Below are positions 1-64,000 of a stretch of DNA of 64,000 bases, one piece after another. Source of the stretch: Clostridia bacterium (GTDB lineage Bacteria; Bacillota; Clostridia; CAKSNL01; HGM11501); the NCBI GenBank assembly GCA_045545475.1, contig JAZQAZ010000020.1:1-64000 (forward strand), read 5' to 3'. How positions within the stretch are numbered: position 1 is the stretch's first letter; each line of letters begins with the position of its first letter. Made by a program: the position numbers and the translations under genes. The notes beneath the pieces were generated by a model. That model was given only the letters and a program-made list of their open reading frames with translations. It did not search any database and was not told the origin of the DNA.

Positions 1-963
1 ACAGGCCCCAGAGGTCCCAGAGGCGTTCAGGGTCCCATGGGTGAGATTGGTCCTGTTGGTCCAATCGCTCCCAGGGGCCCGATTGGATTTACCGGTGCAA
101 CCGGAGCACAAGGCCCCGCCGGCCCTCAGGGACCCATAGGCGAAACCGGTCCTGCCGGCCCACAGGGTCCTGTAGGTGAAACCGGCCCCGCCGGCCCTCA
201 GGGTCCTGCGGGTGAAACCGGTCCTGCCGGCCCTCAGGGTCCTGTAGGTGAAACCGGCCCCGCCGGCCCTCAGGGTCCTGCGGGTGAAACCGGTCCTGCC
301 GGCCCACAGGGTCCCGTAGGTGAAACCGGCCCCGCCGGCCCACAGGGTCCTGTAGGCGAAACCGGCCCTGCCGGCCCACAGGGACCCATAGGCGAAACCG
401 GTCCCGTTGGCCCTCAGGGACCCATAGGCGAAACCGGCCCTGTCGGCCCTCAGGGACCCATAGGCGAAACCGGTCCTGCCGGCCCTCAGGGTCCTATAGG
501 CGAAACCGGTCCTGCCGGCCCGCAGGGTATTCCCGGAGGTGTACTGAACTACGCTGACTTTTATGCTCTTATGCCACCGGATAATGCCGATACGGTTGCC
601 CCGGGTACGGATGTAAGCTTTCCGCAGAATGGTCCTACGAGTGGAGAAAATATAGAGAGAATTACGGATGAATCCTTTAATCTTGCACTGGCGGGAACCT
701 ACCAGGTCTTCTTCCAGGTGAGTGTTGCTGAAGCCGGACAGTTGGTGCTGACACTTGACGGAGAGGAACTTGACTACACTGTAGTCGGAAGAGCAACCGG
801 AGACAGTCAGATTGTCGGAATGGCCCTTGTTACAGCCCCTGAGGCAGGAAGTGTCCTTACGGTAAGAAATCCCGCAGGTAATGCTACAGCACTTACTGTT
901 ACTCCTTTAGCCGGAGGAACAAGACCTGTTTCTGCACATCTTGTAATAGTTCAGATTGCCTGA
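1..963 (+). CDS. Collagen-like (Gly-X-Y) protein with BclA-type C-terminal domain; 5' end lies upstream of the window
   Basis: The frame is open from base 1 ([13 protein letters not shown]...), with about 55 G-X-Y triplets followed by a ~140-aa beta-rich domain ([12 protein letters not shown]...[10 protein letters not shown]) typical of clostridial exosporium collagen-like proteins. Confidence 0.85.
112..528 (+). repeat. Coding tandem repeat, 36-bp unit (GPAGPQGP[V/I/A]GET), about 11.5 copies
   Basis: Eleven GET triplets at a 12-aa period; near-identical DNA units such as ggtgaaaccggccccgccggccctcagggtcct. Confidence 0.95.
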
Positions 964-969
964 AGTTTA

Positions 970-1019
970 AATAAAAAAGTCGTAGCCAACGCACCGTCGT
1001 TGGCTACGACTTTTTTATT
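970..1019. terminator. Bidirectional rho-independent terminator
   Basis: Perfect 22-bp inverted repeat (AATAAAAAAGTCGTAGCCAACG / CGTTGGCTACGACTTTTTTATT) between convergent genes. Confidence 0.9.
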
Positions 1020-2067
1020 CTGCATTATCAAATTCTTTCAGGGCATCGGCAAAACAGCGGCCAAATTCGATTGCTTTTTGAGGCAAAAAGACATTTTCGT
1101 TTTTTCCGAAATAGGTACATTCCAGGGAAAAAGAAAGTCTTGCACTGCCGTAATCGTTTGCGAATGTGGCAAAACATTTGGTTTTTGATGAATTCCACGA
1201 AACATCGGGAGCCAAATTGTTTTCACTTGAGTATTTAAGCGAGTTTTCGCTGTTGTGCTTTTCAAGCAATTTGCCAAAACGGTTATAGTCTTTAAGCTTT
1301 TCATGTCTTTTTTCAACTATGAAAACATTGTCATTTTCTCCGCCCTTATGCCAGGGAGAATGAAAATCAAAAGCATAATCTATTCCTCCTGATGCAAGCT
1401 TTCGTATGGCGTTCGTTTCGGGATAAATCGCAGGAAGGTTCAAGTCGTAATCCCTGTTGTGGTCATGGGGGATACGTCCCTTTCCCTGATCTCCGTCTAC
1501 AACTCCGTCAAAATCAACGAAGGGGATAACTATTACTTTTGAGTCCTTTAATGGGGCAGACAAAAGTCGGTTGATAATTCCTTCAAGAACATAACTTCCT
1601 GAAGATTCGCATGCGTGATGACGAGCGGTGAGCAAAACCGTTTTTTTACCGTTCCCGAATTCCGTAAAAGGAACGCTTCTTCCTTTTTTGGATTTACAAA
1701 GCTCCTTTACGGCAAGGCCTTTTTTCTTAGCAAAACATAAAAATCTTTCGGGGTGATACAACATGCTGTGAGCAAAGTAAATCTTATTCTCATTTTCTTT
1801 GATGGTATAGGAAAAGGTGTTGTCGTCATCGCATTTTCCCAGCCATTCCCAGTTTATAAGGTCGTGGCTTACAGCAGGACCAAAATATCCGATGCGGTTT
1901 TCGGGAAAAATGAATTTATATGTTTCGCCTTTTAATCCATTAAGGCAAAAAGCCCAGTAAAACCAGTCATCTTTGGAGTCTCTGAGTTCATTATTAAGAG
2001 AGAAAATGTTTGCGACTCTTTTAAGTATGCGAATGTTTCCGCCGGTAAAATCTTTACTTACACACAT
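1015..2067 (-). CDS. M14 family zinc carboxypeptidase-like protein (cytosolic type)
   Basis: HxxE motif (ARHHACES), NR motif (DHNRDY), DFH zinc ligand; no signal peptide. Confidence 0.8.
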   Translation of the reverse strand: MCVSKDFTGGNIRILKRVANIFSLNNELRDSKDDWFYWAFCLNGLKGETYKFIFPENRIGYFGPAVSHDLINWEWLGKCDDDNTFSYTIKENENKIYFAHSMLYHPERFLCFAKKKGLAVKELCKSKKGRSVPFTEFGNGKKTVLLTARHHACESSGSYVLEGIINRLLSAPLKDSKVIVIPFVDFDGVVDGDQGKGRIPHDHNRDYDLNLPAIYPETNAIRKLASGGIDYAFDFHSPWHKGGENDNVFIVEKRHEKLKDYNRFGKLLEKHNSENSLKYSSENNLAPDVSWNSSKTKCFATFANDYGSARLSFSLECTYFGKNENVFLPQKAIEFGRCFADALKEFDNAE

Positions 2068-2083
2068 TTTGGCCTCCGCTTGA

Positions 2084-2836
2084 TTAAAGATGATAGTAAT
2101 AGCCGTTATTTTCGGGTACCTTTATTACCTCTGCACCGAACACTTTTTTTATAACTCCGGATTTATAGATGTTTTCAGGGGTATCCTGCATTATGATTTT
2201 GCCCTCTGACATAACTGCAATGCTATCGGATAATGTTAAGGCGAGAGGGAGGTCATGAAGTACGGATACAATACCTTTTTCTTCGCCGGAAAGATTACGA
2301 AATAGCTTTAAAAGTTTTGCCTGAGCCGAAATGTCAAGATAAGTGGTGGGCTCATCCATTAAGATATATTCGCTGCTTTGGCATAAAGCCATGGCAATAA
2401 AAGCATTTTGTTTCATTCCTCCGGAAAGTGTGCTTAATCTGTTTTTGGCAAGATGGGAAATATGAAGTTTTTCCATTGCTTCAAAGGCGATAAGCTTATC
2501 GTCTTTGCTGTATGCTCCACCAAAGGCGGTATGGGGGTATCTTCCGTGGAGGACCAAATTTTCTACTGTCATATCAGGAATGTTTTTTCCTTGTATGAGA
2601 TAGGCAATTTTTCTTGCACGTTCCTTTCGCTTTAAGTAGAAGGAATCGCATCCGTTGATGAAAAATGTATCCTTTTTTTGAGGGATTATTCCAGAAATAT
2701 AGTTAAGCAGAGTGGTTTTTCCACACCCGTTAGGCCCGATTAGAGAAGTTATTTTTCCTTTTTCAAATGAAAGTGAAAGGTTTTTTAATACTTCTTTTTT
2801 TCCGTAGGAAACTGAAAGGTTTTTGATTTCAAGCAT
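2084..2836 (-). CDS. Iron-chelate/cobalamin-type ABC transporter ATP-binding protein (FepC/BtuD-like)
   Basis: Walker A GPNGCGKTT, LSGG signature, DEPTTYLD, VLHDL. Confidence 0.92.
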   Translation of the reverse strand: MLEIKNLSVSYGKKEVLKNLSLSFEKGKITSLIGPNGCGKTTLLNYISGIIPQKKDTFFINGCDSFYLKRKERARKIAYLIQGKNIPDMTVENLVLHGRYPHTAFGGAYSKDDKLIAFEAMEKLHISHLAKNRLSTLSGGMKQNAFIAMALCQSSEYILMDEPTTYLDISAQAKLLKLFRNLSGEEKGIVSVLHDLPLALTLSDSIAVMSEGKIIMQDTPENIYKSGVIKKVFGAEVIKVPENNGYYYHL

Positions 2837-3844
2837 TTATCGACCCTCCTTTTTCCCGGAAATAAGAGCTATGAAGAAGGGTACCCCGAAAAACGCCATT
2901 ATGATTCCCACGGGAATTTCGTGTGGAGAAAACAATGTTCTTGCAAAGGTGTCGGATATGGTTACAAAGCTTGCACCAAATAATGCAGATAAAGGCAAAA
3001 GGTTTCTGTTTTCTGTTACTCCGACATATCGAAGGGCATGGGGAACGATTAAACCTATAAAGGAAATAAGTCCTGCAAGACTTACGGAAGCACCGGACAA
3101 GAGTGCAACGGATATGAGAAAGAAAATTCGGTAAAATCTTACGTTAAGGCCCAGGGCTTCTGCATTTGAGTCTCCCATGGATATTATGTCAAGTCTGTCA
3201 GAAAGAAAGAACAGAATTATTAGAACCAAAATGATGATTATGATTCCGGGGACAAGTTTTTTATATGTAATTCCGGAAAAGTCTCCTATTTTAAAGTCGG
3301 ATGTGAAAATAGAAAGAGAGGGATTAAAAGAAATTAAAGCATCTGAAAAAGCACCGAATAAGGCATTTAGTGCCACTCCTGCCAGGATAACGGTACTTTT
3401 GCCGTGTCCGATTTTTATTGAAAGCAAAATTAATATTATAACAGCCAGAAAAGCACCGGTAAATGCAATTGCCGAGAGAGAAAAGCCGCCGTAGATTCCG
3501 AAAAAAGCTGCAACGGTAACGGCCAGTCCGGCTCCTGAGTTTACGCCGATAATACTTGGGGAAGCAAGCTTATTGGAAAGAACAGCCTGCATGACGGCAC
3601 CCGAAACACTTAAAGCTGCACCGACAAAGAGAGAGGAAAGCGTTCGGGGCAGTCTTGAAAATAAAAAAATTGTTTCATCAGGGGTGGTTGCACCGTTTTT
3701 CAAAGCGTTTAGCATGGCATATACCGGTATTTTCACACTTCCCTTTGCAAAACCGAAACAAGCCGCCAGCATAAAAAGCGTGGCGGCAAGTATATAAAGT
3801 GATAATGTTTTTTTATTTTTCGAGTATATCAGTGAGGATTTCAT
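2837..3844 (-). CDS. FecCD-family iron-chelate ABC permease
   Basis: RLPR, NKLASPSIIGVNSGAG, ISFIGLIVPH and EIPVG motifs; hydrophobic. Start could be 3844 or 3865. Confidence 0.92.
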   Translation of the reverse strand: MKSSLIYSKNKKTLSLYILAATLFMLAACFGFAKGSVKIPVYAMLNALKNGATTPDETIFLFSRLPRTLSSLFVGAALSVSGAVMQAVLSNKLASPSIIGVNSGAGLAVTVAAFFGIYGGFSLSAIAFTGAFLAVIILILLSIKIGHGKSTVILAGVALNALFGAFSDALISFNPSLSIFTSDFKIGDFSGITYKKLVPGIIIIILVLIILFFLSDRLDIISMGDSNAEALGLNVRFYRIFFLISVALLSGASVSLAGLISFIGLIVPHALRYVGVTENRNLLPLSALFGASFVTISDTFARTLFSPHEIPVGIIMAFFGVPFFIALISGKKEGR

Positions 3845-4778
3845 AGCTTTCACCCCATCTTGCATTAGGCTTTAAGCTGAAAAGTCTTTTGTCCATAAAA
3901 TGAACTCTGCCTTCTTTTACAGCAGTTAACGAACGCCATGCGGAATTTTCATAAAACATGTTGTTGACGTTTTCTTTGGCACTTTCAGCATCGTCTCCCA
4001 TCTGCACAATAAATATGCGGTAGGGATCCTCTTTTATTATGCTTTCTATGCTTAAGTCCTCAAGTAAAGTTTTATTGCTGTCCGCTATGTTTTTATAGCC
4101 TAAATCCTTGAGCATACCTCCAAGAACGTAAGAAGAACTTCCTTTAGCTTTTATAAGACCTGAGGATGCACGAAGAAGGAGATAAGTCTTTTCTGCCTCC
4201 GGAATTTCTTTTTCTGAAAAATCCGCTTTTACGGAGTCGGTTTTTTCTTTTATCATAAGGCCGTTTTTTTCATACAAATCACTGCGACCTGTTATGTCGG
4301 TGCATATCTTGAGCATTTTGAGATAGTCAGAAAAGGAATTTATCTCAAAAAATGCCACTGTATAACCTGCATGGGAGAGTGTTGGGAGCAGATCAAGATT
4401 TGAAGTCGTATTTGAGCTTGCAATTATAAGTGGAGGATTTGAGGATAAAATAAGCTCAAGGTCGGGTTCCTTCACGGTGCCTAAATTGATGGCATCCGGT
4501 ATATCCATGTTGAAATCCTCCCAGGCATCCTCTGCCGTAGCTAAGATATTGCCGCCTGAAAGACGCCATATATCGGCAAGGCTTCCCACCAATACGGCGG
4601 CATCAACTGTTCCCTCAGGAACGGAAACTGTTCTTCCCAGGCTGTCGGTAAAAGTGATGTAATTGACAGTGGCAGTCCTTGCTTTTTCTGTCCTGTTACA
4701 GGCAGTAAAAGATAAAATGAGAGAAAACAGAAGAATAAGAACACTTACTTTTTTAACCAATGATTTTTTCTGAAACAT
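3813..4778 (-). CDS. Iron-chelate/B12-type ABC substrate-binding lipoprotein
   Basis: Lipobox FTAC, FTDSLGRTV, PDLELILS.NP, WRSLTAVKEGRV. Confidence 0.9.
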   Translation of the reverse strand: MFQKKSLVKKVSVLILLFSLILSFTACNRTEKARTATVNYITFTDSLGRTVSVPEGTVDAAVLVGSLADIWRLSGGNILATAEDAWEDFNMDIPDAINLGTVKEPDLELILSSNPPLIIASSNTTSNLDLLPTLSHAGYTVAFFEINSFSDYLKMLKICTDITGRSDLYEKNGLMIKEKTDSVKADFSEKEIPEAEKTYLLLRASSGLIKAKGSSSYVLGGMLKDLGYKNIADSNKTLLEDLSIESIIKEDPYRIFIVQMGDDAESAKENVNNMFYENSAWRSLTAVKEGRVHFMDKRLFSLKPNARWGESYEILTDILEK

Positions 4779-5679
4779 ATGAAAAACCCAATCTTTCTAT
4801 AGTATCGGCAAAACGCTCGCCCTTGATTCCTTCATCACGGAATAGAATGATTGCTTTTTCGATAGCATTTAGCACCTCATCCTCTGATGTGAAAATTACA
4901 GGGAGGGGAGTTCCACGTCCGGTTTTCTTTCCCCAGCGACCGCCTAAGTACATTTTATAGCCTTCCGAAGCGTTTTCAAAAACACCGAAGGGACATTTTT
5001 TATGGCATCTTCCGCAGTTGTTGCAAAGCGTAGAGTCGATTTGAACTTTACCGTCTTTAAGAGATGCAGCCTTCATGGGGCATGCTTCTTCAATGGCACA
5101 CTTTTTGCATCCTTTACATTTATCTGTGTCGGGGGTAAATATCCTTTGTCCGATTATTCCGATGTCATTAAGGTCGGGCTTTACGCAGTTGTTGGGACAA
5201 CCGCCAACTGCAATTTTGAATTTATGAGGGAGTACCTCTTTGTGATAGCCAAGATAAAATCGCTCATGGATTTTTGAACTTAATGAAAATGTATCTATAA
5301 GGCCGAAGTGGCAGGTCGTGCCTTTGCAGGAAACCACGGGACGAACCCTTGGACCTGTACCTCCAACTTCTATATTATGCTCTTTCAGGAACATAATTAA
5401 AGAGGGAATATTTTCGTATTTTACACCTTGAATTTCAACAGTCATACGGCTGGTAAAAGCAACCTCGGAAGAACCAAATTTATCCGCAGCATCAAGTATA
5501 ATTCTGTTCATGTCGGTTGTTATTTTGCCGTTTCCGGTTATTACTCTTGCATTAAAAACATCAGGAAAGCGTTTGTCACGAAGAAAACCGAGTCCCTTCA
5601 CGGCGGCGATTTGTTCACTTGTGAGCTTTCCGTCAATTGGTGTGAGGCCGAGTGCTTCAAAGTCCTTTGATTTATCCAT
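4753..5679 (-). CDS. Nitrite/sulfite reductase family protein (AsrC-like, siroheme-[4Fe-4S]) with inserted ferredoxin domain
   Basis: Siroheme/cluster ligands CKGTTC...KFKIAVGGCPNNC; ferredoxin motifs CKGCKKC...CP and CNNCGRC...CP; TSRMTVEI half-domain. Confidence 0.85.
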   Translation of the reverse strand: MDKSKDFEALGLTPIDGKLTSEQIAAVKGLGFLRDKRFPDVFNARVITGNGKITTDMNRIILDAADKFGSSEVAFTSRMTVEIQGVKYENIPSLIMFLKEHNIEVGGTGPRVRPVVSCKGTTCHFGLIDTFSLSSKIHERFYLGYHKEVLPHKFKIAVGGCPNNCVKPDLNDIGIIGQRIFTPDTDKCKGCKKCAIEEACPMKAASLKDGKVQIDSTLCNNCGRCHKKCPFGVFENASEGYKMYLGGRWGKKTGRGTPLPVIFTSEDEVLNAIEKAIILFRDEGIKGERFADTIERLGFSYVSEKIIG

Positions 5680-5714
5680 ATTTATGCTCCTTTGGTATTT
5701 ATTTTGTCTTCCAT

Positions 5715-5743
5715 ATTATAACACTTTGACTAAAAAGTGTCAA
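5715..5743 (-). promoter_or_regulatory. Consensus sigma-A promoter for the reductase/ABC operon, with overlapping palindrome
   Basis: Minus strand TTGACA-17 bp-TATAAT; ACACTTT-N6-AAAGTGT at 5721-5740. Confidence 0.75.
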
Positions 5744-5778
5744 TAAGAGCAAAATAAAAGACCGCTTGCGGCCTTTTA

Positions 5779-6699
5779 TTACTTATTCATAAGATATTCT
5801 TCCAGAGCGTGGGCGGCACAGGCACCGTCAGATGTTGCTGTTACAATCTGCCTGAAGGGTTTTGTTCTGACATCGCCTGCGGCGAAAACTCCGGGGATAG
5901 AGGTGAGAGTTGATTCATCGGCTATGATATATCCGTTTCCATCAAGAGAAAGCTCATTTTGGAACAAAGAAGTGTTTGGAATTCTGCCTATGCTGATGAA
6001 AATTCCGTCGGTTTTAACCTCTGTGAAAGTGTTATCTTTCACGTTTTTTATAATGGCTCCGGATACTTTTCCATCTGCAAGGATTTTATCCAAAACAGAG
6101 TTCCACATAAATTCTATGTTCTTAGCCTTTTTGAGTAAATCGGCATAATACTTTTCTGCTCTTAAAGTATCTCTTCTGTGCACAATGATTACTTTCTCGC
6201 AAATATTTGAAAGGTATGCCGCATCACCTGTGGCAGAGTTTCCTCCGCCTATTACCATAACGGTTTTGCCTCGGTAAAACGTTCCGTCGCATGTTGCACA
6301 GTAGCCTACTCCTTTTCCGATGAGGGAATCTTCCTCGGGAAGACCTAAGTGCTTATGAGTGGCTCCCGTTGCTATTATCACTGCTTTTCCGTAAAAAGTT
6401 CCGTCAGCAGTTCCCACTTCTTTTATGTCTTTGGAAAGGCATGTGGCAATAACTTCGGTTTGCATGGTTTCACAGCCGAAACGCTCTGCACCCTTTTGCA
6501 TATTGTAGCCAAGGGTAAAGCCGTCAATTCCGTCGGGGAAGCCGGGATAGTTATCTATTGCGTTGGTTTCGGTCATTTGTCCGCCGGCAGAAAATTTTTC
6601 AATAAGAAGTGTTGAAAATCCTGCACGGCAGGCATATAGTGCGGCAGTATAGCCTGCCGGACCTCCGCCGATGATTATTACATCATAAATTTTATCCAT
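5779..6699 (-). CDS. trxB: Thioredoxin-disulfide reductase
   Basis: GGGPAG FAD motif, CATCDG redox centre, GGGNSA, GVFAAGD. Confidence 0.95.
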   Translation of the reverse strand: MDKIYDVIIIGGGPAGYTAALYACRAGFSTLLIEKFSAGGQMTETNAIDNYPGFPDGIDGFTLGYNMQKGAERFGCETMQTEVIATCLSKDIKEVGTADGTFYGKAVIIATGATHKHLGLPEEDSLIGKGVGYCATCDGTFYRGKTVMVIGGGNSATGDAAYLSNICEKVIIVHRRDTLRAEKYYADLLKKAKNIEFMWNSVLDKILADGKVSGAIIKNVKDNTFTEVKTDGIFISIGRIPNTSLFQNELSLDGNGYIIADESTLTSIPGVFAAGDVRTKPFRQIVTATSDGACAAHALEEYLMNK

Positions 6700-6707
6700 A
6701 GGACACC

Positions 6708-7016
6708 TTATTTTAAAAGCTCTAAAATTTTGTTTTTGGGAATGGCACCGACGGTACTGTTTGCAATTTTTCCGTCCTTGACAACGAAGATGGAGGGAAT
6801 GCTCATTATGCCGAACTTCTGTGCAAGCTCGTCCTCTTCATCTACATTTACCTTTCCGACTTTGATTTCGGGGTGTTCCTCGGCAATTTCATCAATGATG
6901 GGAGAAACCATACGGCAGGGACCGCACCAGCTTGCCCAGAAATCAAGAAGCACTGTCTTTTCAGACTTCAATACCTCTTCTTCGAAATTGTTTTTTGTGA
7001 TAGTGATTACTGACAT
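6708..7016 (-). CDS. trxA: Thioredoxin
   Basis: WCGPC active site, 102 aa. Confidence 0.97.
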   Translation of the reverse strand: MSVITITKNNFEEEVLKSEKTVLLDFWASWCGPCRMVSPIIDEIAEEHPEIKVGKVNVDEEDELAQKFGIMSIPSIFVVKDGKIANSTVGAIPKNKILELLK

Positions 7017-7036
7017 TTAAATTCCTCCTTTTTAAT

Positions 7037-7789
7037 TTATCCCAAAAGTACGTCGGATATCAGCATGATGCAAAAACCCAGTAAAAGGGCATAGGTTGCA
7101 CCACGCTGGCTTCCGTGAGCGTGTGTTTCCGGGATCATTTCATCGCTGATTACATAAAGCATTGTACCTCCTGCAAAGGCAAGGGCAAATGGTAATATGG
7201 CAGTTGAAATGCTTACTGCAAAATAACCGATTAAAGTGCCTATAACTTCCACAAGTCCGGTTATTGCCGCCGCAATAAATGTTTTCTTAGGCTTAATTCC
7301 GGCACTGAGCATGGGTCCTATAATTACCATTCCTTCGGGGATGTTCTGAAGGGCGATACCGCCTGCTATTAAAAGTGCCTTACCGGTGTCTCCGCTTCCG
7401 AAGCCTACGCCTGCGGCGATGCCCTCGGGAAGATTATGGATTGCTATTGCCGTAACGAAAAGAAGTACCTTATTTAAGCTCTGATTGTTGTGACTTTCAG
7501 CTTCATCGCCCATAAGAGCGTGAAGGTGAGGGACTAATTTGTCTATTAAATTAAGGGCAAAGGCTCCTGCAAAAATTCCTGTCACAGCATATATAAGACC
7601 GTATTTTCCGCCGTATTCAACGGAGGGGAGTATAAGTCCCAATACCGCTGCCGCCAGCATGACTCCTGCTGCGAACGATAAAACAATGTCGGAAAATTTG
7701 TGGGAAATATCTTTGAATAAAAAACCTATTATGACGCCGATGATAGTAGCTCCTCCGACGCCTAAGGCTGTAAGCAAAACCATTTCCAT
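7037..7789 (-). CDS. ZIP family metal transporter (ZupT/GufA-like)
   Basis: AIAIHNLPEG and ALQNIPEG motifs; SFAAGVML; multi-TM. Confidence 0.92.
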   Translation of the reverse strand: MEMVLLTALGVGGATIIGVIIGFLFKDISHKFSDIVLSFAAGVMLAAAVLGLILPSVEYGGKYGLIYAVTGIFAGAFALNLIDKLVPHLHALMGDEAESHNNQSLNKVLLFVTAIAIHNLPEGIAAGVGFGSGDTGKALLIAGGIALQNIPEGMVIIGPMLSAGIKPKKTFIAAAITGLVEVIGTLIGYFAVSISTAILPFALAFAGGTMLYVISDEMIPETHAHGSQRGATYALLLGFCIMLISDVLLG

Positions 7790-7810
7790 TATAAAACCTT
7801 CTCCCGGATT

Positions 7811-8965
7811 TTATTTTGCAAGCTCACTTGCCAAAGCTTCGAGCTCTTTTTTGTTATCATCAGTTAATGCGGAAAGAATTTTAACTTCGGTTTCTGCATA
7901 GGTTAAATTTTTGCTTTTTTCAAGCAAGCCCTTCATAACCTTTGCAGCCATTGGGGCCCAGCTTCCGTTTTCGATAAAGGCAACATGGCGGTTTTGGAAG
8001 TTTCTTTCTGTAAGATGGTCGATAAACTCTTTCATAAAGGGAAATATATCCGCATTGTAGGTGGTTGTTGCAAGAACAAGCTTTGAATATTTGAAGGCAT
8101 CCGCTGTTGCAAGGGACATATCGCTTCTTGCAAGGTCTGTAAGAATAACGGTTTTTACACCCTTTTCCTTAAGCTTTTCGTATAAATATTCCGCTGCCTT
8201 TTTTGTGTTGCCGTAAACCGAGGTATAGGCAATCATTACGCCGTCCTCTTCGGGAGTGTAGCCTGACCAGGTGTTATAAAGGTTAAGGTAGTAGCCTAAA
8301 TTGTCCTTAAGCACCGGGCCGTGGAGGGGGCAGATTATTTTAATATCAAGAGCAGATGCTTTTTTCAAGAGGGCTTGCACCTGAGTGCCGTATTTTCCCA
8401 CAATTCCGATATAATAACGCCTTGCTTCGTCTGCCCAGGCTTCGTCAGTATCGGGAGTGCCGAACTTTCCGAATCCGTCTGCCGAGAAGAGCACCTTATC
8501 AAAACTGTCATATGCCACGATAACCTCGGGCCAGTGCACCATAGGAGCTGTGAGGAAGGTTAGATTGTGACGCCCTAAGGAAAGGGTTGTTCCTTCGCCT
8601 GCCACCACTTGTTTTTCCTGAAAATCCGTTCCGAAAAACTGTTTCATCATAGCAAAAGCTTTTGTCGAGGCAACTATTTTAGCATTGGGATAAAGCTCCG
8701 TAAAAGCTTTGATGTTGGAAGAATGATCGGGTTCCATATGCAAAACTATAAGGTAGTCCGGTTTTCTTTCGCCGAGAGCGTTCTTAAGGTTGTAAAGCCA
8801 TTCTTCCATAAACGAAGCGTCTGATGTATCAAATACAGCAATTTTTTCGTCATTAATTAAATATGAGTTATATGAAATCCCTGAAGGAATTTTATACTGA
8901 CCTTCAAAAAGGTCGGTTTTTCTGTCGTTTACGCCGATATATTTGATGTCTTCGGTTATAAGCAT
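7811..8965 (-). CDS. fprA: Flavodiiron protein (FprA/NorV-like A-type flavoprotein)
   Basis: HMEPDH di-iron motif, HWPE, SADGFG, PLHG, C-terminal flavodoxin domain YTSVYGNT...ENGSW. The start codon is GTG. Confidence 0.93.
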   Translation of the reverse strand: MLITEDIKYIGVNDRKTDLFEGQYKIPSGISYNSYLINDEKIAVFDTSDASFMEEWLYNLKNALGERKPDYLIVLHMEPDHSSNIKAFTELYPNAKIVASTKAFAMMKQFFGTDFQEKQVVAGEGTTLSLGRHNLTFLTAPMVHWPEVIVAYDSFDKVLFSADGFGKFGTPDTDEAWADEARRYYIGIVGKYGTQVQALLKKASALDIKIICPLHGPVLKDNLGYYLNLYNTWSGYTPEEDGVMIAYTSVYGNTKKAAEYLYEKLKEKGVKTVILTDLARSDMSLATADAFKYSKLVLATTTYNADIFPFMKEFIDHLTERNFQNRHVAFIENGSWAPMAAKVMKGLLEKSKNLTYAETEVKILSALTDDNKKELEALASELAK

Positions 8966-9026
8966 TTTTGCACCTCTTAATTGTTTTTTTATATTATATC
9001 ACAAGAGGAAAATTTTTTCAATATTC

Positions 9027-9719
9027 TTATTCGAGAATTTTTCCGTCTGTTGATACGGTTATTACCTGCCATGGGATAAATTTACCGCTTGCTATAAGAG
9101 CGTTTTTGGTGGCGTTTTCAATCCCTCCGCAGCAGGGGACTTCCATGCGGACAACGGTAACGCTTTTTATGTTGTTGCTTTTTATTATTTCCGTAAGTTT
9201 GTCGGTGTAATCCCCTTCATCAAGCTTGGGACAGCCGATTAGGGTTATACGGTTTTTAATAAACTCGTTGTGGAAATCGCCGTAGGCATATGCCGTACAA
9301 TCTGCCGCAATCAAAAGGTCCGCTTCATCGAAATAGGGAGCATTAACGGGAACTAATTTTATCTGGCAGGGCCACTGACGAAGGCGGCTCTGGATTTTTT
9401 GACTGTAAGTGGGTGCATCGTCTCCCTTTATTGCCTTGCTTGCCGTACCCGGACAAGCGCACGGAAGTTTTACGCCTGAATTTTTTATTTTAGCTATACG
9501 CACAGCTTCTTCGTTGTAGGCAGGAGCTTCTCTTTCTTCAAAGGTAATTGCACCGGTTGGACAGGAGGGAAGACAATCCCCCAGGCCGTCACAGTAGTCT
9601 TCTCTTGTCAAAACAGCTTTTCCGTTTATTATTTCAATTGCACCTTCGTGGCAAGCATCGGCACAAAGACCGCAGCCTGTGCATTTTTCTTCATCTATCT
9701 TTATTATCTTTCTTAACAT
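9027..9719 (-). CDS. 4Fe-4S binding protein (ferredoxin domain plus QWP...GCPKLD...MEVPCC domain)
   Basis: CTGCGLC..AC and CDGLGDC..SCP motifs; RBS AGGAG before ATG 9719; this family is commonly divergent from Crp/Fnr genes in Clostridia. Confidence 0.85.
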   Translation of the reverse strand: MLRKIIKIDEEKCTGCGLCADACHEGAIEIINGKAVLTREDYCDGLGDCLPSCPTGAITFEEREAPAYNEEAVRIAKIKNSGVKLPCACPGTASKAIKGDDAPTYSQKIQSRLRQWPCQIKLVPVNAPYFDEADLLIAADCTAYAYGDFHNEFIKNRITLIGCPKLDEGDYTDKLTEIIKSNNIKSVTVVRMEVPCCGGIENATKNALIASGKFIPWQVITVSTDGKILE

Positions 9720-9785
9720 CTTTAAGTCTCTCCTTTTTATTATTGATTTTATGAGCATATTATATTATAATAATTTTTGAAAGTA

Positions 9786-9801
9786 TGTTGAATTTTCAAC
9801 A
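9786..9801. promoter_or_regulatory. Putative Crp/Fnr-family operator
   Basis: Perfect palindrome TGTTGA-ATTT-TCAACA between the divergent Fe-S gene and the Crp/Fnr regulator. Confidence 0.6.
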
Positions 9802-9814
9802 AAAGGAGAAAAAT

Positions 9815-10474
9815 ATGAAAAAATATTTTGATATTTTGAGGAAATGCAATCTTTTTTTAGGTGTAGAAGACGAAAATTTAATTCCGCTCCTGGGATGCAT
9901 AGGGGCGAGGGTTGAAAGCTACGGAAAGAAATATACTGTTCTTGCAGAGGGAAGCGTCCCGAAATATATGGGAATTGTTTTATCGGGAAGCGTACAGATT
10001 GTTCAGGTGGATTACTACGGAAACAGATCTATTTTGTCGGGTGCAGAACCGTCGGAGCTTTTCGGAGAGGCTTTTGCCTGTGCCGAAATAAAAAGCCTTC
10101 CCGTATCGGTAATAGCCAATGAAGATTCAAAGATTATGCTAATCTCTGCCGAGAGAATACTTCATTCCTGTCACAATGCCTGTGCATTTCATCAGAAAAT
10201 GATTTTCAACCTTATGAAAAATCTTGCGGCTAAAAATATAATGTTTCATAAAAAGGTTGAAATTACTTCAAAACGTACCACAAGGGAAAAGCTTATGGCA
10301 TATTTAATGTCAGAAGCAAAACGGCAGGGGAAGAATGAATTTTTAATTTCCTTTGACCGTCAGGAGTTAGCTGATTATCTTGAGGTAGACAGAAGCGGTT
10401 TATCTGCCGAAATAAGTAAGCTGAGAAACGAAGGAATAATCGAGTGCAGAAAAAATCTGTTCAAGTTATTATGA
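9815..10474 (+). CDS. Crp/Fnr family transcriptional regulator
   Basis: cNMP-binding domain (GIVLSGSV...FGEAFA) and HTH RQELADYLEVDRSGLSAEI; RBS AGGAG before ATG 9815. Confidence 0.93.
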   Translation: MKKYFDILRKCNLFLGVEDENLIPLLGCIGARVESYGKKYTVLAEGSVPKYMGIVLSGSVQIVQVDYYGNRSILSGAEPSELFGEAFACAEIKSLPVSVIANEDSKIMLISAERILHSCHNACAFHQKMIFNLMKNLAAKNIMFHKKVEITSKRTTREKLMAYLMSEAKRQGKNEFLISFDRQELADYLEVDRSGLSAEISKLRNEGIIECRKNLFKLL

Positions 10475-10512
10475 AAAAAGAGCGATGGATTTTAATCCAT
10501 CGCTCTTTTTTT
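10474..10512. terminator. Bidirectional terminator
   Basis: AAAAAAGAGCGATGGATT / AATCCATCGCTCTTTTTT between convergent genes. Confidence 0.88.
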
Positions 10513-12001
10513 ACCAGCCCATAAATTCTTCAATTACGGGATAAAGCTCTTCTGCTATTTCTAAGTGTCTTTCATACATGGGGTGTCTGGGATAGGGGAT
10601 TTTCGATTCAAAGACCATAATTTTTGAATTGTCATGGTCTTTGCCGTATTCTTCTATCGCTGCATTTATCGTTTCGGTAAACTTAGGGCGGCTGGAATTT
10701 CCCATAACGATGATTGACACACCGGGGTGAGCCTCACGGAAGGCAATAAACATATTTACATAAGCCTTTTTGATATCATCATAGGAAAGGCCGTCTCTCT
10801 CAATTTTACCCACAACATCGTTTATCCAGTTAAACTGAACGATTAAGTCGGGCTCATATTTTGCGTGGTTCCATTCACCGTATTTGGGATTTACCTGAGA
10901 TACCTTATTGTAAATGGGATCGTTTAATGATGTGAAGCAGTTGTATGCAGAAAGTCCGCTTCTTGCGAAAACTTCAAGCTCTGTATCAAAGTGACGTGCA
11001 ACGTGGGATATGTAAGAGTTGTTGGCGTTTTCATACTTGCTTCCGTGTCCCTTGTCCACATTGTCGGGGTAGTTTACGTTGTTGGAAGCACAGGTGATGG
11101 AGTCGCCGAATACCTGAATTTTACGGCTTTTAGCGGGGGCGGGAGATAAAAGCTCTCCGTTTTCAATATCAACGGAAATCCACTGAATCTGATTGTAGCT
11201 TTCTTCGTTGTCCTTTAAGATTTTAACTGTGTGAATACCGTCTGTAAGGCCTTCTGCGATAACAAATTCGTTTTCGCCCTTGGGAAGCTCAATTCTTACT
11301 TTGTCGTCTTCCTCATAGCTCGTATAAACTGTCTTGTCTCCGTCTATAAATGTGTGAAGATAAGCTGTCTGATTACCTGTTACATTAACCTTTATTTTTG
11401 CACCGGTACCCTTGAAACGAATTTCAATTCCCGATGCGGAAAATGCGGATGTAAGGTATCCGTCCTTTTCGTAATATCTGCCGATGAAACGTGCTGTATT
11501 TCCGTCTATCATATAGCCGTTATCCTCCGTCATATTTGCATAAAGCATTTTTTCTATGGTTACTGTTCTGGTTGTTTCGTCCCATTCCACGTTGGATTCA
11601 AGTGCTTCGGCAAGAGCACGTACGGGAACAAGAGTTCTTCCGTCAATAATCATGGGAGGAACATCTGCTTCTATTTCCATATCAGCCTCGGTGCCTTCTG
11701 CAACATCTGTTGCAAGGTAAAACTTAACCACCGGGCTTCCTATTGTCATCATAACCGTATAGTCGTAACCTACGCCTGTTGCGGTCTGTGTTTCACCGTT
11801 CCAGGAAACAGCCATTCCCAGGGCTTCGAAAATCGCTCTTACCGGAAGCATGGTACGTCCGTCAACAATTGTGGCAGGAACGTCGGACTCCACCTTGCCG
11901 CCATTTACGATAACTGTTATTTCTGTGTTTTCTGAAAACGCTGTGCATGTAAAAATTAAAAGTGCAGTAAGTATTAATGCGATTATCTTTTTCATGTTCA
12001 T
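10511..12001 (-). CDS. Secreted protein: CuAO_N (stalk) domain plus CE2-like SGNH/GDSL esterase
   Basis: Signal peptide; two DGRT[M/L][L/V]PVRA..EAL...V.W motifs; beta-domain followed by FGDSITC and a C-terminal RHP. Confidence 0.75.
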   Translation of the reverse strand: MNMKKIIALILTALLIFTCTAFSENTEITVIVNGGKVESDVPATIVDGRTMLPVRAIFEALGMAVSWNGETQTATGVGYDYTVMMTIGSPVVKFYLATDVAEGTEADMEIEADVPPMIIDGRTLVPVRALAEALESNVEWDETTRTVTIEKMLYANMTEDNGYMIDGNTARFIGRYYEKDGYLTSAFSASGIEIRFKGTGAKIKVNVTGNQTAYLHTFIDGDKTVYTSYEEDDKVRIELPKGENEFVIAEGLTDGIHTVKILKDNEESYNQIQWISVDIENGELLSPAPAKSRKIQVFGDSITCASNNVNYPDNVDKGHGSKYENANNSYISHVARHFDTELEVFARSGLSAYNCFTSLNDPIYNKVSQVNPKYGEWNHAKYEPDLIVQFNWINDVVGKIERDGLSYDDIKKAYVNMFIAFREAHPGVSIIVMGNSSRPKFTETINAAIEEYGKDHDNSKIMVFESKIPYPRHPMYERHLEIAEELYPVIEEFMGW

Positions 12002-12102
12002 TTGCTCCTTTCTTTTGTTAATTTATTATATAACAGTGCAAGGGGAAGGTCAAGAATGAAATGTTGAAGTGGAATGTTGAAATGCTGTAGCTCAAATATT
12101 TT

Positions 12103-12131
12103 TTGACATTTTTGATTTTATGTGTTATAAT
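12103..12131 (+). promoter_or_regulatory. Consensus sigma-A promoter for carD-ispD-ispF
   Basis: TTGACA-17 bp-TATAAT with an extended TG. Confidence 0.8.
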
Positions 12132-12175
12132 AAAGGTAAGGAACAGCTACATGGCTTAATATGGAGGCGTTTATT

Positions 12176-12661
12176 ATGTATAAAATAGGCGACAAAGTAC
12201 TTTATCCGATGCATGGAGCCGGCGTTATTGAAGGGATTGAAGAAAGAGACATTGTTGGTGAAAAGCACAAATATTACACTATGCGTGTGCCCGTTGGCGA
12301 CATGAAGGTTTTAATTCCCTGCGAGGGAACGGAAAACACGGGTCTTCGTGGCATTATCGATGAAAAAACTGCGGATAAGGTTATAGATTCGATGGAAAAA
12401 GGAGAAGAAGAGGAGCTTGTAAGCTGGAACAAACGCTACAGAGATAATCTTTTGAGAATAAAATCGGGTAATGTTTTTGAGGTCGCCGCCGTGGTAAGAT
12501 GTCTCATGATACGCGACCGTGAAAAAGGTCTTTCCACCGGTGAACGAAAAATGATGATGGATGCACGCCATATTCTGATAAGCGAATTAGTTTTGGCAAA
12601 GAATATGGATAAGGAAGAAATTACCGAAATAATTGAAAAAAAGGTTTTCGGAAATACATAA
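12176..12661 (+). CDS. carD: CarD family transcriptional regulator
   Basis: GDKVLYPMHGAGVI, WNKRYR, LSTGERKM; GGAGG RBS before ATG 12176. Confidence 0.93.
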   Translation: MYKIGDKVLYPMHGAGVIEGIEERDIVGEKHKYYTMRVPVGDMKVLIPCEGTENTGLRGIIDEKTADKVIDSMEKGEEEELVSWNKRYRDNLLRIKSGNVFEVAAVVRCLMIRDREKGLSTGERKMMMDARHILISELVLAKNMDKEEITEIIEKKVFGNT

Positions 12662-12671
12662 GAGGATTTGT

Positions 12672-13361
12672 ATGTATAAAGGACATGTTGTTACTGCCGT
12701 AATACTTGCGGCAGGTTGCGGAAAAAGAATGAATGCAGGAAAAAACAAGCTTTTGCTCGAAATTTCGGGCAAAAGCATTTTGTCGTATACGATAAAGTGC
12801 TTTGACAAGGCTGCTTTGGTGGACGAACTTGTTTTAGTTTCTGCTCCTTGTGAAGAAGAATTGGTAAGAAATATTGCCGCATCAGTTGCGACCAAGCCTT
12901 TCAAGGTCGTTATCGGAGGGGCAGAGAGAAGCGACTCTTCGAATAACGGAGTTTTGGCATCTAAAGACGGCATTGTTTTAATTCACGACGGTGCAAGAGC
13001 GTTTTGCGAGGAAAGAATAATAAACGAATGTGTTGAAGCTGCTGAAAAATATGGTGCGGCAGCACCGGGAATTGCTGTTACAGATACGGTAAAGCTGGTT
13101 AAAAACGGATTTATTAAAGGCACAATTTCCCGTGACAGCCTTACAAGAATTCAGACACCGCAGACATTTATAAGAAGTGAGATATTAAATGCTCACGAAA
13201 ATGCGAAAAAAGACGGGATTAAAGTTACGGATGACTGTATGCTTATGGAAAACTGCGGCAAGGATGTTTTCCTTGTTGAAGGAAGCCCGTATAATATTAA
13301 AATTACGGTTAAGGAAGATCTTATACTTTCAGAGCGTATTGTAAAGGAGATGGGCTTATGA
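12672..13361 (+). CDS. ispD: 2-C-methyl-D-erythritol 4-phosphate cytidylyltransferase
   Basis: LAAGCGKRM, GGAERSDS, IHDGAR, QTPQ, TDD, NIKIT. Confidence 0.95.
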   Translation: MYKGHVVTAVILAAGCGKRMNAGKNKLLLEISGKSILSYTIKCFDKAALVDELVLVSAPCEEELVRNIAASVATKPFKVVIGGAERSDSSNNGVLASKDGIVLIHDGARAFCEERIINECVEAAEKYGAAAPGIAVTDTVKLVKNGFIKGTISRDSLTRIQTPQTFIRSEILNAHENAKKDGIKVTDDCMLMENCGKDVFLVEGSPYNIKITVKEDLILSERIVKEMGL

Positions 13362-13816
13362 GAGTAGGGTTCGGATATGACAGCCACAGACTGGTTGAAG
13401 AAAGAAAACTGATTTTAGGCGGTGTTGAGATACCCTTTGAAAAAGGTCTTTATGGCCACAGTGATGCGGATGTACTTACACACGCCGTTATCGATGCTAT
13501 TTTCGGAGCAGAAGCAAAAGGGGATATAGGCCGTCATTTTCCGGACAATGATCCGGCTTATAAAGACATAAATTCGATGGTACTTCTGGAAAAAGCGGTG
13601 TCTGAAATGGATGGAAAGATTGTAAATATTGACTGTACTCTTTTAATTCAGAAGCCCAAAATGGCTCCGCATATAGAGGAAATTCGCAAAAGTCTTGCGA
13701 AGGGACTTAAGACGGATATAAAAAACGTCAGCGTGAAGGCGAAAACAGAAGAAGGCATGGAAGCCGTTGGCAAAGGTGAACTCGTTAAAGCATATGCTGT
13801 TGTTTTAATAGATTAG
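13358..13816 (+). CDS. ispF: 2-C-methyl-D-erythritol 2,4-cyclodiphosphate synthase
   Basis: GFGYDSH, GHSDADV, GDIGRHFPD, KAKT; ATGA overlap with ispD. Confidence 0.96.
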   Translation: MRVGFGYDSHRLVEERKLILGGVEIPFEKGLYGHSDADVLTHAVIDAIFGAEAKGDIGRHFPDNDPAYKDINSMVLLEKAVSEMDGKIVNIDCTLLIQKPKMAPHIEEIRKSLAKGLKTDIKNVSVKAKTEEGMEAVGKGELVKAYAVVLID

Positions 13817-13818
13817 GC

Positions 13819-13847
13819 TTGACTTTTTGCTCTGCTTAGGCTATAAT
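13819..13847 (+). promoter_or_regulatory. Sigma-A promoter for tRNA-Leu
   Basis: TTGACT-17 bp-TATAAT upstream of the tRNA. Confidence 0.75.
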
Positions 13848-13875
13848 TAAAAAGCTTAATTTTGCATTTAATAAT

Positions 13876-13960
13876 GCGGATGTGGTGGAATTGGCAGACA
13901 TGCCAGATTTAGGTTCTGGTGCAGCAATGCGTGCAGGTTCAAGTCCTGTCATCCGCACCA
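13876..13960 (+). tRNA. tRNA-Leu (anticodon TAG), encoded CCA
   Basis: Acceptor stem GCGGATG/CATCCGC, D-loop GGAATTGGCAGAC, anticodon arm CCAGA-TTTAGGT-TCTGG, long variable arm, T-arm GGTTCAAGTCC, 3' ACCA. Confidence 0.97.
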
Positions 13961-14354
13961 AAAAGAAAGCGTACCCAACGGGTACGCTTTCTTTTTGCAT
14001 GATAAAGTAAGGACTTGAACCTTAAGAAGGTTTTTGCGTAAAGAAAACGATTGATAATCGTTTTTAGCAAAAAGGTGCGAAGGTTGGTACCGAAATGCGA
14101 AGCATTTGGGTAACCGAGCAGTGCAGATTGCGAAGCAATATGCGTCCTGTCATCCGCACCAAAGAAAAAAAGTCGTATACCAACGGTATGCGGCTTTTTT
14201 TCTTTGGTATAAATAGATGGTAAGGACTTGAACTTGTCATAGGCAAAATTGCCCGAAGGGAATTTTTCCGAAGGCACTGCTCAAGTCCTACATATAGCCA
14301 GATGTTGATTGAGACAGCGGGCGAACTTGTCATAGGCAAAATTGCCCGAAGGGA
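13943..14354 (+). repeat. tRNA-linked modular repeats: duplicated tRNA 3' end plus terminator, two TAAGGACTTGAAC motifs, 32-bp direct repeat
   Basis: GTCCTGTCATCCGCACCAAA at 13943 and 14144; TAAGGACTTGAAC at 14008 and 14221; GAACTTGTCATAGGCAAAATTGCCCGAAGGGA at 14230 and 14323. Confidence 0.9.
13960..13996 (+). terminator. tRNA terminator
   Basis: AAAAAGAAAGCGTACCC-AAC-GGGTACGCTTTCTTTTT. Confidence 0.9.
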
Positions 14355-14368
14355 CTTTGAAATGCAAT

Positions 14369-14403
14369 GAAAAACAAGGAGCATAAAAGGCTCCTTGTTT
14401 TTA
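14369..14403 (-). terminator. Terminator for the convergent membrane-protein gene
   Basis: AAAAACAAGGAGC-ATAAAAG-GCTCCTTGTTTTT. Confidence 0.8.
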
Positions 14404-14405
14404 CG

Positions 14406-15185
14406 TTATTTAACTTTTTCAAGGCACAGAAGATATTGTCCTTTGTTCTTTTCCGTGATATTTGGATGGGTTGTCCAGTTTTGCAGGTGATCATACCATT
14501 TCAGGTAAACATCTTCATCGACATTTACAATATAATAAACACCGTCTTCGACTTTTTCAAGCTTCCACAAAATGCTTGTGCATGCTTTTGAATATCCTAC
14601 TCCGTTTTTACCTGGAGTGACGCCGAGAAGTTTATCTCCGTATGAGATTGTAAATGTGCCGTCATTCCTGAAATCCAGCTCAAACACAGAGTCTCTTGAG
14701 TAATCTTCAAGCTTGCCACTGTGTACAACCACCGGATCGCCTGACAAGTAGTAAGATTTATGTACATTGTGTGTTAGTGCAATATTATACTTATCTGCCC
14801 ATATTACATACTTTCCGTCCTTGTTGGTAACGTTGAAGAAAAGCATGCACGAAGAAATTATGATAAGTAATACGGAAATGCAAATTCCAACAACGAAGAT
14901 GTTTGGCTTTACAGGCTTTCTCATTTTTCCTTTGGCTGTTTGCGATTCATCGGTGCTTTTAGCCTTTTCATCATTTTCGTGGATGGCACAGAGAAAAGTG
15001 TAAATGAGAAAAGCACCAAGAAAAATAAGTGCGAGAAATATTAGGGTTGCAGGGGTTTGCAATACGTCTACCTTAAAGGCAAGCCAGGCATAAAGGCCTG
15101 CCAACGAAAAAAATGCATACGGGATACTTTGCCATTCCCGCCAGTTATCTTTAATTTTGTCAAATATATTGAATATGTCGCCCAA
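14406..15185 (-). CDS. Hypothetical membrane protein (about 3 TM helices plus beta-rich C-terminal domain)
   Basis: 259-aa ORF with TTG start and GGAGG RBS; three hydrophobic segments; terminator directly after the stop. Confidence 0.7.
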   Translation of the reverse strand: MGDIFNIFDKIKDNWREWQSIPYAFFSLAGLYAWLAFKVDVLQTPATLIFLALIFLGAFLIYTFLCAIHENDEKAKSTDESQTAKGKMRKPVKPNIFVVGICISVLLIIISSCMLFFNVTNKDGKYVIWADKYNIALTHNVHKSYYLSGDPVVVHSGKLEDYSRDSVFELDFRNDGTFTISYGDKLLGVTPGKNGVGYSKACTSILWKLEKVEDGVYYIVNVDEDVYLKWYDHLQNWTTHPNITEKNKGQYLLCLEKVK

Positions 15186-15318
15186 AAAAATCCCTCCATG
15201 TACGGAATTTCTAGCATTATATCATTTTTTAATACGTTTGGCAAGAGAAAGTTAGAAACTGATGTATTTGCACTTTATTAAAATATGCCGCTTTTCAAAC
15301 AGAAAAACGGCATATTTT

Positions 15319-17382
15319 TTATAATTTGATTTCAAAAAATCTTGCCTGGATATCTTCGGTAAAGTCAATGGTGAGGGAGGAGGAATCAAACGTGAATTTT
15401 GTTTCCATCTTTTCAGGGTAAATAACTTTTACATCCTTAACCGTAATTTCAGGAAGAGGAAGGTGTGTGTGTCTTTCGCCATTTAAATTCCACACGGCAA
15501 GGTAAACCTTAGTGTCCGTCTTAAGACCCGATGCAACAAAGGTATCGCCGTAAGCGGCATATCCCTTGGGAAGATAGGGTGTTGACTTAAGCTTGTCTGG
15601 CGTGATGCGGTCATAAACATCAATTCCTTCTTTGATAAGAGCCTGCTTTTCTTCATCCAGGAGATGTATGCGTGATGCAAGATGGATTCTTCCGAGGAGT
15701 GAATTTATCATATTCATAACAACTCTTTCTTTTGAGACAAGCTCGTTAACCTCAGGACCCGGAGCCTTGTTATATACGTCGATTGCAACGGGATAGCTCC
15801 ATACAGCCGCCTGCTCGGGAAGAACCGATGCGGCAACATTTGCACTTATGTAGGGGTAGGTTAAATAGTCTGTCTGGTCAGAGGTTGAAATTAGATGAAA
15901 GATGGAAAGTGCCTTATAGTCCATTCTGTTTCCGCCGCCGTAGCAATCCTCGAAAATTACGTCGGGATGGCGGTGCATTGCATCAATGGTCCAGTTAAGG
16001 AAAGCTTCGTAGGCTTTTTCAAGTCCGTCGCCTAATGACGTTGAATCAAGCTCTGTTCCGCATCCGGGATTGGGACAGCCGTCGTACTTTATATAATCAC
16101 AGCCGTATTCATCTATCATTCGGTCGAGGGTTTTTGACATATAGTCATAAACCTTCTTGTTTCTGAAATCCAGTAAATAGCCTGTGCCGTGGCGGATTTT
16201 CTTGCCGTTTCTGATAAAGAAGCAATCGTCTCCGTAATAGGAAAGCATCTTTTCGTTGTCAACACCAACAACTTCGGGGCCTATCCATAAGCCGAATTTC
16301 ATTCCAAGGGAGCGTACATATTCTGTTACGGCACGGATTCCGTCGGGGAATCGGGTCAAATCCTCAAACCAGGTGCCGAATTTTGGATACATACCCATAG
16401 GGCCGGTGATATCTTTCGAATCGTGCCAGCCGCAGTCAACAACATAATATTTGCATCCGGCCTTTGCAACAAAGGGGGCAGTAAGCTTAACTCTTTCTGC
16501 ATTGGGATCGTCCCAGGAATAGTGCATATATTCGTTGTATATTGCAGGAAGATTTTCGTCAGCCTTGCTCTTAGGCTTTATGTGACGGCGATAGGAAGTC
16601 ATTTCGGCAAGTACCGAATTAAGTGTCTTACCGCCTGCGATTGCAACGGTAGCTGTCTCATAGCTTTCGCCGGAAGCAAGGTATTTATTCCAGTTGTGGT
16701 GGCGTGCATTAAAGCCTGACAAGTGAAGGTTGAAAGCAGGATCAATCTGATAAACCCAGCTTGTGTAGCTTTCAATCTGGAACATTAAAAATTCCCCGTC
16801 ACGTCTGTTTTCAACTATACCCTGAGGAAGGGAGAGGTAGGCAGAGGCGTTACCGGTATTGGACACGAAAAATGTTCCGTTTTCCCACTGGAAACCTAAA
16901 TCGTTAAGGCTTCTTACATCGGGATGTGCCTCGGTATATCGGGAATTATTGAACTTGTGGAAAAAGTAGGCGTTTTTGTCTTCGGAAAGCTTCTTTCCGA
17001 AGCGGAGTCTTAAGCTTGTAGCCGCCTCTAAGCATACTTCTTCATCGGAGATGTTTTTAATTAAGTGCTTAACTCTTATCGCATTGGTATCGTCATACAT
17101 TATGAAACAGCTTGTTACCTCAAAATTATCTGATTTCTGCACTATGGTGAGAACGTTTTCATTCACTTCGTGGCTTACATATCTTAGCTTTGCGGTCTCT
17201 TGTGATGAGCCCATACGGTAGCTTCCCGATGAGGTGCCGCCGGCAATGTCAAACTCCATAAAAGCAAGGGATCTTGGGTTATTTAATCGTTCTGTGTTAT
17301 CGAAGCCGTAATAATTTGTGAGTGCAACGAATCCGCCGTCCGTAACGGTAAAGGTGAGTGCACCGAAAGTAAATGTATTCAT
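15319..17382 (-). CDS. Alpha-galactosidase, GH36
   Basis: YNEYM, YYVVDCGW, RFPDG, GMKFGLW.GPE, DYIKYD, E.C.GGG.RMD, STSDQ. Confidence 0.9.
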   Translation of the reverse strand: MNTFTFGALTFTVTDGGFVALTNYYGFDNTERLNNPRSLAFMEFDIAGGTSSGSYRMGSSQETAKLRYVSHEVNENVLTIVQKSDNFEVTSCFIMYDDTNAIRVKHLIKNISDEEVCLEAATSLRLRFGKKLSEDKNAYFFHKFNNSRYTEAHPDVRSLNDLGFQWENGTFFVSNTGNASAYLSLPQGIVENRRDGEFLMFQIESYTSWVYQIDPAFNLHLSGFNARHHNWNKYLASGESYETATVAIAGGKTLNSVLAEMTSYRRHIKPKSKADENLPAIYNEYMHYSWDDPNAERVKLTAPFVAKAGCKYYVVDCGWHDSKDITGPMGMYPKFGTWFEDLTRFPDGIRAVTEYVRSLGMKFGLWIGPEVVGVDNEKMLSYYGDDCFFIRNGKKIRHGTGYLLDFRNKKVYDYMSKTLDRMIDEYGCDYIKYDGCPNPGCGTELDSTSLGDGLEKAYEAFLNWTIDAMHRHPDVIFEDCYGGGNRMDYKALSIFHLISTSDQTDYLTYPYISANVAASVLPEQAAVWSYPVAIDVYNKAPGPEVNELVSKERVVMNMINSLLGRIHLASRIHLLDEEKQALIKEGIDVYDRITPDKLKSTPYLPKGYAAYGDTFVASGLKTDTKVYLAVWNLNGERHTHLPLPEITVKDVKVIYPEKMETKFTFDSSSLTIDFTEDIQARFFEIKL

Positions 17383-17497
17383 ATTAAATCCTCCTTTTAA
17401 GTAAGGCTTTTCTTAAATTAAATATAGCATAAAGATATTTTTTTGACAAGTGTATCGGGATTTTTTACATAAACATTTGCAATCGACATCTTTCTGC

Positions 17498-17526
17498 TTG
17501 ACAAACCGTGTCAAAAATATTATGCT
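17498..17526 (+). promoter_or_regulatory. Sigma-A-like promoter for the MATE-GH78-GH37 genes
   Basis: TTGACA-17 bp-TATGCT; the -35 box is half of a TTGACA-N5-TGTCAA palindrome. Confidence 0.55.
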
Positions 17527-17553
17527 GATTAAGGAAAGTTTAGGAGGATAATT

Positions 17554-18897
17554 ATGACAACAGAAAGTAATAGAATCCGTCTATCCGACCATTTTACCTA
17601 CGGCAGGCTTTTAAGATTTACGTTCCCATCCATGGTGATGATGGTTTTTACATCGTTATACGGCGTTGTTGACGGAATATTTGTGGCAAACTTTGCAGGG
17701 AAAAGCGCCCTTGCGGGAATAAACTTTGTTTATCCTATTCTTAATATCCTTGCCACCTTCGGCTATATGTTCGGCTCAGGTGGAAGTGCCCTTGTTTCAA
17801 AAACCCTGGGAGAAGGTGAAAACAAAAAGGCAAACAGCCTTTTTTCGCTTTTTGTATACATATCCTTTATCCTGGGAGTTGTTTTTGCCGTAGCGGGATT
17901 TTTCCTTCTGCGTCCGCTGATGGCGTTTCTCGGAGCAGAGGGGACTATGCTCGATGAAGCTGTGCTTTACGGAAATATTCTTCTCATATCCATGCCCTTG
18001 TGGAATTTACAGTTCTTGTTTCAGATATTTTTCATAACAGCGGAAAAGCCGAAGCTGGGGCTTTATGTGACCTTGCTTGCAGGCTGTGCCAATATGGTGC
18101 TTGATGCACTTTTCATCGGCGTTTTCAAATGGGGAATTGCCGGTGCGGCAATTGCCACGGCAATTTCGCAGCTACTTGGCGGAGGAGTGCCTTTAATTTA
18201 CTTCTTTATGAAAAACAAAAGCCTTTTAAGGCTGGGGAAAACTCACTTTGACGGAAAAGCCATGCTTAAAGGTACAACAAACGGTGCATCCGAGCTTATT
18301 TCGGGAGTGTCGGGATCATTAGTCGGTATTTTATACAACACACAGCTCCTTAAGTATGCCGGGGAGGACGGGGTTGCCGCCTACAGCATAATGATGTATG
18401 TCGCCTTTATTTTTATCGGCATATTCTTCGGATATGTAAACGGCATATCGCCCGTTATCGGCTATAACTACGGAGCGAAAAACCATATTGAGCTTAAAAG
18501 CCTGCTTAAAAAGAGCTTTACTCTTATTGTCGCTGCCTCGGTTCTGATGCTGATACTTTCGGAAAGCTTGTCAAAGCCGTTGAGCTTTATTTTTGCAGGC
18601 AATGACGAAGGACTTTTCTCGTTGACATTAAGGGGCTTTCGGATATATTCTCTGTCCTTCCTTTTTTCAGGAACGGCAATTTTCGGCTCGGCATTTTTTA
18701 CCGCACTTAACAACGGACTTATTTCGGGAACCATATCCTTTATGCGAACGGTGGTTTTTCAGGTGTTTTGCGTAATAGTGTTTCCGCTCCTGTGGGATAT
18801 AGACGGAATATGGTATTCAGTTCCCGCATCAGAGGCACTTTCTGTGGCGGTTTCTTTAATATTTTTAATTGCAATGAGAAAGAAATATAACTATTAA
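17554..18897 (+). CDS. MATE family efflux transporter
   Basis: SLYGVVDGIFV, N.VLD.LFI..F.WGIAGAAIAT, GYNYGA; about 12 TM helices. Confidence 0.93.
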   Translation: MTTESNRIRLSDHFTYGRLLRFTFPSMVMMVFTSLYGVVDGIFVANFAGKSALAGINFVYPILNILATFGYMFGSGGSALVSKTLGEGENKKANSLFSLFVYISFILGVVFAVAGFFLLRPLMAFLGAEGTMLDEAVLYGNILLISMPLWNLQFLFQIFFITAEKPKLGLYVTLLAGCANMVLDALFIGVFKWGIAGAAIATAISQLLGGGVPLIYFFMKNKSLLRLGKTHFDGKAMLKGTTNGASELISGVSGSLVGILYNTQLLKYAGEDGVAAYSIMMYVAFIFIGIFFGYVNGISPVIGYNYGAKNHIELKSLLKKSFTLIVAASVLMLILSESLSKPLSFIFAGNDEGLFSLTLRGFRIYSLSFLFSGTAIFGSAFFTALNNGLISGTISFMRTVVFQVFCVIVFPLLWDIDGIWYSVPASEALSVAVSLIFLIAMRKKYNY

Positions 18898-18910
18898 AGG
18901 AGAATTTATT

Positions 18911-21082
18911 ATGAAAAAGCAGTTTATAAGGGCAACAGAGGAATTTGCAAGCTTTGAAAAGGGCGTGAACGCACCTTATATAAGAAAAAGCTTCAGCCTA
19001 GATTTTGTGCCCGAAAAGGCAACAATTGATATATCGGGACACGGCTTTTATGTTCTTTTCGTAAACGGAAAAGACATAACAAAGGGACATTTAGCACCCT
19101 ATATAAGCAACCTTGACCATTATATTTATTATGACTCCTATGATGTATCGCCATATCTTGCAAAGGGTGAAAATGTAATAGGCGTAATGCTCGGTAACGG
19201 CTTTATGAATCCCTTCGGCGGCTCCGTGTGGGATTTTGACAAGGTGGCTTGGAAAAATGCACCATGCCTTGCTTTAGAGTTTATGGCCGAAGGAGAAGGA
19301 AAAAGCCTTTCCTTCGATGCAGACGAGTCCTTTAAGTGCCATCCGTCGCCCATAATTTTTGACGAATTAAGAATGGGAGAGCATTACGATGCTAATCTTG
19401 AAATTGATGGCTGGAATATGCCGGGCTTTGATGATTCTGCCTGGAATAATGCACTTTTTGCTGATGCTCCGAGAGGTAAAATGGAAAAGTGCGAAGCAGA
19501 ACCCATATGTGTTCAGTATGAGCTTAAGCCAACAAAATTTTATAAGGTTGATGGCGGATATATCTACGATTTCGGCGAAAACAATGCTGGTGTATGCCGC
19601 TTAAAGCTTAAAAATGCGGCAAAAGGACAGAAAATTGAGCTCTGGCACGCCGAGCTTCTGAAAGAAGACGGAAGCCTTGATATTTCATCCACCATTTTTG
19701 ACCGCCCCACAACACAGTTTTACAAAGAATATTCCCAGAAGGATTTATATATCGCAAAGGGCGAAGACGAAGAAATATACACGCCTTCCTTTACCTATCA
19801 CGGCTTCAGATATGTTTATGTGACGGGCATAACTGATGCGCAGGCAACGGGAGAACTTCTTACATATATCGTAATGAGTACGGGATTTTCCGAAATGGGA
19901 GGCTTTGATTGCTCATCGGAAACCGTTAACACACTTTTTGAAATGGCAAAGCGCTCCGACCGCTCAAACTTTTACTATTTTCCGACAGACTGCCCTCACA
20001 GAGAAAAGAACGGATGGACAGGGGATGCATCAATTTCCGCACCGCATATGACATACCTTTACGATACGGAAAAAAGCTACACCGAGTGGCTTAAAAATAT
20101 CCGTGCCGCACAGACGGAGGACGGAAGAATACCCGGAATCGTGCCCACGGGAGACTGGGGCTTTGCCTGGGGTAACGGCCCTGCCTGGGATTCTGTTTTA
20201 TTCAATCTTCCCTATGAGCTTTATATAAAAAGGGGAAATACAGATATTATAAGAGAAAACAAGTCCGCGATGATGCGCTATCTTACATACATTATGGGAC
20301 GAAGAAGCGAGGACGGAACCATCGCTGTCGGACTTGGGGACTGGGTACCTGTCGGAAAAGGGGCAGACCAGTATGATGCACCTCTTGCACTTACCGATAC
20401 CCTTATGGTAATGAAGTCGGCTCATCAGGCATCGGTGATGTTTGATGCCATTGAAGCAACCTTTGAGGCAGACTATGCAAGAAGCATTGAAGAGGAACTC
20501 AGAAACACTTTAAGGGAAACAATGATAGACTATGAAACAATGACGGTTAAAGGGGCTTGTCAGAGCTCTCAGGCACTCTCACTTTACTATGGGCTTTTCA
20601 CGGAAGAAGAAAAGGATGAGGCATTTTCAAGGCTTCTTGAATTTCTTCATAAGAAAGATGACCGCTTTGATGTAGGATTTTTAGGACTTGCCGTGCTTTT
20701 CGATGTGCTTTCCGATTTCGGAGAAGGAAATCTTGCCTACAGGCTTATTACTCAGGATGGCTATCCTTCCTACGCTCATCTGATTGAAAACGGCGAAACA
20801 ACCATTCCGGAATGGTTTAAGCCTGATGCCGACAGACTTTATTCCCACAATCATCATTTTCTCTGCGACTTTACACGCTGGTTTATCGAGCGTGTAGCAG
20901 GCTTAAAGGTTATAGACAGCGAAAATGTTTTGATTCAGCCGGATTTTATAGACGGTCTTGACTATGCATCGGCATACTATGACCTTCCCGGAGGAAGAGT
21001 TTCCGTTTCCTGGAAAAGGGAAAACGGCAAGGTTAAGGTATCATACAAGGCACCTGCCGGAGTTTCGGTAACAGAAGTATAA
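18911..21082 (+). CDS. Alpha-L-rhamnosidase, GH78
   Basis: YDFGENNAG, FTYHGFRY, PTDCPHREKNGWTGD, GLGDW, SHNH. Confidence 0.93.
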   Translation: MKKQFIRATEEFASFEKGVNAPYIRKSFSLDFVPEKATIDISGHGFYVLFVNGKDITKGHLAPYISNLDHYIYYDSYDVSPYLAKGENVIGVMLGNGFMNPFGGSVWDFDKVAWKNAPCLALEFMAEGEGKSLSFDADESFKCHPSPIIFDELRMGEHYDANLEIDGWNMPGFDDSAWNNALFADAPRGKMEKCEAEPICVQYELKPTKFYKVDGGYIYDFGENNAGVCRLKLKNAAKGQKIELWHAELLKEDGSLDISSTIFDRPTTQFYKEYSQKDLYIAKGEDEEIYTPSFTYHGFRYVYVTGITDAQATGELLTYIVMSTGFSEMGGFDCSSETVNTLFEMAKRSDRSNFYYFPTDCPHREKNGWTGDASISAPHMTYLYDTEKSYTEWLKNIRAAQTEDGRIPGIVPTGDWGFAWGNGPAWDSVLFNLPYELYIKRGNTDIIRENKSAMMRYLTYIMGRRSEDGTIAVGLGDWVPVGKGADQYDAPLALTDTLMVMKSAHQASVMFDAIEATFEADYARSIEEELRNTLRETMIDYETMTVKGACQSSQALSLYYGLFTEEEKDEAFSRLLEFLHKKDDRFDVGFLGLAVLFDVLSDFGEGNLAYRLITQDGYPSYAHLIENGETTIPEWFKPDADRLYSHNHHFLCDFTRWFIERVAGLKVIDSENVLIQPDFIDGLDYASAYYDLPGGRVSVSWKRENGKVKVSYKAPAGVSVTEV

Positions 21083-21095
21083 AAAGGAGCATTTT

Positions 21096-22307
21096 ATGAA
21101 GCTTTCGGAATATATTAAAAGCCATTGGGATGAAACCATAAGAGTTGAACGGGAAGGAAATGAAAACCTCATAGGACTTCCGTACCCTTATTTTGTTTCT
21201 GCCATAAAGGGTATGTTTCAGGAAATGTATTACTGGGGCACATTCTTTTCTTCAAAGGGGCTTTATCTTTTGGGAAAAGAAGAAATGGTTAAAAACAGCG
21301 TGGATGATATGTTCTATATGGTGGAAAAGTACGGCTATATGCCAAACGGCACCCACAGAGCACTGCTTGGAAGAAGCCAGCCTCCCTTATTGTCGGAAAT
21401 GGTAAAGGATTTATATGGGATATATAAAGATCCTGTGTGGCTATATACGGCTTATGGAATATTAAAAAAAGAATATAAATTCTGGATGGAAAAAAGAATA
21501 ACCGAATCGGGGTTAAACCGCTACGGCTTTGATGCAACCGAGGAAAATATCCCCGGTTTTGCCGCTATGCTTAAAGACAGACTTAAGGATCTGGATTTTT
21601 CGGGAATGACAGACAGAGAAATCGTTGAAAATATGATGTGCGATGCTGAAAGCGGATGGGATTTTAATCCAAGATGTGTGCTGCATCAGACAGAATATAA
21701 TTATGTTGACTTAAACGGAATTTTGTACGGCTTTGAAGAAAATATGGCATACTTTGCTTCTGAGCTTTCAAACGGAGAAGAAAATCTCTGGAAAGAAAGA
21801 GCAAAGAAGAGAAAAGGACTTATAAGAGAGCTTTTGTTTGACGGCAAGGTTTTCAGGGACTATAACTTCAAAACGAAAAAGCACTCGGATGTTTTCTCAA
21901 TTGCAAGCTATTTTCTTCTGTGGTCCGGTGCCCTGACGGATGAGGAAGCTTCATTAATGGTGGAAAATCTTTCCCTGCTTGAGTGCGAGTATGGCGTTGC
22001 TACCTGCGACGAGGGAAAAAGGGATACCACCTATCAGTGGGACAGACCCAACGGCTGGCCTCCCATGCAGTATATACTTGTGCACGGTTTGCTTCGCTAT
22101 GGATATGAGGCAGAAGCTCTTCGCATTGCAAAGAAATATGTGAATCTGGTTGAGGATATGTTTGAGAAAACAGGAAAGATATGGGAAAAGTATAATGTTG
22201 TTGAAGGCTCAATAAAGGTAAAGGACGAATATAAAATGCCTGAAATTTTGGGCTGGACTGCAGGTATTTACTTGGACTTCAAGAATCTGCTGGGAGAAGA
22301 ATGGTAA
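21096..22307 (+). CDS. Alpha,alpha-trehalase-like, GH37
   Basis: FQEMYYW, PNG...GRSQPP, AESGWDF, QWDRPNGWPP, EKY, GWT. Confidence 0.88.
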   Translation: MKLSEYIKSHWDETIRVEREGNENLIGLPYPYFVSAIKGMFQEMYYWGTFFSSKGLYLLGKEEMVKNSVDDMFYMVEKYGYMPNGTHRALLGRSQPPLLSEMVKDLYGIYKDPVWLYTAYGILKKEYKFWMEKRITESGLNRYGFDATEENIPGFAAMLKDRLKDLDFSGMTDREIVENMMCDAESGWDFNPRCVLHQTEYNYVDLNGILYGFEENMAYFASELSNGEENLWKERAKKRKGLIRELLFDGKVFRDYNFKTKKHSDVFSIASYFLLWSGALTDEEASLMVENLSLLECEYGVATCDEGKRDTTYQWDRPNGWPPMQYILVHGLLRYGYEAEALRIAKKYVNLVEDMFEKTGKIWEKYNVVEGSIKVKDEYKMPEILGWTAGIYLDFKNLLGEEW

Positions 22308-22401
22308 GGCTTTTTGACACTACTTGACAAAAACATTGCATGGAACGAAGACACAATAAAAGTAAGGGACTGGAAATAAAATCAGAAAAGGGGCTAATTG
22401 T

Positions 22402-23481
22402 ATGTTAAAAACGATTACAAATGTATTAAAGGGAACGAAATTCGGTTCGTATTTAAGAAGAAAAAAATTAAACAAAAAGCTTTTTAATGAAAAAGAAATT
22501 GATAAGTCGATTTCAAAATACATGGGGGAAATATCTTCGCAAAAGAGAGAAGAACTTAAAAAAGATATTTTGGATATGGCTAAAAAATACAGGTTTGGAG
22601 CAGAAGAATATTTTTGCTATCATTTTTATAACTTGCCTGAACGAGACAGAAAAACTTTTATATCGGATTTGAACAGAATTGATTTTTGTGATAAATTAAA
22701 TAAGGCAAAGAATCTTGATATATTTTTTGATAAAGGAAAAAGTGCTAAAGTTTTTGGAGATTACTACGGCAGAGATATTTGTATCGTCAGAAAGAAAAGT
22801 GATATATCAAAACTCAAAACATTTGTCGAAAAGCATAATAAATTTATAATCAAACCCATGACAGGAAGCTGCGGAAGAGGGATAAAGATAGTTCAAGACG
22901 ATTGGAATGAAGAAAAACTAAACAACCTGATTGCTGAGTATATTTCAGGCAAAAACAGTGGTTGTATAATCGAAGAAATATTGGTTCAGGTAGATGAATT
23001 GGCACAATTTCATCCCGGTTCACTCAATACGATAAGGGTGGCAACCGTGAAGTTTGACGAAGGCACAGAAGTAATAGCGGCATTTTTCAGAACAGGCAGA
23101 GGCGGAAGTATTGTAGATAATGCCGGAGCCGGCGGAGTTTTTGGAACAATAGATGTTCAAAGCGGCATTATTGACGCAGTGGGCGACGAATATGGCAATA
23201 CATATAAAACTCATCCTGATAGTGGCATTGCGCTGGAAGGTTTTGAAATTCCACAATGGGAGCAGGCTAAAGAAATGGCAAAAGAGCTTGCGAATGTTGT
23301 GAAAGGAAATCGCTATGCAGGATGGGATTTGGCACTTACTGAAAAAGGCTGGGTTATGATAGAAGGAAATGCTCGCGGACAAATGATATGGCAAATGCCA
23401 AGACAGAAGGGTTTTCTTGCAGAAGCAAATCACATTTTGAATCGACTCGGACTTGAAGAAATGAAAAAATTATCAATCTGA
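22402..23481 (+). CDS. Sugar-transfer-associated ATP-grasp domain protein
   Basis: IIKPMTGSCGRGI, SLNTIRV, VDNAGAGG, HPDSG, GWDLA...IEGN. Confidence 0.82.
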   Translation: MLKTITNVLKGTKFGSYLRRKKLNKKLFNEKEIDKSISKYMGEISSQKREELKKDILDMAKKYRFGAEEYFCYHFYNLPERDRKTFISDLNRIDFCDKLNKAKNLDIFFDKGKSAKVFGDYYGRDICIVRKKSDISKLKTFVEKHNKFIIKPMTGSCGRGIKIVQDDWNEEKLNNLIAEYISGKNSGCIIEEILVQVDELAQFHPGSLNTIRVATVKFDEGTEVIAAFFRTGRGGSIVDNAGAGGVFGTIDVQSGIIDAVGDEYGNTYKTHPDSGIALEGFEIPQWEQAKEMAKELANVVKGNRYAGWDLALTEKGWVMIEGNARGQMIWQMPRQKGFLAEANHILNRLGLEEMKKLSI

Positions 23482-23637
23482 AAAATTAAGCGTTACCGGA
23501 AACGATAATATAATATTCAGGTTTATAAAACGGCGAAGTTAAAGTGTCATACAAAGCGCCCGGGGGCGTTTTGGTAACAAAAGCATAATTTCTCTTATGA
23601 AGAGATATAATACATAAAAAGTAAAGGAGAATAAAAA

Positions 23638-24048
23638 ATGACATTCCAGGAAAAATTTGATGAAATTAAAAAGCTTACCGGAAAGAGAGTTAAGCTTGAA
23701 AGGGAGTTTGCAATTCAGATAAATATGACGGATTCAGACTGCGGCGGTGCATTTTATGCAGCATTTAAGGACGGCGTATTTTCTGTTGAGCCCTATGACT
23801 ATCACGATCACGATGCGATGGTTACAACGGAAAGCTATGTAATTGAAGGTCTTTTAAAGGGTGAAATCACCCCCGAGGATGCTTTTTCAACGGGCAAAGC
23901 ATATGTTGAAGGCGATATGGATGCAGTAAGAGAGCTTCTTAAAAAGTGCAGGAAAAAAACTACAAGAAAGCCTGCGGCAAAAAAGAGTGAAGCAGAAGAA
24001 AAGGCACCTGTCAAAAAGACGCCCGCGAAAAAGAAAAAGGCGGAATAA
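23638..24048 (+). CDS. SCP2 sterol-binding-domain protein with Lys/Ala/Pro-rich basic tail
   Basis: SCP2 pattern AIQINMTD..GGAFY...VEPYDY...AF.TGK..VEGD; tail KKTTRKPAAKK...KKTPAKKKKAE. Confidence 0.8.
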   Translation: MTFQEKFDEIKKLTGKRVKLEREFAIQINMTDSDCGGAFYAAFKDGVFSVEPYDYHDHDAMVTTESYVIEGLLKGEITPEDAFSTGKAYVEGDMDAVRELLKKCRKKTTRKPAAKKSEAEEKAPVKKTPAKKKKAE

Positions 24049-24077
24049 AACCTGTTAAAATTTTCACATCAATGTAA

Positions 24078-24543
24078 AGCCGATGGGAGCCGAACCTCAC
24101 AAGGCTTAAAAACATAAATTTTGCGTAATACTGCAGAAAATCCTGCAAATATACGCCAGTATTATTTTTGAATTTTCTTTGTCTTCCATCAAAATTTAAG
24201 GGTTTTAAGCTCTTCGACCTATGAGTAAAAATCTATACCCATCGAGGGTAAGATTTTTGCTCAAAAATTCCTATGAGTGTCGGCGTTTTGCAAAAACGCC
24301 TATACTCTACAGGAATTTTATCGCAAAAACGCAGGAAAATTTAGTGCAATTTTAATGCGGTATGCGATAAAAATTTTCTTAGACCATTAAGGTTGTGAAA
24401 ATTTTTGAGCAAAAAAACAACAGACTCGATGTCGTTGTTTTTTACTCATGGAAGAAGTGAGGCTGGCGCCTTTCGAGGACGACAAATTGAAAGTGTGCAA
24501 ATTTAACAAGTTTAAGGCTTGTGGTGTTAGACTTCCATCGGCT
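24078..24543. mobile_element. Non-autonomous MITE-like element, 466 bp, imperfect ~33-bp TIRs, TAA target duplication
   Basis: The left end AGCCGATGGGAGCCGAACCTCACAAGGCTTAAA and the reverse-complemented right end AGCCGATGGAAGTCTAACACCACAAGCCTTAAA match at 27/33. TAA flanks both sides (24075-77, 24544-46). The element is absent from the paralogous intergenic copy at 26047-26165, and it has no ORF in the track. Confidence 0.85.
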
Positions 24544-24639
24544 TAAAAAAATAGACACGCTTTTTGCTGAAAAAAGCGTGTTTTTTTGTTGAAATAACTG
24601 AAAATTATGTTATACTATATTATGTGTAAATGTGTGAGG
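24544..24639 (+). repeat. Copy 1 of a duplicated terminator-plus-promoter module (together with 24054-24074, split by the MITE)
   Basis: Near-identical to 26047-26165; contains the hairpin ACACGCTTTTT-GCTGA-AAAAAGCGTGT with T-run and TTGAAA-16-TATACT. Confidence 0.93.
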
Positions 24640-24662
24640 ATATAAAATGGAGAGATTTAAGA

Positions 24663-26042
24663 ATGAAATTATCAACTGATAGAATGTGCTTTCTTACAAA
24701 ACCTTATCTTTTAACAACAAATCCTTCTGAAGAGATGAACATCCTATGGATTCAAAAGGATAAAACGGAAGGTTTTGTGGAATTCGGCAAAGATAAAAAG
24801 CTCGGCACAGTCATAAATGCGGAGTGCTTTGAAATAACGGGGCTTCGTGCACCAAGGGAAGACGGGACATATTCCGACAGGCTTGAAGACCACGAGAAAG
24901 TTTCGGTGTGGCAGTATATTGCAAAGATCAAAGGCCTTAAGCCCGGTGAAACAGTATATTACCGATGCTTCAACAGCTCGGAAAGCTCCGATGTCTATGA
25001 CTTTCATACTGCTCCCGAAATAGGGGAGGGCTATAGCTTTGCACAGTTAAGCGATTTGCAGGGCCTTTCGGATTGCAACGAAACTGTGTATAAAATAGGA
25101 TGTACCCATCCCGATTTCATTCTCTATTCGGGGGATGCAACCTACATAAGCTGGAGGCTTGACCAGTGGTTTGACACAGGGGAACCCTGGCAGGATGAAG
25201 AAACCAAAAAGAAAGCCTTTTTCCCTTGTATGCAACAGGAAAACGGAGCAAGACTTTTGCAGTATGCACCTATGTTTTTCTGTCCAGGTAATCACGAGCT
25301 TGACGATTTGCGTTGCTATGGCAATATGGGCTTCGGAATGATTGACGATAATTGGAACTGGTCAATTTTTATGCAGATGTTAAGGCCTCTTTATCCCGAT
25401 AAAAACACGGGACTTTCCGGAAGACGCTGGTATTCTGCCACATATTCCGATTTACATATAATATCCCTTAACATAAACCGCCTTTGCTTCTGGGATTACA
25501 AAAAAGCACCGGGCTGGAGATTATATGATTCTATTGCTCCCGACAGCCCGCAGATAACCTGGCTTAAAAAAGATTTGCAGGAAGATAAATCCAAGTTCAA
25601 ATGGGTAATTCAACATTTTCATATCTTAAATAAGGGGTGGGACGTGCAATTCAATTTATGTGCCCCTGAGGTTGATAACGAAGGAAACGCCCACTATCCT
25701 CATGACCATGGCGGAATGCTTATGGATTTATACTCCGAAAACGGAGTTAACGCCGTGACCTTCGGACACAGCCATGTTTACGAAAGATACTTCAGAAAAT
25801 CCACTCATTATATTGAGGCGGCTTATCTTTCGGTGTGCTTCCGCCGTGGAGGGGAAGAGCCCCATCCTTCGGGACTTTTACCAATCGTAGAGGATAACTC
25901 TCAGCGCTCTTTTTTAATTGTTGAAAGGAAAGAGGGAGGGCTTTTTGCAACGGGCTATTATGCAAAGGAAAATCCAGTTCCTTTTGACGAGTATAAAATA
26001 GCGGATGAAAACGGAAAAACAGTGCCTCCGAAAGAACAATAA
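24663..26042 (+). CDS. Purple-acid-phosphatase-like metallophosphoesterase with N-terminal FN3-like domain
   Basis: SDLQ, SGD, PGNHE, GHSHVYER; N-domain GLKPGETVYYR; RBS GGAG before ATG 24663. Confidence 0.85.
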   Translation: MKLSTDRMCFLTKPYLLTTNPSEEMNILWIQKDKTEGFVEFGKDKKLGTVINAECFEITGLRAPREDGTYSDRLEDHEKVSVWQYIAKIKGLKPGETVYYRCFNSSESSDVYDFHTAPEIGEGYSFAQLSDLQGLSDCNETVYKIGCTHPDFILYSGDATYISWRLDQWFDTGEPWQDEETKKKAFFPCMQQENGARLLQYAPMFFCPGNHELDDLRCYGNMGFGMIDDNWNWSIFMQMLRPLYPDKNTGLSGRRWYSATYSDLHIISLNINRLCFWDYKKAPGWRLYDSIAPDSPQITWLKKDLQEDKSKFKWVIQHFHILNKGWDVQFNLCAPEVDNEGNAHYPHDHGGMLMDLYSENGVNAVTFGHSHVYERYFRKSTHYIEAAYLSVCFRRGGEEPHPSGLLPIVEDNSQRSFLIVERKEGGLFATGYYAKENPVPFDEYKIADENGKTVPPKEQ

Positions 26043-26046
26043 CACC

Positions 26047-26165
26047 GTTAAAATTTTCACATCAATGTTAAAAAATAGACACGCTTTTTGCTGAAAAAAG
26101 CGTGTTTTTTTTGTTGAAATAACTGAAAAATTATGTTATACTATATAATGTATAAATGTGTGAGG
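26047..26165 (+). repeat. Copy 2 (uninterrupted, empty site) of the terminator-plus-promoter module
   Basis: GTTAAAATTTTCACATCAATGTTAAAAAATAGACACGC...TTGAAA-17-TATACT...AAATGTGTGAGG. Confidence 0.93.
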
Positions 26166-26170
26166 TGAGC

Positions 26171-27274
26171 ATGATGGAAAAAATGATTAAAACATCTCCT
26201 GCAGTATTCCTGGCAGGTGACGAATATCAGATTACAGTACCCGTTAACGAAAGCTGCCTTATGTGGGTTAAGGTAGGAAACGAAATATATTATGACGATT
26301 CCAACGGAATACTCCGCTCCGCTACGGATGTTCATAAGGTGTCTGTTCCGAAAGATGAACTTGACAGAGCAGGTAAATATACCCTTTGTTTAAGACCTGT
26401 TTTTGAAAGAAAGCCCTATTTTTCCGAAACGGGAGAAGTTATTGAAAAGGAATTTATGTTTTATCCTCCAAAGGAAGATAAAATAATCGCCTATGAAATT
26501 GCCGATGCACACAATACTGTTGGCATAGTGCTTGATGCATATTACAAATTCCGTGATGAATACGGAAAGGCGGATTTTTTAATCCTTAACGGCGACGTTC
26601 CCGCACATTGCGACAAGGGGTCCGACATCGATGTGGTATTTAAGCTTATTGAAGGGGTAACCGGGGGAAGCATCCCCGTTATCTTTGCAAGAGGAAACCA
26701 CGATACACGTGGAACTACCGCTGAAATTTTTGAAAATTACACTCCTACATATGAAGGCAAGACTTACTTTACCGCAAAAATCGGAAATATATGGATGGTC
26801 ATTCTTGATTGCGGGGAGGATAAACTTGATTCAAACGAGGAATACGGAAACACCAACTGCTTTGCTGCTTTCAGAAAAAAGGAAACAAAGTTTCTGGAAA
26901 AGGTTTGTGCCGAAAAGGATTATGAAAAGGACGATGTGTACTATAAGGCTGTAATATGCCACCATCCCTTTACAAGAAAATGTCCTCCGCCTTTTAACAT
27001 TGAAGAGGATACATATGAATACTGGTCAAAGCTTGTGAGGGAAAACATAAAGCCAGACATTATGATCTGCGGTCACAAGCACAAGCTTTCTTTTGATTTG
27101 CCGGGCGGCGAAAATGACGACTTCGGTCAGGCGTGTCCCGTTGTCGTAGGCTCTGAAATAAACTTCAGGGAAAACTATTATGCGGGAAGCGGATATGTTT
27201 TTGAAAAGGATAAAATTACTGTTATTTTCAATGACAAAGAAAAAATAGTGAATACTTACGAAATAAAAAAGTAA
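26171..27274 (+). CDS. Calcineurin-like metallophosphoesterase
   Basis: ADAH, NGD, RGNHDTRG, LDCGEDK, CGHKH; GAGGTG RBS. Confidence 0.88.
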   Translation: MMEKMIKTSPAVFLAGDEYQITVPVNESCLMWVKVGNEIYYDDSNGILRSATDVHKVSVPKDELDRAGKYTLCLRPVFERKPYFSETGEVIEKEFMFYPPKEDKIIAYEIADAHNTVGIVLDAYYKFRDEYGKADFLILNGDVPAHCDKGSDIDVVFKLIEGVTGGSIPVIFARGNHDTRGTTAEIFENYTPTYEGKTYFTAKIGNIWMVILDCGEDKLDSNEEYGNTNCFAAFRKKETKFLEKVCAEKDYEKDDVYYKAVICHHPFTRKCPPPFNIEEDTYEYWSKLVRENIKPDIMICGHKHKLSFDLPGGENDDFGQACPVVVGSEINFRENYYAGSGYVFEKDKITVIFNDKEKIVNTYEIKK

Positions 27275-27290
27275 GACTAAGGAGAAGGCT

Positions 27291-27635
27291 ATGATTAAGA
27301 CAAAAGAAGAACTTATAAGAGACGTGGCAGGAAACGGCAAGGGCGGAATTAAGCTTGCCCTTACGGACCTTAAAAATTTCCCCGGAGTATCCGATAAGCT
27401 CGGGATGTTTTCCATCGCTGAGGTTGGCTACGGCGAAATGGTGGATTTTCACATTCACGAAGGCGATGCGGAGCTTTATTACATTTTGGAGGGCACCGGC
27501 CTTTATGATGACAACGGCGAAATGAAAACCGTAACTCCCGGCACAGTTACCTTCACACCCTCGGGAAGCGGCCACAGCATAAAAAATGTGGGCGAGGGAA
27601 TACTTAAATTTGTAGCATTAATTATTAAGGACTGA
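27291..27635 (+). CDS. Cupin domain protein
   Basis: FHIHEGDAELYYILEGTG...GSGHSIKN. Confidence 0.9.
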   Translation: MIKTKEELIRDVAGNGKGGIKLALTDLKNFPGVSDKLGMFSIAEVGYGEMVDFHIHEGDAELYYILEGTGLYDDNGEMKTVTPGTVTFTPSGSGHSIKNVGEGILKFVALIIKD

Positions 27636-27639
27636 TTTT

Positions 27640-29073
27640 ATGAATCGCAGTGCAGGCGTACTTATGCACATATCATCGCTTTACGGCGACTATTCAATTG
27701 GAAGCTTCGGAAAAGAGGCTAAAGAATTTGTTGATTTTCTTTCCTCCATGGGCTTTTCCTGGTGGCAGGTTTTACCCTTTTCCATGGCGGACGAGTGCAA
27801 CTCTCCCTATAAATCCTACTCGGCATTTGCGGGAAATCCCTATTTTGTGGATTTGCCCACACTCTGTGAAAAAGGACTTCTGACAAAGGAGGAGCTTTTA
27901 TCCTGCCGTCAGAAATCACCCTACGGTGCGGAGTTTGAGCGTTTGAAAAAAGAAAGGCTTGATATCCTCCGTCTTGCAGCAAAGCGTGTCAAGGATAAAG
28001 AAAAGATAGAGGTGTTTATCGAAACGAAGCCTCACCTTTCTGATTTTGCAGAGTTTATGGCACTTAAAAAGGCAAATGGCGGTGCAGAGTGGAACACGTG
28101 GAAAAACTACGAAGCAGATTCCGAGGAAATCTTTTTGTGGAAGTTCATCCAGTATGAATTTTATACTGAATGGATGGATGTAAAGAATTATGCCAACTCT
28201 AAGGGCATAAAGATAATAGGTGACATCCCGATTTACGTTTCCTATGACAGTGCGGACGTTTATAAAAACCGCAGTCAGTTTTTGCTTGATAAGGATAATT
28301 ATCCTAAGTGCGTTGCGGGAGTTCCTCCGGACTATTTCTGTGAGGACGGTCAGCTTTGGGGGAATCCCTTATACGACTGGAAGGAAATGAAAAAGGACAA
28401 CTTCTCTTGGTGGCGTGACAGACTTTCCTATATGACGGAGCTTTTTGACGGTGTGAGAATTGACCATTTCAGAGGTCTTTCATCCTACTACAGCATTCCT
28501 TTTGGCGAAGAAACCGCAAGAAACGGCAAATGGGTAAAGGGCCCCGGTAAAGCATTTATCAATGCGGTTAAAGAGGTTTGTGAGGGTAAGCTTATCATAG
28601 CCGAGGACTTAGGCGACATCACAGAGGATGTTTATGAGCTTGTTAAATACAGCACTTTTCCCGGAATGAGAGTTCTGCAGTTCGGATTTTTAGGGGACGA
28701 TGACAACATCCATCTTCCGCATAACTATGAGAAAAACACAGTTGCCTATACTGGAACTCACGACAATAACACACTTCTTGGTTATGTGTGGGAGCTTTCC
28801 GACGAAAACCGCAGAAGACTTTTTGATTATGTTGGATACCTTGAGCCCGACTGGGACAAGGGCTATGATGATGTGCTCCGGACTATGCTTCAGAGCCATT
28901 CTGACCTTGTAATATTCCCCATACAGGATTTGCTTTGCTACGGTGCCGATACGAGACTTAACACACCCGGCAAAGCCTTTGGTAACTGGGAATACCGTGT
29001 GACGAAGGAACAGCTTATGGGAATTGATAGAGAAAAGTTTTCAAAATGGCTTATGCTTTATAAAAGAAGATAG
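27640..29073 (+). CDS. malQ: 4-alpha-glucanotransferase (amylomaltase, GH77)
   Basis: AGVLMHISSL, WQVLP, SPY, GVPPDYF..DGQLWGNP, RIDHFRG, AEDLG, YTGTHDN. Confidence 0.96.
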   Translation: MNRSAGVLMHISSLYGDYSIGSFGKEAKEFVDFLSSMGFSWWQVLPFSMADECNSPYKSYSAFAGNPYFVDLPTLCEKGLLTKEELLSCRQKSPYGAEFERLKKERLDILRLAAKRVKDKEKIEVFIETKPHLSDFAEFMALKKANGGAEWNTWKNYEADSEEIFLWKFIQYEFYTEWMDVKNYANSKGIKIIGDIPIYVSYDSADVYKNRSQFLLDKDNYPKCVAGVPPDYFCEDGQLWGNPLYDWKEMKKDNFSWWRDRLSYMTELFDGVRIDHFRGLSSYYSIPFGEETARNGKWVKGPGKAFINAVKEVCEGKLIIAEDLGDITEDVYELVKYSTFPGMRVLQFGFLGDDDNIHLPHNYEKNTVAYTGTHDNNTLLGYVWELSDENRRRLFDYVGYLEPDWDKGYDDVLRTMLQSHSDLVIFPIQDLLCYGADTRLNTPGKAFGNWEYRVTKEQLMGIDREKFSKWLMLYKRR

Positions 29074-29084
29074 GGAATAATGAA

Positions 29085-29930
29085 ATGTATGATTTTTTAA
29101 TATGGCTGCAGGGCTTTGAAAACCCCTTTCTTACAGGATTTTTCAGCCTTGTATCAGACATAATTGCACCGCTGCCCCTTTCGGTGATTGCAGTTATAAT
29201 TTACTGGTGCATAAGTAAAAAAAGGGGAATTGCCCTGGCACTTTCGGTAATTTCTGCGGTTACGGTTAACACCGGACTTAAGCTCATTTTCCGTGTGCCA
29301 CGCCCGTTTAATGTAAATGAAGGGATAAAAAGGATGGATGATACGGACGGATTTTCCTTTCCTTCGGGCCATTCCCAGCAGGCTGGAACATTTGCTTATT
29401 TCACCGTAAGTGCGGTAAAGAGAAAAACATTAGGTATAATCCTTGGGATTTTACTGATACTTTCTGTAACTTTGAGCCGTATGTACCTCGGAATGCATAC
29501 GCCGCTGGATGTTACAGTTGGGGTTATATTAGGCCTTATGATAACTCCTGCTGTGGTTTTTTTTACAAAAGAGGCAGATGAGAAGAAAAAAACGTATATT
29601 CTTCATGCGGTTACACTGATAAGTGCAATTTTAATGGTTTTCACAGACTTTCATAAAGATTTTGTTTCGATGACAGGCCTGTCTTTCGGAGCTGTCACGG
29701 GGTATATGATAGATGAAAAATACATTTTCTACCGTGTACCAGAAAAAACAAAACATAAAATAATCGCAGGAATAACCGGGCTTATAACAATCGGAGTTGT
29801 AAAGCTTTTGTTTGCCATTATTCCGCTTGAAAATTGGTATATAAGACTTCTGGACTATGGAACATTCGGCTTTGCCGTTACAGCTATAGCACCATACCTG
29901 ATAAAGAAGATAATTAAAGAAGGAGAATGA
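29085..29930 (+). CDS. PAP2-family membrane phosphatase
   Basis: K...RVPRP, SFPSGH, SRMYLGMH...D. Confidence 0.92.
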   Translation: MYDFLIWLQGFENPFLTGFFSLVSDIIAPLPLSVIAVIIYWCISKKRGIALALSVISAVTVNTGLKLIFRVPRPFNVNEGIKRMDDTDGFSFPSGHSQQAGTFAYFTVSAVKRKTLGIILGILLILSVTLSRMYLGMHTPLDVTVGVILGLMITPAVVFFTKEADEKKKTYILHAVTLISAILMVFTDFHKDFVSMTGLSFGAVTGYMIDEKYIFYRVPEKTKHKIIAGITGLITIGVVKLLFAIIPLENWYIRLLDYGTFGFAVTAIAPYLIKKIIKEGE

Positions 29931-32086
29931 AAATGGACGTAAAAAAACATTATGCCGAATCTAGAAGGCGAGCAGAAGAAATGCTCGCAAAAATGAATCT
30001 TACAGAAAAAATCGGTCAGCTTTCCCAGTTTGGAACTTCTATTTATACAAACGATGAGCAGGTTTTTGAAGATCACTTTGCTGAGGGAAAGGTTGGCTCT
30101 TATCTTACAATAAAGGGTGCAGAGAAGACCAACAGAATACAGGAGTTACTCCTTTCCATTACAAGACTTAAGATTCCGGCACTTTTTGCAGAAGATGTAA
30201 TTCACGGCTACAGAACCACAGCTCCCATTCCTCTGGCGCAGGCTGCAACCTGGGAGCCTGAACTTACTAAAAAGAGCTGTGAGGTTGCGGCAAAGGAGTG
30301 TTATGCCGCAGGTATTAAATGGACATTTTCTCCTATGGTTGATATAGCCAGAGACCCCAGGTGGGGTAGAATTGCAGAGGGCTACGGAGAGGATACATAT
30401 CTTTGCTCGGACTTTGCACGTGCGGCGGTTTCGGGTTATCAGGGCGACTACATAGGACAAAAGGACCACGTTCTTGCCTGCATGAAGCACTATGTTGCCT
30501 ACGGTGCCTGCGTCGGAGGACGTGACTATGACAGCGTTGATATGTCAATGCAGACGCTTTTTGACGTATATCTTCCTCCCTTCAAGGCAGGAATTGATGC
30601 AGGTGCGGCAACTGTTATGGCGGCGTTCAACGATGTGAACGGAGTTCCTTGTTCGGGCAATAAATATCTCCTTCGTGATGTACTCCGTAAAAAGCTTGGT
30701 TTCTCAGGCTTTGTTGTAAGCGATGCAAACTCTGTAATGGAATTAATTCCTCACGGCTATGCAAAGGACGGCAAGGATGCGGCACGTCTTGCCTTCGGTG
30801 GCGGTGTTGATATGCTTATGGCGGGAGACCTTTACAATAACAGTATCCCTGAGCTTATCAATGAAGGTAAAATAGATCCCAAACTTGTGGACGAATCAGT
30901 TCTTACAATTCTCACACTTAAATATATGCTTGGTCTTTTCGAGGAGCCTTATGTTGATCCTGACGGCGAAGGTTGCTTCTTTGCTCCCGAACATCTGGAG
31001 GCGGCAAGAGAGTGTGCTAAAAATGCAATAGTTCTTTTGGAAAATAACGGTATATTGCCCCTTAAAAAAGGCAAGAAGATTGCACTAATCGGACCTCTTG
31101 CATCTGACAATATAGCTGTACTCGGAACATGGACCTGCCTTTATGACAAGGAAAAGACGGTCACAATTGAAAAGGGACTTAAAGAGCTTTATGACGGAAA
31201 CATCACTACATCAAAAGGCTGCGGATACGGTGATGAAGAAGACGAAGGCGACTGGAATAAAGAAATAAAGAGTGCTGTAGCGAAGGCGAAAAAGAGCGAT
31301 ATCGTTATTGCCTGTGTTGGTGAAAACCGTGATATGTCCGGCGAAGCAAGAAGCCGTTCATCAATTGAAATTCCCGGTCACCAGAAGGAATTGATCGAAG
31401 CACTCCTTGCAACAGGAAAGCCTGTTGTACTCATTGTCGGTGGAGGAAGACCGCTGATTCTTTCTGAATATAAAGACAGAGCTGCTGCAATTGTTTATAT
31501 GTGGCATCTTGGTACGGAAACAGGCCACGCTGTTGCGGATGTGCTTACAGGTGCACACAATCCTTCGGGACATCTTCCTGTAAGTTTCCCCAGAAGCACA
31601 GGACAGATTCCCGTATACTATAACTACCTTGCGACAGGTAAGCCTGCGTATAACAAGCGTCGTTTTGAAGCTAAGTATCAGGATGTTGAAATAGGGGCAC
31701 TTTATCCCTTCGGATACGGTAAGAGCTATACGGAATTTGCTTATTCCAATTTGAGGCTCTCATCTGATAAGATGGATAAGAAGGGACAGATTGAAGTAAG
31801 CGTTGATATTGAAAACGTAGGTGAATATGGCGGAAGCGATGTTGTTCAGCTTTACATAAGAGACTTAATCGGAAGCAGAGTAAGACCTGTCAAGGAGCTT
31901 AAGGGGTATAAAAAGCTTTACCTTGAAAAGGGCGAAAAGAAAACTGTTACCATTAAGCTTAAGGCAAAGGATCTTGCTTTTACAAATGACGAAATGAAAA
32001 AGGTAGTGGAAGAAGGCGAATTTCTGGTGTTTGTTGCACACGACTCATCAGACAGCGAGCTTTCGGCAACATTTTTCGTTGAATAA
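29927..32086 (+). CDS. Beta-glucosidase BglX-like, GH3
   Basis: EKIGQL, RDPRWGRIAEGYGED, KHY, GFVVSD, YPFGYG.SYT, C-terminal FN3-like domain; no signal peptide. Confidence 0.93.
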   Translation: MKMDVKKHYAESRRRAEEMLAKMNLTEKIGQLSQFGTSIYTNDEQVFEDHFAEGKVGSYLTIKGAEKTNRIQELLLSITRLKIPALFAEDVIHGYRTTAPIPLAQAATWEPELTKKSCEVAAKECYAAGIKWTFSPMVDIARDPRWGRIAEGYGEDTYLCSDFARAAVSGYQGDYIGQKDHVLACMKHYVAYGACVGGRDYDSVDMSMQTLFDVYLPPFKAGIDAGAATVMAAFNDVNGVPCSGNKYLLRDVLRKKLGFSGFVVSDANSVMELIPHGYAKDGKDAARLAFGGGVDMLMAGDLYNNSIPELINEGKIDPKLVDESVLTILTLKYMLGLFEEPYVDPDGEGCFFAPEHLEAARECAKNAIVLLENNGILPLKKGKKIALIGPLASDNIAVLGTWTCLYDKEKTVTIEKGLKELYDGNITTSKGCGYGDEEDEGDWNKEIKSAVAKAKKSDIVIACVGENRDMSGEARSRSSIEIPGHQKELIEALLATGKPVVLIVGGGRPLILSEYKDRAAAIVYMWHLGTETGHAVADVLTGAHNPSGHLPVSFPRSTGQIPVYYNYLATGKPAYNKRRFEAKYQDVEIGALYPFGYGKSYTEFAYSNLRLSSDKMDKKGQIEVSVDIENVGEYGGSDVVQLYIRDLIGSRVRPVKELKGYKKLYLEKGEKKTVTIKLKAKDLAFTNDEMKKVVEEGEFLVFVAHDSSDSELSATFFVE

Positions 32087-32107
32087 AATCTATAAGGAGG
32101 GATTTTG

Positions 32108-33403
32108 ATGTTTTCCGAAACCTTCAGAGGTGGTATACATCCCAATGACCACAAGGAACAGACTAAAAATGTGGCGGTCAAAAAAATAAAACCCGGTGAA
32201 ATACTTACATATGTTTTGAGCCAGGGCGGAAGAGGATGCACGCCTTTAGTACAAAAGGGAGACAGGGTGTTAAAGGGGCAGATGATTGCAGACAGCAATG
32301 AATTTGTTTCAGCACCCATTCACGCCAGTGTATCTGGTACGGTTGAAAAAATTGAAAAGGTAATTACTCAAAAGGGAGATATGGCAGATGCCATTATCGT
32401 AAGAAACGACTTTGCCGAAGAATCGGTTGAGCTTCATCCCATTCGTCCCGAAGGCTATGTTACCAAGGAGGAACTGGTTAAAGAAGTCCGCAGGGCAGGT
32501 ATTGTGGGAATGGGTGGTGCAGGCTTTCCTACACATGTTAAGCTTGCAACAGACAAAAAAATAGACACGATTATCGTAAACGGCTCCGAGTGCGAACCTT
32601 ATCTTACCAGCGATTACCGTGTATTGGTTGAAAAACCCGAAGCCATGATTGACGGACTTGACATAGTTATTCATGCTTACGGTGTAAAAAACGGTATTAT
32701 AGCAATTGAAGATAATAAGAAAGACGTTGTTCCGTCCCTTACCAAAAAGATTAAAAGCTCAATGAAGATAAAGGTTCTTAAAACAAAATATCCTCAGGGA
32801 AGTGAAAAACAGCTTATCTATGCCGTTACCGGAAGAATTGTTCCCGAAGGCGGGCTTCCTGCGGATGTGGGAGTTTTGGTACTTAATGTTGATACTATGG
32901 CATCGATAAGCCGTGCCATAAGGCGAGGACTTCCCATAACTAGAAGAACGGTTACAATTTCGGGCAAGGCTGTAAAAGAGCCGGGGAACTATTTTGTAAG
33001 AATAGGTATGAGCTTCGAGGAAATCTTTGAGGCGGCAGGCGGCTTTACAGAAAAGCCTGCAAAACTCATAACAGGCGGTCCTATGATGGGTGGAGCAATT
33101 TATTCCCTTAAAATTCCTTTCACAAAAACCAATTCGGGAATTTTAGCACTTACGGAAGAAGAACTCGGCACGAAGGATGAGGTGGCCTGCATCAGATGCG
33201 GACGGTGCGTTGAAGCGTGTCCCATGGGACTTATGCCGGTTAGCCTTACAAAGTGCATAAGGGAAAAAGACTGGGAACAGGCAAAAAAGTCGGGACTTAT
33301 GTCTTGTATAGAATGCGGATGCTGTGCATATACCTGTCCTTCAGACAGAAATCCCGTGGCTGTAATACGTCGCGGAAAGAATGCAATCCGTAGCGGAAAG
33401 TGA
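32108..33403 (+). CDS. rnfC: Rnf complex subunit C
   Basis: FRGGIHP, GIVGMGGAGFPTHVK, ECEPY, KYPQGSEKQL, two CxxCxxCxxxCP motifs. Confidence 0.96.
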   Translation: MFSETFRGGIHPNDHKEQTKNVAVKKIKPGEILTYVLSQGGRGCTPLVQKGDRVLKGQMIADSNEFVSAPIHASVSGTVEKIEKVITQKGDMADAIIVRNDFAEESVELHPIRPEGYVTKEELVKEVRRAGIVGMGGAGFPTHVKLATDKKIDTIIVNGSECEPYLTSDYRVLVEKPEAMIDGLDIVIHAYGVKNGIIAIEDNKKDVVPSLTKKIKSSMKIKVLKTKYPQGSEKQLIYAVTGRIVPEGGLPADVGVLVLNVDTMASISRAIRRGLPITRRTVTISGKAVKEPGNYFVRIGMSFEEIFEAAGGFTEKPAKLITGGPMMGGAIYSLKIPFTKTNSGILALTEEELGTKDEVACIRCGRCVEACPMGLMPVSLTKCIREKDWEQAKKSGLMSCIECGCCAYTCPSDRNPVAVIRRGKNAIRSGK

Positions 33404-33413
33404 GGCGGAATGA

Positions 33414-34394
33414 ATGGAAAATTTTGATGAAAAAAGCTTGAAGGTTTCTGAAACTCCTCATTTAAGGAGCTATAAGAAAACTTCCAATATTATGTTCAAG
33501 GTGTTCCTTGCTCTTTGTCCGGCGGCGTTTTACGGAGTATATGTTTTCGGGCCGAGAGCGGCAATTATGATTCTGGTTTCAATTGCAGCTTGTCTCTTGT
33601 CTGAAACTGTTTATAATCTTATTGCGAAGAAAAAAAATACCGTTTCCGACGGAAGTGCCTTGGTTACAGGGATGCTTATTGCGATGAATGTGTCATCGTT
33701 AATGCCATACTGGCAGGTTGCATTGGGATGTGCGTTTGCAATAATTGTTGTAAAACAGCTTTTCGGAGGACTTGGATGTAACTTCATGAATCCGGCACTG
33801 GCAGGTCGTGCGTTTTTAATGGCGTCTTTTGCAGGGAATATGACTTCCTGGGCTGTTCCCTTTGATAAGAGTTTTAGCGCGGCCGAGGCTGTAACCGGTG
33901 CAACACCTCTTGCCGTGGCAAATACAAGCGAAGCGGCATCCTTATCGAATTTGTTTTTCGGAAATACCGGCGGATGTATCGGTGAAACAAGTGCACTTTT
34001 GCTTATTCTCGGCGGAGTTTATCTCATAGCCACAGGAATAATAAGAATACATATGCCCCTTAGTTATATAGGAACGGTATTCGTACTTACACTTATCACC
34101 ACATCATTTGATTTCATGCTTACACTTAAATATCTTCTTTCCGGCGGTCTTATGCTTGGTGCCTTCTTTATGGCAACCGACTATGTAACAAGCCCCATAA
34201 CAGGAAAGGGAAGAGTGGTTGGCGGTATCCTTTGCGGTATCTTAACCGTAGCAATAAGAGTTTACGGCGGATATCCTGAGGGCGTTAGTTATTCAATTTT
34301 GCTTATGAATGCGGCAACACCTTTGATTGACAAAGTATGTCGCAGAAAGAGATTTGGGGAGGTGTCTACATGGAAAAAGAAAAAACAGGCATAA
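33414..34394 (+). CDS. rnfD: Rnf complex subunit D
   Basis: FGGLG.NFMNPAL.GR, FMN site TGATPL, GCIGETS, FFMATDY. Confidence 0.96.
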   Translation: MENFDEKSLKVSETPHLRSYKKTSNIMFKVFLALCPAAFYGVYVFGPRAAIMILVSIAACLLSETVYNLIAKKKNTVSDGSALVTGMLIAMNVSSLMPYWQVALGCAFAIIVVKQLFGGLGCNFMNPALAGRAFLMASFAGNMTSWAVPFDKSFSAAEAVTGATPLAVANTSEAASLSNLFFGNTGGCIGETSALLLILGGVYLIATGIIRIHMPLSYIGTVFVLTLITTSFDFMLTLKYLLSGGLMLGAFFMATDYVTSPITGKGRVVGGILCGILTVAIRVYGGYPEGVSYSILLMNAATPLIDKVCRRKRFGEVSTWKKKKQA

Positions 34395-34942
34395 TTTCTG
34401 TTGCATTAAAGCTTTTTATAATCTGTTTTGTTTCAACTCTTATTTTGGCTTTTGTTAACACACTCACCAAGGAAATAATTGAAGAAAATAATAAAAAAGT
34501 TTTTGCTGAAGGATGCGAGTATGTGCTTCCGGGAGCTGACAAAACCGAGGTTATTGATATATCTTCTTATCTTCCCGGTGCTGAGGCGGCTCTTTCATAC
34601 GATGCACAGGGCTTCGTTATGGGTATTTCCATTAAGCAGAGCATAAAAGGTTATAACTCCGGTCTTGTGCTTATGACAGGTGTGGCAAGAGACGGCGTGA
34701 CCGTTACAGGTATAAAGATTTTAGAACACTCTGAAACCCCCGGACTTGGAGCTCTTGCTGACAGCGAAAACTTTACGGAGCAGTTCAGAGAAAAAGTAGC
34801 ACCCTTAAAAACAGAAAAAGACGGCGGAGAAATCGTAGCTATAACAGGTGCAACAAAAACCACCAAGGGAATAATAGATAACGGCGTAAATAAAGCGGTT
34901 GAAGCCGCGTCTGAATATTTCAAAAAGGAGGGGATTGAATGA
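34370..34942 (+). CDS. rnfG: Rnf complex subunit G
   Basis: N-terminal TM helix, HSETPGLG, FMN site ITGAT; GGAGG RBS before ATG 34370. Confidence 0.93.
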   Translation: MEKEKTGIISVALKLFIICFVSTLILAFVNTLTKEIIEENNKKVFAEGCEYVLPGADKTEVIDISSYLPGAEAALSYDAQGFVMGISIKQSIKGYNSGLVLMTGVARDGVTVTGIKILEHSETPGLGALADSENFTEQFREKVAPLKTEKDGGEIVAITGATKTTKGIIDNGVNKAVEAASEYFKKEGIE

Positions 34943-35508
34943 AACTTTTGAAAGACAGCCTTAAACGAGGTATAATCACTGAAAATCCCACCTTTGTGCT
35001 GGTGCTTGGTATGTGTCCTACGCTTGCTGTAACAACCACTGTGGCAAACGGAATCGGTATGGGACTTTCTGCAACCGTTGTGTTAATGCTTTCAAACTTC
35101 TTTATTTCACTTCTTCGTAAATTCATACCCCAGAAGGTAAGAATTGCGGCGTACATAGTTGTTATTGCAAGCTTTGTAACGATAGTGCAGATGCTTCTTC
35201 AGGCGTATTTCCCGGACCTTTATAAGAGCCTGGGAATATTCATTCCGCTAATCGTTGTAAACTGTATAATTCTTGCAAGAGCAGAAGCTTTTGCGTCCAA
35301 GAACGGACCTTTTGCATCACTTCTTGACGGACTTGGCATGGGCCTTGGATTTACAGTTTCGCTGACACTTATTTCGGCAATAAGACAGGTTTTGGGTTCG
35401 GTATTGAACATCGGATTTTTCACACTTCCTCCGGGGGGATTTTTGGTACTGGGACTTCTTCTTGCTGCATTTGGTGTACTCAGTAATAAAGGAGGTAAGG
35501 ATAAATGA
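34939..35508 (+). CDS. rnfE: Rnf complex subunit E
   Basis: ENP.FV.VLGMCPTLAVT, IPLIVVNC, LPPGGF. Confidence 0.95.
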   Translation: MKLLKDSLKRGIITENPTFVLVLGMCPTLAVTTTVANGIGMGLSATVVLMLSNFFISLLRKFIPQKVRIAAYIVVIASFVTIVQMLLQAYFPDLYKSLGIFIPLIVVNCIILARAEAFASKNGPFASLLDGLGMGLGFTVSLTLISAIRQVLGSVLNIGFFTLPPGGFLVLGLLLAAFGVLSNKGGKDK

Positions 35509-36089
35509 TAGCAGAACTTTTTGCAATTTCTCTTGCGGCAATACTGGTTGAAAACTTTGTATTGGTGCAGTTTATGGGTATTTGTCCTTTCCTCGGCGTT
35601 TCCAAAAAGGTTGAAACGGCCCTTGGTATGGGCATTGCTGTTACATTTGTAATGGCTATATCTAATCTTCTTACGTTTATCGTGCAGAAGTATATTCTGG
35701 AAAAACTTAATATCGAATATCTGCAGACAATAGTGTTTATTTTGATTATTGCGGCATTGGTTCAGTTTGTTGAAATGTTCTTGCAGAAATCACTTCCCAC
35801 GCTTTATGCATCCCTTGGTATTTATCTTCCTCTTATAACAACAAACTGTGCGGTACTGGGTGTTGCAATAACTGCGGCAGACGAGTCTTCAAGTGTAATT
35901 ACTGCTGTATGGCAGGGAGCTATGGCAGGCGTGGGCTTCCTTCTTGCGATACTTCTTCTTGCCGGTATCAGAGAAAGACTTGACGATGAGAAATATCCCA
36001 AGGCTTTAAGAGGCTTCCCGATAGCACTTATTACAGCATCGCTTCTTGCCATAGCATTCTTAGGCTTCTCGGGCTTTACTGTAGGTTAA
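35505..36089 (+). CDS. rnfA: Rnf complex subunit A
   Basis: NFVL.QFMGICPFLGVS, LPLITTNCAVLG. Confidence 0.96.
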   Translation: MIAELFAISLAAILVENFVLVQFMGICPFLGVSKKVETALGMGIAVTFVMAISNLLTFIVQKYILEKLNIEYLQTIVFILIIAALVQFVEMFLQKSLPTLYASLGIYLPLITTNCAVLGVAITAADESSSVITAVWQGAMAGVGFLLAILLLAGIRERLDDEKYPKALRGFPIALITASLLAIAFLGFSGFTVG

Positions 36090-36101
36090 GGAGGGTGCGT
36101 T

Positions 36102-36887
36102 ATGAATTTTATGGATATTTTAATTCCTGCATTAATTGTGGGTGCAATTGGTCTTTTTTTCGGTGCACTTCTTGCTGTTGCCGGAATTATCTTTAAGGTG
36201 AAGAAGGATGAAAGAATTCCGTTAATTGAGGAAACTCTTCCGGGGGCAAACTGTGGCGGATGCGGCTATGCGGGATGCTCCGCTTATGCTGAAGCCGTTG
36301 CTGCAGGCGAAGCTCACTGCGACCTCTGCTCCGTCGGAGGAGAGGCTGTTGCTTCCTACATTGCGGAAATAATGGGAGAAAAGTCAGAGTTTGTTAAAAA
36401 GTACGCTTTTGTGGGATGCGAACATGGTGCGGCAGACAGATATGTGTATGAAGGCGCACAGGACTGTGTTTATGCGGCGCAGCTTTCAGGCGGGCCCAAG
36501 AGCTGTACATACGGATGTATCGGTCTCGGTAACTGCGTAAAGGTTTGTCCTACCGCTGCCCTTTCAATGGTTGACGGAAATCCCCATGTTGAAAGGGATA
36601 AGTGCACAGGCTGCGGAGCTTGTATGAGAGCCTGCCCCAGAGGACTTATCAGAATAGTTCCCGAAAAGGCAAAGCTTGCGGTTTCCTGTAATTCTCACGA
36701 TAAGGGTGCGGCAATGAGAAATACCTGCCCCAACGGCTGTATCGGTTGCGGAAAGTGCGAAAGAGTTTGTACTAACGGAGCTATCAAGGTAGTGGATAAT
36801 CTGGCACAGATTGATTATGACAAGTGTATTGCCTGCGGTAAGTGCCTTGAGTCCTGCCCCAAGAAAATTATTAAATACATAATTTGA
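36102..36887 (+). CDS. rnfB: Rnf complex subunit B
   Basis: N-terminal TM helix, LPGANCGGCGYAGC, multiple 4Fe-4S motifs. Confidence 0.95.
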   Translation: MNFMDILIPALIVGAIGLFFGALLAVAGIIFKVKKDERIPLIEETLPGANCGGCGYAGCSAYAEAVAAGEAHCDLCSVGGEAVASYIAEIMGEKSEFVKKYAFVGCEHGAADRYVYEGAQDCVYAAQLSGGPKSCTYGCIGLGNCVKVCPTAALSMVDGNPHVERDKCTGCGACMRACPRGLIRIVPEKAKLAVSCNSHDKGAAMRNTCPNGCIGCGKCERVCTNGAIKVVDNLAQIDYDKCIACGKCLESCPKKIIKYII

Positions 36888-36896
36888 CAATTAGAT

Positions 36897-36930
36897 GAGG
36901 GAGAAATGCATTGCATTTCTCCCTTTATTT
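36897..36930 (+). terminator. Terminator after rnfB
   Basis: GGGAGAAATGCA-T-TGCATTTCTCCC-TTTATTT. Confidence 0.85.
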
Positions 36931-37000
36931 AAATGAAAACACTTGACTATTGGATGATTTTGTAATAAAATATAAATAACTATGTTAGGAGGTAAAAATT

Positions 37001-38251
37001 ATGACTAAAAGATATCAGGACGCAAAAGAAATCTATGCAAAGCTTGGCATTGACACAGATGCTGTCATCGAAAAGCTTAAGACAATTCCCGTATCCCTTC
37101 ACTGCTGGCAGGGCGATGACGTTATCGGTTTCGACCATGACGGTCCTTTGACAGGTGGTATTCAGACAACAGGTAACTATCCCGGTAAGGCAAGAACTCC
37201 CGAAGAGCTTATGGCTGATATGGAAAAGGTTATGAGCCTTTGCCCCGGTATGAAGAAGATAAACGTTCACGCTTGCTATGCTATTTTTAATGGCGAGTTC
37301 GTTGACAGAGACAAGCTTGAACCCAAGCACTTCGCTCCTTGGGTTGCACTTGCAAAGAAGTATGGTATGGGTCTTGATTTTAACCCCACATTCTTCTCTC
37401 ATCCCATGGCTGACTCCGGTCTTACTCTTTCAAGCCCCGACGAGAATATAAGAAAATTCTGGATCGAACACGGTAAAGCTTGTATCAGAATTTCCGAATA
37501 TTTTGCAAAGGAAACAGGCGTTCCCTGCGTAATGAACATCTGGACAGGCGACGGATTTAAGGATATCCCCGCTGACAGAATGGGTCCCAGAGTTCGTTAT
37601 AAGGAATCCATCGAGGAAATCTTAGCTGAACCCTTCGACAAGAATCTTGTTAAGCCTTGTGTTGAATCCAAGGTATTCGGTATCGGCGTTGAAGCTTATA
37701 CAACAGGTTCTGCTGAATTCTCTCTTACATTTGCAGCAACACATGACGGATGCTTACCTCTTATGGATAACGGTCACTACCATCCCACAGAAGTTGTTTC
37801 CGATAAGATTCCTGCACTTCTTGCATTCTTCCCCGAAATCGCACTTCACATCACAAGACCCATCAGATGGGACTCTGACCACGTTGTGCTTTTCGACGAC
37901 GAGACAAGAGAGATGGCAAAGGAAATCGTAAGAAACGATGCTCTTGACAGAGTTTATATGGCTCTTGACTATTTTGATGCTTCCATTAACCGTATCGCAG
38001 CTTGGTCTGTAGGACTTCGCAGCTGGCAGAAGGCACTCCTTATGGCTATGTGCACACCCAATGCAAAGTTCAAGGCTCTTCAGGACGAAGGTAAGCTTAC
38101 AGAGCTTCTTGTTATGCAGGAAGAAGTTAAGACACTTCCCTTCGGCGATATCTGGGCTGAATACTGCGAGCGTTGCGGCGTAAAGGGCGATGCTTCCTGG
38201 TACGACGAAGTTGTGGCATACGAAAAGGACGTTCTTTCCAAGAGAGCATAA
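37001..38251 (+). CDS. rhaA: L-rhamnose isomerase
   Basis: SLHCWQGDDV.GF, GNYPGKART, DFNPTFFSH, ESKVFGIG.E, GHYHPTE, RWDSDHVV, LDYFDASINR. Confidence 0.96.
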   Translation: MTKRYQDAKEIYAKLGIDTDAVIEKLKTIPVSLHCWQGDDVIGFDHDGPLTGGIQTTGNYPGKARTPEELMADMEKVMSLCPGMKKINVHACYAIFNGEFVDRDKLEPKHFAPWVALAKKYGMGLDFNPTFFSHPMADSGLTLSSPDENIRKFWIEHGKACIRISEYFAKETGVPCVMNIWTGDGFKDIPADRMGPRVRYKESIEEILAEPFDKNLVKPCVESKVFGIGVEAYTTGSAEFSLTFAATHDGCLPLMDNGHYHPTEVVSDKIPALLAFFPEIALHITRPIRWDSDHVVLFDDETREMAKEIVRNDALDRVYMALDYFDASINRIAAWSVGLRSWQKALLMAMCTPNAKFKALQDEGKLTELLVMQEEVKTLPFGDIWAEYCERCGVKGDASWYDEVVAYEKDVLSKRA

Positions 38252-38261
38252 AATTACATAT

Positions 38262-38298
38262 AAGAAAAAAGATGGACGGTTTTCCGTCCATCTTTTTT
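38262..38298. terminator. Bidirectional terminator between rhaA and the topoisomerase B gene
   Basis: AAAAAAGATGGACGG-TTTT-CCGTCCATCTTTTTT. Confidence 0.9.
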
Positions 38299-38349
38299 GT
38301 CATTCTGAGGGAATTTATGACCGAAGAATCTGAAACATAGAGCCTTCAA

Positions 38350-40347
38350 TCAGCTTATATCAAGCATATCCATATACTGGTTTCCGTTTTCGGCAATATA
38401 GTCCTTTCTACCGTCTAAGTTGGAGCCCAAGAAAAGCTCAAACATATCTGCGGTTTCCTTGGCATCGGAAGGCATAACCTTTATCAAGCGTCGGGATTCG
38501 GGGCACATTGTGGTAAGCCACATCATTTCCGCTTCGTTTTCACCGAGTCCCTTTGAACGCTGGATAGTATATTTAATACCTTCGGCATCTAAAGGAGCTA
38601 AAATCTCGTTCTTTTCGTTTTCGTCATAGGCAAAGAAGGTTCTGCCCTTTTTCTCCTTGGTGTTGATTTCAAAGAGGGGGGTTTCTGCAATAAACACCTT
38701 TCCTTCCTCAATTAAAGAGGGGGTGAGAATGTAAATCATTGTTAGCACAAGGGTTCTTATCTGGAAGCCGTCATAGTCGGCATCGGTACAGATGATGATT
38801 TTGCTGTAGTTAAGGGCATTTATATCAAAGTCGGAAAATTCCTTATTTAATTTGGTCTTTGCTTCGATTCCGCAACCCATAATTCGTATAAGGTCTAAGA
38901 TAATGTCGCTTTTGAAAATCTTATCAAAGTCAGCCTTTAAGCAGTTAAGAATCTTACCTCTTATTGGCATAATTGCCTGAAACTCAGCATCACGGCTCAT
39001 TTTACAGCTTCCTGCCGCAGAGTCACCCTCTACTATAAAGAGCTCACGACGTGAAACATCCTTAGTTCTGCAGTCGATAAACTTCTTTATCTTTGTTGTA
39101 ACGTCAAGGGAAGATGAAATCTTCTTGCTCTTTAAGTTTACTCTGGTACGCTCGGCTGTTTCACGGCTTCTCTTATTTAAGAGAACACGCTCTGCAATCT
39201 TATCTGCCTCGGCACGGTTTTCGATAAAGTAAACCTCTAAGTTATGCTTTAAGAAATCAGTCAGTGCTTCTTTGATAAAGGCATTGGTTACAGCCTTCTT
39301 AGTCTGGTGTTCATAGCTTGCGATGGTGGAGAAGGAGCTTATTATGAGGATAAGGCAGTCTGCAACATCGTTAAAGGTTATTTTTGATTCGTTTTTCTGA
39401 TACTTGTTTGACTGGCGAATATACTGGTCTATGGCATAAACCAAAGCGGTTTTGGTAGCTGAATCGTGAACGCCGCCGTATTCAAGAAAGCTTGAATTAT
39501 GGTAGAACTCTATCATGGGGTCCGACGGTGTAAAACAGAAAGCTGCTTCCATTCTTACCTTGTATTCAGGCTTATCAGCCCTGTCTCGGCCGCTTCTCTC
39601 GGATTCGATATAGCGAATGGCTGTTTCTGCATTTTCACCTGCCAGTTCCTCTGCATGGCCCTTTATGCCTTCGGGATAGCAGAATTCGTATTTCTGCGTA
39701 CCTTCTGCTGTTTCATCAAAAAGAATAAATGTAAGACCTGCATTGACAATGGCCTGACGTTTTAACGTCTCCGTGAAAAATTCAATTGGAATATTAATAT
39801 CTGTGAAAACCTCGAGGTCGGGACGCCATTTCTGAATGGTGTAGGTTTTCTTGAAATTGGTTTCTATTTTTAAGAGGCCGCCTACATTTTCACCCTTTTC
39901 AAAGTGGAGGGAATAGATGTAGTTGTCACGGCATACCTCAACGTCCATATATTCGGAGGAATACTGTGTGGCACAGGCACCAAGGCCGTTTAAGCCTAAG
40001 CTGTATTTATAAGTGTCCGAGTCATTGCCGTGGTATTTACCGCCGGCGTAAAGCTCGCAAAATACAAGCTCCCAGTTGTAACGCTCCTCTTTTTCATTGT
40101 AATCCAGGGGAATTCCGCGTCCGTAGTCCTTTACCTGAATGGAATGGTCGGAAAAACGGGTGACCTCAATTACTTTACCGAAGCCTGCTCTGGCCTCGTC
40201 TATGGAGTTGGAGAGAATTTCGAAAAACGTGTGTTCGCAGCCTTCCAGACCGTTGGAACCCAAAATATTACCGGGATTATATCTTACTCTCTCGGCACCC
40301 TTAAGGCTTTGGATGGCCTGGTTATCGTAGGTGTTTTTTGCACACAT
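38350..40347 (-). CDS. Type IIA topoisomerase B subunit (clostridial ParE-like / divergent GyrB)
   Basis: GHKL ATPase (EILSNSIDE, DYGRGIP, GGK, GLNGLG) and TOPRIM motifs EGDSA, PIRGK, DADYDG, KGLGE. Confidence 0.92.
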   Translation of the reverse strand: MCAKNTYDNQAIQSLKGAERVRYNPGNILGSNGLEGCEHTFFEILSNSIDEARAGFGKVIEVTRFSDHSIQVKDYGRGIPLDYNEKEERYNWELVFCELYAGGKYHGNDSDTYKYSLGLNGLGACATQYSSEYMDVEVCRDNYIYSLHFEKGENVGGLLKIETNFKKTYTIQKWRPDLEVFTDINIPIEFFTETLKRQAIVNAGLTFILFDETAEGTQKYEFCYPEGIKGHAEELAGENAETAIRYIESERSGRDRADKPEYKVRMEAAFCFTPSDPMIEFYHNSSFLEYGGVHDSATKTALVYAIDQYIRQSNKYQKNESKITFNDVADCLILIISSFSTIASYEHQTKKAVTNAFIKEALTDFLKHNLEVYFIENRAEADKIAERVLLNKRSRETAERTRVNLKSKKISSSLDVTTKIKKFIDCRTKDVSRRELFIVEGDSAAGSCKMSRDAEFQAIMPIRGKILNCLKADFDKIFKSDIILDLIRIMGCGIEAKTKLNKEFSDFDINALNYSKIIICTDADYDGFQIRTLVLTMIYILTPSLIEEGKVFIAETPLFEINTKEKKGRTFFAYDENEKNEILAPLDAEGIKYTIQRSKGLGENEAEMMWLTTMCPESRRLIKVMPSDAKETADMFELFLGSNLDGRKDYIAENGNQYMDMLDIS

Positions 40348-40419
40348 GGTTTGTACCTCTTTCGTTAATTTTATGGGATATAAAAAGCTTAATGGGCGGA
40401 TATAATCCGCCCGTTGGTT

Positions 40420-42243
40420 TTATAATTCTGATACTGCGGGTGCTTCCGTTACGGGAGCAGTTGTTTCGGGAACCGCCGGAGTCTCTGTTACAGGCGTACT
40501 TGTTTCAGGAACTGCCGGAGTCTCTGTTACAGGAGTGCTTGTTTCGGGAACCGCCGGAGTCTCTGTTACAGGCGTACTTGTTTCGGGAACTACCGGAGTT
40601 TCTGTTACGGGAGCAGATGTTTCTGGTGATTCGGTAACAGGAGCATTGGGATCGGTAACTTCGGTGGAAGCTGCAAGCTCTGCATTTGTTCCGACACGCT
40701 TAACTTCTTTGTGAGCCATATAATAGCTTGTGGATTCTAAAGTTCTTGATTTAACTTCTCCGTCAACGGATACGATTCTGTAAACTGTGCACTTTGAACC
40801 ATTGGAACCCTTTTCGTCTATTTTTTCTTCTCCAAGGGGGAGAGTGGGGTCTTCGATAGTATCTGTTGTATAAGGAACGGCAGAAATACCTGTGGTTTCA
40901 AAAGATACTTCGAAGTTTTCTGTTTTGGTTCCCACAATTTCGCATATAACCTGTTTGCTGTCTGTGGTGTAAGCAACAATTTTTACGGGAAAGTCAGTAT
41001 CGTTGGAGAATTTGAAATCAACAGTGCCGTAGTCAACTGTGGCATCAAGTCCTATGGGAACATATGCAACACGGAACATATGGCAAAGTCTTTCTTCTAT
41101 CTTAAGGTTAGCCTTAAGAACTGATACATAAAGAGTTGATGAAACCTGACAGATGCCGCCGCCGTATTCCTGAACTGTCTCACCGTTAAGATATGCACCT
41201 GCCATCTTATAGCCTGCGGCAGCTGTACGTCTTCCAAGGGTATCGTTATAGGAGAAAACTTCACCGGGAAGAAGGATTTTTCCGTTGCAGCTTGATGCTG
41301 CAAGAGCCACGTTATGTGATCTGTTGGCACCGCTTGAAGAGTAGCTTGTGGTATATGAACTTAAAACATCACGGAAAAGTGCTTCTTCAAGTTCGTCTCT
41401 TGTATATTTGGCAAGCTCAATTGTAGCTGGGATTTCAAAAGTTTCACCGGGTTTTGTGTGCTTTTCAATAAGTTCCTTGGCAAGTTTTGCATTAACAGTA
41501 ACCTTGTCGTTTCCGTCGGTTATTTTTATGTTTCCGTCGGCATCTCTGTAATATGAAGCGGAAACAGCTTCTTTGGAATATTTATCTATAATAAGGTCAA
41601 TGTCAAGGGGAATGGGGTCGATGTTTTCAATTACGAAAGTAACAGAAGAAAAGTCAAGGTTTTTCATTGCATCGGCAAGAGTTTCTCGTGCTGTTACGGG
41701 ATTGATTGTGCGTGCACTTTTGCCGTTTGTAACAATGATTGCATCTTCTGTGAATTCATAGCTTGCCTGAACGGATTTGTCATAAGATGTAAAAGAAGCC
41801 ATGGTTTCGTCGAATATACGGTTGTTGATGTGAACGGAAAGCTCATGCTCTGTTTCTATGCCGAAAAGCGATTTAATGGCAGGCATGATAGATGAGAAAA
41901 ATCCGTCATGACCGTAATTATAAGCATTTTCAGCGGAGAGGCGACAATCATAGTCCGCACCGAATTGTGAATATGTAGCCTCTAAAACATCGTCGCCTGC
42001 AGTTATAATTATCTTTTCGTCCTTTATCACACTTATGCGGTCAAGGAGTTTTTCTTCAGCCTCATCTATGGTGCAACCTGAAAGGTCAACACCTCCCACG
42101 GTTACGCCTTTAAGTATAGTATCGCTTCCTGACTTTACAAGAGTTAACGTAACAGTTGCGATTATGAGGAGCAAAATTACTGCGACAACAATTATTGCAA
42201 TAATGGGGCCCTTTTTATTTCCTGATGAGTTTGTAAATGCCAT
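40420..42243 (-). CDS. VanW/YoaR-family protein with peptidoglycan-binding repeats and G5 domain
   Basis: N-terminal TM helix; R..NV.LA, LPGEVFSYN, GGGICQVSSTLY, DATVDYG; G5-like segment; Pro/Thr-rich tail. Confidence 0.88.
   Translation of the reverse strand: MAFTNSSGNKKGPIIAIIVVAVILLLIIATVTLTLVKSGSDTILKGVTVGGVDLSGCTIDEAEEKLLDRISVIKDEKIIITAGDDVLEATYSQFGADYDCRLSAENAYNYGHDGFFSSIMPAIKSLFGIETEHELSVHINNRIFDETMASFTSYDKSVQASYEFTEDAIIVTNGKSARTINPVTARETLADAMKNLDFSSVTFVIENIDPIPLDIDLIIDKYSKEAVSASYYRDADGNIKITDGNDKVTVNAKLAKELIEKHTKPGETFEIPATIELAKYTRDELEEALFRDVLSSYTTSYSSSGANRSHNVALAASSCNGKILLPGEVFSYNDTLGRRTAAAGYKMAGAYLNGETVQEYGGGICQVSSTLYVSVLKANLKIEERLCHMFRVAYVPIGLDATVDYGTVDFKFSNDTDFPVKIVAYTTDSKQVICEIVGTKTENFEVSFETTGISAVPYTTDTIEDPTLPLGEEKIDEKGSNGSKCTVYRIVSVDGEVKSRTLESTSYYMAHKEVKRVGTNAELAASTEVTDPNAPVTESPETSAPVTETPVVPETSTPVTETPAVPETSTPVTETPAVPETSTPVTETPAVPETTAPVTEAPAVSEL
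40448..40625 (-). repeat. Coding tandem repeat, 39-bp unit (PETSTPVTETPAV), 4 full copies plus partial copies
   Basis: On the + strand, TGTTTCGGGAACCGCCGGAGTCTCTGTTACAGGCGTACT-like units start at 40462, 40501, 40540 and 40579. Confidence 0.93.
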
Positions 42244-42403
42244 TTGTTGTTCAATCCTTTCTCGATTTATGTTAAATATACTTGAATTTCAAAAAATATA
42301 TTGCTACATTATATTATAACAAAAAAATATAGGGTTGTAAACAGTTATTTTATATAAAAAAGAATAATATTAGGCTGTGCAAATAATGAAAACGTAAAAA
42401 GTT

Positions 42404-43147
42404 TCATCGACTGTTAATGTGCATATATGTAAATTGACGTCTGAAGGCTGTAGGAGATAACCCTTCGTGATATTTGAAAAAGTTTATAAAAGCGTTAGAA
42501 TTCACAAAGTTGAGGGATGCAGAGATTTCCTTTACGGAAAGGTTTGTGTTGGATAAAAGATTTTTGGCCGAGTTCACTATGGCACGGTCAATCAAAGCTT
42601 TTAAGGCAAATCCGCAGTGCTTTTTCGTGAGCCTGGAAAGATGTTCGCTGCTGTAGGAAAAATGGGTGGCAACTTTTTCGGCAGTAAGTTCGATTGTGGC
42701 GTTTGCCTGAATGTAGGAAAGAGCTTCTCTTACAGATCTTGGTAAAGTTTCTCTGCTGTTTTCGTAAGTGAGAAGTGAAAGAATATGCATGAGAATGGCA
42801 TCTTTCAATCCCTGATGTACGCCGGGAACCAGGCTGTAGTGCATAAGTTCCCTGAATAGATGAGGAGATGAAAAGTTCTTTGCAAAGCACGGAGCATCAA
42901 TTTCTCCGTCATGGTAAAAGTGCAGCCAGTAAAAGGAAACAGGACCGTTACTTGGCTTAAGTCCTCTGTGCATAATTCCTGCCTTCAATATTGCCGCTTC
43001 TCCTTTTTGGAGGATGATGGGGTTGCCATCCTCTTCTAAATATATATCATTTTTGAGATTGTAGATAAGCTCATGAGTTTTCTCTGTCCGCTTGGGATGA
43101 ATCCACAAAACATCCGAATCAAACAATCCCATGTAATCGAATTTCAT
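42404..43147 (-). CDS. AraC family transcriptional regulator
   Basis: N-terminal cupin-like domain (FYWLHF) and C-terminal double HTH (LSVKEIS..LNF...F...FK...GLSP..FR); divergent from GH127. Confidence 0.92.
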   Translation of the reverse strand: MKFDYMGLFDSDVLWIHPKRTEKTHELIYNLKNDIYLEEDGNPIILQKGEAAILKAGIMHRGLKPSNGPVSFYWLHFYHDGEIDAPCFAKNFSSPHLFRELMHYSLVPGVHQGLKDAILMHILSLLTYENSRETLPRSVREALSYIQANATIELTAEKVATHFSYSSEHLSRLTKKHCGFALKALIDRAIVNSAKNLLSNTNLSVKEISASLNFVNSNAFINFFKYHEGLSPTAFRRQFTYMHINSR

Positions 43148-43249
43148 ATCAATTTTTCACACCTTTTATCTGTTTTTGATATCTTGTCATAATGCAGGAA
43201 AAATTATATAATGAATTCAAAGAAAAGTCAATAAAAAGGGGGATTTTCC

Positions 43250-45055
43250 ATGAATTACATGAAAAATAAAAATGTGGAAATTACCGGCGGATACTGGAAA
43301 AGCAAGGAAGAAATAAATCGGAAAATCACAATGGATGCAGTATGGATCCGCTTTTCTGAAACCGGAAGAATAAAGGCTATTGCCTTTAACTACGAAAAGG
43401 ACGAAGATTTTACCGTGCATCACTTCTGGGATTCGGATGTTGCAAAGTGGATGGAAGCGGCAGCTTATTTCATAGGAAAAGGATATAACGAATTTTCTGA
43501 ACGAATGGAATATCTTGTTGACGGGATAGTAAATAATCAGATGGAAGACGGATATTTTAACTCTTTTTATCAGTATCCCGGGAAAATCGGCGGACGCTTT
43601 GCCGACAGAAACATGCATGAGCTTTACTGTGCGGGACACTTAATGGAGGCAGCATGTGCATATTACGAAGCGACAGGAAAAGACAGATTTCTAAGAGCGA
43701 TGGAACGCTATGCCGACCTTATAGAAAGGGTATTCATAAAAGAAGAAAGTGCTGCATTTTCAACCCCGGGCCATGAGGAGATAGAGCTTGCTCTTGTGAA
43801 AATGTATAAAACCACGGGAAATGAAAAATACCTTGATATGGCAAAATTTTTTATAGATAAAAGAGGCACAGATAAAAAAGATTACGGAGACAGATGGGGG
43901 ATTGTTGGCGTAGGCCTTTATTCCCAGAGTCATATTCCCGTAAGGGAACAAAAAACAGCAGAAGGTCATGCCGTAAGAGCTACATATCTTTATTCAGCCA
44001 TGGCTGATGTTGCAAAAATCTGTGGCGATAAAGCTCTGAAGGAAGCTTGCGAAAAGATTTTTTCGGACATTGTAACTAAAAAAATGTATATAACCGGCTC
44101 TGTTGGCTCGGGACGCCTTGGCGAGGCGTTTACCGTAGACTATGATTTGCCAAATGAGACGGCCTATGCGGAAACCTGTGCAGCAATCGGCCTTGCGTTT
44201 TTCGCAAACCGTATGACGGAACTTGAAAAAGATGCTTTTTATGCCGACGTAGCAGAGCGGGCTCTTTATAACGGAATGATGTCGGGCCTCGGAATAGAAG
44301 GAGATGACTTCTTTTATACAAATCCTCTTGAAATTTGTTTGTTGCATCATGGCAAGGATGTTTCCGTTAAGGAGTCTGAATGGCTTCCCATAACACAAAG
44401 AAAGAAAATATTCGATTGTTCCTGCTGTCCGCCTAATCTGAACCGTGTGCTTGCCTCGTTTGGCGGTATGATTTACGGATATGAAGGGAAAACGGTTTAT
44501 GTGAATCAGTTTGCAGAAAGCAAAGGGGATGAAAACGGACTTTGGATAAAGCAGAAAACCAATTACCCGAATGACGGTAAGGTTATAATAGAAAGTAATG
44601 CCGAAAGGCTTTGTGTAAGAATTCCCTCCTGGTGCACGAAATTTACTTCCGATGTTCCCTTTAAGGAAGAGAAGGGATATGCGGTATTTGACGGAGGATG
44701 TGCGGAAATAAACATGGAGATGAAGCCTGTGATTATCGAAGCAGATCCGAACATCAGGGATAATTATGGTAAGGCGGCACTCACATTTGGACCGATTGTT
44801 TACTGCCTTGAAGGAGTGGACAATAAAGATATTTTTACTGCAAGACTTTTAAGAGACAGCGAATTTTCTTTAGAATATGACGAAAAATTCATGTTGAAGC
44901 GAATAAAGGCTAAAGGCGAAAGAAAAATAGGCACGGAAAAGCTTTACTTTGCAATGAATAATGAAAAAGAAGAGGTAACACTTGATTTTATTCCTTACAG
45001 TTGCTTTGCAAACAGAGGAGAGTGCGATATGAGGGTATGGATTGATTTGACATAA
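43250..45055 (+). CDS. Beta-L-arabinofuranosidase-like, GH127
   Basis: DSDVAKW.EA, HELYCAGH, PGHEEIE, GHAVRA.Y, YAETCA, CSCCPPN. Confidence 0.93.
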   Translation: MNYMKNKNVEITGGYWKSKEEINRKITMDAVWIRFSETGRIKAIAFNYEKDEDFTVHHFWDSDVAKWMEAAAYFIGKGYNEFSERMEYLVDGIVNNQMEDGYFNSFYQYPGKIGGRFADRNMHELYCAGHLMEAACAYYEATGKDRFLRAMERYADLIERVFIKEESAAFSTPGHEEIELALVKMYKTTGNEKYLDMAKFFIDKRGTDKKDYGDRWGIVGVGLYSQSHIPVREQKTAEGHAVRATYLYSAMADVAKICGDKALKEACEKIFSDIVTKKMYITGSVGSGRLGEAFTVDYDLPNETAYAETCAAIGLAFFANRMTELEKDAFYADVAERALYNGMMSGLGIEGDDFFYTNPLEICLLHHGKDVSVKESEWLPITQRKKIFDCSCCPPNLNRVLASFGGMIYGYEGKTVYVNQFAESKGDENGLWIKQKTNYPNDGKVIIESNAERLCVRIPSWCTKFTSDVPFKEEKGYAVFDGGCAEINMEMKPVIIEADPNIRDNYGKAALTFGPIVYCLEGVDNKDIFTARLLRDSEFSLEYDEKFMLKRIKAKGERKIGTEKLYFAMNNEKEEVTLDFIPYSCFANRGECDMRVWIDLT

Positions 45056-45200
45056 TGCACTAAAAAACATTTAAAATGCAATTTTGATAGGCAAAAAAAC
45101 AAAAAAATCAATCTGTTTATTTATTTTTATAAAAAAAGCTTGCATAAAAATAAAACAGGTGGTATAATAGAGAACGATTAAAATATTGGAGGTAATATTT

Positions 45201-45962
45201 ATGAAAAAGTTATTGGCACTCATGCTTGCTCTTCTTATGGTATTCGCATTCTGCGGATGCGGCGAAGAAGCAGTAGAGGAAAACACAGAAGAAGTAAAGG
45301 TTCTTACAATGGCAACAAATGCAGAATTTCCTCCCTTCGAATATCTTGAAGGTGAAGAAATCGTAGGTGCTGACATTGACATTGCAATGGCTATCGCTGA
45401 AAAGCTCGGCAGAGAACTTAAGATTTCTAATATCGACTTTGATGCAGCTTTAACAGGTGCAGCAACAGGTAAGTATGATATGGCTGTTGCAGGAATCACA
45501 GCAAACGATGAGAGAAGAGCAAACATGAACTTCTCTATAGACTACTATACAGCTTCTCAGGCTATCATAGTAATGGCTGACAGCGAAATTGCTACAGCAG
45601 CTGATCTTGAAGGTAAGACTATTTCCTGCCAGGAAGGAACAACAGGTGAGCAGTATCTTCTTGATAACGGCTTTGCAATCCAGTCTTTCAAGACCGGTGC
45701 AGAAGCAATCACAGCTCTTACAGCAGGTAAGGTTGATGCTGTTGTAATAGACAATGCTGTTGCATTAGCTCTTTCTTCCAAGCAGGAAGGTAAGACAAAG
45801 GTTCTTGACGAAGCTCTTACAAAGGAAGCTTACGCAATCGCATTAAAGAAGGGTAACGACGAACTTACAGCAGAAATCGATGCAGCTCTTGAAGAACTCA
45901 AGGCTGATGGTACTCTTAAAGCAATATTTGAAAAATACGAATTGCCTTACGACGAGCAGTAA
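45201..45962 (+). CDS. Polar amino-acid ABC transporter substrate-binding lipoprotein
   Basis: Lipobox-like FCGC, MATNAEFPPFEY, QEGTTG; GGAGG RBS. Confidence 0.92.
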   Translation: MKKLLALMLALLMVFAFCGCGEEAVEENTEEVKVLTMATNAEFPPFEYLEGEEIVGADIDIAMAIAEKLGRELKISNIDFDAALTGAATGKYDMAVAGITANDERRANMNFSIDYYTASQAIIVMADSEIATAADLEGKTISCQEGTTGEQYLLDNGFAIQSFKTGAEAITALTAGKVDAVVIDNAVALALSSKQEGKTKVLDEALTKEAYAIALKKGNDELTAEIDAALEELKADGTLKAIFEKYELPYDEQ

Positions 45963-45977
45963 GATGATGTTGAACTT

Positions 45978-46009
45978 AAAAAGCGGCGTATGTATGCGCC
46001 GCTTTTTTT
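45978..46009 (+). terminator. Internal stem-loop/terminator between the SBP and permease genes
   Basis: AAAAAGCGGCGTA-TGTA-TGCGCCGCTTTTTT. Confidence 0.7.
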
Positions 46010-46038
46010 GAAGAATTATAAATGAAAGGTAATATGCT

Positions 46039-46752
46039 ATGTTTACTGCAATAGTTGAATGGTTTAACAAGTGGACAGATACGCTGTATAATACGTTTAT
46101 TGTCGGCGACAGATATATGACGCTGATTCGTGGACTGGAAAAAACCCTTATCATAACTTTCGGAGCCTTGCTTATAGGTGTTGTTATAGGTACGATCGTT
46201 GCCATAATAAAGGTTTTTGCCGAAGGAAATTCTAAGATGAAATTTGTTGATGTATTATGCAATATATATCTTACGGTTATAAGAGGAACGCCGGTGGTTG
46301 TTCAGTTGCTTATTGCATTTTTCATCATATTCGTTAGTGCAGAAGACGGAACATGGGTTGCAACTTTGACATTCGGTATAAATTCCGGTGCTTATGTTGC
46401 TGAAACAATCAGGTCCGGTATTCTGGCTATAGGAAAAGGGCAGACTGAAGCCGGTCGTTCTCTTGGCTTAAGTAAGGTACAGACGATGTGGCTTATTATA
46501 CTTCCGCAGGCTTTTAAAAACATTCTTCCTGCGATAGGCAATGAAATGATTGCACTGCTTAAAGAAACTTCAGTTGCCGGATATGTGGCTGTAATAGACC
46601 TTACAAAAGCGGGAAATCAGATAAAGAACACAACATATGATCAGATTAATCCTATACTTTTAGTTGCGATTACATATCTTGTGATGGTAATTATATTAAC
46701 AAAACTTCTGGGAATTCTTGAAAGGAGGCTGCGTCAGAGTGATAAACGTTAA
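46039..46752 (+). CDS. Polar amino-acid ABC permease
   Basis: [33 protein letters not shown]. Confidence 0.94.
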
Positions 46753-47461
46753 AGGTCTAAAAAAAGCCTTCGGAGATCATGTTGTATTAAATGGAATTGA
46801 TCAGCATATCAAAAAGGGGGAAGTTGTCTGCATAATCGGACCTTCCGGAAGCGGCAAGTCTACATTTCTTCGCTGCCTTAATCTTTTGGAACAGCCTACT
46901 GCAGGTCAGATTTTCATAAATGGTAATGACATTACGGATAAAAAGCAGAATATAAATAAACTTCGTCAGAAGATGGGGATGGTTTTCCAGCAGTTTAATC
47001 TTTTTCCTCATATGTCTGTAAAGAAAAATATTATGCTTGCACCCGTAAAGCTTAAGCTTATGAGTGAGGAAGAAGCTGAGAAAAAGGCAATTTCGCTTCT
47101 TGAAAGAGTAGGTCTTCCCGAAAAGGCGGACGCATATCCCGGACAGCTTTCCGGTGGTCAGCAGCAGAGAGTTGCAATTGCAAGAGCTCTTGCGATGAAT
47201 CCTGAAGTTATGCTTTTTGACGAGCCTACAAGTGCGCTTGATCCCGAAATGGTAGGAGAGGTTCTTCAGGTTATGAAGGAGCTTGCCAAAGAAGGCATGA
47301 CAATGGCTGTTGTTACCCACGAAATGGGATTTGCAAGGGAAGTTGCAGACAGAGTTTTATTCATTGACGAGGGAATCGTCATGGAAGAAGGAACTCCCGA
47401 GGAAATTTTCTCAAATCCGAAGAATGAAAGAACAAAATCATTCTTAAGCAAGGTACTTTAA
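46739..47461 (+). CDS. Polar amino-acid ABC ATPase (GlnQ-like)
   Basis: [42 protein letters not shown]; GTG start after GGAGG. Confidence 0.95.
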
Positions 47462-47518
47462 TAAAAATTAAAAAGGCTGCGTTCGCAGCCTTTTTGTAAC
47501 CGTTGGAATGGTGAAAAT

Positions 47519-49615
47519 ATGATATTGATTATTGCGGAAAAGCCGAGCCTGGCAAGAAATATAGTTTCGGCAATCGGAAAAATGAACAAAAAGGGTGGAT
47601 ACTTTGAAGGCTCAGGTTATGTTGTTACCTGGGCTTTCGGGCATTTGTTTTCCCTTGCCGACATAGAATACTATTCTCCTTCGGAAAGTGGCAGGTGGTC
47701 GATGGAAAACATTCCCTGCTTTCCTGAAAAATTTCATTTCGAGCTTAAGCATGACAAGGGAGGAAGTGTGGATTCCGGAGTTAAAGGTCAGTTTGAAACT
47801 ATAAAGATGCTTTGCGGAAGAAGCGATGTTGATACCATAGTAAATGCAGGAGACTCTGACCGTGAAGGTGAAATCATCGTAAGAATATGCGTTGATAAGA
47901 CCGGGGTTAGCGGAAAAGCCTTCAAAAGACTGTGGCTTCCCGACCAGACGGAAGAAACAATATCCGAGGGTCTTAAAACAATGAAGGATGAGACTGAATA
48001 TGATTATCTTGCATCAGAAGGTTATGCGAGGACTTATATAGACTGGCTCTACGGTGTAAATCTCACAAGATATGCATCTCTTAAAACCGGCACATTGCTT
48101 CGTGTGGGAAGAGTAATTGTACCCATTGTAAAGGCGATTTATGACCGTGATATGGCAATCAGAAATTTTGTGCCGGAAATTTATTATGCGCCGCTTTCAA
48201 AGTGCGAAACCAAGGGAGAAGAAATTGAACTTTTAAGCAAAAAGAAATTCTCCAAGGATGAACTTGCCGAAGGTGCGGAATATTGTAATAAGCTGAATTC
48301 TGAAAAAGCAATTGTTAAGGAAAAGAAAACAAAAAAGGATATCCTTTCGCCCGGTAAGCTTTATTCTCTTACAAAGCTTCAGAATGTTTTGGGTAAAAAA
48401 TATAAAATGAGTATGGATGAAAGTTTAAGAGTGCTTCAGGGACTTTACGAAAAAGGATATGTAACTTATCCCAGAACAAACTCTGAATATCTTGCCAAGG
48501 CTGAGGCGGGGAAAATTAAAAACATAATTTCAGCATTCTGTAACCTTGGATACGATCTTGTTTTTAAAGATAAGAAAACCATATTTGACGATTCGAAAAT
48601 CGAGTCTCATTCGGCACTTACACCTACACATAAAATTCCAAAGAAGGAACAGCTAACAGATGCGGAGTATAAAGTTTACAGCACTGTTATGCGTCGCTTT
48701 GCGGCAGTTTTCTGCAAGGAAGAATGTAAGGTGGAGAAGACAGAAATTACAATTGCAGTGGGAGATATAGAAACCTTTACGTTAAAGGGTGTAATAATGA
48801 AAGAGCCGGGATGGACAAAATATGACGATTACGGCAAAAAGGATAAAACTTTGCCACCTTTGGAAAAGGGCGACGAGGTGAATACGGAGTTTATCCTGAC
48901 AGAAAAGGAAACTTCTCCTCCTAAGCATTATACCATCGAAACTCTTAATAATTATCTTAAAAATCCTTTCAAGGATGACCTGGCTGAAACAAAGGATGAA
49001 GATGATGCGGAAGAATACCGAGCAATCTTTGAAGGCCTTGAGCTTGGAACAGAGGCTACAAGAACAGGAATAATAGACAATGCAAAAAAGAGCGGATATA
49101 TCGCTCTTAAAAAGGATGTTTATACCATACTTCCCGGCGGTGAATTTCTGATAGAAGCACTCTCTAAAATGAACATTAGCATGGACAAATACAAAACCAG
49201 TGAGCTTGGAAAGGCTCTTAAAAAAGTTTTCAGGGGAGAAATGGAAATTGCCGAAAGTGTGGAAATCGCAAAGGCTGAAATTGCAGAAGTGTTCAAAAAA
49301 GATTCTGCACCTCCTGAAAAAAGCTCCGATACCGGATTTTTCGGAGATGTGGCAGGAAACTGCCCCATGTGCGGAAAGGAAGTTATAAGAAACCGCTTTG
49401 GCTATGGCTGTCGTGGTTATAAAGAAGGATGCTCTTTTAAAGTGGGAGAAACTATTTGCGGAAAAACTATTTCGATGGCTAATGTGAAGAAACTTCTTGC
49501 AACCGGAAGAACCTATAAAATAGAAGGTTTTGTTTCGAAAAAGAGCGGGAAAAGCTTCGATGCGTATCTTAAAATAGATAAAGACAAAAAGGTAGTATTT
49601 GATTTTAACGATTAA
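47519..49615 (+). CDS. topB: Type IA DNA topoisomerase (topoisomerase III-like)
   Basis: IAEKPS, GHL, DSDREGE, active-site YPRT, C-terminal zinc ribbon CPMCG...C and C-terminal repeat. Confidence 0.85.
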   Translation: MILIIAEKPSLARNIVSAIGKMNKKGGYFEGSGYVVTWAFGHLFSLADIEYYSPSESGRWSMENIPCFPEKFHFELKHDKGGSVDSGVKGQFETIKMLCGRSDVDTIVNAGDSDREGEIIVRICVDKTGVSGKAFKRLWLPDQTEETISEGLKTMKDETEYDYLASEGYARTYIDWLYGVNLTRYASLKTGTLLRVGRVIVPIVKAIYDRDMAIRNFVPEIYYAPLSKCETKGEEIELLSKKKFSKDELAEGAEYCNKLNSEKAIVKEKKTKKDILSPGKLYSLTKLQNVLGKKYKMSMDESLRVLQGLYEKGYVTYPRTNSEYLAKAEAGKIKNIISAFCNLGYDLVFKDKKTIFDDSKIESHSALTPTHKIPKKEQLTDAEYKVYSTVMRRFAAVFCKEECKVEKTEITIAVGDIETFTLKGVIMKEPGWTKYDDYGKKDKTLPPLEKGDEVNTEFILTEKETSPPKHYTIETLNNYLKNPFKDDLAETKDEDDAEEYRAIFEGLELGTEATRTGIIDNAKKSGYIALKKDVYTILPGGEFLIEALSKMNISMDKYKTSELGKALKKVFRGEMEIAESVEIAKAEIAEVFKKDSAPPEKSSDTGFFGDVAGNCPMCGKEVIRNRFGYGCRGYKEGCSFKVGETICGKTISMANVKKLLATGRTYKIEGFVSKKSGKSFDAYLKIDKDKKVVFDFND

Positions 49616-49632
49616 TAAATTAAGAAAGAGGG

Positions 49633-50082
49633 ATGACTATGCTGATTAAGACTGTTACAGATGAAAAAATTGAAGGGGTAAAATTATACAACAGCTATTG
49701 CCGTGAAGAAGGCGCGGAAAACTTCTCCGAATTTGAACTTAACCTTGTGGAGATGGAATACGATGCTGCCTTTGCCGAAATGCTTAAAGATGAAATTGAG
49801 AAATATTATATGCACACCGTATTTACTTACGATTACGAAAGCAGTAGCGATGCGGGGGACGGGCGAGAGGATTATTACACAGAAGAAGGCGATGAAAAAA
49901 TAGATATTGATATGTGCATAGTTAAAGACGGCAGGCTTTTTGGAGTTATGTGCGAAAGCTTTGAAATACAGAGATTCTTGCTTCTTGATTGCCCGGAAAC
50001 CATCATTAGCCATCCGGGAAATTACGGGGGCAGGAATTATCACTTTTACAGAAACAAGTGCTTTAAGCTGCTGAAAAAATAA
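49633..50082 (+). CDS. Hypothetical acidic protein
   Basis: 149-aa ORF 17 bp after topB with a GAGGG RBS, followed by a hairpin terminator. Confidence 0.65.
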   Translation: MTMLIKTVTDEKIEGVKLYNSYCREEGAENFSEFELNLVEMEYDAAFAEMLKDEIEKYYMHTVFTYDYESSSDAGDGREDYYTEEGDEKIDIDMCIVKDGRLFGVMCESFEIQRFLLLDCPETIISHPGNYGGRNYHFYRNKCFKLLKK

Positions 50083-50107
50083 TTTTAGAAAAAGTATCAT
50101 AAAAGAT

Positions 50108-50139
50108 TAAAGGTCGCGGCAATTTGCCGCGACCTTTTG
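50108..50139. terminator. Bidirectional terminator
   Basis: AAAGGTCGCGGCAA-T-TTGCCGCGACCTTTT. Confidence 0.85.
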
Positions 50140-50162
50140 ATGTCATAAGGAAGGTATTCTTT

Positions 50163-51485
50163 TTATATATTTTTGAACCTTGTTACATTTTCAAGATAAA
50201 TTGCGTCTCTCGCATCTTCTTTTTCGGTTACAAATTCCACGTTGACGAGTTTTAAGTTGTCAACATCCCTGGCGATGAGTCCGAATGCGGGAGGCCTGCG
50301 TCCGTAGCGTATGCTTTCTGCATAGCCTTGGCGTACCTGAGGAACGGGATTTTGTTTCCAGTCCTCGCATCCTCCGCCGGGGAGGGATAAGAAGATATTT
50401 GAAAGGGAAATGTTCTTTATGATACTGTCGGGCTGACCGATTATAAGGGCGGGAGTTGTTACGGGCATCTGGGTCACATCGTTTTCCGTGTGACAGTCAT
50501 AGTTCCATGTGGGACCTTCCCAGGCTACATAAGGACCTGTTGCTGTAATGTTTGAGAAAGAGATATTTCTGATTTCGCCGACCGTCGTACCTTCCGGGCC
50601 TCTTGCACGATTCATAACAATGAGCATTAAAGGATTACCGACGTTTCTCATTGAAATGTTGGAAACTGAAAAACCTTCAATCAAAGCACCGTCAATACAT
50701 TCAAGGGCAATTCCTGAATAGCGGGTGTCATAAATGGTACATCCTGTAATGGTAGTGTTTATGAAAGCCGTATTGGACTCCGTTCCGAATTTTATGGCGT
50801 TGCAACGGCTTTTTACCACGCAGTTTGAAATGGAAAGGTTTTCCATAGCCTTGAATTTTCCCAGAGTAAAGGAGCTTTTGGGAACGATGCCGTCATCCCC
50901 TGCATCTATTATACAGTCGGAAATAACCACATTTTTACAGCTATCGGGACTTATACCGTCAATGTGAACGAAGAGGTCAAGTCCTGTAACTCTTACGTTT
51001 TCGCAGCCTGCAAAGTAAACTGCAAGGTCTGTTGCATTTATCATGGTAAGGTCACGGATTACCACATTCGTACAGTTTTTGAAAGCCACTATTTTGCAAC
51101 CTCTGTTCCAATGCGGTTGAACTTCCCAAATGGACTGCATATCTATTTTCCCAAGGCCTGTCAAGGCAATGTCTGAAACGGAATCGGCATGAAATAAGCT
51201 GTGATGGAAGAAGCTGTGGCTTCTGTCCTGATATACCGTGTTTGAAGCATCATCTTCAAGTGGTTCAAAATCTTCGGGATTTTTGCTGCCTAAAACAGTT
51301 GCACCTTTTTCGATATGTATTTCAACATTATTCTTAAAGTGTACTGTACTTAAAACAAAGCTTCCGCCGGAAATTAAAACCCTGCCTCCGCCAGCCTCGT
51401 AGCATGCATCAATTGCTGACTGGACCGCTTTTGTGTCTAATGTTTTTCCGTCGCCCTTTGCGCCGAAGTCTTTTACGTTAAACAT
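50163..51485 (-). CDS. GH28 (polygalacturonase-like) glycoside hydrolase
   Basis: FGAKGDG, HIDG, GDD.I..KS, IKFGTES; beta-helix repeats; no signal peptide. Confidence 0.88.
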   Translation of the reverse strand: MFNVKDFGAKGDGKTLDTKAVQSAIDACYEAGGGRVLISGGSFVLSTVHFKNNVEIHIEKGATVLGSKNPEDFEPLEDDASNTVYQDRSHSFFHHSLFHADSVSDIALTGLGKIDMQSIWEVQPHWNRGCKIVAFKNCTNVVIRDLTMINATDLAVYFAGCENVRVTGLDLFVHIDGISPDSCKNVVISDCIIDAGDDGIVPKSSFTLGKFKAMENLSISNCVVKSRCNAIKFGTESNTAFINTTITGCTIYDTRYSGIALECIDGALIEGFSVSNISMRNVGNPLMLIVMNRARGPEGTTVGEIRNISFSNITATGPYVAWEGPTWNYDCHTENDVTQMPVTTPALIIGQPDSIIKNISLSNIFLSLPGGGCEDWKQNPVPQVRQGYAESIRYGRRPPAFGLIARDVDNLKLVNVEFVTEKEDARDAIYLENVTRFKNI

Positions 51486-51489
51486 AAAA

Positions 51490-52026
51490 TCAACCTTTCA
51501 TTATTATTTTTTGACCGCAATAGTTGCAGAAAATACTGTCTTTGTCAATTTCACATTCGCAGGCAGGACATATATATCCAACCTTTACGGGAATAGAAGT
51601 GGGAACTTCTTTTTTAAAAGTTTTTATAAAAATGCCGGAAGCGACAAGAATGATTCCGGAGGCGATAAAGATTATGCTTAATAAGGGAATGGAGTAATTT
51701 GTAAGGAAAGCAGAGACGAAGGGAAGAAATGGAAGATATTTTACCGGGTGAAGTGTCATTGATATGGTGGGATCATCAGGACCTTTGAAGCTTGCACTTC
51801 CGGAATATTCACTTCCCGTAGATGTATAATAATGATAATCAATTTCCGTAAGATAAGTTTCGTTTCCTGAAGGAGTGAATGCGACATTGTCGCATACAGC
51901 CGTGGTCTCCAAGCCGAAAAGAAATGTGGCGGGATTAAGAAGACCGGCAATTAAAAGAAGCAGACCGAAAGTAATTAAGGCGGTTTTCAACATGGTTTTT
52001 AAAAAGCTTCTTTTCATATTAATCAA
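51490..52026 (-). CDS. Hypothetical membrane protein with C-terminal zinc ribbon
   Basis: Two hydrophobic segments; CPAC...FCNYCG. Confidence 0.7.
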   Translation of the reverse strand: MINMKRSFLKTMLKTALITFGLLLLIAGLLNPATFLFGLETTAVCDNVAFTPSGNETYLTEIDYHYYTSTGSEYSGSASFKGPDDPTISMTLHPVKYLPFLPFVSAFLTNYSIPLLSIIFIASGIILVASGIFIKTFKKEVPTSIPVKVGYICPACECEIDKDSIFCNYCGQKIIMKG

Positions 52027-52147
52027 ATCCTTTCTTTGATATATTTAAAGCTTACTTTTATTATAACATTGTATGTCGGATTTTGCAAGGAAAAGCTTTC
52101 TTAGGTCGAAAATAAAAGAAAGGAAAGAAAAAGTTTGTCAAAAGGAC

Positions 52148-52176
52148 TTGACGAAATATGAGCTTTATGGTAGAAT
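52148..52176 (+). promoter_or_regulatory. Sigma-A promoter upstream of the lysine riboswitch
   Basis: TTGACG-17 bp-TAGAAT. Confidence 0.75.
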
Positions 52177-52189
52177 TAAGAAAAAATAA

Positions 52190-52348
52190 GAGATAGAGGC
52201 GCGAAAGCCAAGAGTATTTCCGGTAAAAACTTCGGGCAGAAGAGGGGAAGAAAGGGGCCTTTGCCGAAGCAGGAGAAATAGCCACGTTTTTTCTGCTGGG
52301 TCAATGCAGAATATGTATTGAACTGTCGCATCTGCGGAGTGCTATCGG
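52190..52348 (+). promoter_or_regulatory. Lysine riboswitch (L-box)
   Basis: Conserved blocks appear in order: GATAGAGGCGCG, AGTA, GAAAGG, GCCGAA, CTGGG, GAATA, ACTGTC, GGAGTGCTATC (P1 GATAG/CTATC). A downstream GCGGA..TCCGC hairpin with U-rich tail lies at 52369-52403, and the element precedes an NhaC-family gene. Confidence 0.92.
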
Positions 52349-52424
52349 GGAATTGACTAAAATTTACTGCGGATGAACTATGCTTCTTCCGCTTATTTAT
52401 TTTAAAAATACGGAGGTATGTAAA

Positions 52425-54260
52425 ATGAAAAAGGCAAAAAATCTCAAAATTTTCTTCAGCCTTATGCTCGTATTTACTGTTATGGCATCTATGCTTATGA
52501 CAGTTATGGCAGAACCTGAAGAAACATTAATCGGCGAGGATGCGGAAGTAATTGCAGAAGCCGAAATTCCGGCAGAAGAAGCCGCTCCCGAAGAGGTTGC
52601 GGAAGAAACAATCGAAGAAGAATTCGACGCATGGGGTTATATTGACGGATATTCCGACAACGTTACAGGCGACGAAAACTTCGATGAAAACCTTGATAAG
52701 GCTTTAGCTGTGGCGAAAGAAGAAATTCCTGTTTATGCAACATGGCTTTCTCTTCTTCCTCCCATCATCGCAATTGCACTTGCACTCATCACAAAGGAAG
52801 TTTATTCTTCTCTCTTCATCGGTATTGCATCAGGTGCACTCCTTTATGCAAACTTCAATTTCACAGGAACACTTGACCATCTTTTCCAGGACGGATTCAT
52901 TTCATCCGTGGCAGACTCCTATAACATCGGTATTATAATTTTCCTTATTGTACTCGGTGCTATAGTTTCCCTTATGAATAAGTCAGGCGGAAGTGCTGCA
53001 TTCGGAAGATGGGCATCTACTCACATTAAGTCCAAGGTTGGAGCACAGCTTGCAACAATTGCACTTGGTGTACTTATCTTTGTTGACGACTACTTTAACT
53101 GTCTTACAGTTGGTTCTGTTATGCGTCCCGTATCCGACAAGTTCAAGCTTTCCAGAGCTAAGCTTGCTTATGTAATCGACGCTACGGCAGCTCCTGTATG
53201 TATCATTGCACCCGTATCCTCCTGGGCAGCTGCAGTTGCAGGCTTTGCTCCCGAAGGAGAAGGATTTGCACTCTTTATAAAGGCTATTCCCTGGAACTTC
53301 TATGCAATTCTTACCATCGTTATGATGATAACTATTGCTCTTATGAAGTTTGATTTCGGCCCCATGAAGAAGCATGAAGCGGCTGCTGAAAATGGTGACC
53401 TCTTCTCTTCTGCGGATGCGGAAATGTTTAAGGTGCTTGAAGATGCAGACGAAAACAAGAAGGGCAGCGTATGGGATCTTGTTGCTCCCGTACTTGTACT
53501 TATCGTAGGCTGCATATTCGGACTTATCTATTCCGGTGGCTTCTTTACAGCAGATGCTGAAGGCTTCCGCAATTTCGTGGTTGCGTTCTCAAATGCTGAT
53601 GCTTCTGTTGGTCTTGTATACGGTTCCTTCGGCGGACTTATCTTCAGCGTTATCTACTTCCTCTTAAGAAGAGTATTAAACTTCAAGCAGTGTATGGAAT
53701 CTCTTCCCGAGGGCTTCAAGGCAATGGTTCCCGCTATTATGATTCTTGCTTGTGCATGGACTCTTAAGACAATGACCGATTCTCTCGGTGCAAAGGTATT
53801 CATTGCTGAATTCGTAAGAAACTATGCAGGTGCAGTAGTAATTCTTCTTCCTGCAATCGTATTCTTAATCGCAGTTGGTCTTTCCTTCTCTACAGGGACT
53901 TCCTGGGGAACATTCGGTATCCTTATTCCCATCGTTCTCGCTATCTTCAGCGGAGTTGGTGCTGAATATGCATACCTTGAAATCATCGCTATCTCTGCTT
54001 GTATGGCAGGTGCTGTTTGCGGTGACCACTGCTCGCCCATATCGGATACGACGATTATGGCATCGGCAGGAAGCCAGTCAAACCACATAAACCACGTTAC
54101 AACTCAGCTTCCTTATGCTTTGACAGTTGCAGCAGTATCATTCGTATGCTACATAATCGCAGGTCTTGTAAAGAGTGCATACATCGCACTTCCCATCGGT
54201 ATCGTTCTTATGATAGGAACACTTCTTGTAATAAAGGCTGTTACAAAGAAAAATGCATAA
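52425..54260 (+). CDS. NhaC-family transporter, probable lysine transporter (LysW-like)
   Basis: WLSLLPP..AI.LA..TKEV, FVDDYFN, STGTSWGTFGI, GDHCSPISDTT, HV.TQLPYA; lies under a lysine riboswitch. Confidence 0.9.
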   Translation: MKKAKNLKIFFSLMLVFTVMASMLMTVMAEPEETLIGEDAEVIAEAEIPAEEAAPEEVAEETIEEEFDAWGYIDGYSDNVTGDENFDENLDKALAVAKEEIPVYATWLSLLPPIIAIALALITKEVYSSLFIGIASGALLYANFNFTGTLDHLFQDGFISSVADSYNIGIIIFLIVLGAIVSLMNKSGGSAAFGRWASTHIKSKVGAQLATIALGVLIFVDDYFNCLTVGSVMRPVSDKFKLSRAKLAYVIDATAAPVCIIAPVSSWAAAVAGFAPEGEGFALFIKAIPWNFYAILTIVMMITIALMKFDFGPMKKHEAAAENGDLFSSADAEMFKVLEDADENKKGSVWDLVAPVLVLIVGCIFGLIYSGGFFTADAEGFRNFVVAFSNADASVGLVYGSFGGLIFSVIYFLLRRVLNFKQCMESLPEGFKAMVPAIMILACAWTLKTMTDSLGAKVFIAEFVRNYAGAVVILLPAIVFLIAVGLSFSTGTSWGTFGILIPIVLAIFSGVGAEYAYLEIIAISACMAGAVCGDHCSPISDTTIMASAGSQSNHINHVTTQLPYALTVAAVSFVCYIIAGLVKSAYIALPIGIVLMIGTLLVIKAVTKKNA

Positions 54261-54268
54261 TTAAAGTT

Positions 54269-54304
54269 AAAAGCAACCGCCCATCGGGCGGTTGCTTTTC
54301 TTTT
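54269..54304 (+). terminator. Terminator
   Basis: AAAAGCAACCGCCC-ATC-GGGCGGTTGCTTTT. Confidence 0.88.
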
Positions 54305-54411
54305 AAAAGATTTTGGAATTTAGGTTTTCAGGTTGACAGCTTTTTTTGCTTGTGTTATAATTAAGTGTAGTATGGACAAATTGTAATTTTATATACAAGG
54401 AGGAATGCACG

Positions 54412-55098
54412 ATGAAGAAAATTGCAATTCTTTTTATGGCAGTGCTTATCATTTCTGCTCTTACGGTTGGCGTTTCGTTTGCCGAGAGCGGTACGGTTTC
54501 TGTCACAAATGCAGAAGGCTATGCCGGAAAAGCCGTTGAGGTTGATGTGGTTATAGATGATAATCCGGGAAGCATAGCATCTGTTATGACGGTGAAATAT
54601 GATACCGATGCTCTTACACTTACAAAGGTGAAGGATGCGGAAGAAATGGGGGATAACAACCACAGCGATAATCTGTCGGCTGATGAATATTATCTTTCGT
54701 GGTTTAATCCGCTGGCAGAAGAAGATTACAGCTTTAACGGAACGGTTGTCACATTAAGCTTTGAAATCGCTGATGATGCCGAGCTGGGAGACTATGACAT
54801 AACGGTGGAGGTAAAGGAAGCATACGATACAGACCTCAATCCTGTTACATATATTGAAACGGCTGGAAAGATTACCGTTGTTGAAGCACCGCCTTACATA
54901 CTGGGTGACATAGATATGGACGGAGAGGTTAAGCTTTCGGATGCTGTTCTTTTATTCCGTCACAGCTTAAACCAGAGCTTATATCCTGTGGATTACAGCG
55001 GAGATATGGATTTTACAGGTGACGGAAAGGTGACGATTGACGATGCGGTATTAATCTTCCGACACAGCTTGAATCCGGGATTATATCCTCTTGACTGA
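54412..55098 (+). CDS. Secreted cohesin-dockerin protein (adaptor-like)
   Basis: Signal peptide; cohesin-like sandwich (AGKAVEVDV...YDTDAL...GTVVTLSFEI.DDAE.GDY); duplicated Ca-binding dockerin loops GDIDMDGEV..SD and DFTGDGKVTIDD. Confidence 0.8.
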   Translation: MKKIAILFMAVLIISALTVGVSFAESGTVSVTNAEGYAGKAVEVDVVIDDNPGSIASVMTVKYDTDALTLTKVKDAEEMGDNNHSDNLSADEYYLSWFNPLAEEDYSFNGTVVTLSFEIADDAELGDYDITVEVKEAYDTDLNPVTYIETAGKITVVEAPPYILGDIDMDGEVKLSDAVLLFRHSLNQSLYPVDYSGDMDFTGDGKVTIDDAVLIFRHSLNPGLYPLD

Positions 55099-55118
55099 TA
55101 TAGAAAGGAATGAATGAA

Positions 55119-58100
55119 ATGAAAAAAATATTATCAGCTATACTTTCTGTTTTAATGATAATAAGCCTTGTGCCTGCCACTGCATTCGCAGCTGCGGCAG
55201 ATGCGGTTATCACCATAGTTGCAGGTGAAGCCTATGCGGGAAAAACAGTTGAAGTAAGTATATCAATAGATACCGAAAAAGAGTGGAGCTCACTTGGTTT
55301 CATATTAGATTATGACGAAGACATTCTTGTGTACGACAGAGTGTCCTATGGGGAAGTTGCCGAAAAGAACCTTTTCGGCAAGGAAAATGTATACGACCCG
55401 TCAACCTCTTATGTTGCTGTAGGGTTTGCGTCTGCGCAGGCTACATCCGGCGAAATCATTACTCTTACATTTACGGTAGACGAAGATGCAGAAGAAGGCG
55501 ATGTGTATGTTTCTGCTACAGAGATTAATTTTGAATACGATACCCTTACTGCAGAAGCATCAAGCGATGCTGTATCTGTAAAGCGTTATAACTTCACAGG
55601 CCTCACCTTAAAGGGAGCCACCTACACCTATGACGGTAGCGAAAAGGAAATCCTTGTTACAGGTACTCTTCCCGAGGGAGCAGAGGTAGACTACGAAGAC
55701 AATAAGGGAACAGATGCGGGAACATATAAGGCAAAGGCGATTGTTACTAAGAAGGGCTACAATACCCTTAATCTTTCAGCTGATCTCGTAATAAAGCCCG
55801 CAATGCTTGAAATAAAGGATATGTCCGTTAAGGATAAGACTTATGATAAAACAGCGGATGCCGAGATCGTTGAAGGAACACTTACAGGAATTATCGGGGA
55901 TGACGATGTTGAAGCGGTATATCCCGAAAATGGAACATTTGCTCAGGTGGATGTAAAGAGCACAGCAATAGCTGTCAGTCTTGATGAAATCACCCTTACA
56001 GGTGAGGATGCAGGAAACTACACATTAAAGCAGCCCACAGGCTTAAAGGCTAAGATAACAAAGGCTCCCATCACAGTTACTGCGGACAGCTTTGAGCTTA
56101 CCGTTGGCGATGAAATTCCCGACCTTACATATAAAATTACCGAAGGTGAACTTTTCGGCTCTGACGATTTTGAGGGCGAGCTTTCAACAAGGGCAACAAC
56201 CGAAGAGGAAGGGACCTTTGATATAACAAAGGGAACCTTTAAGACAACTGCAAACTACGACCTTACATTTATCCCCGGTACGATTACAGTTCTTGAAAAG
56301 CCTGTGCAGGAAATTACAGTGGCAGACTTTGAGGATGTGACCTACGGCGATGAAGGCTTTAAGTTAAATGTAGAAGAGGGAAGCAAGGTAACAGCGTCTG
56401 AGATTGTTTTTGCATCAAGCAACGAAAATGTTGCAACAATTGATGCAGAAGGCAATGTCACAATAAAGAACGCAGGCGAAACAGAAATTTCCGTAACCAA
56501 GGCAGGGGATGATACCTATGCCGCATTTAACTGGAAAAAGACTCTTAAAGTAAATAAAGTGGAAATTACAGTTAATGCAGAAAGCGGACAGGGTAAGAGA
56601 ATCGGAAACGATGACCCCGAGCTTTTATACACCTACGAAGGTGAGCTTGTAGGCGATGATGCGTTTACAGGTGTGCTTACAAGAAAGAGCGGAGAGACGA
56701 TTGGTTTCTATGATATTTTAATCGGAACTCTTACACTGGGAGATAACTACAATATCACATTTAACAGTGCAAAGTTTGAAATAGCCGATAAAGTGGCTCA
56801 GGATATAACGGTAGAAACTATCGGAACAAAAACCTATGGCGATGAGCCCTTTGCAATAGAAGTTACAGAAGGACTTGTTGTTTCAGGCGAAGATATCGTG
56901 TACGAATCAAGCAACGAAAATGTTGCTGTTATCGAAGACGGCGTAATTACCATCAAAGGCACAGGCTACACATATATTACCGTAAGCAAGAGAGGCGACG
57001 GTACACATAAGGACTTCTCGGATAAGCAGAAGCTTACGGTGGCGAAGGGAAATATTACAGTTGACGTAGTAGAAGGCCAGTATAAGAGAATCGGAACGGA
57101 AGATCCGGTGTTCGAATATGAGTATGAAGGTAAGCTTGCTGAAGGCGACGAATTTACCGGTGCTCTTACAAGAAGAAGCGGTGAAAAAGTTGGCTTATAT
57201 GATATCTTAATCGGTACACTTAAACTTAACTCCAATTATAAAATAACATTCAACAGTGCAAAGTTTGAAATTATCGATAAGCTCAGACAGGACGTTACCG
57301 TTGATGAGCTTGCGGAAGTGACCTATGGTGACGAGGCGTTTAAGCTTGGCGTGGAAAAGGGCGATGAGGTAACTGATTCTGAGATAATCTTTGCATCAAG
57401 CAACGAAGATGTTGCAACAATTGACGCAGAAGGCAATATCACAATAAAGAATGCAGGTGTCACCGAAATTTCCGTGACCAAGGCAGGAAATGAAGATTAT
57501 GCAGACTTCAGCCTCACACAGACACTTAAGGTTAATAAAGCTGAAATAAAGATTATCGTAACTCCCGGTCAGTCAAAGAAGGTAGGAAGCGATGATCCTG
57601 TAATTGCATACACCTACGAAGGAACGCTTGCGACAGGAGATGAAATTACAGGTGCTCTTGCGAGAAAAGAGGGCGAAGCAATCGGTACATATCCTGTTTA
57701 TATAGGAACGCTTGATATAACAAACGGCATAAATTATGATGTTAAATTTGTTTCTGCCACCTTTGAAATAACCGAAAAGACAGCACAGACAATTACTCTC
57801 ACAGAGATTCCTGCACTTACATACGGGGATGCTCCTTATGCAGTTACTGTGACCAAGGATGAAACTGCAAACCTTGAAGCATACATCTATGAATCCGATA
57901 ACGAAGACGTACTTACTATTGCCGATGGTGTTATCACAATAAAGGCAGCAGGCGAAGCAACAATAAAAGTAACCGAGCCCGGAAACGATGAGTATGCATC
58001 AGGCATAGCTACACAGAAGGTTACTGTCAATAAAAAAGCGATTTTGGTTGATTCGATAGATCTTGCAGCAAAGACAGCTGTGATTGTCGGTATTTTGGAT

Positions 58101-59099
58101 TCCGATGAAGTTGCGTTAGACTTCAATAAGCTTCAGCTTGAAATGGTCGAAGATATTGATGAATCCACATCTGTTGTGCTTGCTAAGAATTTTGTGCTTA
58201 CAGGCGAAAAAGCGGTAAATTACATCTTTGCATCAGAAGCTATCGAAACAACGGTTGCCAAAAACAACATTGCAACAGTAGCCGTTACGGCAGACAAGGG
58301 CGAAATCGAAGGCGACGGCACATACCTTTTGGGTGCGGAAGTTACCCTTAAGGCAATTGCTCCCAAAAACTATAAGTTCGCAGGATGGTATCTTGACGGA
58401 GTGAAGTTGTCCGGCGATACGGTTATAACAATAGCACTGACCGAGGATAAGAATCTTACCGCTAAATTTACAAAGAAGAGCACCGGCGGTGGAGGCGGTG
58501 GCGGAACAAGCTACTGCACAGTTAAGTTTGACACCGACGGAGGAAGCACTGTTACATCGTTCAAGGTTGAACATGGTGCCGTCCTTGGCGATGTTACAGC
58601 TCCTACCAAGGAAGGCTATGAATTCGGCGGATGGTTCCTTGATAAAGAATTTACAACCGAAGTTACTGCTGAATCCAAGATAAAGGGTAATATTACTCTC
58701 TATGCACGCTGGGTTGAAAAGGCGAAGAAAGAAATAGTTCTTACAATTGGAGAAAAGGATGCAACTGTATTCGGAGAAGGTAAGGCAAACGATGTTGCAC
58801 CCATTATCAGAAACGACAGAACAATGCTTCCTGCAAGATTTGTCGCAGAGGCACTTGGAGCAACGGTTACATGGAACGAAGAGACAAGAAAGGTTACAAT
58901 AACTAAGGATGAACTCGTAATTATTATTACCATTGATTCCGATAAGGCAACTGTTAACGGCGAGGAAGTAACACTTGATTCTCCGGCATTCATTGAAAAT
59001 GACAGAACATATACCCCTGTAAGATTTGTTGCGGAAGCACTTGGTGCAAATGTTGCATGGGAAGAAGAGACACAGAAGGTAACAATTACCGTAAAATGA
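55119..59099 (+). CDS. Large surface protein: N-terminal cohesin, MBG/YDG and Ig-like (Big_2) repeats, InlB-B-type repeat, C-terminal CuAO_N domain
   Basis: Signal peptide; cohesin-like AGKTVEV...YDEDIL...GEIITLTFTV; TYDG/KTYD units; four MBG plus SSNENVATID (Big_2) pairs; Gly-rich linker; PTKEGYEFGGW; NDRTMLPARFVAEALGA and NDRTYTPVRFVAEALGA. Confidence 0.82.
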   Translation: MKKILSAILSVLMIISLVPATAFAAAADAVITIVAGEAYAGKTVEVSISIDTEKEWSSLGFILDYDEDILVYDRVSYGEVAEKNLFGKENVYDPSTSYVAVGFASAQATSGEIITLTFTVDEDAEEGDVYVSATEINFEYDTLTAEASSDAVSVKRYNFTGLTLKGATYTYDGSEKEILVTGTLPEGAEVDYEDNKGTDAGTYKAKAIVTKKGYNTLNLSADLVIKPAMLEIKDMSVKDKTYDKTADAEIVEGTLTGIIGDDDVEAVYPENGTFAQVDVKSTAIAVSLDEITLTGEDAGNYTLKQPTGLKAKITKAPITVTADSFELTVGDEIPDLTYKITEGELFGSDDFEGELSTRATTEEEGTFDITKGTFKTTANYDLTFIPGTITVLEKPVQEITVADFEDVTYGDEGFKLNVEEGSKVTASEIVFASSNENVATIDAEGNVTIKNAGETEISVTKAGDDTYAAFNWKKTLKVNKVEITVNAESGQGKRIGNDDPELLYTYEGELVGDDAFTGVLTRKSGETIGFYDILIGTLTLGDNYNITFNSAKFEIADKVAQDITVETIGTKTYGDEPFAIEVTEGLVVSGEDIVYESSNENVAVIEDGVITIKGTGYTYITVSKRGDGTHKDFSDKQKLTVAKGNITVDVVEGQYKRIGTEDPVFEYEYEGKLAEGDEFTGALTRRSGEKVGLYDILIGTLKLNSNYKITFNSAKFEIIDKLRQDVTVDELAEVTYGDEAFKLGVEKGDEVTDSEIIFASSNEDVATIDAEGNITIKNAGVTEISVTKAGNEDYADFSLTQTLKVNKAEIKIIVTPGQSKKVGSDDPVIAYTYEGTLATGDEITGALARKEGEAIGTYPVYIGTLDITNGINYDVKFVSATFEITEKTAQTITLTEIPALTYGDAPYAVTVTKDETANLEAYIYESDNEDVLTIADGVITIKAAGEATIKVTEPGNDEYASGIATQKVTVNKKAILVDSIDLAAKTAVIVGILDSDEVALDFNKLQLEMVEDIDESTSVVLAKNFVLTGEKAVNYIFASEAIETTVAKNNIATVAVTADKGEIEGDGTYLLGAEVTLKAIAPKNYKFAGWYLDGVKLSGDTVITIALTEDKNLTAKFTKKSTGGGGGGGTSYCTVKFDTDGGSTVTSFKVEHGAVLGDVTAPTKEGYEFGGWFLDKEFTTEVTAESKIKGNITLYARWVEKAKKEIVLTIGEKDATVFGEGKANDVAPIIRNDRTMLPARFVAEALGATVTWNEETRKVTITKDELVIIITIDSDKATVNGEEVTLDSPAFIENDRTYTPVRFVAEALGANVAWEEETQKVTITVK

Positions 59100-59107
59100 T
59101 GCACATG

Positions 59108-59139
59108 AAAATGGGCTGTAATTTCTACAGCCCATTTTT
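59108..59139 (+). terminator. Terminator-like hairpin after the large surface protein
   Basis: AAAATGGGCTGTA-ATTTC-TACAGCCCATTTTT. Confidence 0.8.
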
Positions 59140-59166
59140 GAAGGATTGCGTGAAAGGAAGAAAGAA

Positions 59167-59844
59167 ATGAAAAAACTTTTCTGTATAATTGCCGCAATAG
59201 TCCTGGTGTTTGGAATAACTGTGTCTGCAGAGGAAAGTAAAGTTACTGTTATTGGTATGAGTGCAACTGTGGGAAAGCTGGTTGATTTGAGAATTTCTCT
59301 TGCGGGAAACACAGGTCTTGATTCTCTTACGTTAGACTTGGAATATGACTCTTCCGCACTTCTTATGTATGAGATATGTGACACGGGCCTTTTGAAAGGA
59401 GCACATCACGGATATAATGAAGAAGCAGAAGGATTCAGACTTTGCTGGACTGAAGGCGGAAGTGCCGACGGAACAATTGCAATTATTACCTTTATGGTAA
59501 CCGGCAATGCTGAAATAGGAAGCTATGCTGTTACAGCACTTAGTGAAGATGTATCGGTTATCGGAGGATTCGTAAAGGTATGCGAAGATACTCCGGGAGA
59601 TGTTACAGGTGACGGTGTGCTGGATACAGAAGATGCCGAGGCTATATCGGAATATGCGGCAGGATGGAGTGAAACGGAAGTTACATTCGATTCGGGAGAT
59701 ATTAACGGAGACGGTAAAGTAAATCTGCTTGACGCCATTATCGTTGCGAGAAATGCAGCAGGTAAAGTTGGTTATATCATAGATGAAGAATGGGAAAAAG
59801 CAGAAGATACAAATCTTACCGAGCACGATTATGATGAAGAATAA
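59167..59844 (+). CDS. Second secreted cohesin-dockerin protein
   Basis: Signal peptide; cohesin-like VGKLVDLRI...LEYDSSAL...GTIAIITF.V..NAEIGSY; dockerin GDVTGDGVLD.ED / GDINGDGKVNLLD; acidic tail. Confidence 0.75.
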   Translation: MKKLFCIIAAIVLVFGITVSAEESKVTVIGMSATVGKLVDLRISLAGNTGLDSLTLDLEYDSSALLMYEICDTGLLKGAHHGYNEEAEGFRLCWTEGGSADGTIAIITFMVTGNAEIGSYAVTALSEDVSVIGGFVKVCEDTPGDVTGDGVLDTEDAEAISEYAAGWSETEVTFDSGDINGDGKVNLLDAIIVARNAAGKVGYIIDEEWEKAEDTNLTEHDYDEE

Positions 59845-59882
59845 AAAGACATCTGTCATTTTTGACAGATGTCTTTTTTTAT
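59843..59882. terminator. Bidirectional terminator
   Basis: AAAAAGACATCTGTCA-TTTT-TGACAGATGTCTTTTT. Confidence 0.9.
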
Positions 59883-60692
59883 TCCGGTCACAACTCGGTC
59901 GTTTCCGGAAAAATCTTTAAGCACTCGGATGTCGGTGAATAGCGGGGATAAAATGTCTGAAACATCTTTAGCCTGATCAAATCCGATTTCATAGATTAAA
60001 ATTCCGCCGGGATTCAGCGAAGTGAAAGCTTTTTTGGTTATTGTGCGGTAGAAAATAAGGCCGTCATCTCCGCCATCAAGAGCCGTTAAGGGTTCGAAAT
60101 CCTTTACGTTTATGCCGAGGGTGGGAATTACATCGCTCCTTATATATGGCGGATTTGATATAATTGTATCGTATTTTTCTTTAAGGTTTTCATTTAATAT
60201 ATCAACATGGAAAAAGTTTACGAAAGCATTATTTGCCACGGCGTTTTTTTCGGCGATGACAAGTGCTTTTTCGCTTATATCGCAAGCGGAAACGGAAACA
60301 TCTTTTCCGTATTTTGCAATGCTTACGGCGATGGCACCGCTGCCTGTTCCGATGTCAAGGACACTTCCATGGCAGTTATCAATAGCGTATTCCACCAAAA
60401 TTTCTGTGTCGGGACGGGGGATAAGAACGTTTTCGTCCACATAAAAAGGTAACCCCATAAATTCTTTTTCGTTTGTGATGTAGGCAATGGGTTCTTCGGC
60501 TTTTCTGCGTTCAAGATAAGTTTTATACAATTCAAGGGATTCTGTGCTTATTTCTTCATCTCTGTTTCTTAAAAGAAAAAGCCTGTCGCAGTTACAGGCT
60601 TTTTCAAGAAGAATTTTTGAATCAAGTGAGGGTGTTTCGCTTACCTCGGATAATTGCGAGGTCCCCATTATCAAAGCTTCTTTAATTACCAT
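59856..60692 (-). CDS. prmC: Release factor glutamine methyltransferase
   Basis: EPIAYI, VLIPRPDTE, LDIGTGSGAI, SNPPYI, ALDGG.DGL.FYR. Confidence 0.95.
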   Translation of the reverse strand: MVIKEALIMGTSQLSEVSETPSLDSKILLEKACNCDRLFLLRNRDEEISTESLELYKTYLERRKAEEPIAYITNEKEFMGLPFYVDENVLIPRPDTEILVEYAIDNCHGSVLDIGTGSGAIAVSIAKYGKDVSVSACDISEKALVIAEKNAVANNAFVNFFHVDILNENLKEKYDTIISNPPYIRSDVIPTLGINVKDFEPLTALDGGDDGLIFYRTITKKAFTSLNPGGILIYEIGFDQAKDVSDILSPLFTDIRVLKDFSGNDRVVTGIKKDICQK

Positions 60693-61630
60693 TTGTCGCT
60701 TTCTCCTTCTTCGGGAAGTACGGCTGTCATGGCTTTTATTGCCACCTCAATCATTTTATCATCGGGTTCTTTGGTGGTTATTTTCTGAAGCCAAAGCCCC
60801 GGCTTGCTTAAAACTTTCACAATCGGGTTTTCGCTTCTGCCTGCCCATTTGATTATTTCAAAGGAGACGCCGGCGATAAGTGGGAGACATAAAAGCTTTA
60901 TAAGAATACGCTGCCAGACAACGTCAACTTTTACAAACATAAAAACAAGAATGCTGATAATAAGAACGAATACCAAAAAGCTTGTTCCGCATCTGGGATG
61001 AAGGCGGCACTGTTCTCTGCAGTTTTCCACAGTTAACGGCAGGCCTTTTTCGTAACAGGCAATGGTTTTGTGCTCAGCACCGTGATACATGAATACACGC
61101 TTTACATCTTTCTGGAGAGTGCATAAGAGAATGTAGCCGACAAAAATTATAATACGAGATACGCTTTCTGTTATACTTCTTATTGATGCCAATGTGTTTT
61201 CGTCAAGATTTTTGAAAAGAAAGGCGATGCCTTCTCCTATGAGAATGGGGAGAAGAAAGAAAAGTCCCACACTCATGAGTATTGCAAGTACGACCGAAAA
61301 GTATATTACAAAATCTTTTAACTTGTCACCGAATTTGGCTGCGAGCCATTTTTCGAATTTGGACTCTTCTGCACTATCTTCTTCAATATCCACAAATTCA
61401 GCACTCCACATGAGGGCCTTCATACTGGTAACCATGGATTCCACAAAGGAAACCATTCCGCGAATAATAGGGATTTTTTTAAAAATGCTTTTGTTTATAG
61501 TGATGTCCGAAACCTTGAGTTCAATTTCTCCGTCACTTTTTCTTACGGCCATACCCATTTTAGAGGGGCCACGCATCATTATTCCTTCCATAAGGGCACT
61601 TCCGCCGATTGAAGTTTTTTTCTGTTCCAT
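60686..61630 (-). CDS. DUF1385 (YqhQ-like) membrane protein
   Basis: GGSALMEGIMMR, YHGAEHK, HPRCGTSF, LQKITTKEP; adjacent to prmC, as is usual in Clostridia. Confidence 0.9.
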   Translation of the reverse strand: MEQKKTSIGGSALMEGIMMRGPSKMGMAVRKSDGEIELKVSDITINKSIFKKIPIIRGMVSFVESMVTSMKALMWSAEFVDIEEDSAEESKFEKWLAAKFGDKLKDFVIYFSVVLAILMSVGLFFLLPILIGEGIAFLFKNLDENTLASIRSITESVSRIIIFVGYILLCTLQKDVKRVFMYHGAEHKTIACYEKGLPLTVENCREQCRLHPRCGTSFLVFVLIISILVFMFVKVDVVWQRILIKLLCLPLIAGVSFEIIKWAGRSENPIVKVLSKPGLWLQKITTKEPDDKMIEVAIKAMTAVLPEEGESDKW

Positions 61631-61829
61631 AATATTTTCCTTTCATAGTGCTTAATAAGCTTGTTTATTATATCAAATTGCAGAAACATTTTCAAGGGGA
61701 AAATAATAAATCATAAAAAGTTTACATTTGATGATTTTGCAATTGGCTTTTTTGTGGATTTTGTGCAAAGAGATTATAGGTTATTTAGAATAAACAACCA
61801 AAAAAAATTAAAATTTGCTAAAATTTGTG

Positions 61830-61858
61830 TTGATTTTTTGTGCAATATAGTGTATAAT
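61830..61858 (+). promoter_or_regulatory. Sigma-A promoter
   Basis: TTGATT-17 bp-TATAAT, about 110 bp upstream of ATG 61971. Confidence 0.65.
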
Positions 61859-61970
61859 ATGATATACGCCTTTTTACGCTTGTAAAATACTCACAAAATT
61901 ACCATTTTTTGGTAATCAGGAGCGTTTCAAGCGGGCTGCGCGATACTATAAACGTACAGGAGGTTTTAAA

Positions 61971-64000
61971 ATGACGGCAAGAAAAGTTATGGCACTTATA
62001 CTTGCAACGCTTGTTGCGGCAACGGGATTTACCGCAATGGGAGTGCAGGATGTTAAGGCCAGCGCAAGCACTACATTTGAGGCACTTGATTTTGACTACG
62101 ACAGAAACAATGTGTATGCTAATTTCATAGAAAAGCATGCAGACGTAGCAAAACCTGAGGAGGAAATTCTGATATCAGCATCTTCCTTTGTGAGTGCAAA
62201 AAGCTCTGAGGGGATTTTCGCAAGGGAATCCGTTGACGGAGTAGATGATGTTGTTGAATTTTCAGAAGATGTACAGTGGGTTGAATATGAGGTTACGGTG
62301 CCTGTTGCCGGACTTTATAATATCGCCTATATGGTACGCAGCCATGAAAGCATTAAAAATGATATCGAATTCGGTGTTTCGGTTAACGGCGAATATCAAT
62401 ATAACGAAGCAATGACAATTCAGGCATTCCGTGGATTTAAAAATGATGAAACAGGTTTCGAAATTGTCATTGATGAGGAAGGCAATCAGTCTGCTGTGTT
62501 TGCTCAGGATAGAGGCAATGACCTTCGTCCTAAGCAGATTAAAGACATAAAGTGGAGAAATGAGTGGATTGTAGACTCTGCAGGTCTTATTGACGATCCT
62601 TTATATTTCCTTTTGAATGAAGGCGTAAACACAATCCGTTTTGAAACGGTTGGCGAACCTTTCTATATGTCTGGAATTAAACTTACACAGTTTATTCAGC
62701 CTAAAAGCTATAAAGAGGTTTCCGCTGAATATGAGGCAAACGGATATAAGCCGGTAGAATGTCAGATAAAGATTCAGGCAGAAACTGCAAATGAATTTTC
62801 TCATTCTTCTCTTTATCCTCTTTCCGAGAGAAATAATCCTCAGATGGAACCCAGCCATACCAGCAAAACAAGAATCAATGCTGCCGGAGGTTCGAACTGG
62901 GGATCAGCAAGAAGCTGGCTTAAGTGGACATTCAACGCTCCTGAATCAGGACTTTATCAGCTTGCTATAAAGTTTGAACAGAGCGACTATGTTGGTATGT
63001 TTGCCACAAGAAGTCTTAAGATTGACGGCGAATATCCCTTCGCTGAAATGAAATACTTGAGATTCGGTTATGATTCTTCCTGGCAGTTCTTAAGACCTCA
63101 GGATGAAAACGGAGAACCCTACTACATATATCTTGAAAAAGGTGAACATGAACTCCAGCTTACAGTAAGTCTTGGTGAGATGGCTTCCATTGTTGACAGA
63201 CTTACAACAGCTGTATACAGACTTAATAAGGTATATTCTGATATAGTAATGCTGGCATCCACCACTCCTGACCAGTACAGAGACTATTATTATGACAGAA
63301 ATATTCCTACATTGATGAGCGACCTTACCTGGGCAAGAGAAGAACTTTATGATATAAAGGAAGAAATTCTTGCTGTAACAGGAACAGGCTCCAGCCAGAC
63401 CGCAACACTTGAAACTTTCGTTCTTCAGCTTGATGTGCTGATTGAAGATCCCGACGAATTCAATAAGTTGCTTGAATCCTTCAAGAATAATATAGCTTCC
63501 ATCAGCCAGTGGATTATTGATAATAAGAAGCAGCCCATAAAGATTGACTACTTTGTTTTAGGCGGAGCTGAACTTGAACTTGACAGAGCATCTGCAGGTT
63601 TCTTCAAGGGATTCTGGGCAGGCACAAAGTCTTTCTTTGCATCCTTCTTTGAAGACTATGATATTATCGGTGCTGTTTCCGGCGAAGGCAGAAAGGTTAA
63701 GGTATGGGTAAATACCGGTCGTGACCAGATTAATATTATCAACAATATGGTTAACGACGAATTTACTCCCAAGACAGGCATAAACGTGCAGCTTGAGCTT
63801 GTACAGGGTAATATGATTGAGGCAACTCTTGCTAAAAAGGGTCCTGACGTTGCACTTATGATTGCAGCTGACCAGCCTGTTAACTACGCTATCCGTAATG
63901 CTCTTGTAGACCTTTCGGATTTTGAGGGAGAAACAATTGAGTGGATTGATGAAAACGGAAAAACTCAGACCTATGAGGTAAGAGGATTCACTGATGTATT
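61971..64000 (+). CDS. Large extracellular solute-binding protein of a carbohydrate ABC system (3' end beyond the window; absent from the ORF track)
   Basis: AGGAGG RBS; MTARKVMALILATLVAATG signal peptide; beta-sandwich segments (WVEYEVTVPVAGLYNI, WTFNAPESGLY); the same frame later reads VWVNTGRDQ...FTPKTGINVQLELV...GPDVAL, the start of an SBP domain. Confidence 0.85.
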   Translation, partial: MTARKVMALILATLVAATGFTAMGVQDVKASASTTFEALDFDYDRNNVYANFIEKHADVAKPEEEILISASSFVSAKSSEGIFARESVDGVDDVVEFSEDVQWVEYEVTVPVAGLYNIAYMVRSHESIKNDIEFGVSVNGEYQYNEAMTIQAFRGFKNDETGFEIVIDEEGNQSAVFAQDRGNDLRPKQIKDIKWRNEWIVDSAGLIDDPLYFLLNEGVNTIRFETVGEPFYMSGIKLTQFIQPKSYKEVSAEYEANGYKPVECQIKIQAETANEFSHSSLYPLSERNNPQMEPSHTSKTRINAAGGSNWGSARSWLKWTFNAPESGLYQLAIKFEQSDYVGMFATRSLKIDGEYPFAEMKYLRFGYDSSWQFLRPQDENGEPYYIYLEKGEHELQLTVSLGEMASIVDRLTTAVYRLNKVYSDIVMLASTTPDQYRDYYYDRNIPTLMSDLTWAREELYDIKEEILAVTGTGSSQTATLETFVLQLDVLIEDPDEFNKLLESFKNNIASISQWIIDNKKQPIKIDYFVLGGAELELDRASAGFFKGFWAGTKSFFASFFEDYDIIGAVSGEGRKVKVWVNTGRDQINIINNMVNDEFTPKTGINVQLELVQGNMIEATLAKKGPDVALMIAADQPVNYAIRNALVDLSDFEGETIEWIDENGKTQTYEVRGFTDV

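Follow-up and report, generated by a model that had tools for sequence, protein, structure and literature searches.

Candidate tRNA-linked repeat cassettes with host-matched ends and a conserved folded core in gut Clostridia

In Escherichia coli, tRNA-linked repeats (TLRs) have been known since 1978 (Egan & Landy 1978 and Rudd 1999, as cited in PMC8144298), and in the passages of PMC8144298 that concern them these units finish with 18-19 nt of the tRNA or rRNA that precedes them, include the tyrT-tyrV-distal RtT units (rttR, Rfam RF00391) and the RrA/RrB/RrF units behind 5S rRNA, and are in some cases processed RNAs. The window analyzed here, a 64,000-nt stretch of a Clostridia genome assembly (GCA_045545475.1, contig JAZQAZ010000020.1), contains behind its tRNA-Leu(UAG) gene an array at 13961-14360 that comprises two complete cassettes and one stub (2.5 units). 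We read this region, with a probability of roughly 60%, as a series of repeat cassettes of the tRNA-linked type known from E. coli (TLR/RtT), belonging to a new family widespread in gut Clostridia, and we establish the anatomy of the cassettes, the rule by which they match their hosts, the constraint on their fold, the polymorphism of their insertion and how widely the family occurs.

Like the E. coli TLRs, the Clostridial cassettes lie directly behind a tRNA/rRNA gene in the same orientation, occur in tandem in variable copy number, and are folded and non-coding. At its 3′ end, a unit repeats the final 18-19 nt of the gene before it (18/18 in the window), as the E. coli ends are given in those passages. 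An antisense T-arm piece is also present in the E. coli tyrV-distal units, where it spans 22 nt at 86% identity with 10 nt exact; however, the exact part in E. coli covers tRNA positions 60-69, whereas the Clostridial piece covers exactly positions 51-63, including the T-loop. The Clostridial cassettes further differ in belonging to a different phylum, in having at least 16 tRNA species plus tmRNA as hosts, and in that each unit brings an intrinsic terminator, in contrast to the E. coli tyrT units, which have no terminators between them. They share neither sequence nor covariance-model similarity with E. coli RtT: RF00391 gave no match at E<=10 in 13000-15500 and 0 in the whole genome, with the E. 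coli control above the cut-off, and we therefore file the cassettes as the same kind of element and not as a member of the Rfam RtT family. The correspondence with the known E. coli layout goes beyond the initial annotation of this DNA, which had described a tiny non-autonomous element targeting tRNA T-arms.

Table 1. Positions of the host tRNA gene and of the array features in the window.
Feature	Positions	Strand	Basis or detail
Host gene tRNA-Leu(UAG)	13876-13960	+	ARAGORN (anticodon tag); Rfam tRNA 53.6 bits
T-arm core of tRNA-Leu(UAG), tRNA positions 51-63	13935-13947
S, last 18 nt of tRNA-Leu(UAG), tRNA positions 59-76	13943-13960
Terminator 1, perfect 18-bp hairpin with AAC loop, flanked by A and T runs, beginning at CCA	13959-13997	+	arms 13959-13976/13980-13997, 100% match (inverted-repeat listing)
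AT-rich spacer between terminator 1 and antiT	13998-14009	+	sequence
Inverted T-arm copy 1 (antiT), exact reverse complement of tRNA positions 51-63	14010-14022	+
Cassette 1: antiT, core A with helices P0-P7, then S	14005-14161	+	covariance model R1
S copy 1, exact 18-nt repeat of tRNA positions 59-76, CCA included	14144-14161	+
Terminator 2, 24-nt arms, 92%, AAC loop	14158-14208	+	arms 14158-14181/14185-14208
Inverted T-arm copy 2, AGGACTTGAAC	14223-14233	+
Cassette 2, core B: closing stem AGGACTTGA/TCAAGTCCT enclosing two hairpins (GAAC-TTGTCATAGG...CCGAAGG)	14223-14289	+
Third-unit stub: core B 5′ part, degenerate antiT	14323-14358	+	36 nt, 97% identical to 14230-14265
Hairpin terminator of convergent gene 14406-15185(-); array end, outside the array	14370-14402

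The tRNA 3′-end copies, antisense motif, terminators and hairpins named in the initial annotation are all found where it had placed them (Table 1). In order, a cassette consists of its own terminator, a ~14-nt spacer, the 13-nt inverted T-arm copy, a folded core and the direct copy of the tRNA 3′ end. The two copies of the 18-mer GTCCTGTCATCCGCACCA, at 13943 and 14144, are 201 bp apart (2 matches vs 0.00 expected in 100 shuffles), and antiT matches the T-arm core of the tRNA in inverted orientation over 13 nt at 100%. GTAAGGACTTGAAC is present at 14007 and 14220, and AGGACTTGAAC has three matches in the window vs 0.03 expected, one of them being the minus-strand reading of the T-arm of the tRNA itself. 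Cassette 1 matches covariance model R1 with 174.1 bits (E 4.7e-44), and the first 5 nt of its S copy pair with 14010-14014, closing the fold. The spacer preceding it mirrors, in its length, tRNA positions 64-76 across the terminator, a geometry measured in 53 relatives.

Going beyond the initial annotation, the second unit has a different folded core (core B; fold z -3.81), whose 3′ arm copies tRNA positions 55-63 only and lacks CCA, and a stub of a third unit follows it. At least eight more copies of core B lie behind tRNA 3′ ends in this genome, and the terminator 2 type also accompanies cassettes at Leu-caa in this genome and at Leu-tag and Pro-cgg in relatives. Within 13961-14402 the ORF list contains only short frames overlapping the repeats and no integrase gene, and it places no recombinase gene inside or adjoining the array, so that the linked tyrosine recombinase envisaged in the initial annotation did not materialize. 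A coding reading of the minus-strand frames 13939-14277 and 14064-14384 was rejected; we take both as chance frames because relatives of the overlapped units differ by 1-2-nt indels and by compensatory pairs.

Both ends of the cassettes match the host tRNA, in agreement with the earlier proposals that the antisense motif co-varies with the host T-arm and that the tRNA 3′ end is re-duplicated. The S copy measures exactly 18 nt in 28/45 modules and at least 17 nt in 36/45, against a mean of 5.4 nt in the cross-pairing control, and the antiT match has a median of 13 nt vs 7 in its control. Across tRNA positions 51-63, antiT agrees with the host at 92-100% (53 modules), and the per-position match drops sharply outside these boundaries. 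Within them, antiT matches the host at position 59 in 53/53 modules and at T-loop position 57 in 51/53; since position 57 lies outside S, pairing with S alone is insufficient to explain antiT. The antiT is also placed mirror-symmetrically to the T-arm across the terminator, with a median arm difference of +1 nt and 41/53 modules within -3 to +4. Unrelated cores (A, B, C and others) share both host-derived flanks, and the closing stem matches tRNA positions 59-63 in core A or 55-63 in core B and co-varies. A foreign S was found in only 2/45 modules, both of which are chimeras joined within the core.

In a retroviral primer-binding site, 18 nt of tRNA are copied by reverse transcriptase before a stop in the T-loop. 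One could accordingly imagine that the 18 nt of S are a tRNA stretch reverse-transcribed before such a stop, the cassette being a cDNA primed on, or template-switched to, the tRNA. The modules with an 18-nt S would suit this idea, as they carry exactly positions 59-76 with CCA, as would the opposite-strand reading of the unit, which starts with the 18-nt complement of the tRNA 3′ end. However, RVT_1 (PF00078), which matches 4/12 congeners, has no match in three core A carriers (G007, G002 and G004), and in 7/38 modules the S copy runs past CCA into the tRNA's own terminator, which is missing from the mature tRNA. The CCA within S proves nothing either way, since CCA is genome-encoded in nearly all these host tRNAs, and we consider a retro-copy origin extremely improbable.

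Core A is a six-helix module of 115 nt whose structure is backed by compensatory changes, the three hairpins of the initial annotation corresponding to helices P2, P5 and P7. In the core A alignment, 90.3% of cells are paired compared with 80.2% in shuffles (equaled in 0/500 shuffles) and 39-49% in slid controls, and 29 pairs are changed on both sides compared with 15.5 in shuffles (0/500). An alignment of 87 modules gives the same picture, with 93.4% vs 77.0% paired and 631 vs 188 doubly changed cells. The compensatory changes in the six helices reflect selection on the fold and not decay. An Rfam search of 13000-15500 placed core A in no family and returned for the array only weak sub-threshold matches (miRNA, RAGATH-6, trpB, Thr leader).

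As to the folded strand, core A has 84 G-U vs 47 A-C pairs, a ~1.8-fold excess obtained with an alignment that is itself fitted to the forward strand, which mildly favors the tRNA strand. Folding energy proved uninformative for this choice because the forward and reverse strands of the cassette both fold well (z -4.41 and -5.42, respectively). The hairpin loops are mostly triloops (GAA, GAT, AAG), a loop type that is no less suited to folded DNA than to RNA. In a single-sequence fold the conserved GGTGCG pairs with CGCACC of S; this pairing was rejected because GGTGCG stays unchanged where the host 3′ end changes. An own promoter in the form of an extended -10 element in the spacer was also rejected, with TGnTAnnnT found in 5/72 modules; TAnWWT occurs in 32/72 modules at scattered positions. 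As each cassette is preceded by a terminator and its spacer lacks a conserved -10 element, expression would need read-through.

Other short, hairpin-rich, genome-specific dispersed repeats include REP/BIME elements with their RAYT enzymes and miniature derivatives of IS200/IS605. The cassettes resemble REP/BIME in being short and hairpin-rich and in having copies more alike within than between genomes, but unlike REP/BIME and IS200/IS605 they lie strictly at tRNA 3′ ends, have host-copied ends and are flanked by an 18-nt repeat. The initial annotation had linked the locus to an HUH/Y1 enzyme, and a miniature ssDNA transposon (MITE-like, in the style of IS200/IS605 or REP/RAYT) whose hairpins are recognized by such an enzyme would fit with the abundance of triloops, including GCGAAGC, with the hairpins at both unit ends (terminator on the left, P7 on the right) and with the fixed orientation relative to the tRNA. 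Among modules, however, the loop sequences of core A vary freely (GAA, AAA, GGA, GTA, AGC, TCT), and the GCGAAGC mini-hairpin is therefore not conserved; moreover, IS200/IS605 elements are not known to produce a target duplication, whereas an 18-nt repeat flanks the insert here. The enzyme search did not support the Y1 link either: Y1_Tnp (PF01797) has no match in the relative G007, which is 97% complete and rich in core A (10 model R1 matches, 15 BLAST matches), and instead matches G008 and G006, both of which lack core A by BLAST, G008 being missed by model R1 as well. We consider an HUH/Y1 transposon distinctly improbable.

Other tRNAs of this genome carry the same architecture, which the initial annotation had not noted. 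Downstream of 9/35 tRNAs lies an antisense match to the T-arm that spans 10 nt or more, at +48 to +56 in seven cases, against 8 nt at most in the upstream controls for the 35 tRNAs, and a 14-mer of the 3′ end is repeated downstream at 5/35 tRNAs and upstream at none. The Leu-caa locus carries three R1-matched core-A units, with four 3′-end copies recognizable by eye. Dispersed copies of the 14008-14143 region, which the initial annotation had suggested looking for, are present both here and in relatives. BLAST with core A finds matches in 12/41 relatives and at least 119 matching stretches in Clostridia MAGs, and model R1 matches 37/151 sampled genomes and 27/108 genera of the class Clostridia, with up to 13 copies per genome. 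Same-strand tRNA ends lie within 120 nt upstream of 50/68 modules, and one core A module lies 46 nt past a tmRNA. In the full-text library searched, the phrase 'tRNA-linked repeat' is confined to two papers, and nothing comparable was retrieved for Clostridia. With a family this abundant in gut Clostridia, tRNA-linked repeats are no enterobacterial curiosity.

In line with the initial annotation, comparison with congeners supports a non-coding, non-autonomous insertion linked to tRNA 3′ ends and not a one-off scar. The tRNA-Leu(tag) site is empty in 2/7 congeners and holds different units or a different unit order in the others, the number of units ranging from 0 to 3. The tRNA-Pro(cgg) gene is bare in this genome, and in a congener it is followed by a 242-bp insert of the core-B type with the same layout, which is bounded by the 18-mer; the native terminator and flank come after the second 18-mer copy. 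In the core tree, sequences group by genome (18 changes vs 22.7 ± 1.0; 0/300 shuffles) and not by tRNA (38 changes vs 39.8; 51/300 shuffles), and cores from different tRNAs of one genome share an identity of 0.81, compared with 0.70 for cores at the same tRNA in different genomes. Ancient tRNA-specific core lineages are not favored, because cross-genome core identity is 0.70 at the same tRNA vs 0.69 at different tRNAs.

Genomic islands and prophages integrate in tRNA/tmRNA 3′ ends via tyrosine integrases, and their recombinase-less remnants are termed CIMEs. As in such islands and CIMEs, tRNA 3′-end direct repeats bound the cassette insert, units stack and the tRNA stays intact. In principle, the array could hence be a set of CIME-like integrase-island scars with an 18-nt att core in the tRNA 3′ end, stacked through repeated integration, and the differing unit order among species would be compatible with this. 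Ordinary islands do occupy the same sites here: a phage-like island adjoins ssrA in this genome, tmRNA-type 3′-end copies occur on three other contigs, and integrase-family matches lie within ~200 bp of tRNA-Lys(ttt) and tRNA-Ser(cga). Unlike tRNA-integrating islands, however, the cassettes measure 160-240 bp and lack any gene or integrase, have an inverted T-arm copy and a compensatorily conserved fold, the latter indicating fold selection, and place one 115-nt core with matched ends behind at least 16 tRNA species; to our knowledge, no integrase is promiscuous enough for that many. Core A has 0 matches in viral contigs, phage records and plasmid records, and no larger core-A-bounded element was seen in the collections searched. 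Integrase counts also do not track the module, as Phage_integrase is found in every genome searched with or without it, with 12 matches each in G005 and G008, both of which lack it. We find the scar explanation hard to credit.

Plain recombination fails to explain how a matched antiT and S come about where a tRNA is newly occupied, although cassettes of this kind stand behind at least 16 tRNA species. Folded single-strand recombination sites are known from the integron attC and from the attP(+) hairpin of CTX phage, which are recombined by IntI or XerCD. As in these sites, two arms of one cassette strand would pair and rebuild a duplex copy of the target, and a single strand exchange within S that inserts an attC/CTX-like circle would yield exactly the observed order of tRNA, S, terminator, antiT, core, S and native terminator. 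The rebuilt duplex would be short, however, with 5 bp in core A to 11 bp in core B, unlike that of attC or CTX attP(+).

A further idea, which we regard as unlikely, is that the cassette is a target-programmed insertion element without an enzyme of its own, a programmable mini-element of ssDNA or RNA that would dock on the opened, highly transcribed tRNA gene. The 13-nt antiT would pair with the sense strand of the T-arm and the 18-nt S with the antisense strand, a host enzyme would cut and join at position 58|59, and the two flanks, as guides, would be set or corrected from each new target, antiT through template switching across the terminator palindrome and S through exchange. The sharp and universal boundaries at 51-63 and 59-76 speak for such guidance, as do the agreement of antiT with position 57, which no pairing with S needs, its mirror-symmetric placement across the terminator, and the recurrence of the same two flanks on unrelated cores. 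The insert at tRNA-Pro(cgg) lies exactly between two S copies, and cores are more similar within a genome than across genomes at one tRNA, as would be expected after recent intragenomic spread. Gene conversion, however, explains the within-genome likeness equally well, and core-to-core chimeras are directly seen; the fixed spacer may simply belong to the unit; and no circles, no junctions and no recent identical copies shared by different tRNAs were seen. Nor did the searches yield an enzyme: besides the absence of Y1_Tnp and RVT_1 from G007, the DEDD transposase of the bridge-RNA family IS110 (PF01548) matches 0/5 genomes, three module carriers among them, and GIY-YIG was found only in UvrC-sized frames, with no small GIY-YIG enzyme associated. 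If the guide idea were true, any folded core would be portable to any tRNA/tmRNA 3′ end, and the E. coli tRNA-linked repeats would stem from the same ancient, general mechanism.

Under the preferred reading as TLR/RtT-type cassettes, a cassette is inserted DNA that separates the CCA end of its tRNA or tmRNA host gene from the native terminator, and its two host-derived pieces, antiT and S, pair and close the fold. Lacking a conserved promoter of its own, it would be transcribed from the tRNA promoter through terminator read-through, and the transcript would then fold; we infer that the folded strand is an RNA of the tRNA strand. Since this transcript would finish with the 3′ sequence of the tRNA itself, ahead of a terminator, the tRNA 3′-end machinery would trim and stabilize it, with the E. 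coli repeat RNAs as the model for such processing. A CCA-ended structured RNA, which the initial annotation had offered as its alternative, is plausible on the E. coli precedent. At the DNA level, the 18-nt copies would serve as direct repeats between which units are gained, lost, duplicated and reordered, and cores at different tRNAs of one genome would swap sequence via homologous recombination. Matched cassettes have presumably also been gained for the first time at new tRNAs, and the enzymes for their movement would act in trans.

The family obeys strict rules: positions 59-76 are repeated directly over 18 nt, positions 51-63 in inverted orientation over 13 nt, and the inverted copy is placed as a mirror image across the terminator. 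Hundreds of copies at many tRNA species make both the end-matching and a role of the folded product testable. In practical terms, the cassettes can be mistaken for island att scars or tRNA pseudogenes and break metagenome assemblies at tRNA genes. In four DNA runs, contigs break at the repeats with no clean joint seen, and in the contigs of one run (X1) the summed depth over core A is ~1000 vs ~20 on the unique flanks.

The window contained a single tRNA gene, tRNA-Leu(tag), called by ARAGORN and by the Rfam tRNA model, and the 440 bp between it and the terminator of a convergent gene were occupied by two cassettes and the stub of a third, with no credible gene within the array. A full cassette (unit or module) comprises a terminator, a spacer, an inverted copy of the T-arm (tRNA positions 51–63), a folded non-coding core and a direct 18-nt copy of the tRNA 3′ end (positions 59–76). 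Everything that the initial annotation had listed here was recovered: the last 18 nt of the tRNA occurred again downstream (2 matches vs 0.00 expected), GTAAGGACTTGAAC was present at both 14007 and 14220, the antisense motif matched the reverse-complemented T-arm core without a mismatch, and a near-perfect hairpin with an AAC loop followed each 3′-end copy (inverted-repeat pairs I2 and I1). In addition, AGGACTTGAAC gave 3 matches in the window against 0.03 expected.

Features of the tRNA-Leu(tag) array in the window
Feature	Coordinates	Strand	Remarks
tRNA-Leu(tag)	13876-13960	+	only tRNA in the window; Rfam tRNA, 53.6 bits
T-arm core of the tRNA	13935-13947
Unit 1, terminator	13959-13997		followed by spacer
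Unit 1, inverted T-arm copy	14010-14022
Unit 1, core A			folded
Unit 1, 18-nt copy	14144-14161
Unit 2, terminator	14158-14208		followed by spacer
Unit 2, inverted T-arm copy	14223-14233
Unit 2, core B			shorter than core A, different
Unit 2, 3′ arm	14281-14289		TCAAGTCCT, copy of tRNA positions 55-63 only
Third-unit stub	14323-14358		97% identity to 14230-14265
Terminator of convergent gene	14370-14402		closes the array
Convergent gene	14406-15185	-

The flanks were compared with their hosts in 45 full modules that lay next to a tRNA gene, covering 16 tRNA species. Module and tRNA 3′ ends shared a longest exact match of precisely 18 nt in 28 modules and of 17 nt or more in 36, against a mean of 5.4 nt when modules were paired with other tRNAs, and the inverted copy matched over a median of 13 nt versus 7 in the control. 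Across 53 modules, the inverted copy agreed with the reverse complement of host positions 51–63 at 92–100% per position, falling to 45–53% at positions 64–66 and 9–36% at 67–72, and it tracked the variable T-loop bases 57 (51 of 53) and 59 (53 of 53). Co-variation of the antisense motif with the host T-arm and re-duplication of the 3′ end, both predicted from the window alone, were thus borne out, and the modules obey an exact host-matching rule. Past the module CCA, 29 of the 38 cases that could be compared had a sequence unrelated to the trailer of the tRNA itself, so the identity block normally stops at CCA; the sequence was at least 90% identical in seven and comprised the same terminator with an indel in the remaining two, and modules sharing the trailer past CCA look like tandem duplications. 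The inverted copy was placed mirror-symmetrically to the T-arm across the terminator, the stem of which began at CCA in 43 of 53 modules, with a spacer of mostly 12–16 nt past the terminator versus 13 nt for positions 64–76 and a median length difference between the two sides of +1 nt (−3 to +4 in 41 of 53).

A filled and an empty site were available at tRNA-Pro(cgg), which is followed directly by its own terminator in the window’s genome and by a 242-bp core-B-type insert, carrying its own terminator and ending in a second copy of the 18-mer, in a congener. After its second 18-mer, the congener had a terminator and flank identical to those of the window’s genome, with the first ~95 nt the same, and after its first 18-mer the sequence was unrelated (45/150). 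This comparison places the insert downstream of CCA and ahead of the native terminator, which is equivalent to 58|59, with the 18-nt direct repeats as its bounds; the cassette is inserted DNA. In several genomes, a common terminator type, GTCGTATACC...GGTATGCGGC, was found with units at Leu-tag, Leu-caa and Pro-cgg. Among seven congeners, the Leu-tag site was empty in two and held core B alone, core A alone or another element in one each, and the order of A then B seen in the window was B, a further element and then A in another congener. Behind tRNA-Met of one congener, a ~290-bp insert with a perfect 20-bp terminal inverted repeat (AGATGCGTTAGTATCCGAAC...) lay inside a core-A unit, and it resembles a miniature inverted-repeat element inserted into core A.

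Dispersed copies, also predicted by the initial annotation, were found behind other tRNAs of the window’s genome (2.74 Mb, 50 contigs, 35 tRNAs and one tmRNA) and, by BLAST with core A, in 12 of 41 relatives. Within the genome, three tandem model-matched units stood behind tRNA-Leu(caa), where four 3′-end copies were counted by eye, and BLAST located further copies of the region on three other contigs. At least 10 exact nt of a tRNA’s own T-arm reverse complement occurred downstream of 9 of the 35 tRNAs, seven of them at +48 to +56, just beyond the terminator, compared with a longest upstream match of 8 nt at any tRNA and an average of 6–7 nt in the downstream regions of other tRNAs; the 14 nt that precede the discriminator base and CCA were repeated downstream at 5 of 35 and upstream at none. 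The same two flank types enclosed four or more unrelated cores (A, B, C and one rich in GC), and a core-A unit on contig C37 carried tmRNA-specific flanks. On contig C25 (~10100–10620, minus strand), where ARAGORN called no tRNA, three tandem core-B units were preceded by a 3′-end copy of tRNA-Lys(ttt), the gene for which is on contig C40, and the first and third units also ended in a T-arm-derived piece of that tRNA.

Among animal-gut MAGs of Clostridia, Eubacteriales and Oscillospiraceae, at least 119 stretches contained core A by an exact 26-letter pattern, and a covariance model (R1) of the core-A module built here matched 37 of 151 genomes sampled evenly across the class and 27 of 108 genera, with at most 13 matches per genome. 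A same-strand tRNA ended within 120 nt upstream in 50 of 68 near-full modules drawn from 80 fetched loci, and in one relative the host was tmRNA, 46 nt ahead of the module. When window positions 13840–14163 were followed in four public gut metagenome runs, contigs ended at the tRNA and at the repeats, and the summed contig depth of core A was ~50x that of unique flanks (~1000 vs ~20 in run X1), which makes the core-A family a frequent source of assembly breaks in these communities.

Core A is under selection to fold. RNAalifold predicted 34 pairs from 31 modules, 24 of them with compensatory changes, and a ten-helix, 45-pair structure, consisting of this prediction plus two helices added by eye, was paired in 90.3% of cells versus 80.2% in shuffled alignments, with 29 pairs changed on both sides versus 15.5 (0/500 shuffles); sliding the partner by 1–3 columns reduced pairing to 39–49%. 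In 87 model-aligned modules, the alignment of which was fitted to the structure, 93.4% were paired versus 77.0%, with 631 versus 188 doubly changed cells, and one helix was invariant because it contained the search pattern. In the closing helix, the initial 5 nt of the inverted copy pair with the initial 5 nt of the 18-nt copy, and core B of unit 2 folds into a three-way junction whose closing 9-bp stem has the same host-derived origin. Folding energies did not discriminate between strands, and an excess of G-U over A-C pairs (84 vs 47) mildly favours folding of the tRNA strand.

A core-only tree of 110 columns, in which kin genomes are not independent entries, grouped by genome (18 label changes vs 22.7 ± 1.0; reached by 0/300 shuffles) and not by tRNA (38 vs 39.8 ± 1.4; 51/300). 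Mean core identity was 0.81 between different tRNAs of the same genome (n = 15) and, across genomes, 0.70 when the tRNA was shared (n = 64) and 0.69 when it differed (n = 1146). This within-genome likeness fits recent intragenomic spread with flanks made anew, and it equally fits gene conversion among dispersed cores, which was observed directly as two chimeric modules whose 5′ half matched the resident locus and whose 3′ half and 18-nt copy matched a module of another tRNA. These chimeras were the only 2 of 45 modules with an 18-nt copy from another tRNA, but conversion does not account for correctly matched units at 16 or more tRNA species.

The original interpretation holds in kind, in that the unit is short and non-autonomous, is linked to tRNA T-arms and duplicates the 3′ end again; the proposed HUH/Y1 enzymology on ssDNA hairpins is unsupported, as Y1_Tnp matched in 8 of 12 congeners but not in G007, a 97% complete relative with 10–15 copies of the module. 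RVT_1 matched in 4 of 12 congeners, but in none of G007, G002 and G004; GIY-YIG matched only in UvrC-sized frames of 610–640 aa, and IS110 was absent from all five genomes searched. Tyrosine recombinases numbered 5–12 in each of five genomes searched, with or without the module, and core A had no match in plasmid or phage records or among viral contigs. The antisense motif may have a guiding role, and we consider a truly novel mechanism of guide-directed insertion improbable. Two tyrosine-integrase matches in the window’s genome (C40:22425-22991 and C10:124154-126145) lay ~200 bp or less from tRNA-Lys(ttt) and tRNA-Ser(cga), neither of which had an inverted T-arm copy downstream.

One published account lists 22 tRNA-linked repeats at ten loci of E. 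coli K-12, gives them no known function and describes three of them, RrA, RrB and RrF, as products of transcriptional read-through with in vitro binding to Hfq and CsrA (PMC8144298). At the K-12 tyrT-tyrV locus, 178-bp units ended in the last 19 nt of the tRNA and contained a segment 86% complementary over 22 nt to its T-arm region (10 nt exact), and the Clostridial units therefore have the E. coli layout. By contrast, they showed no sequence or Rfam-model similarity to the E. coli repeats and had an additional private terminator and a sharper 13-nt rule; full-text literature searches returned nothing on tRNA-linked repeat units in Clostridia. The Clostridial cassettes are filed here as a new family and a variant of the tRNA-linked-repeat kind. 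As a working mechanism, the cassette is probably a folded passenger of the tRNA transcription unit, and cassettes are probably gained, lost and shuffled via recombination at the 18-nt copies.

Other elements were seen at tRNA and tmRNA 3′ ends. Behind the tmRNA gene of the window’s genome (C29, 12000-20400) lay a phage-like island with a DUF927/CHC2 primase, a sigma-factor-like gene and a phage capsid, and the same island end, ...AATGAAAGGTGAAGCGTCGCCTCCACCA, with a 14-nt tmRNA 3′-end copy, recurred on C37, C1 and C50, indicating that ordinary islands use the same sites as cassettes; islands appear to have pushed the core-A unit of tmRNA away from its gene. A ~150-nt unit, termed D (C37, ~13760-13890, L004/L204; relatives at loci L013, L014, L015, L020, L025 and L039), started directly after CCA with a hairpin, CGTCGRAGCAAAG...CTTTGCTYCGAC, and a T run, and its right end, GGGGACCCC or GACACGTTATGAACAYYCGCACCA, adjoined the tRNA-terminator stem in two relatives, as if inserted into that terminator. 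An iteron-like element rich in TGAAATA/GTGAAAT (or GATATCAC) repeats stood behind several tRNA terminators, namely those of tRNA-Cys (C47, 57260-57850), tRNA-Trp (C4, ~20560-20720) and tRNA-Lys(ctt) (C9, ~1800-1960) in the window’s genome, and in relative G003 (L182). The copy behind tRNA-Cys included a small gene, the product of which resembles on visual inspection the four-helix-bundle ‘23S rRNA intervening sequence protein’ type, and beyond it lay a core-B unit with tRNA-Cys flanks.
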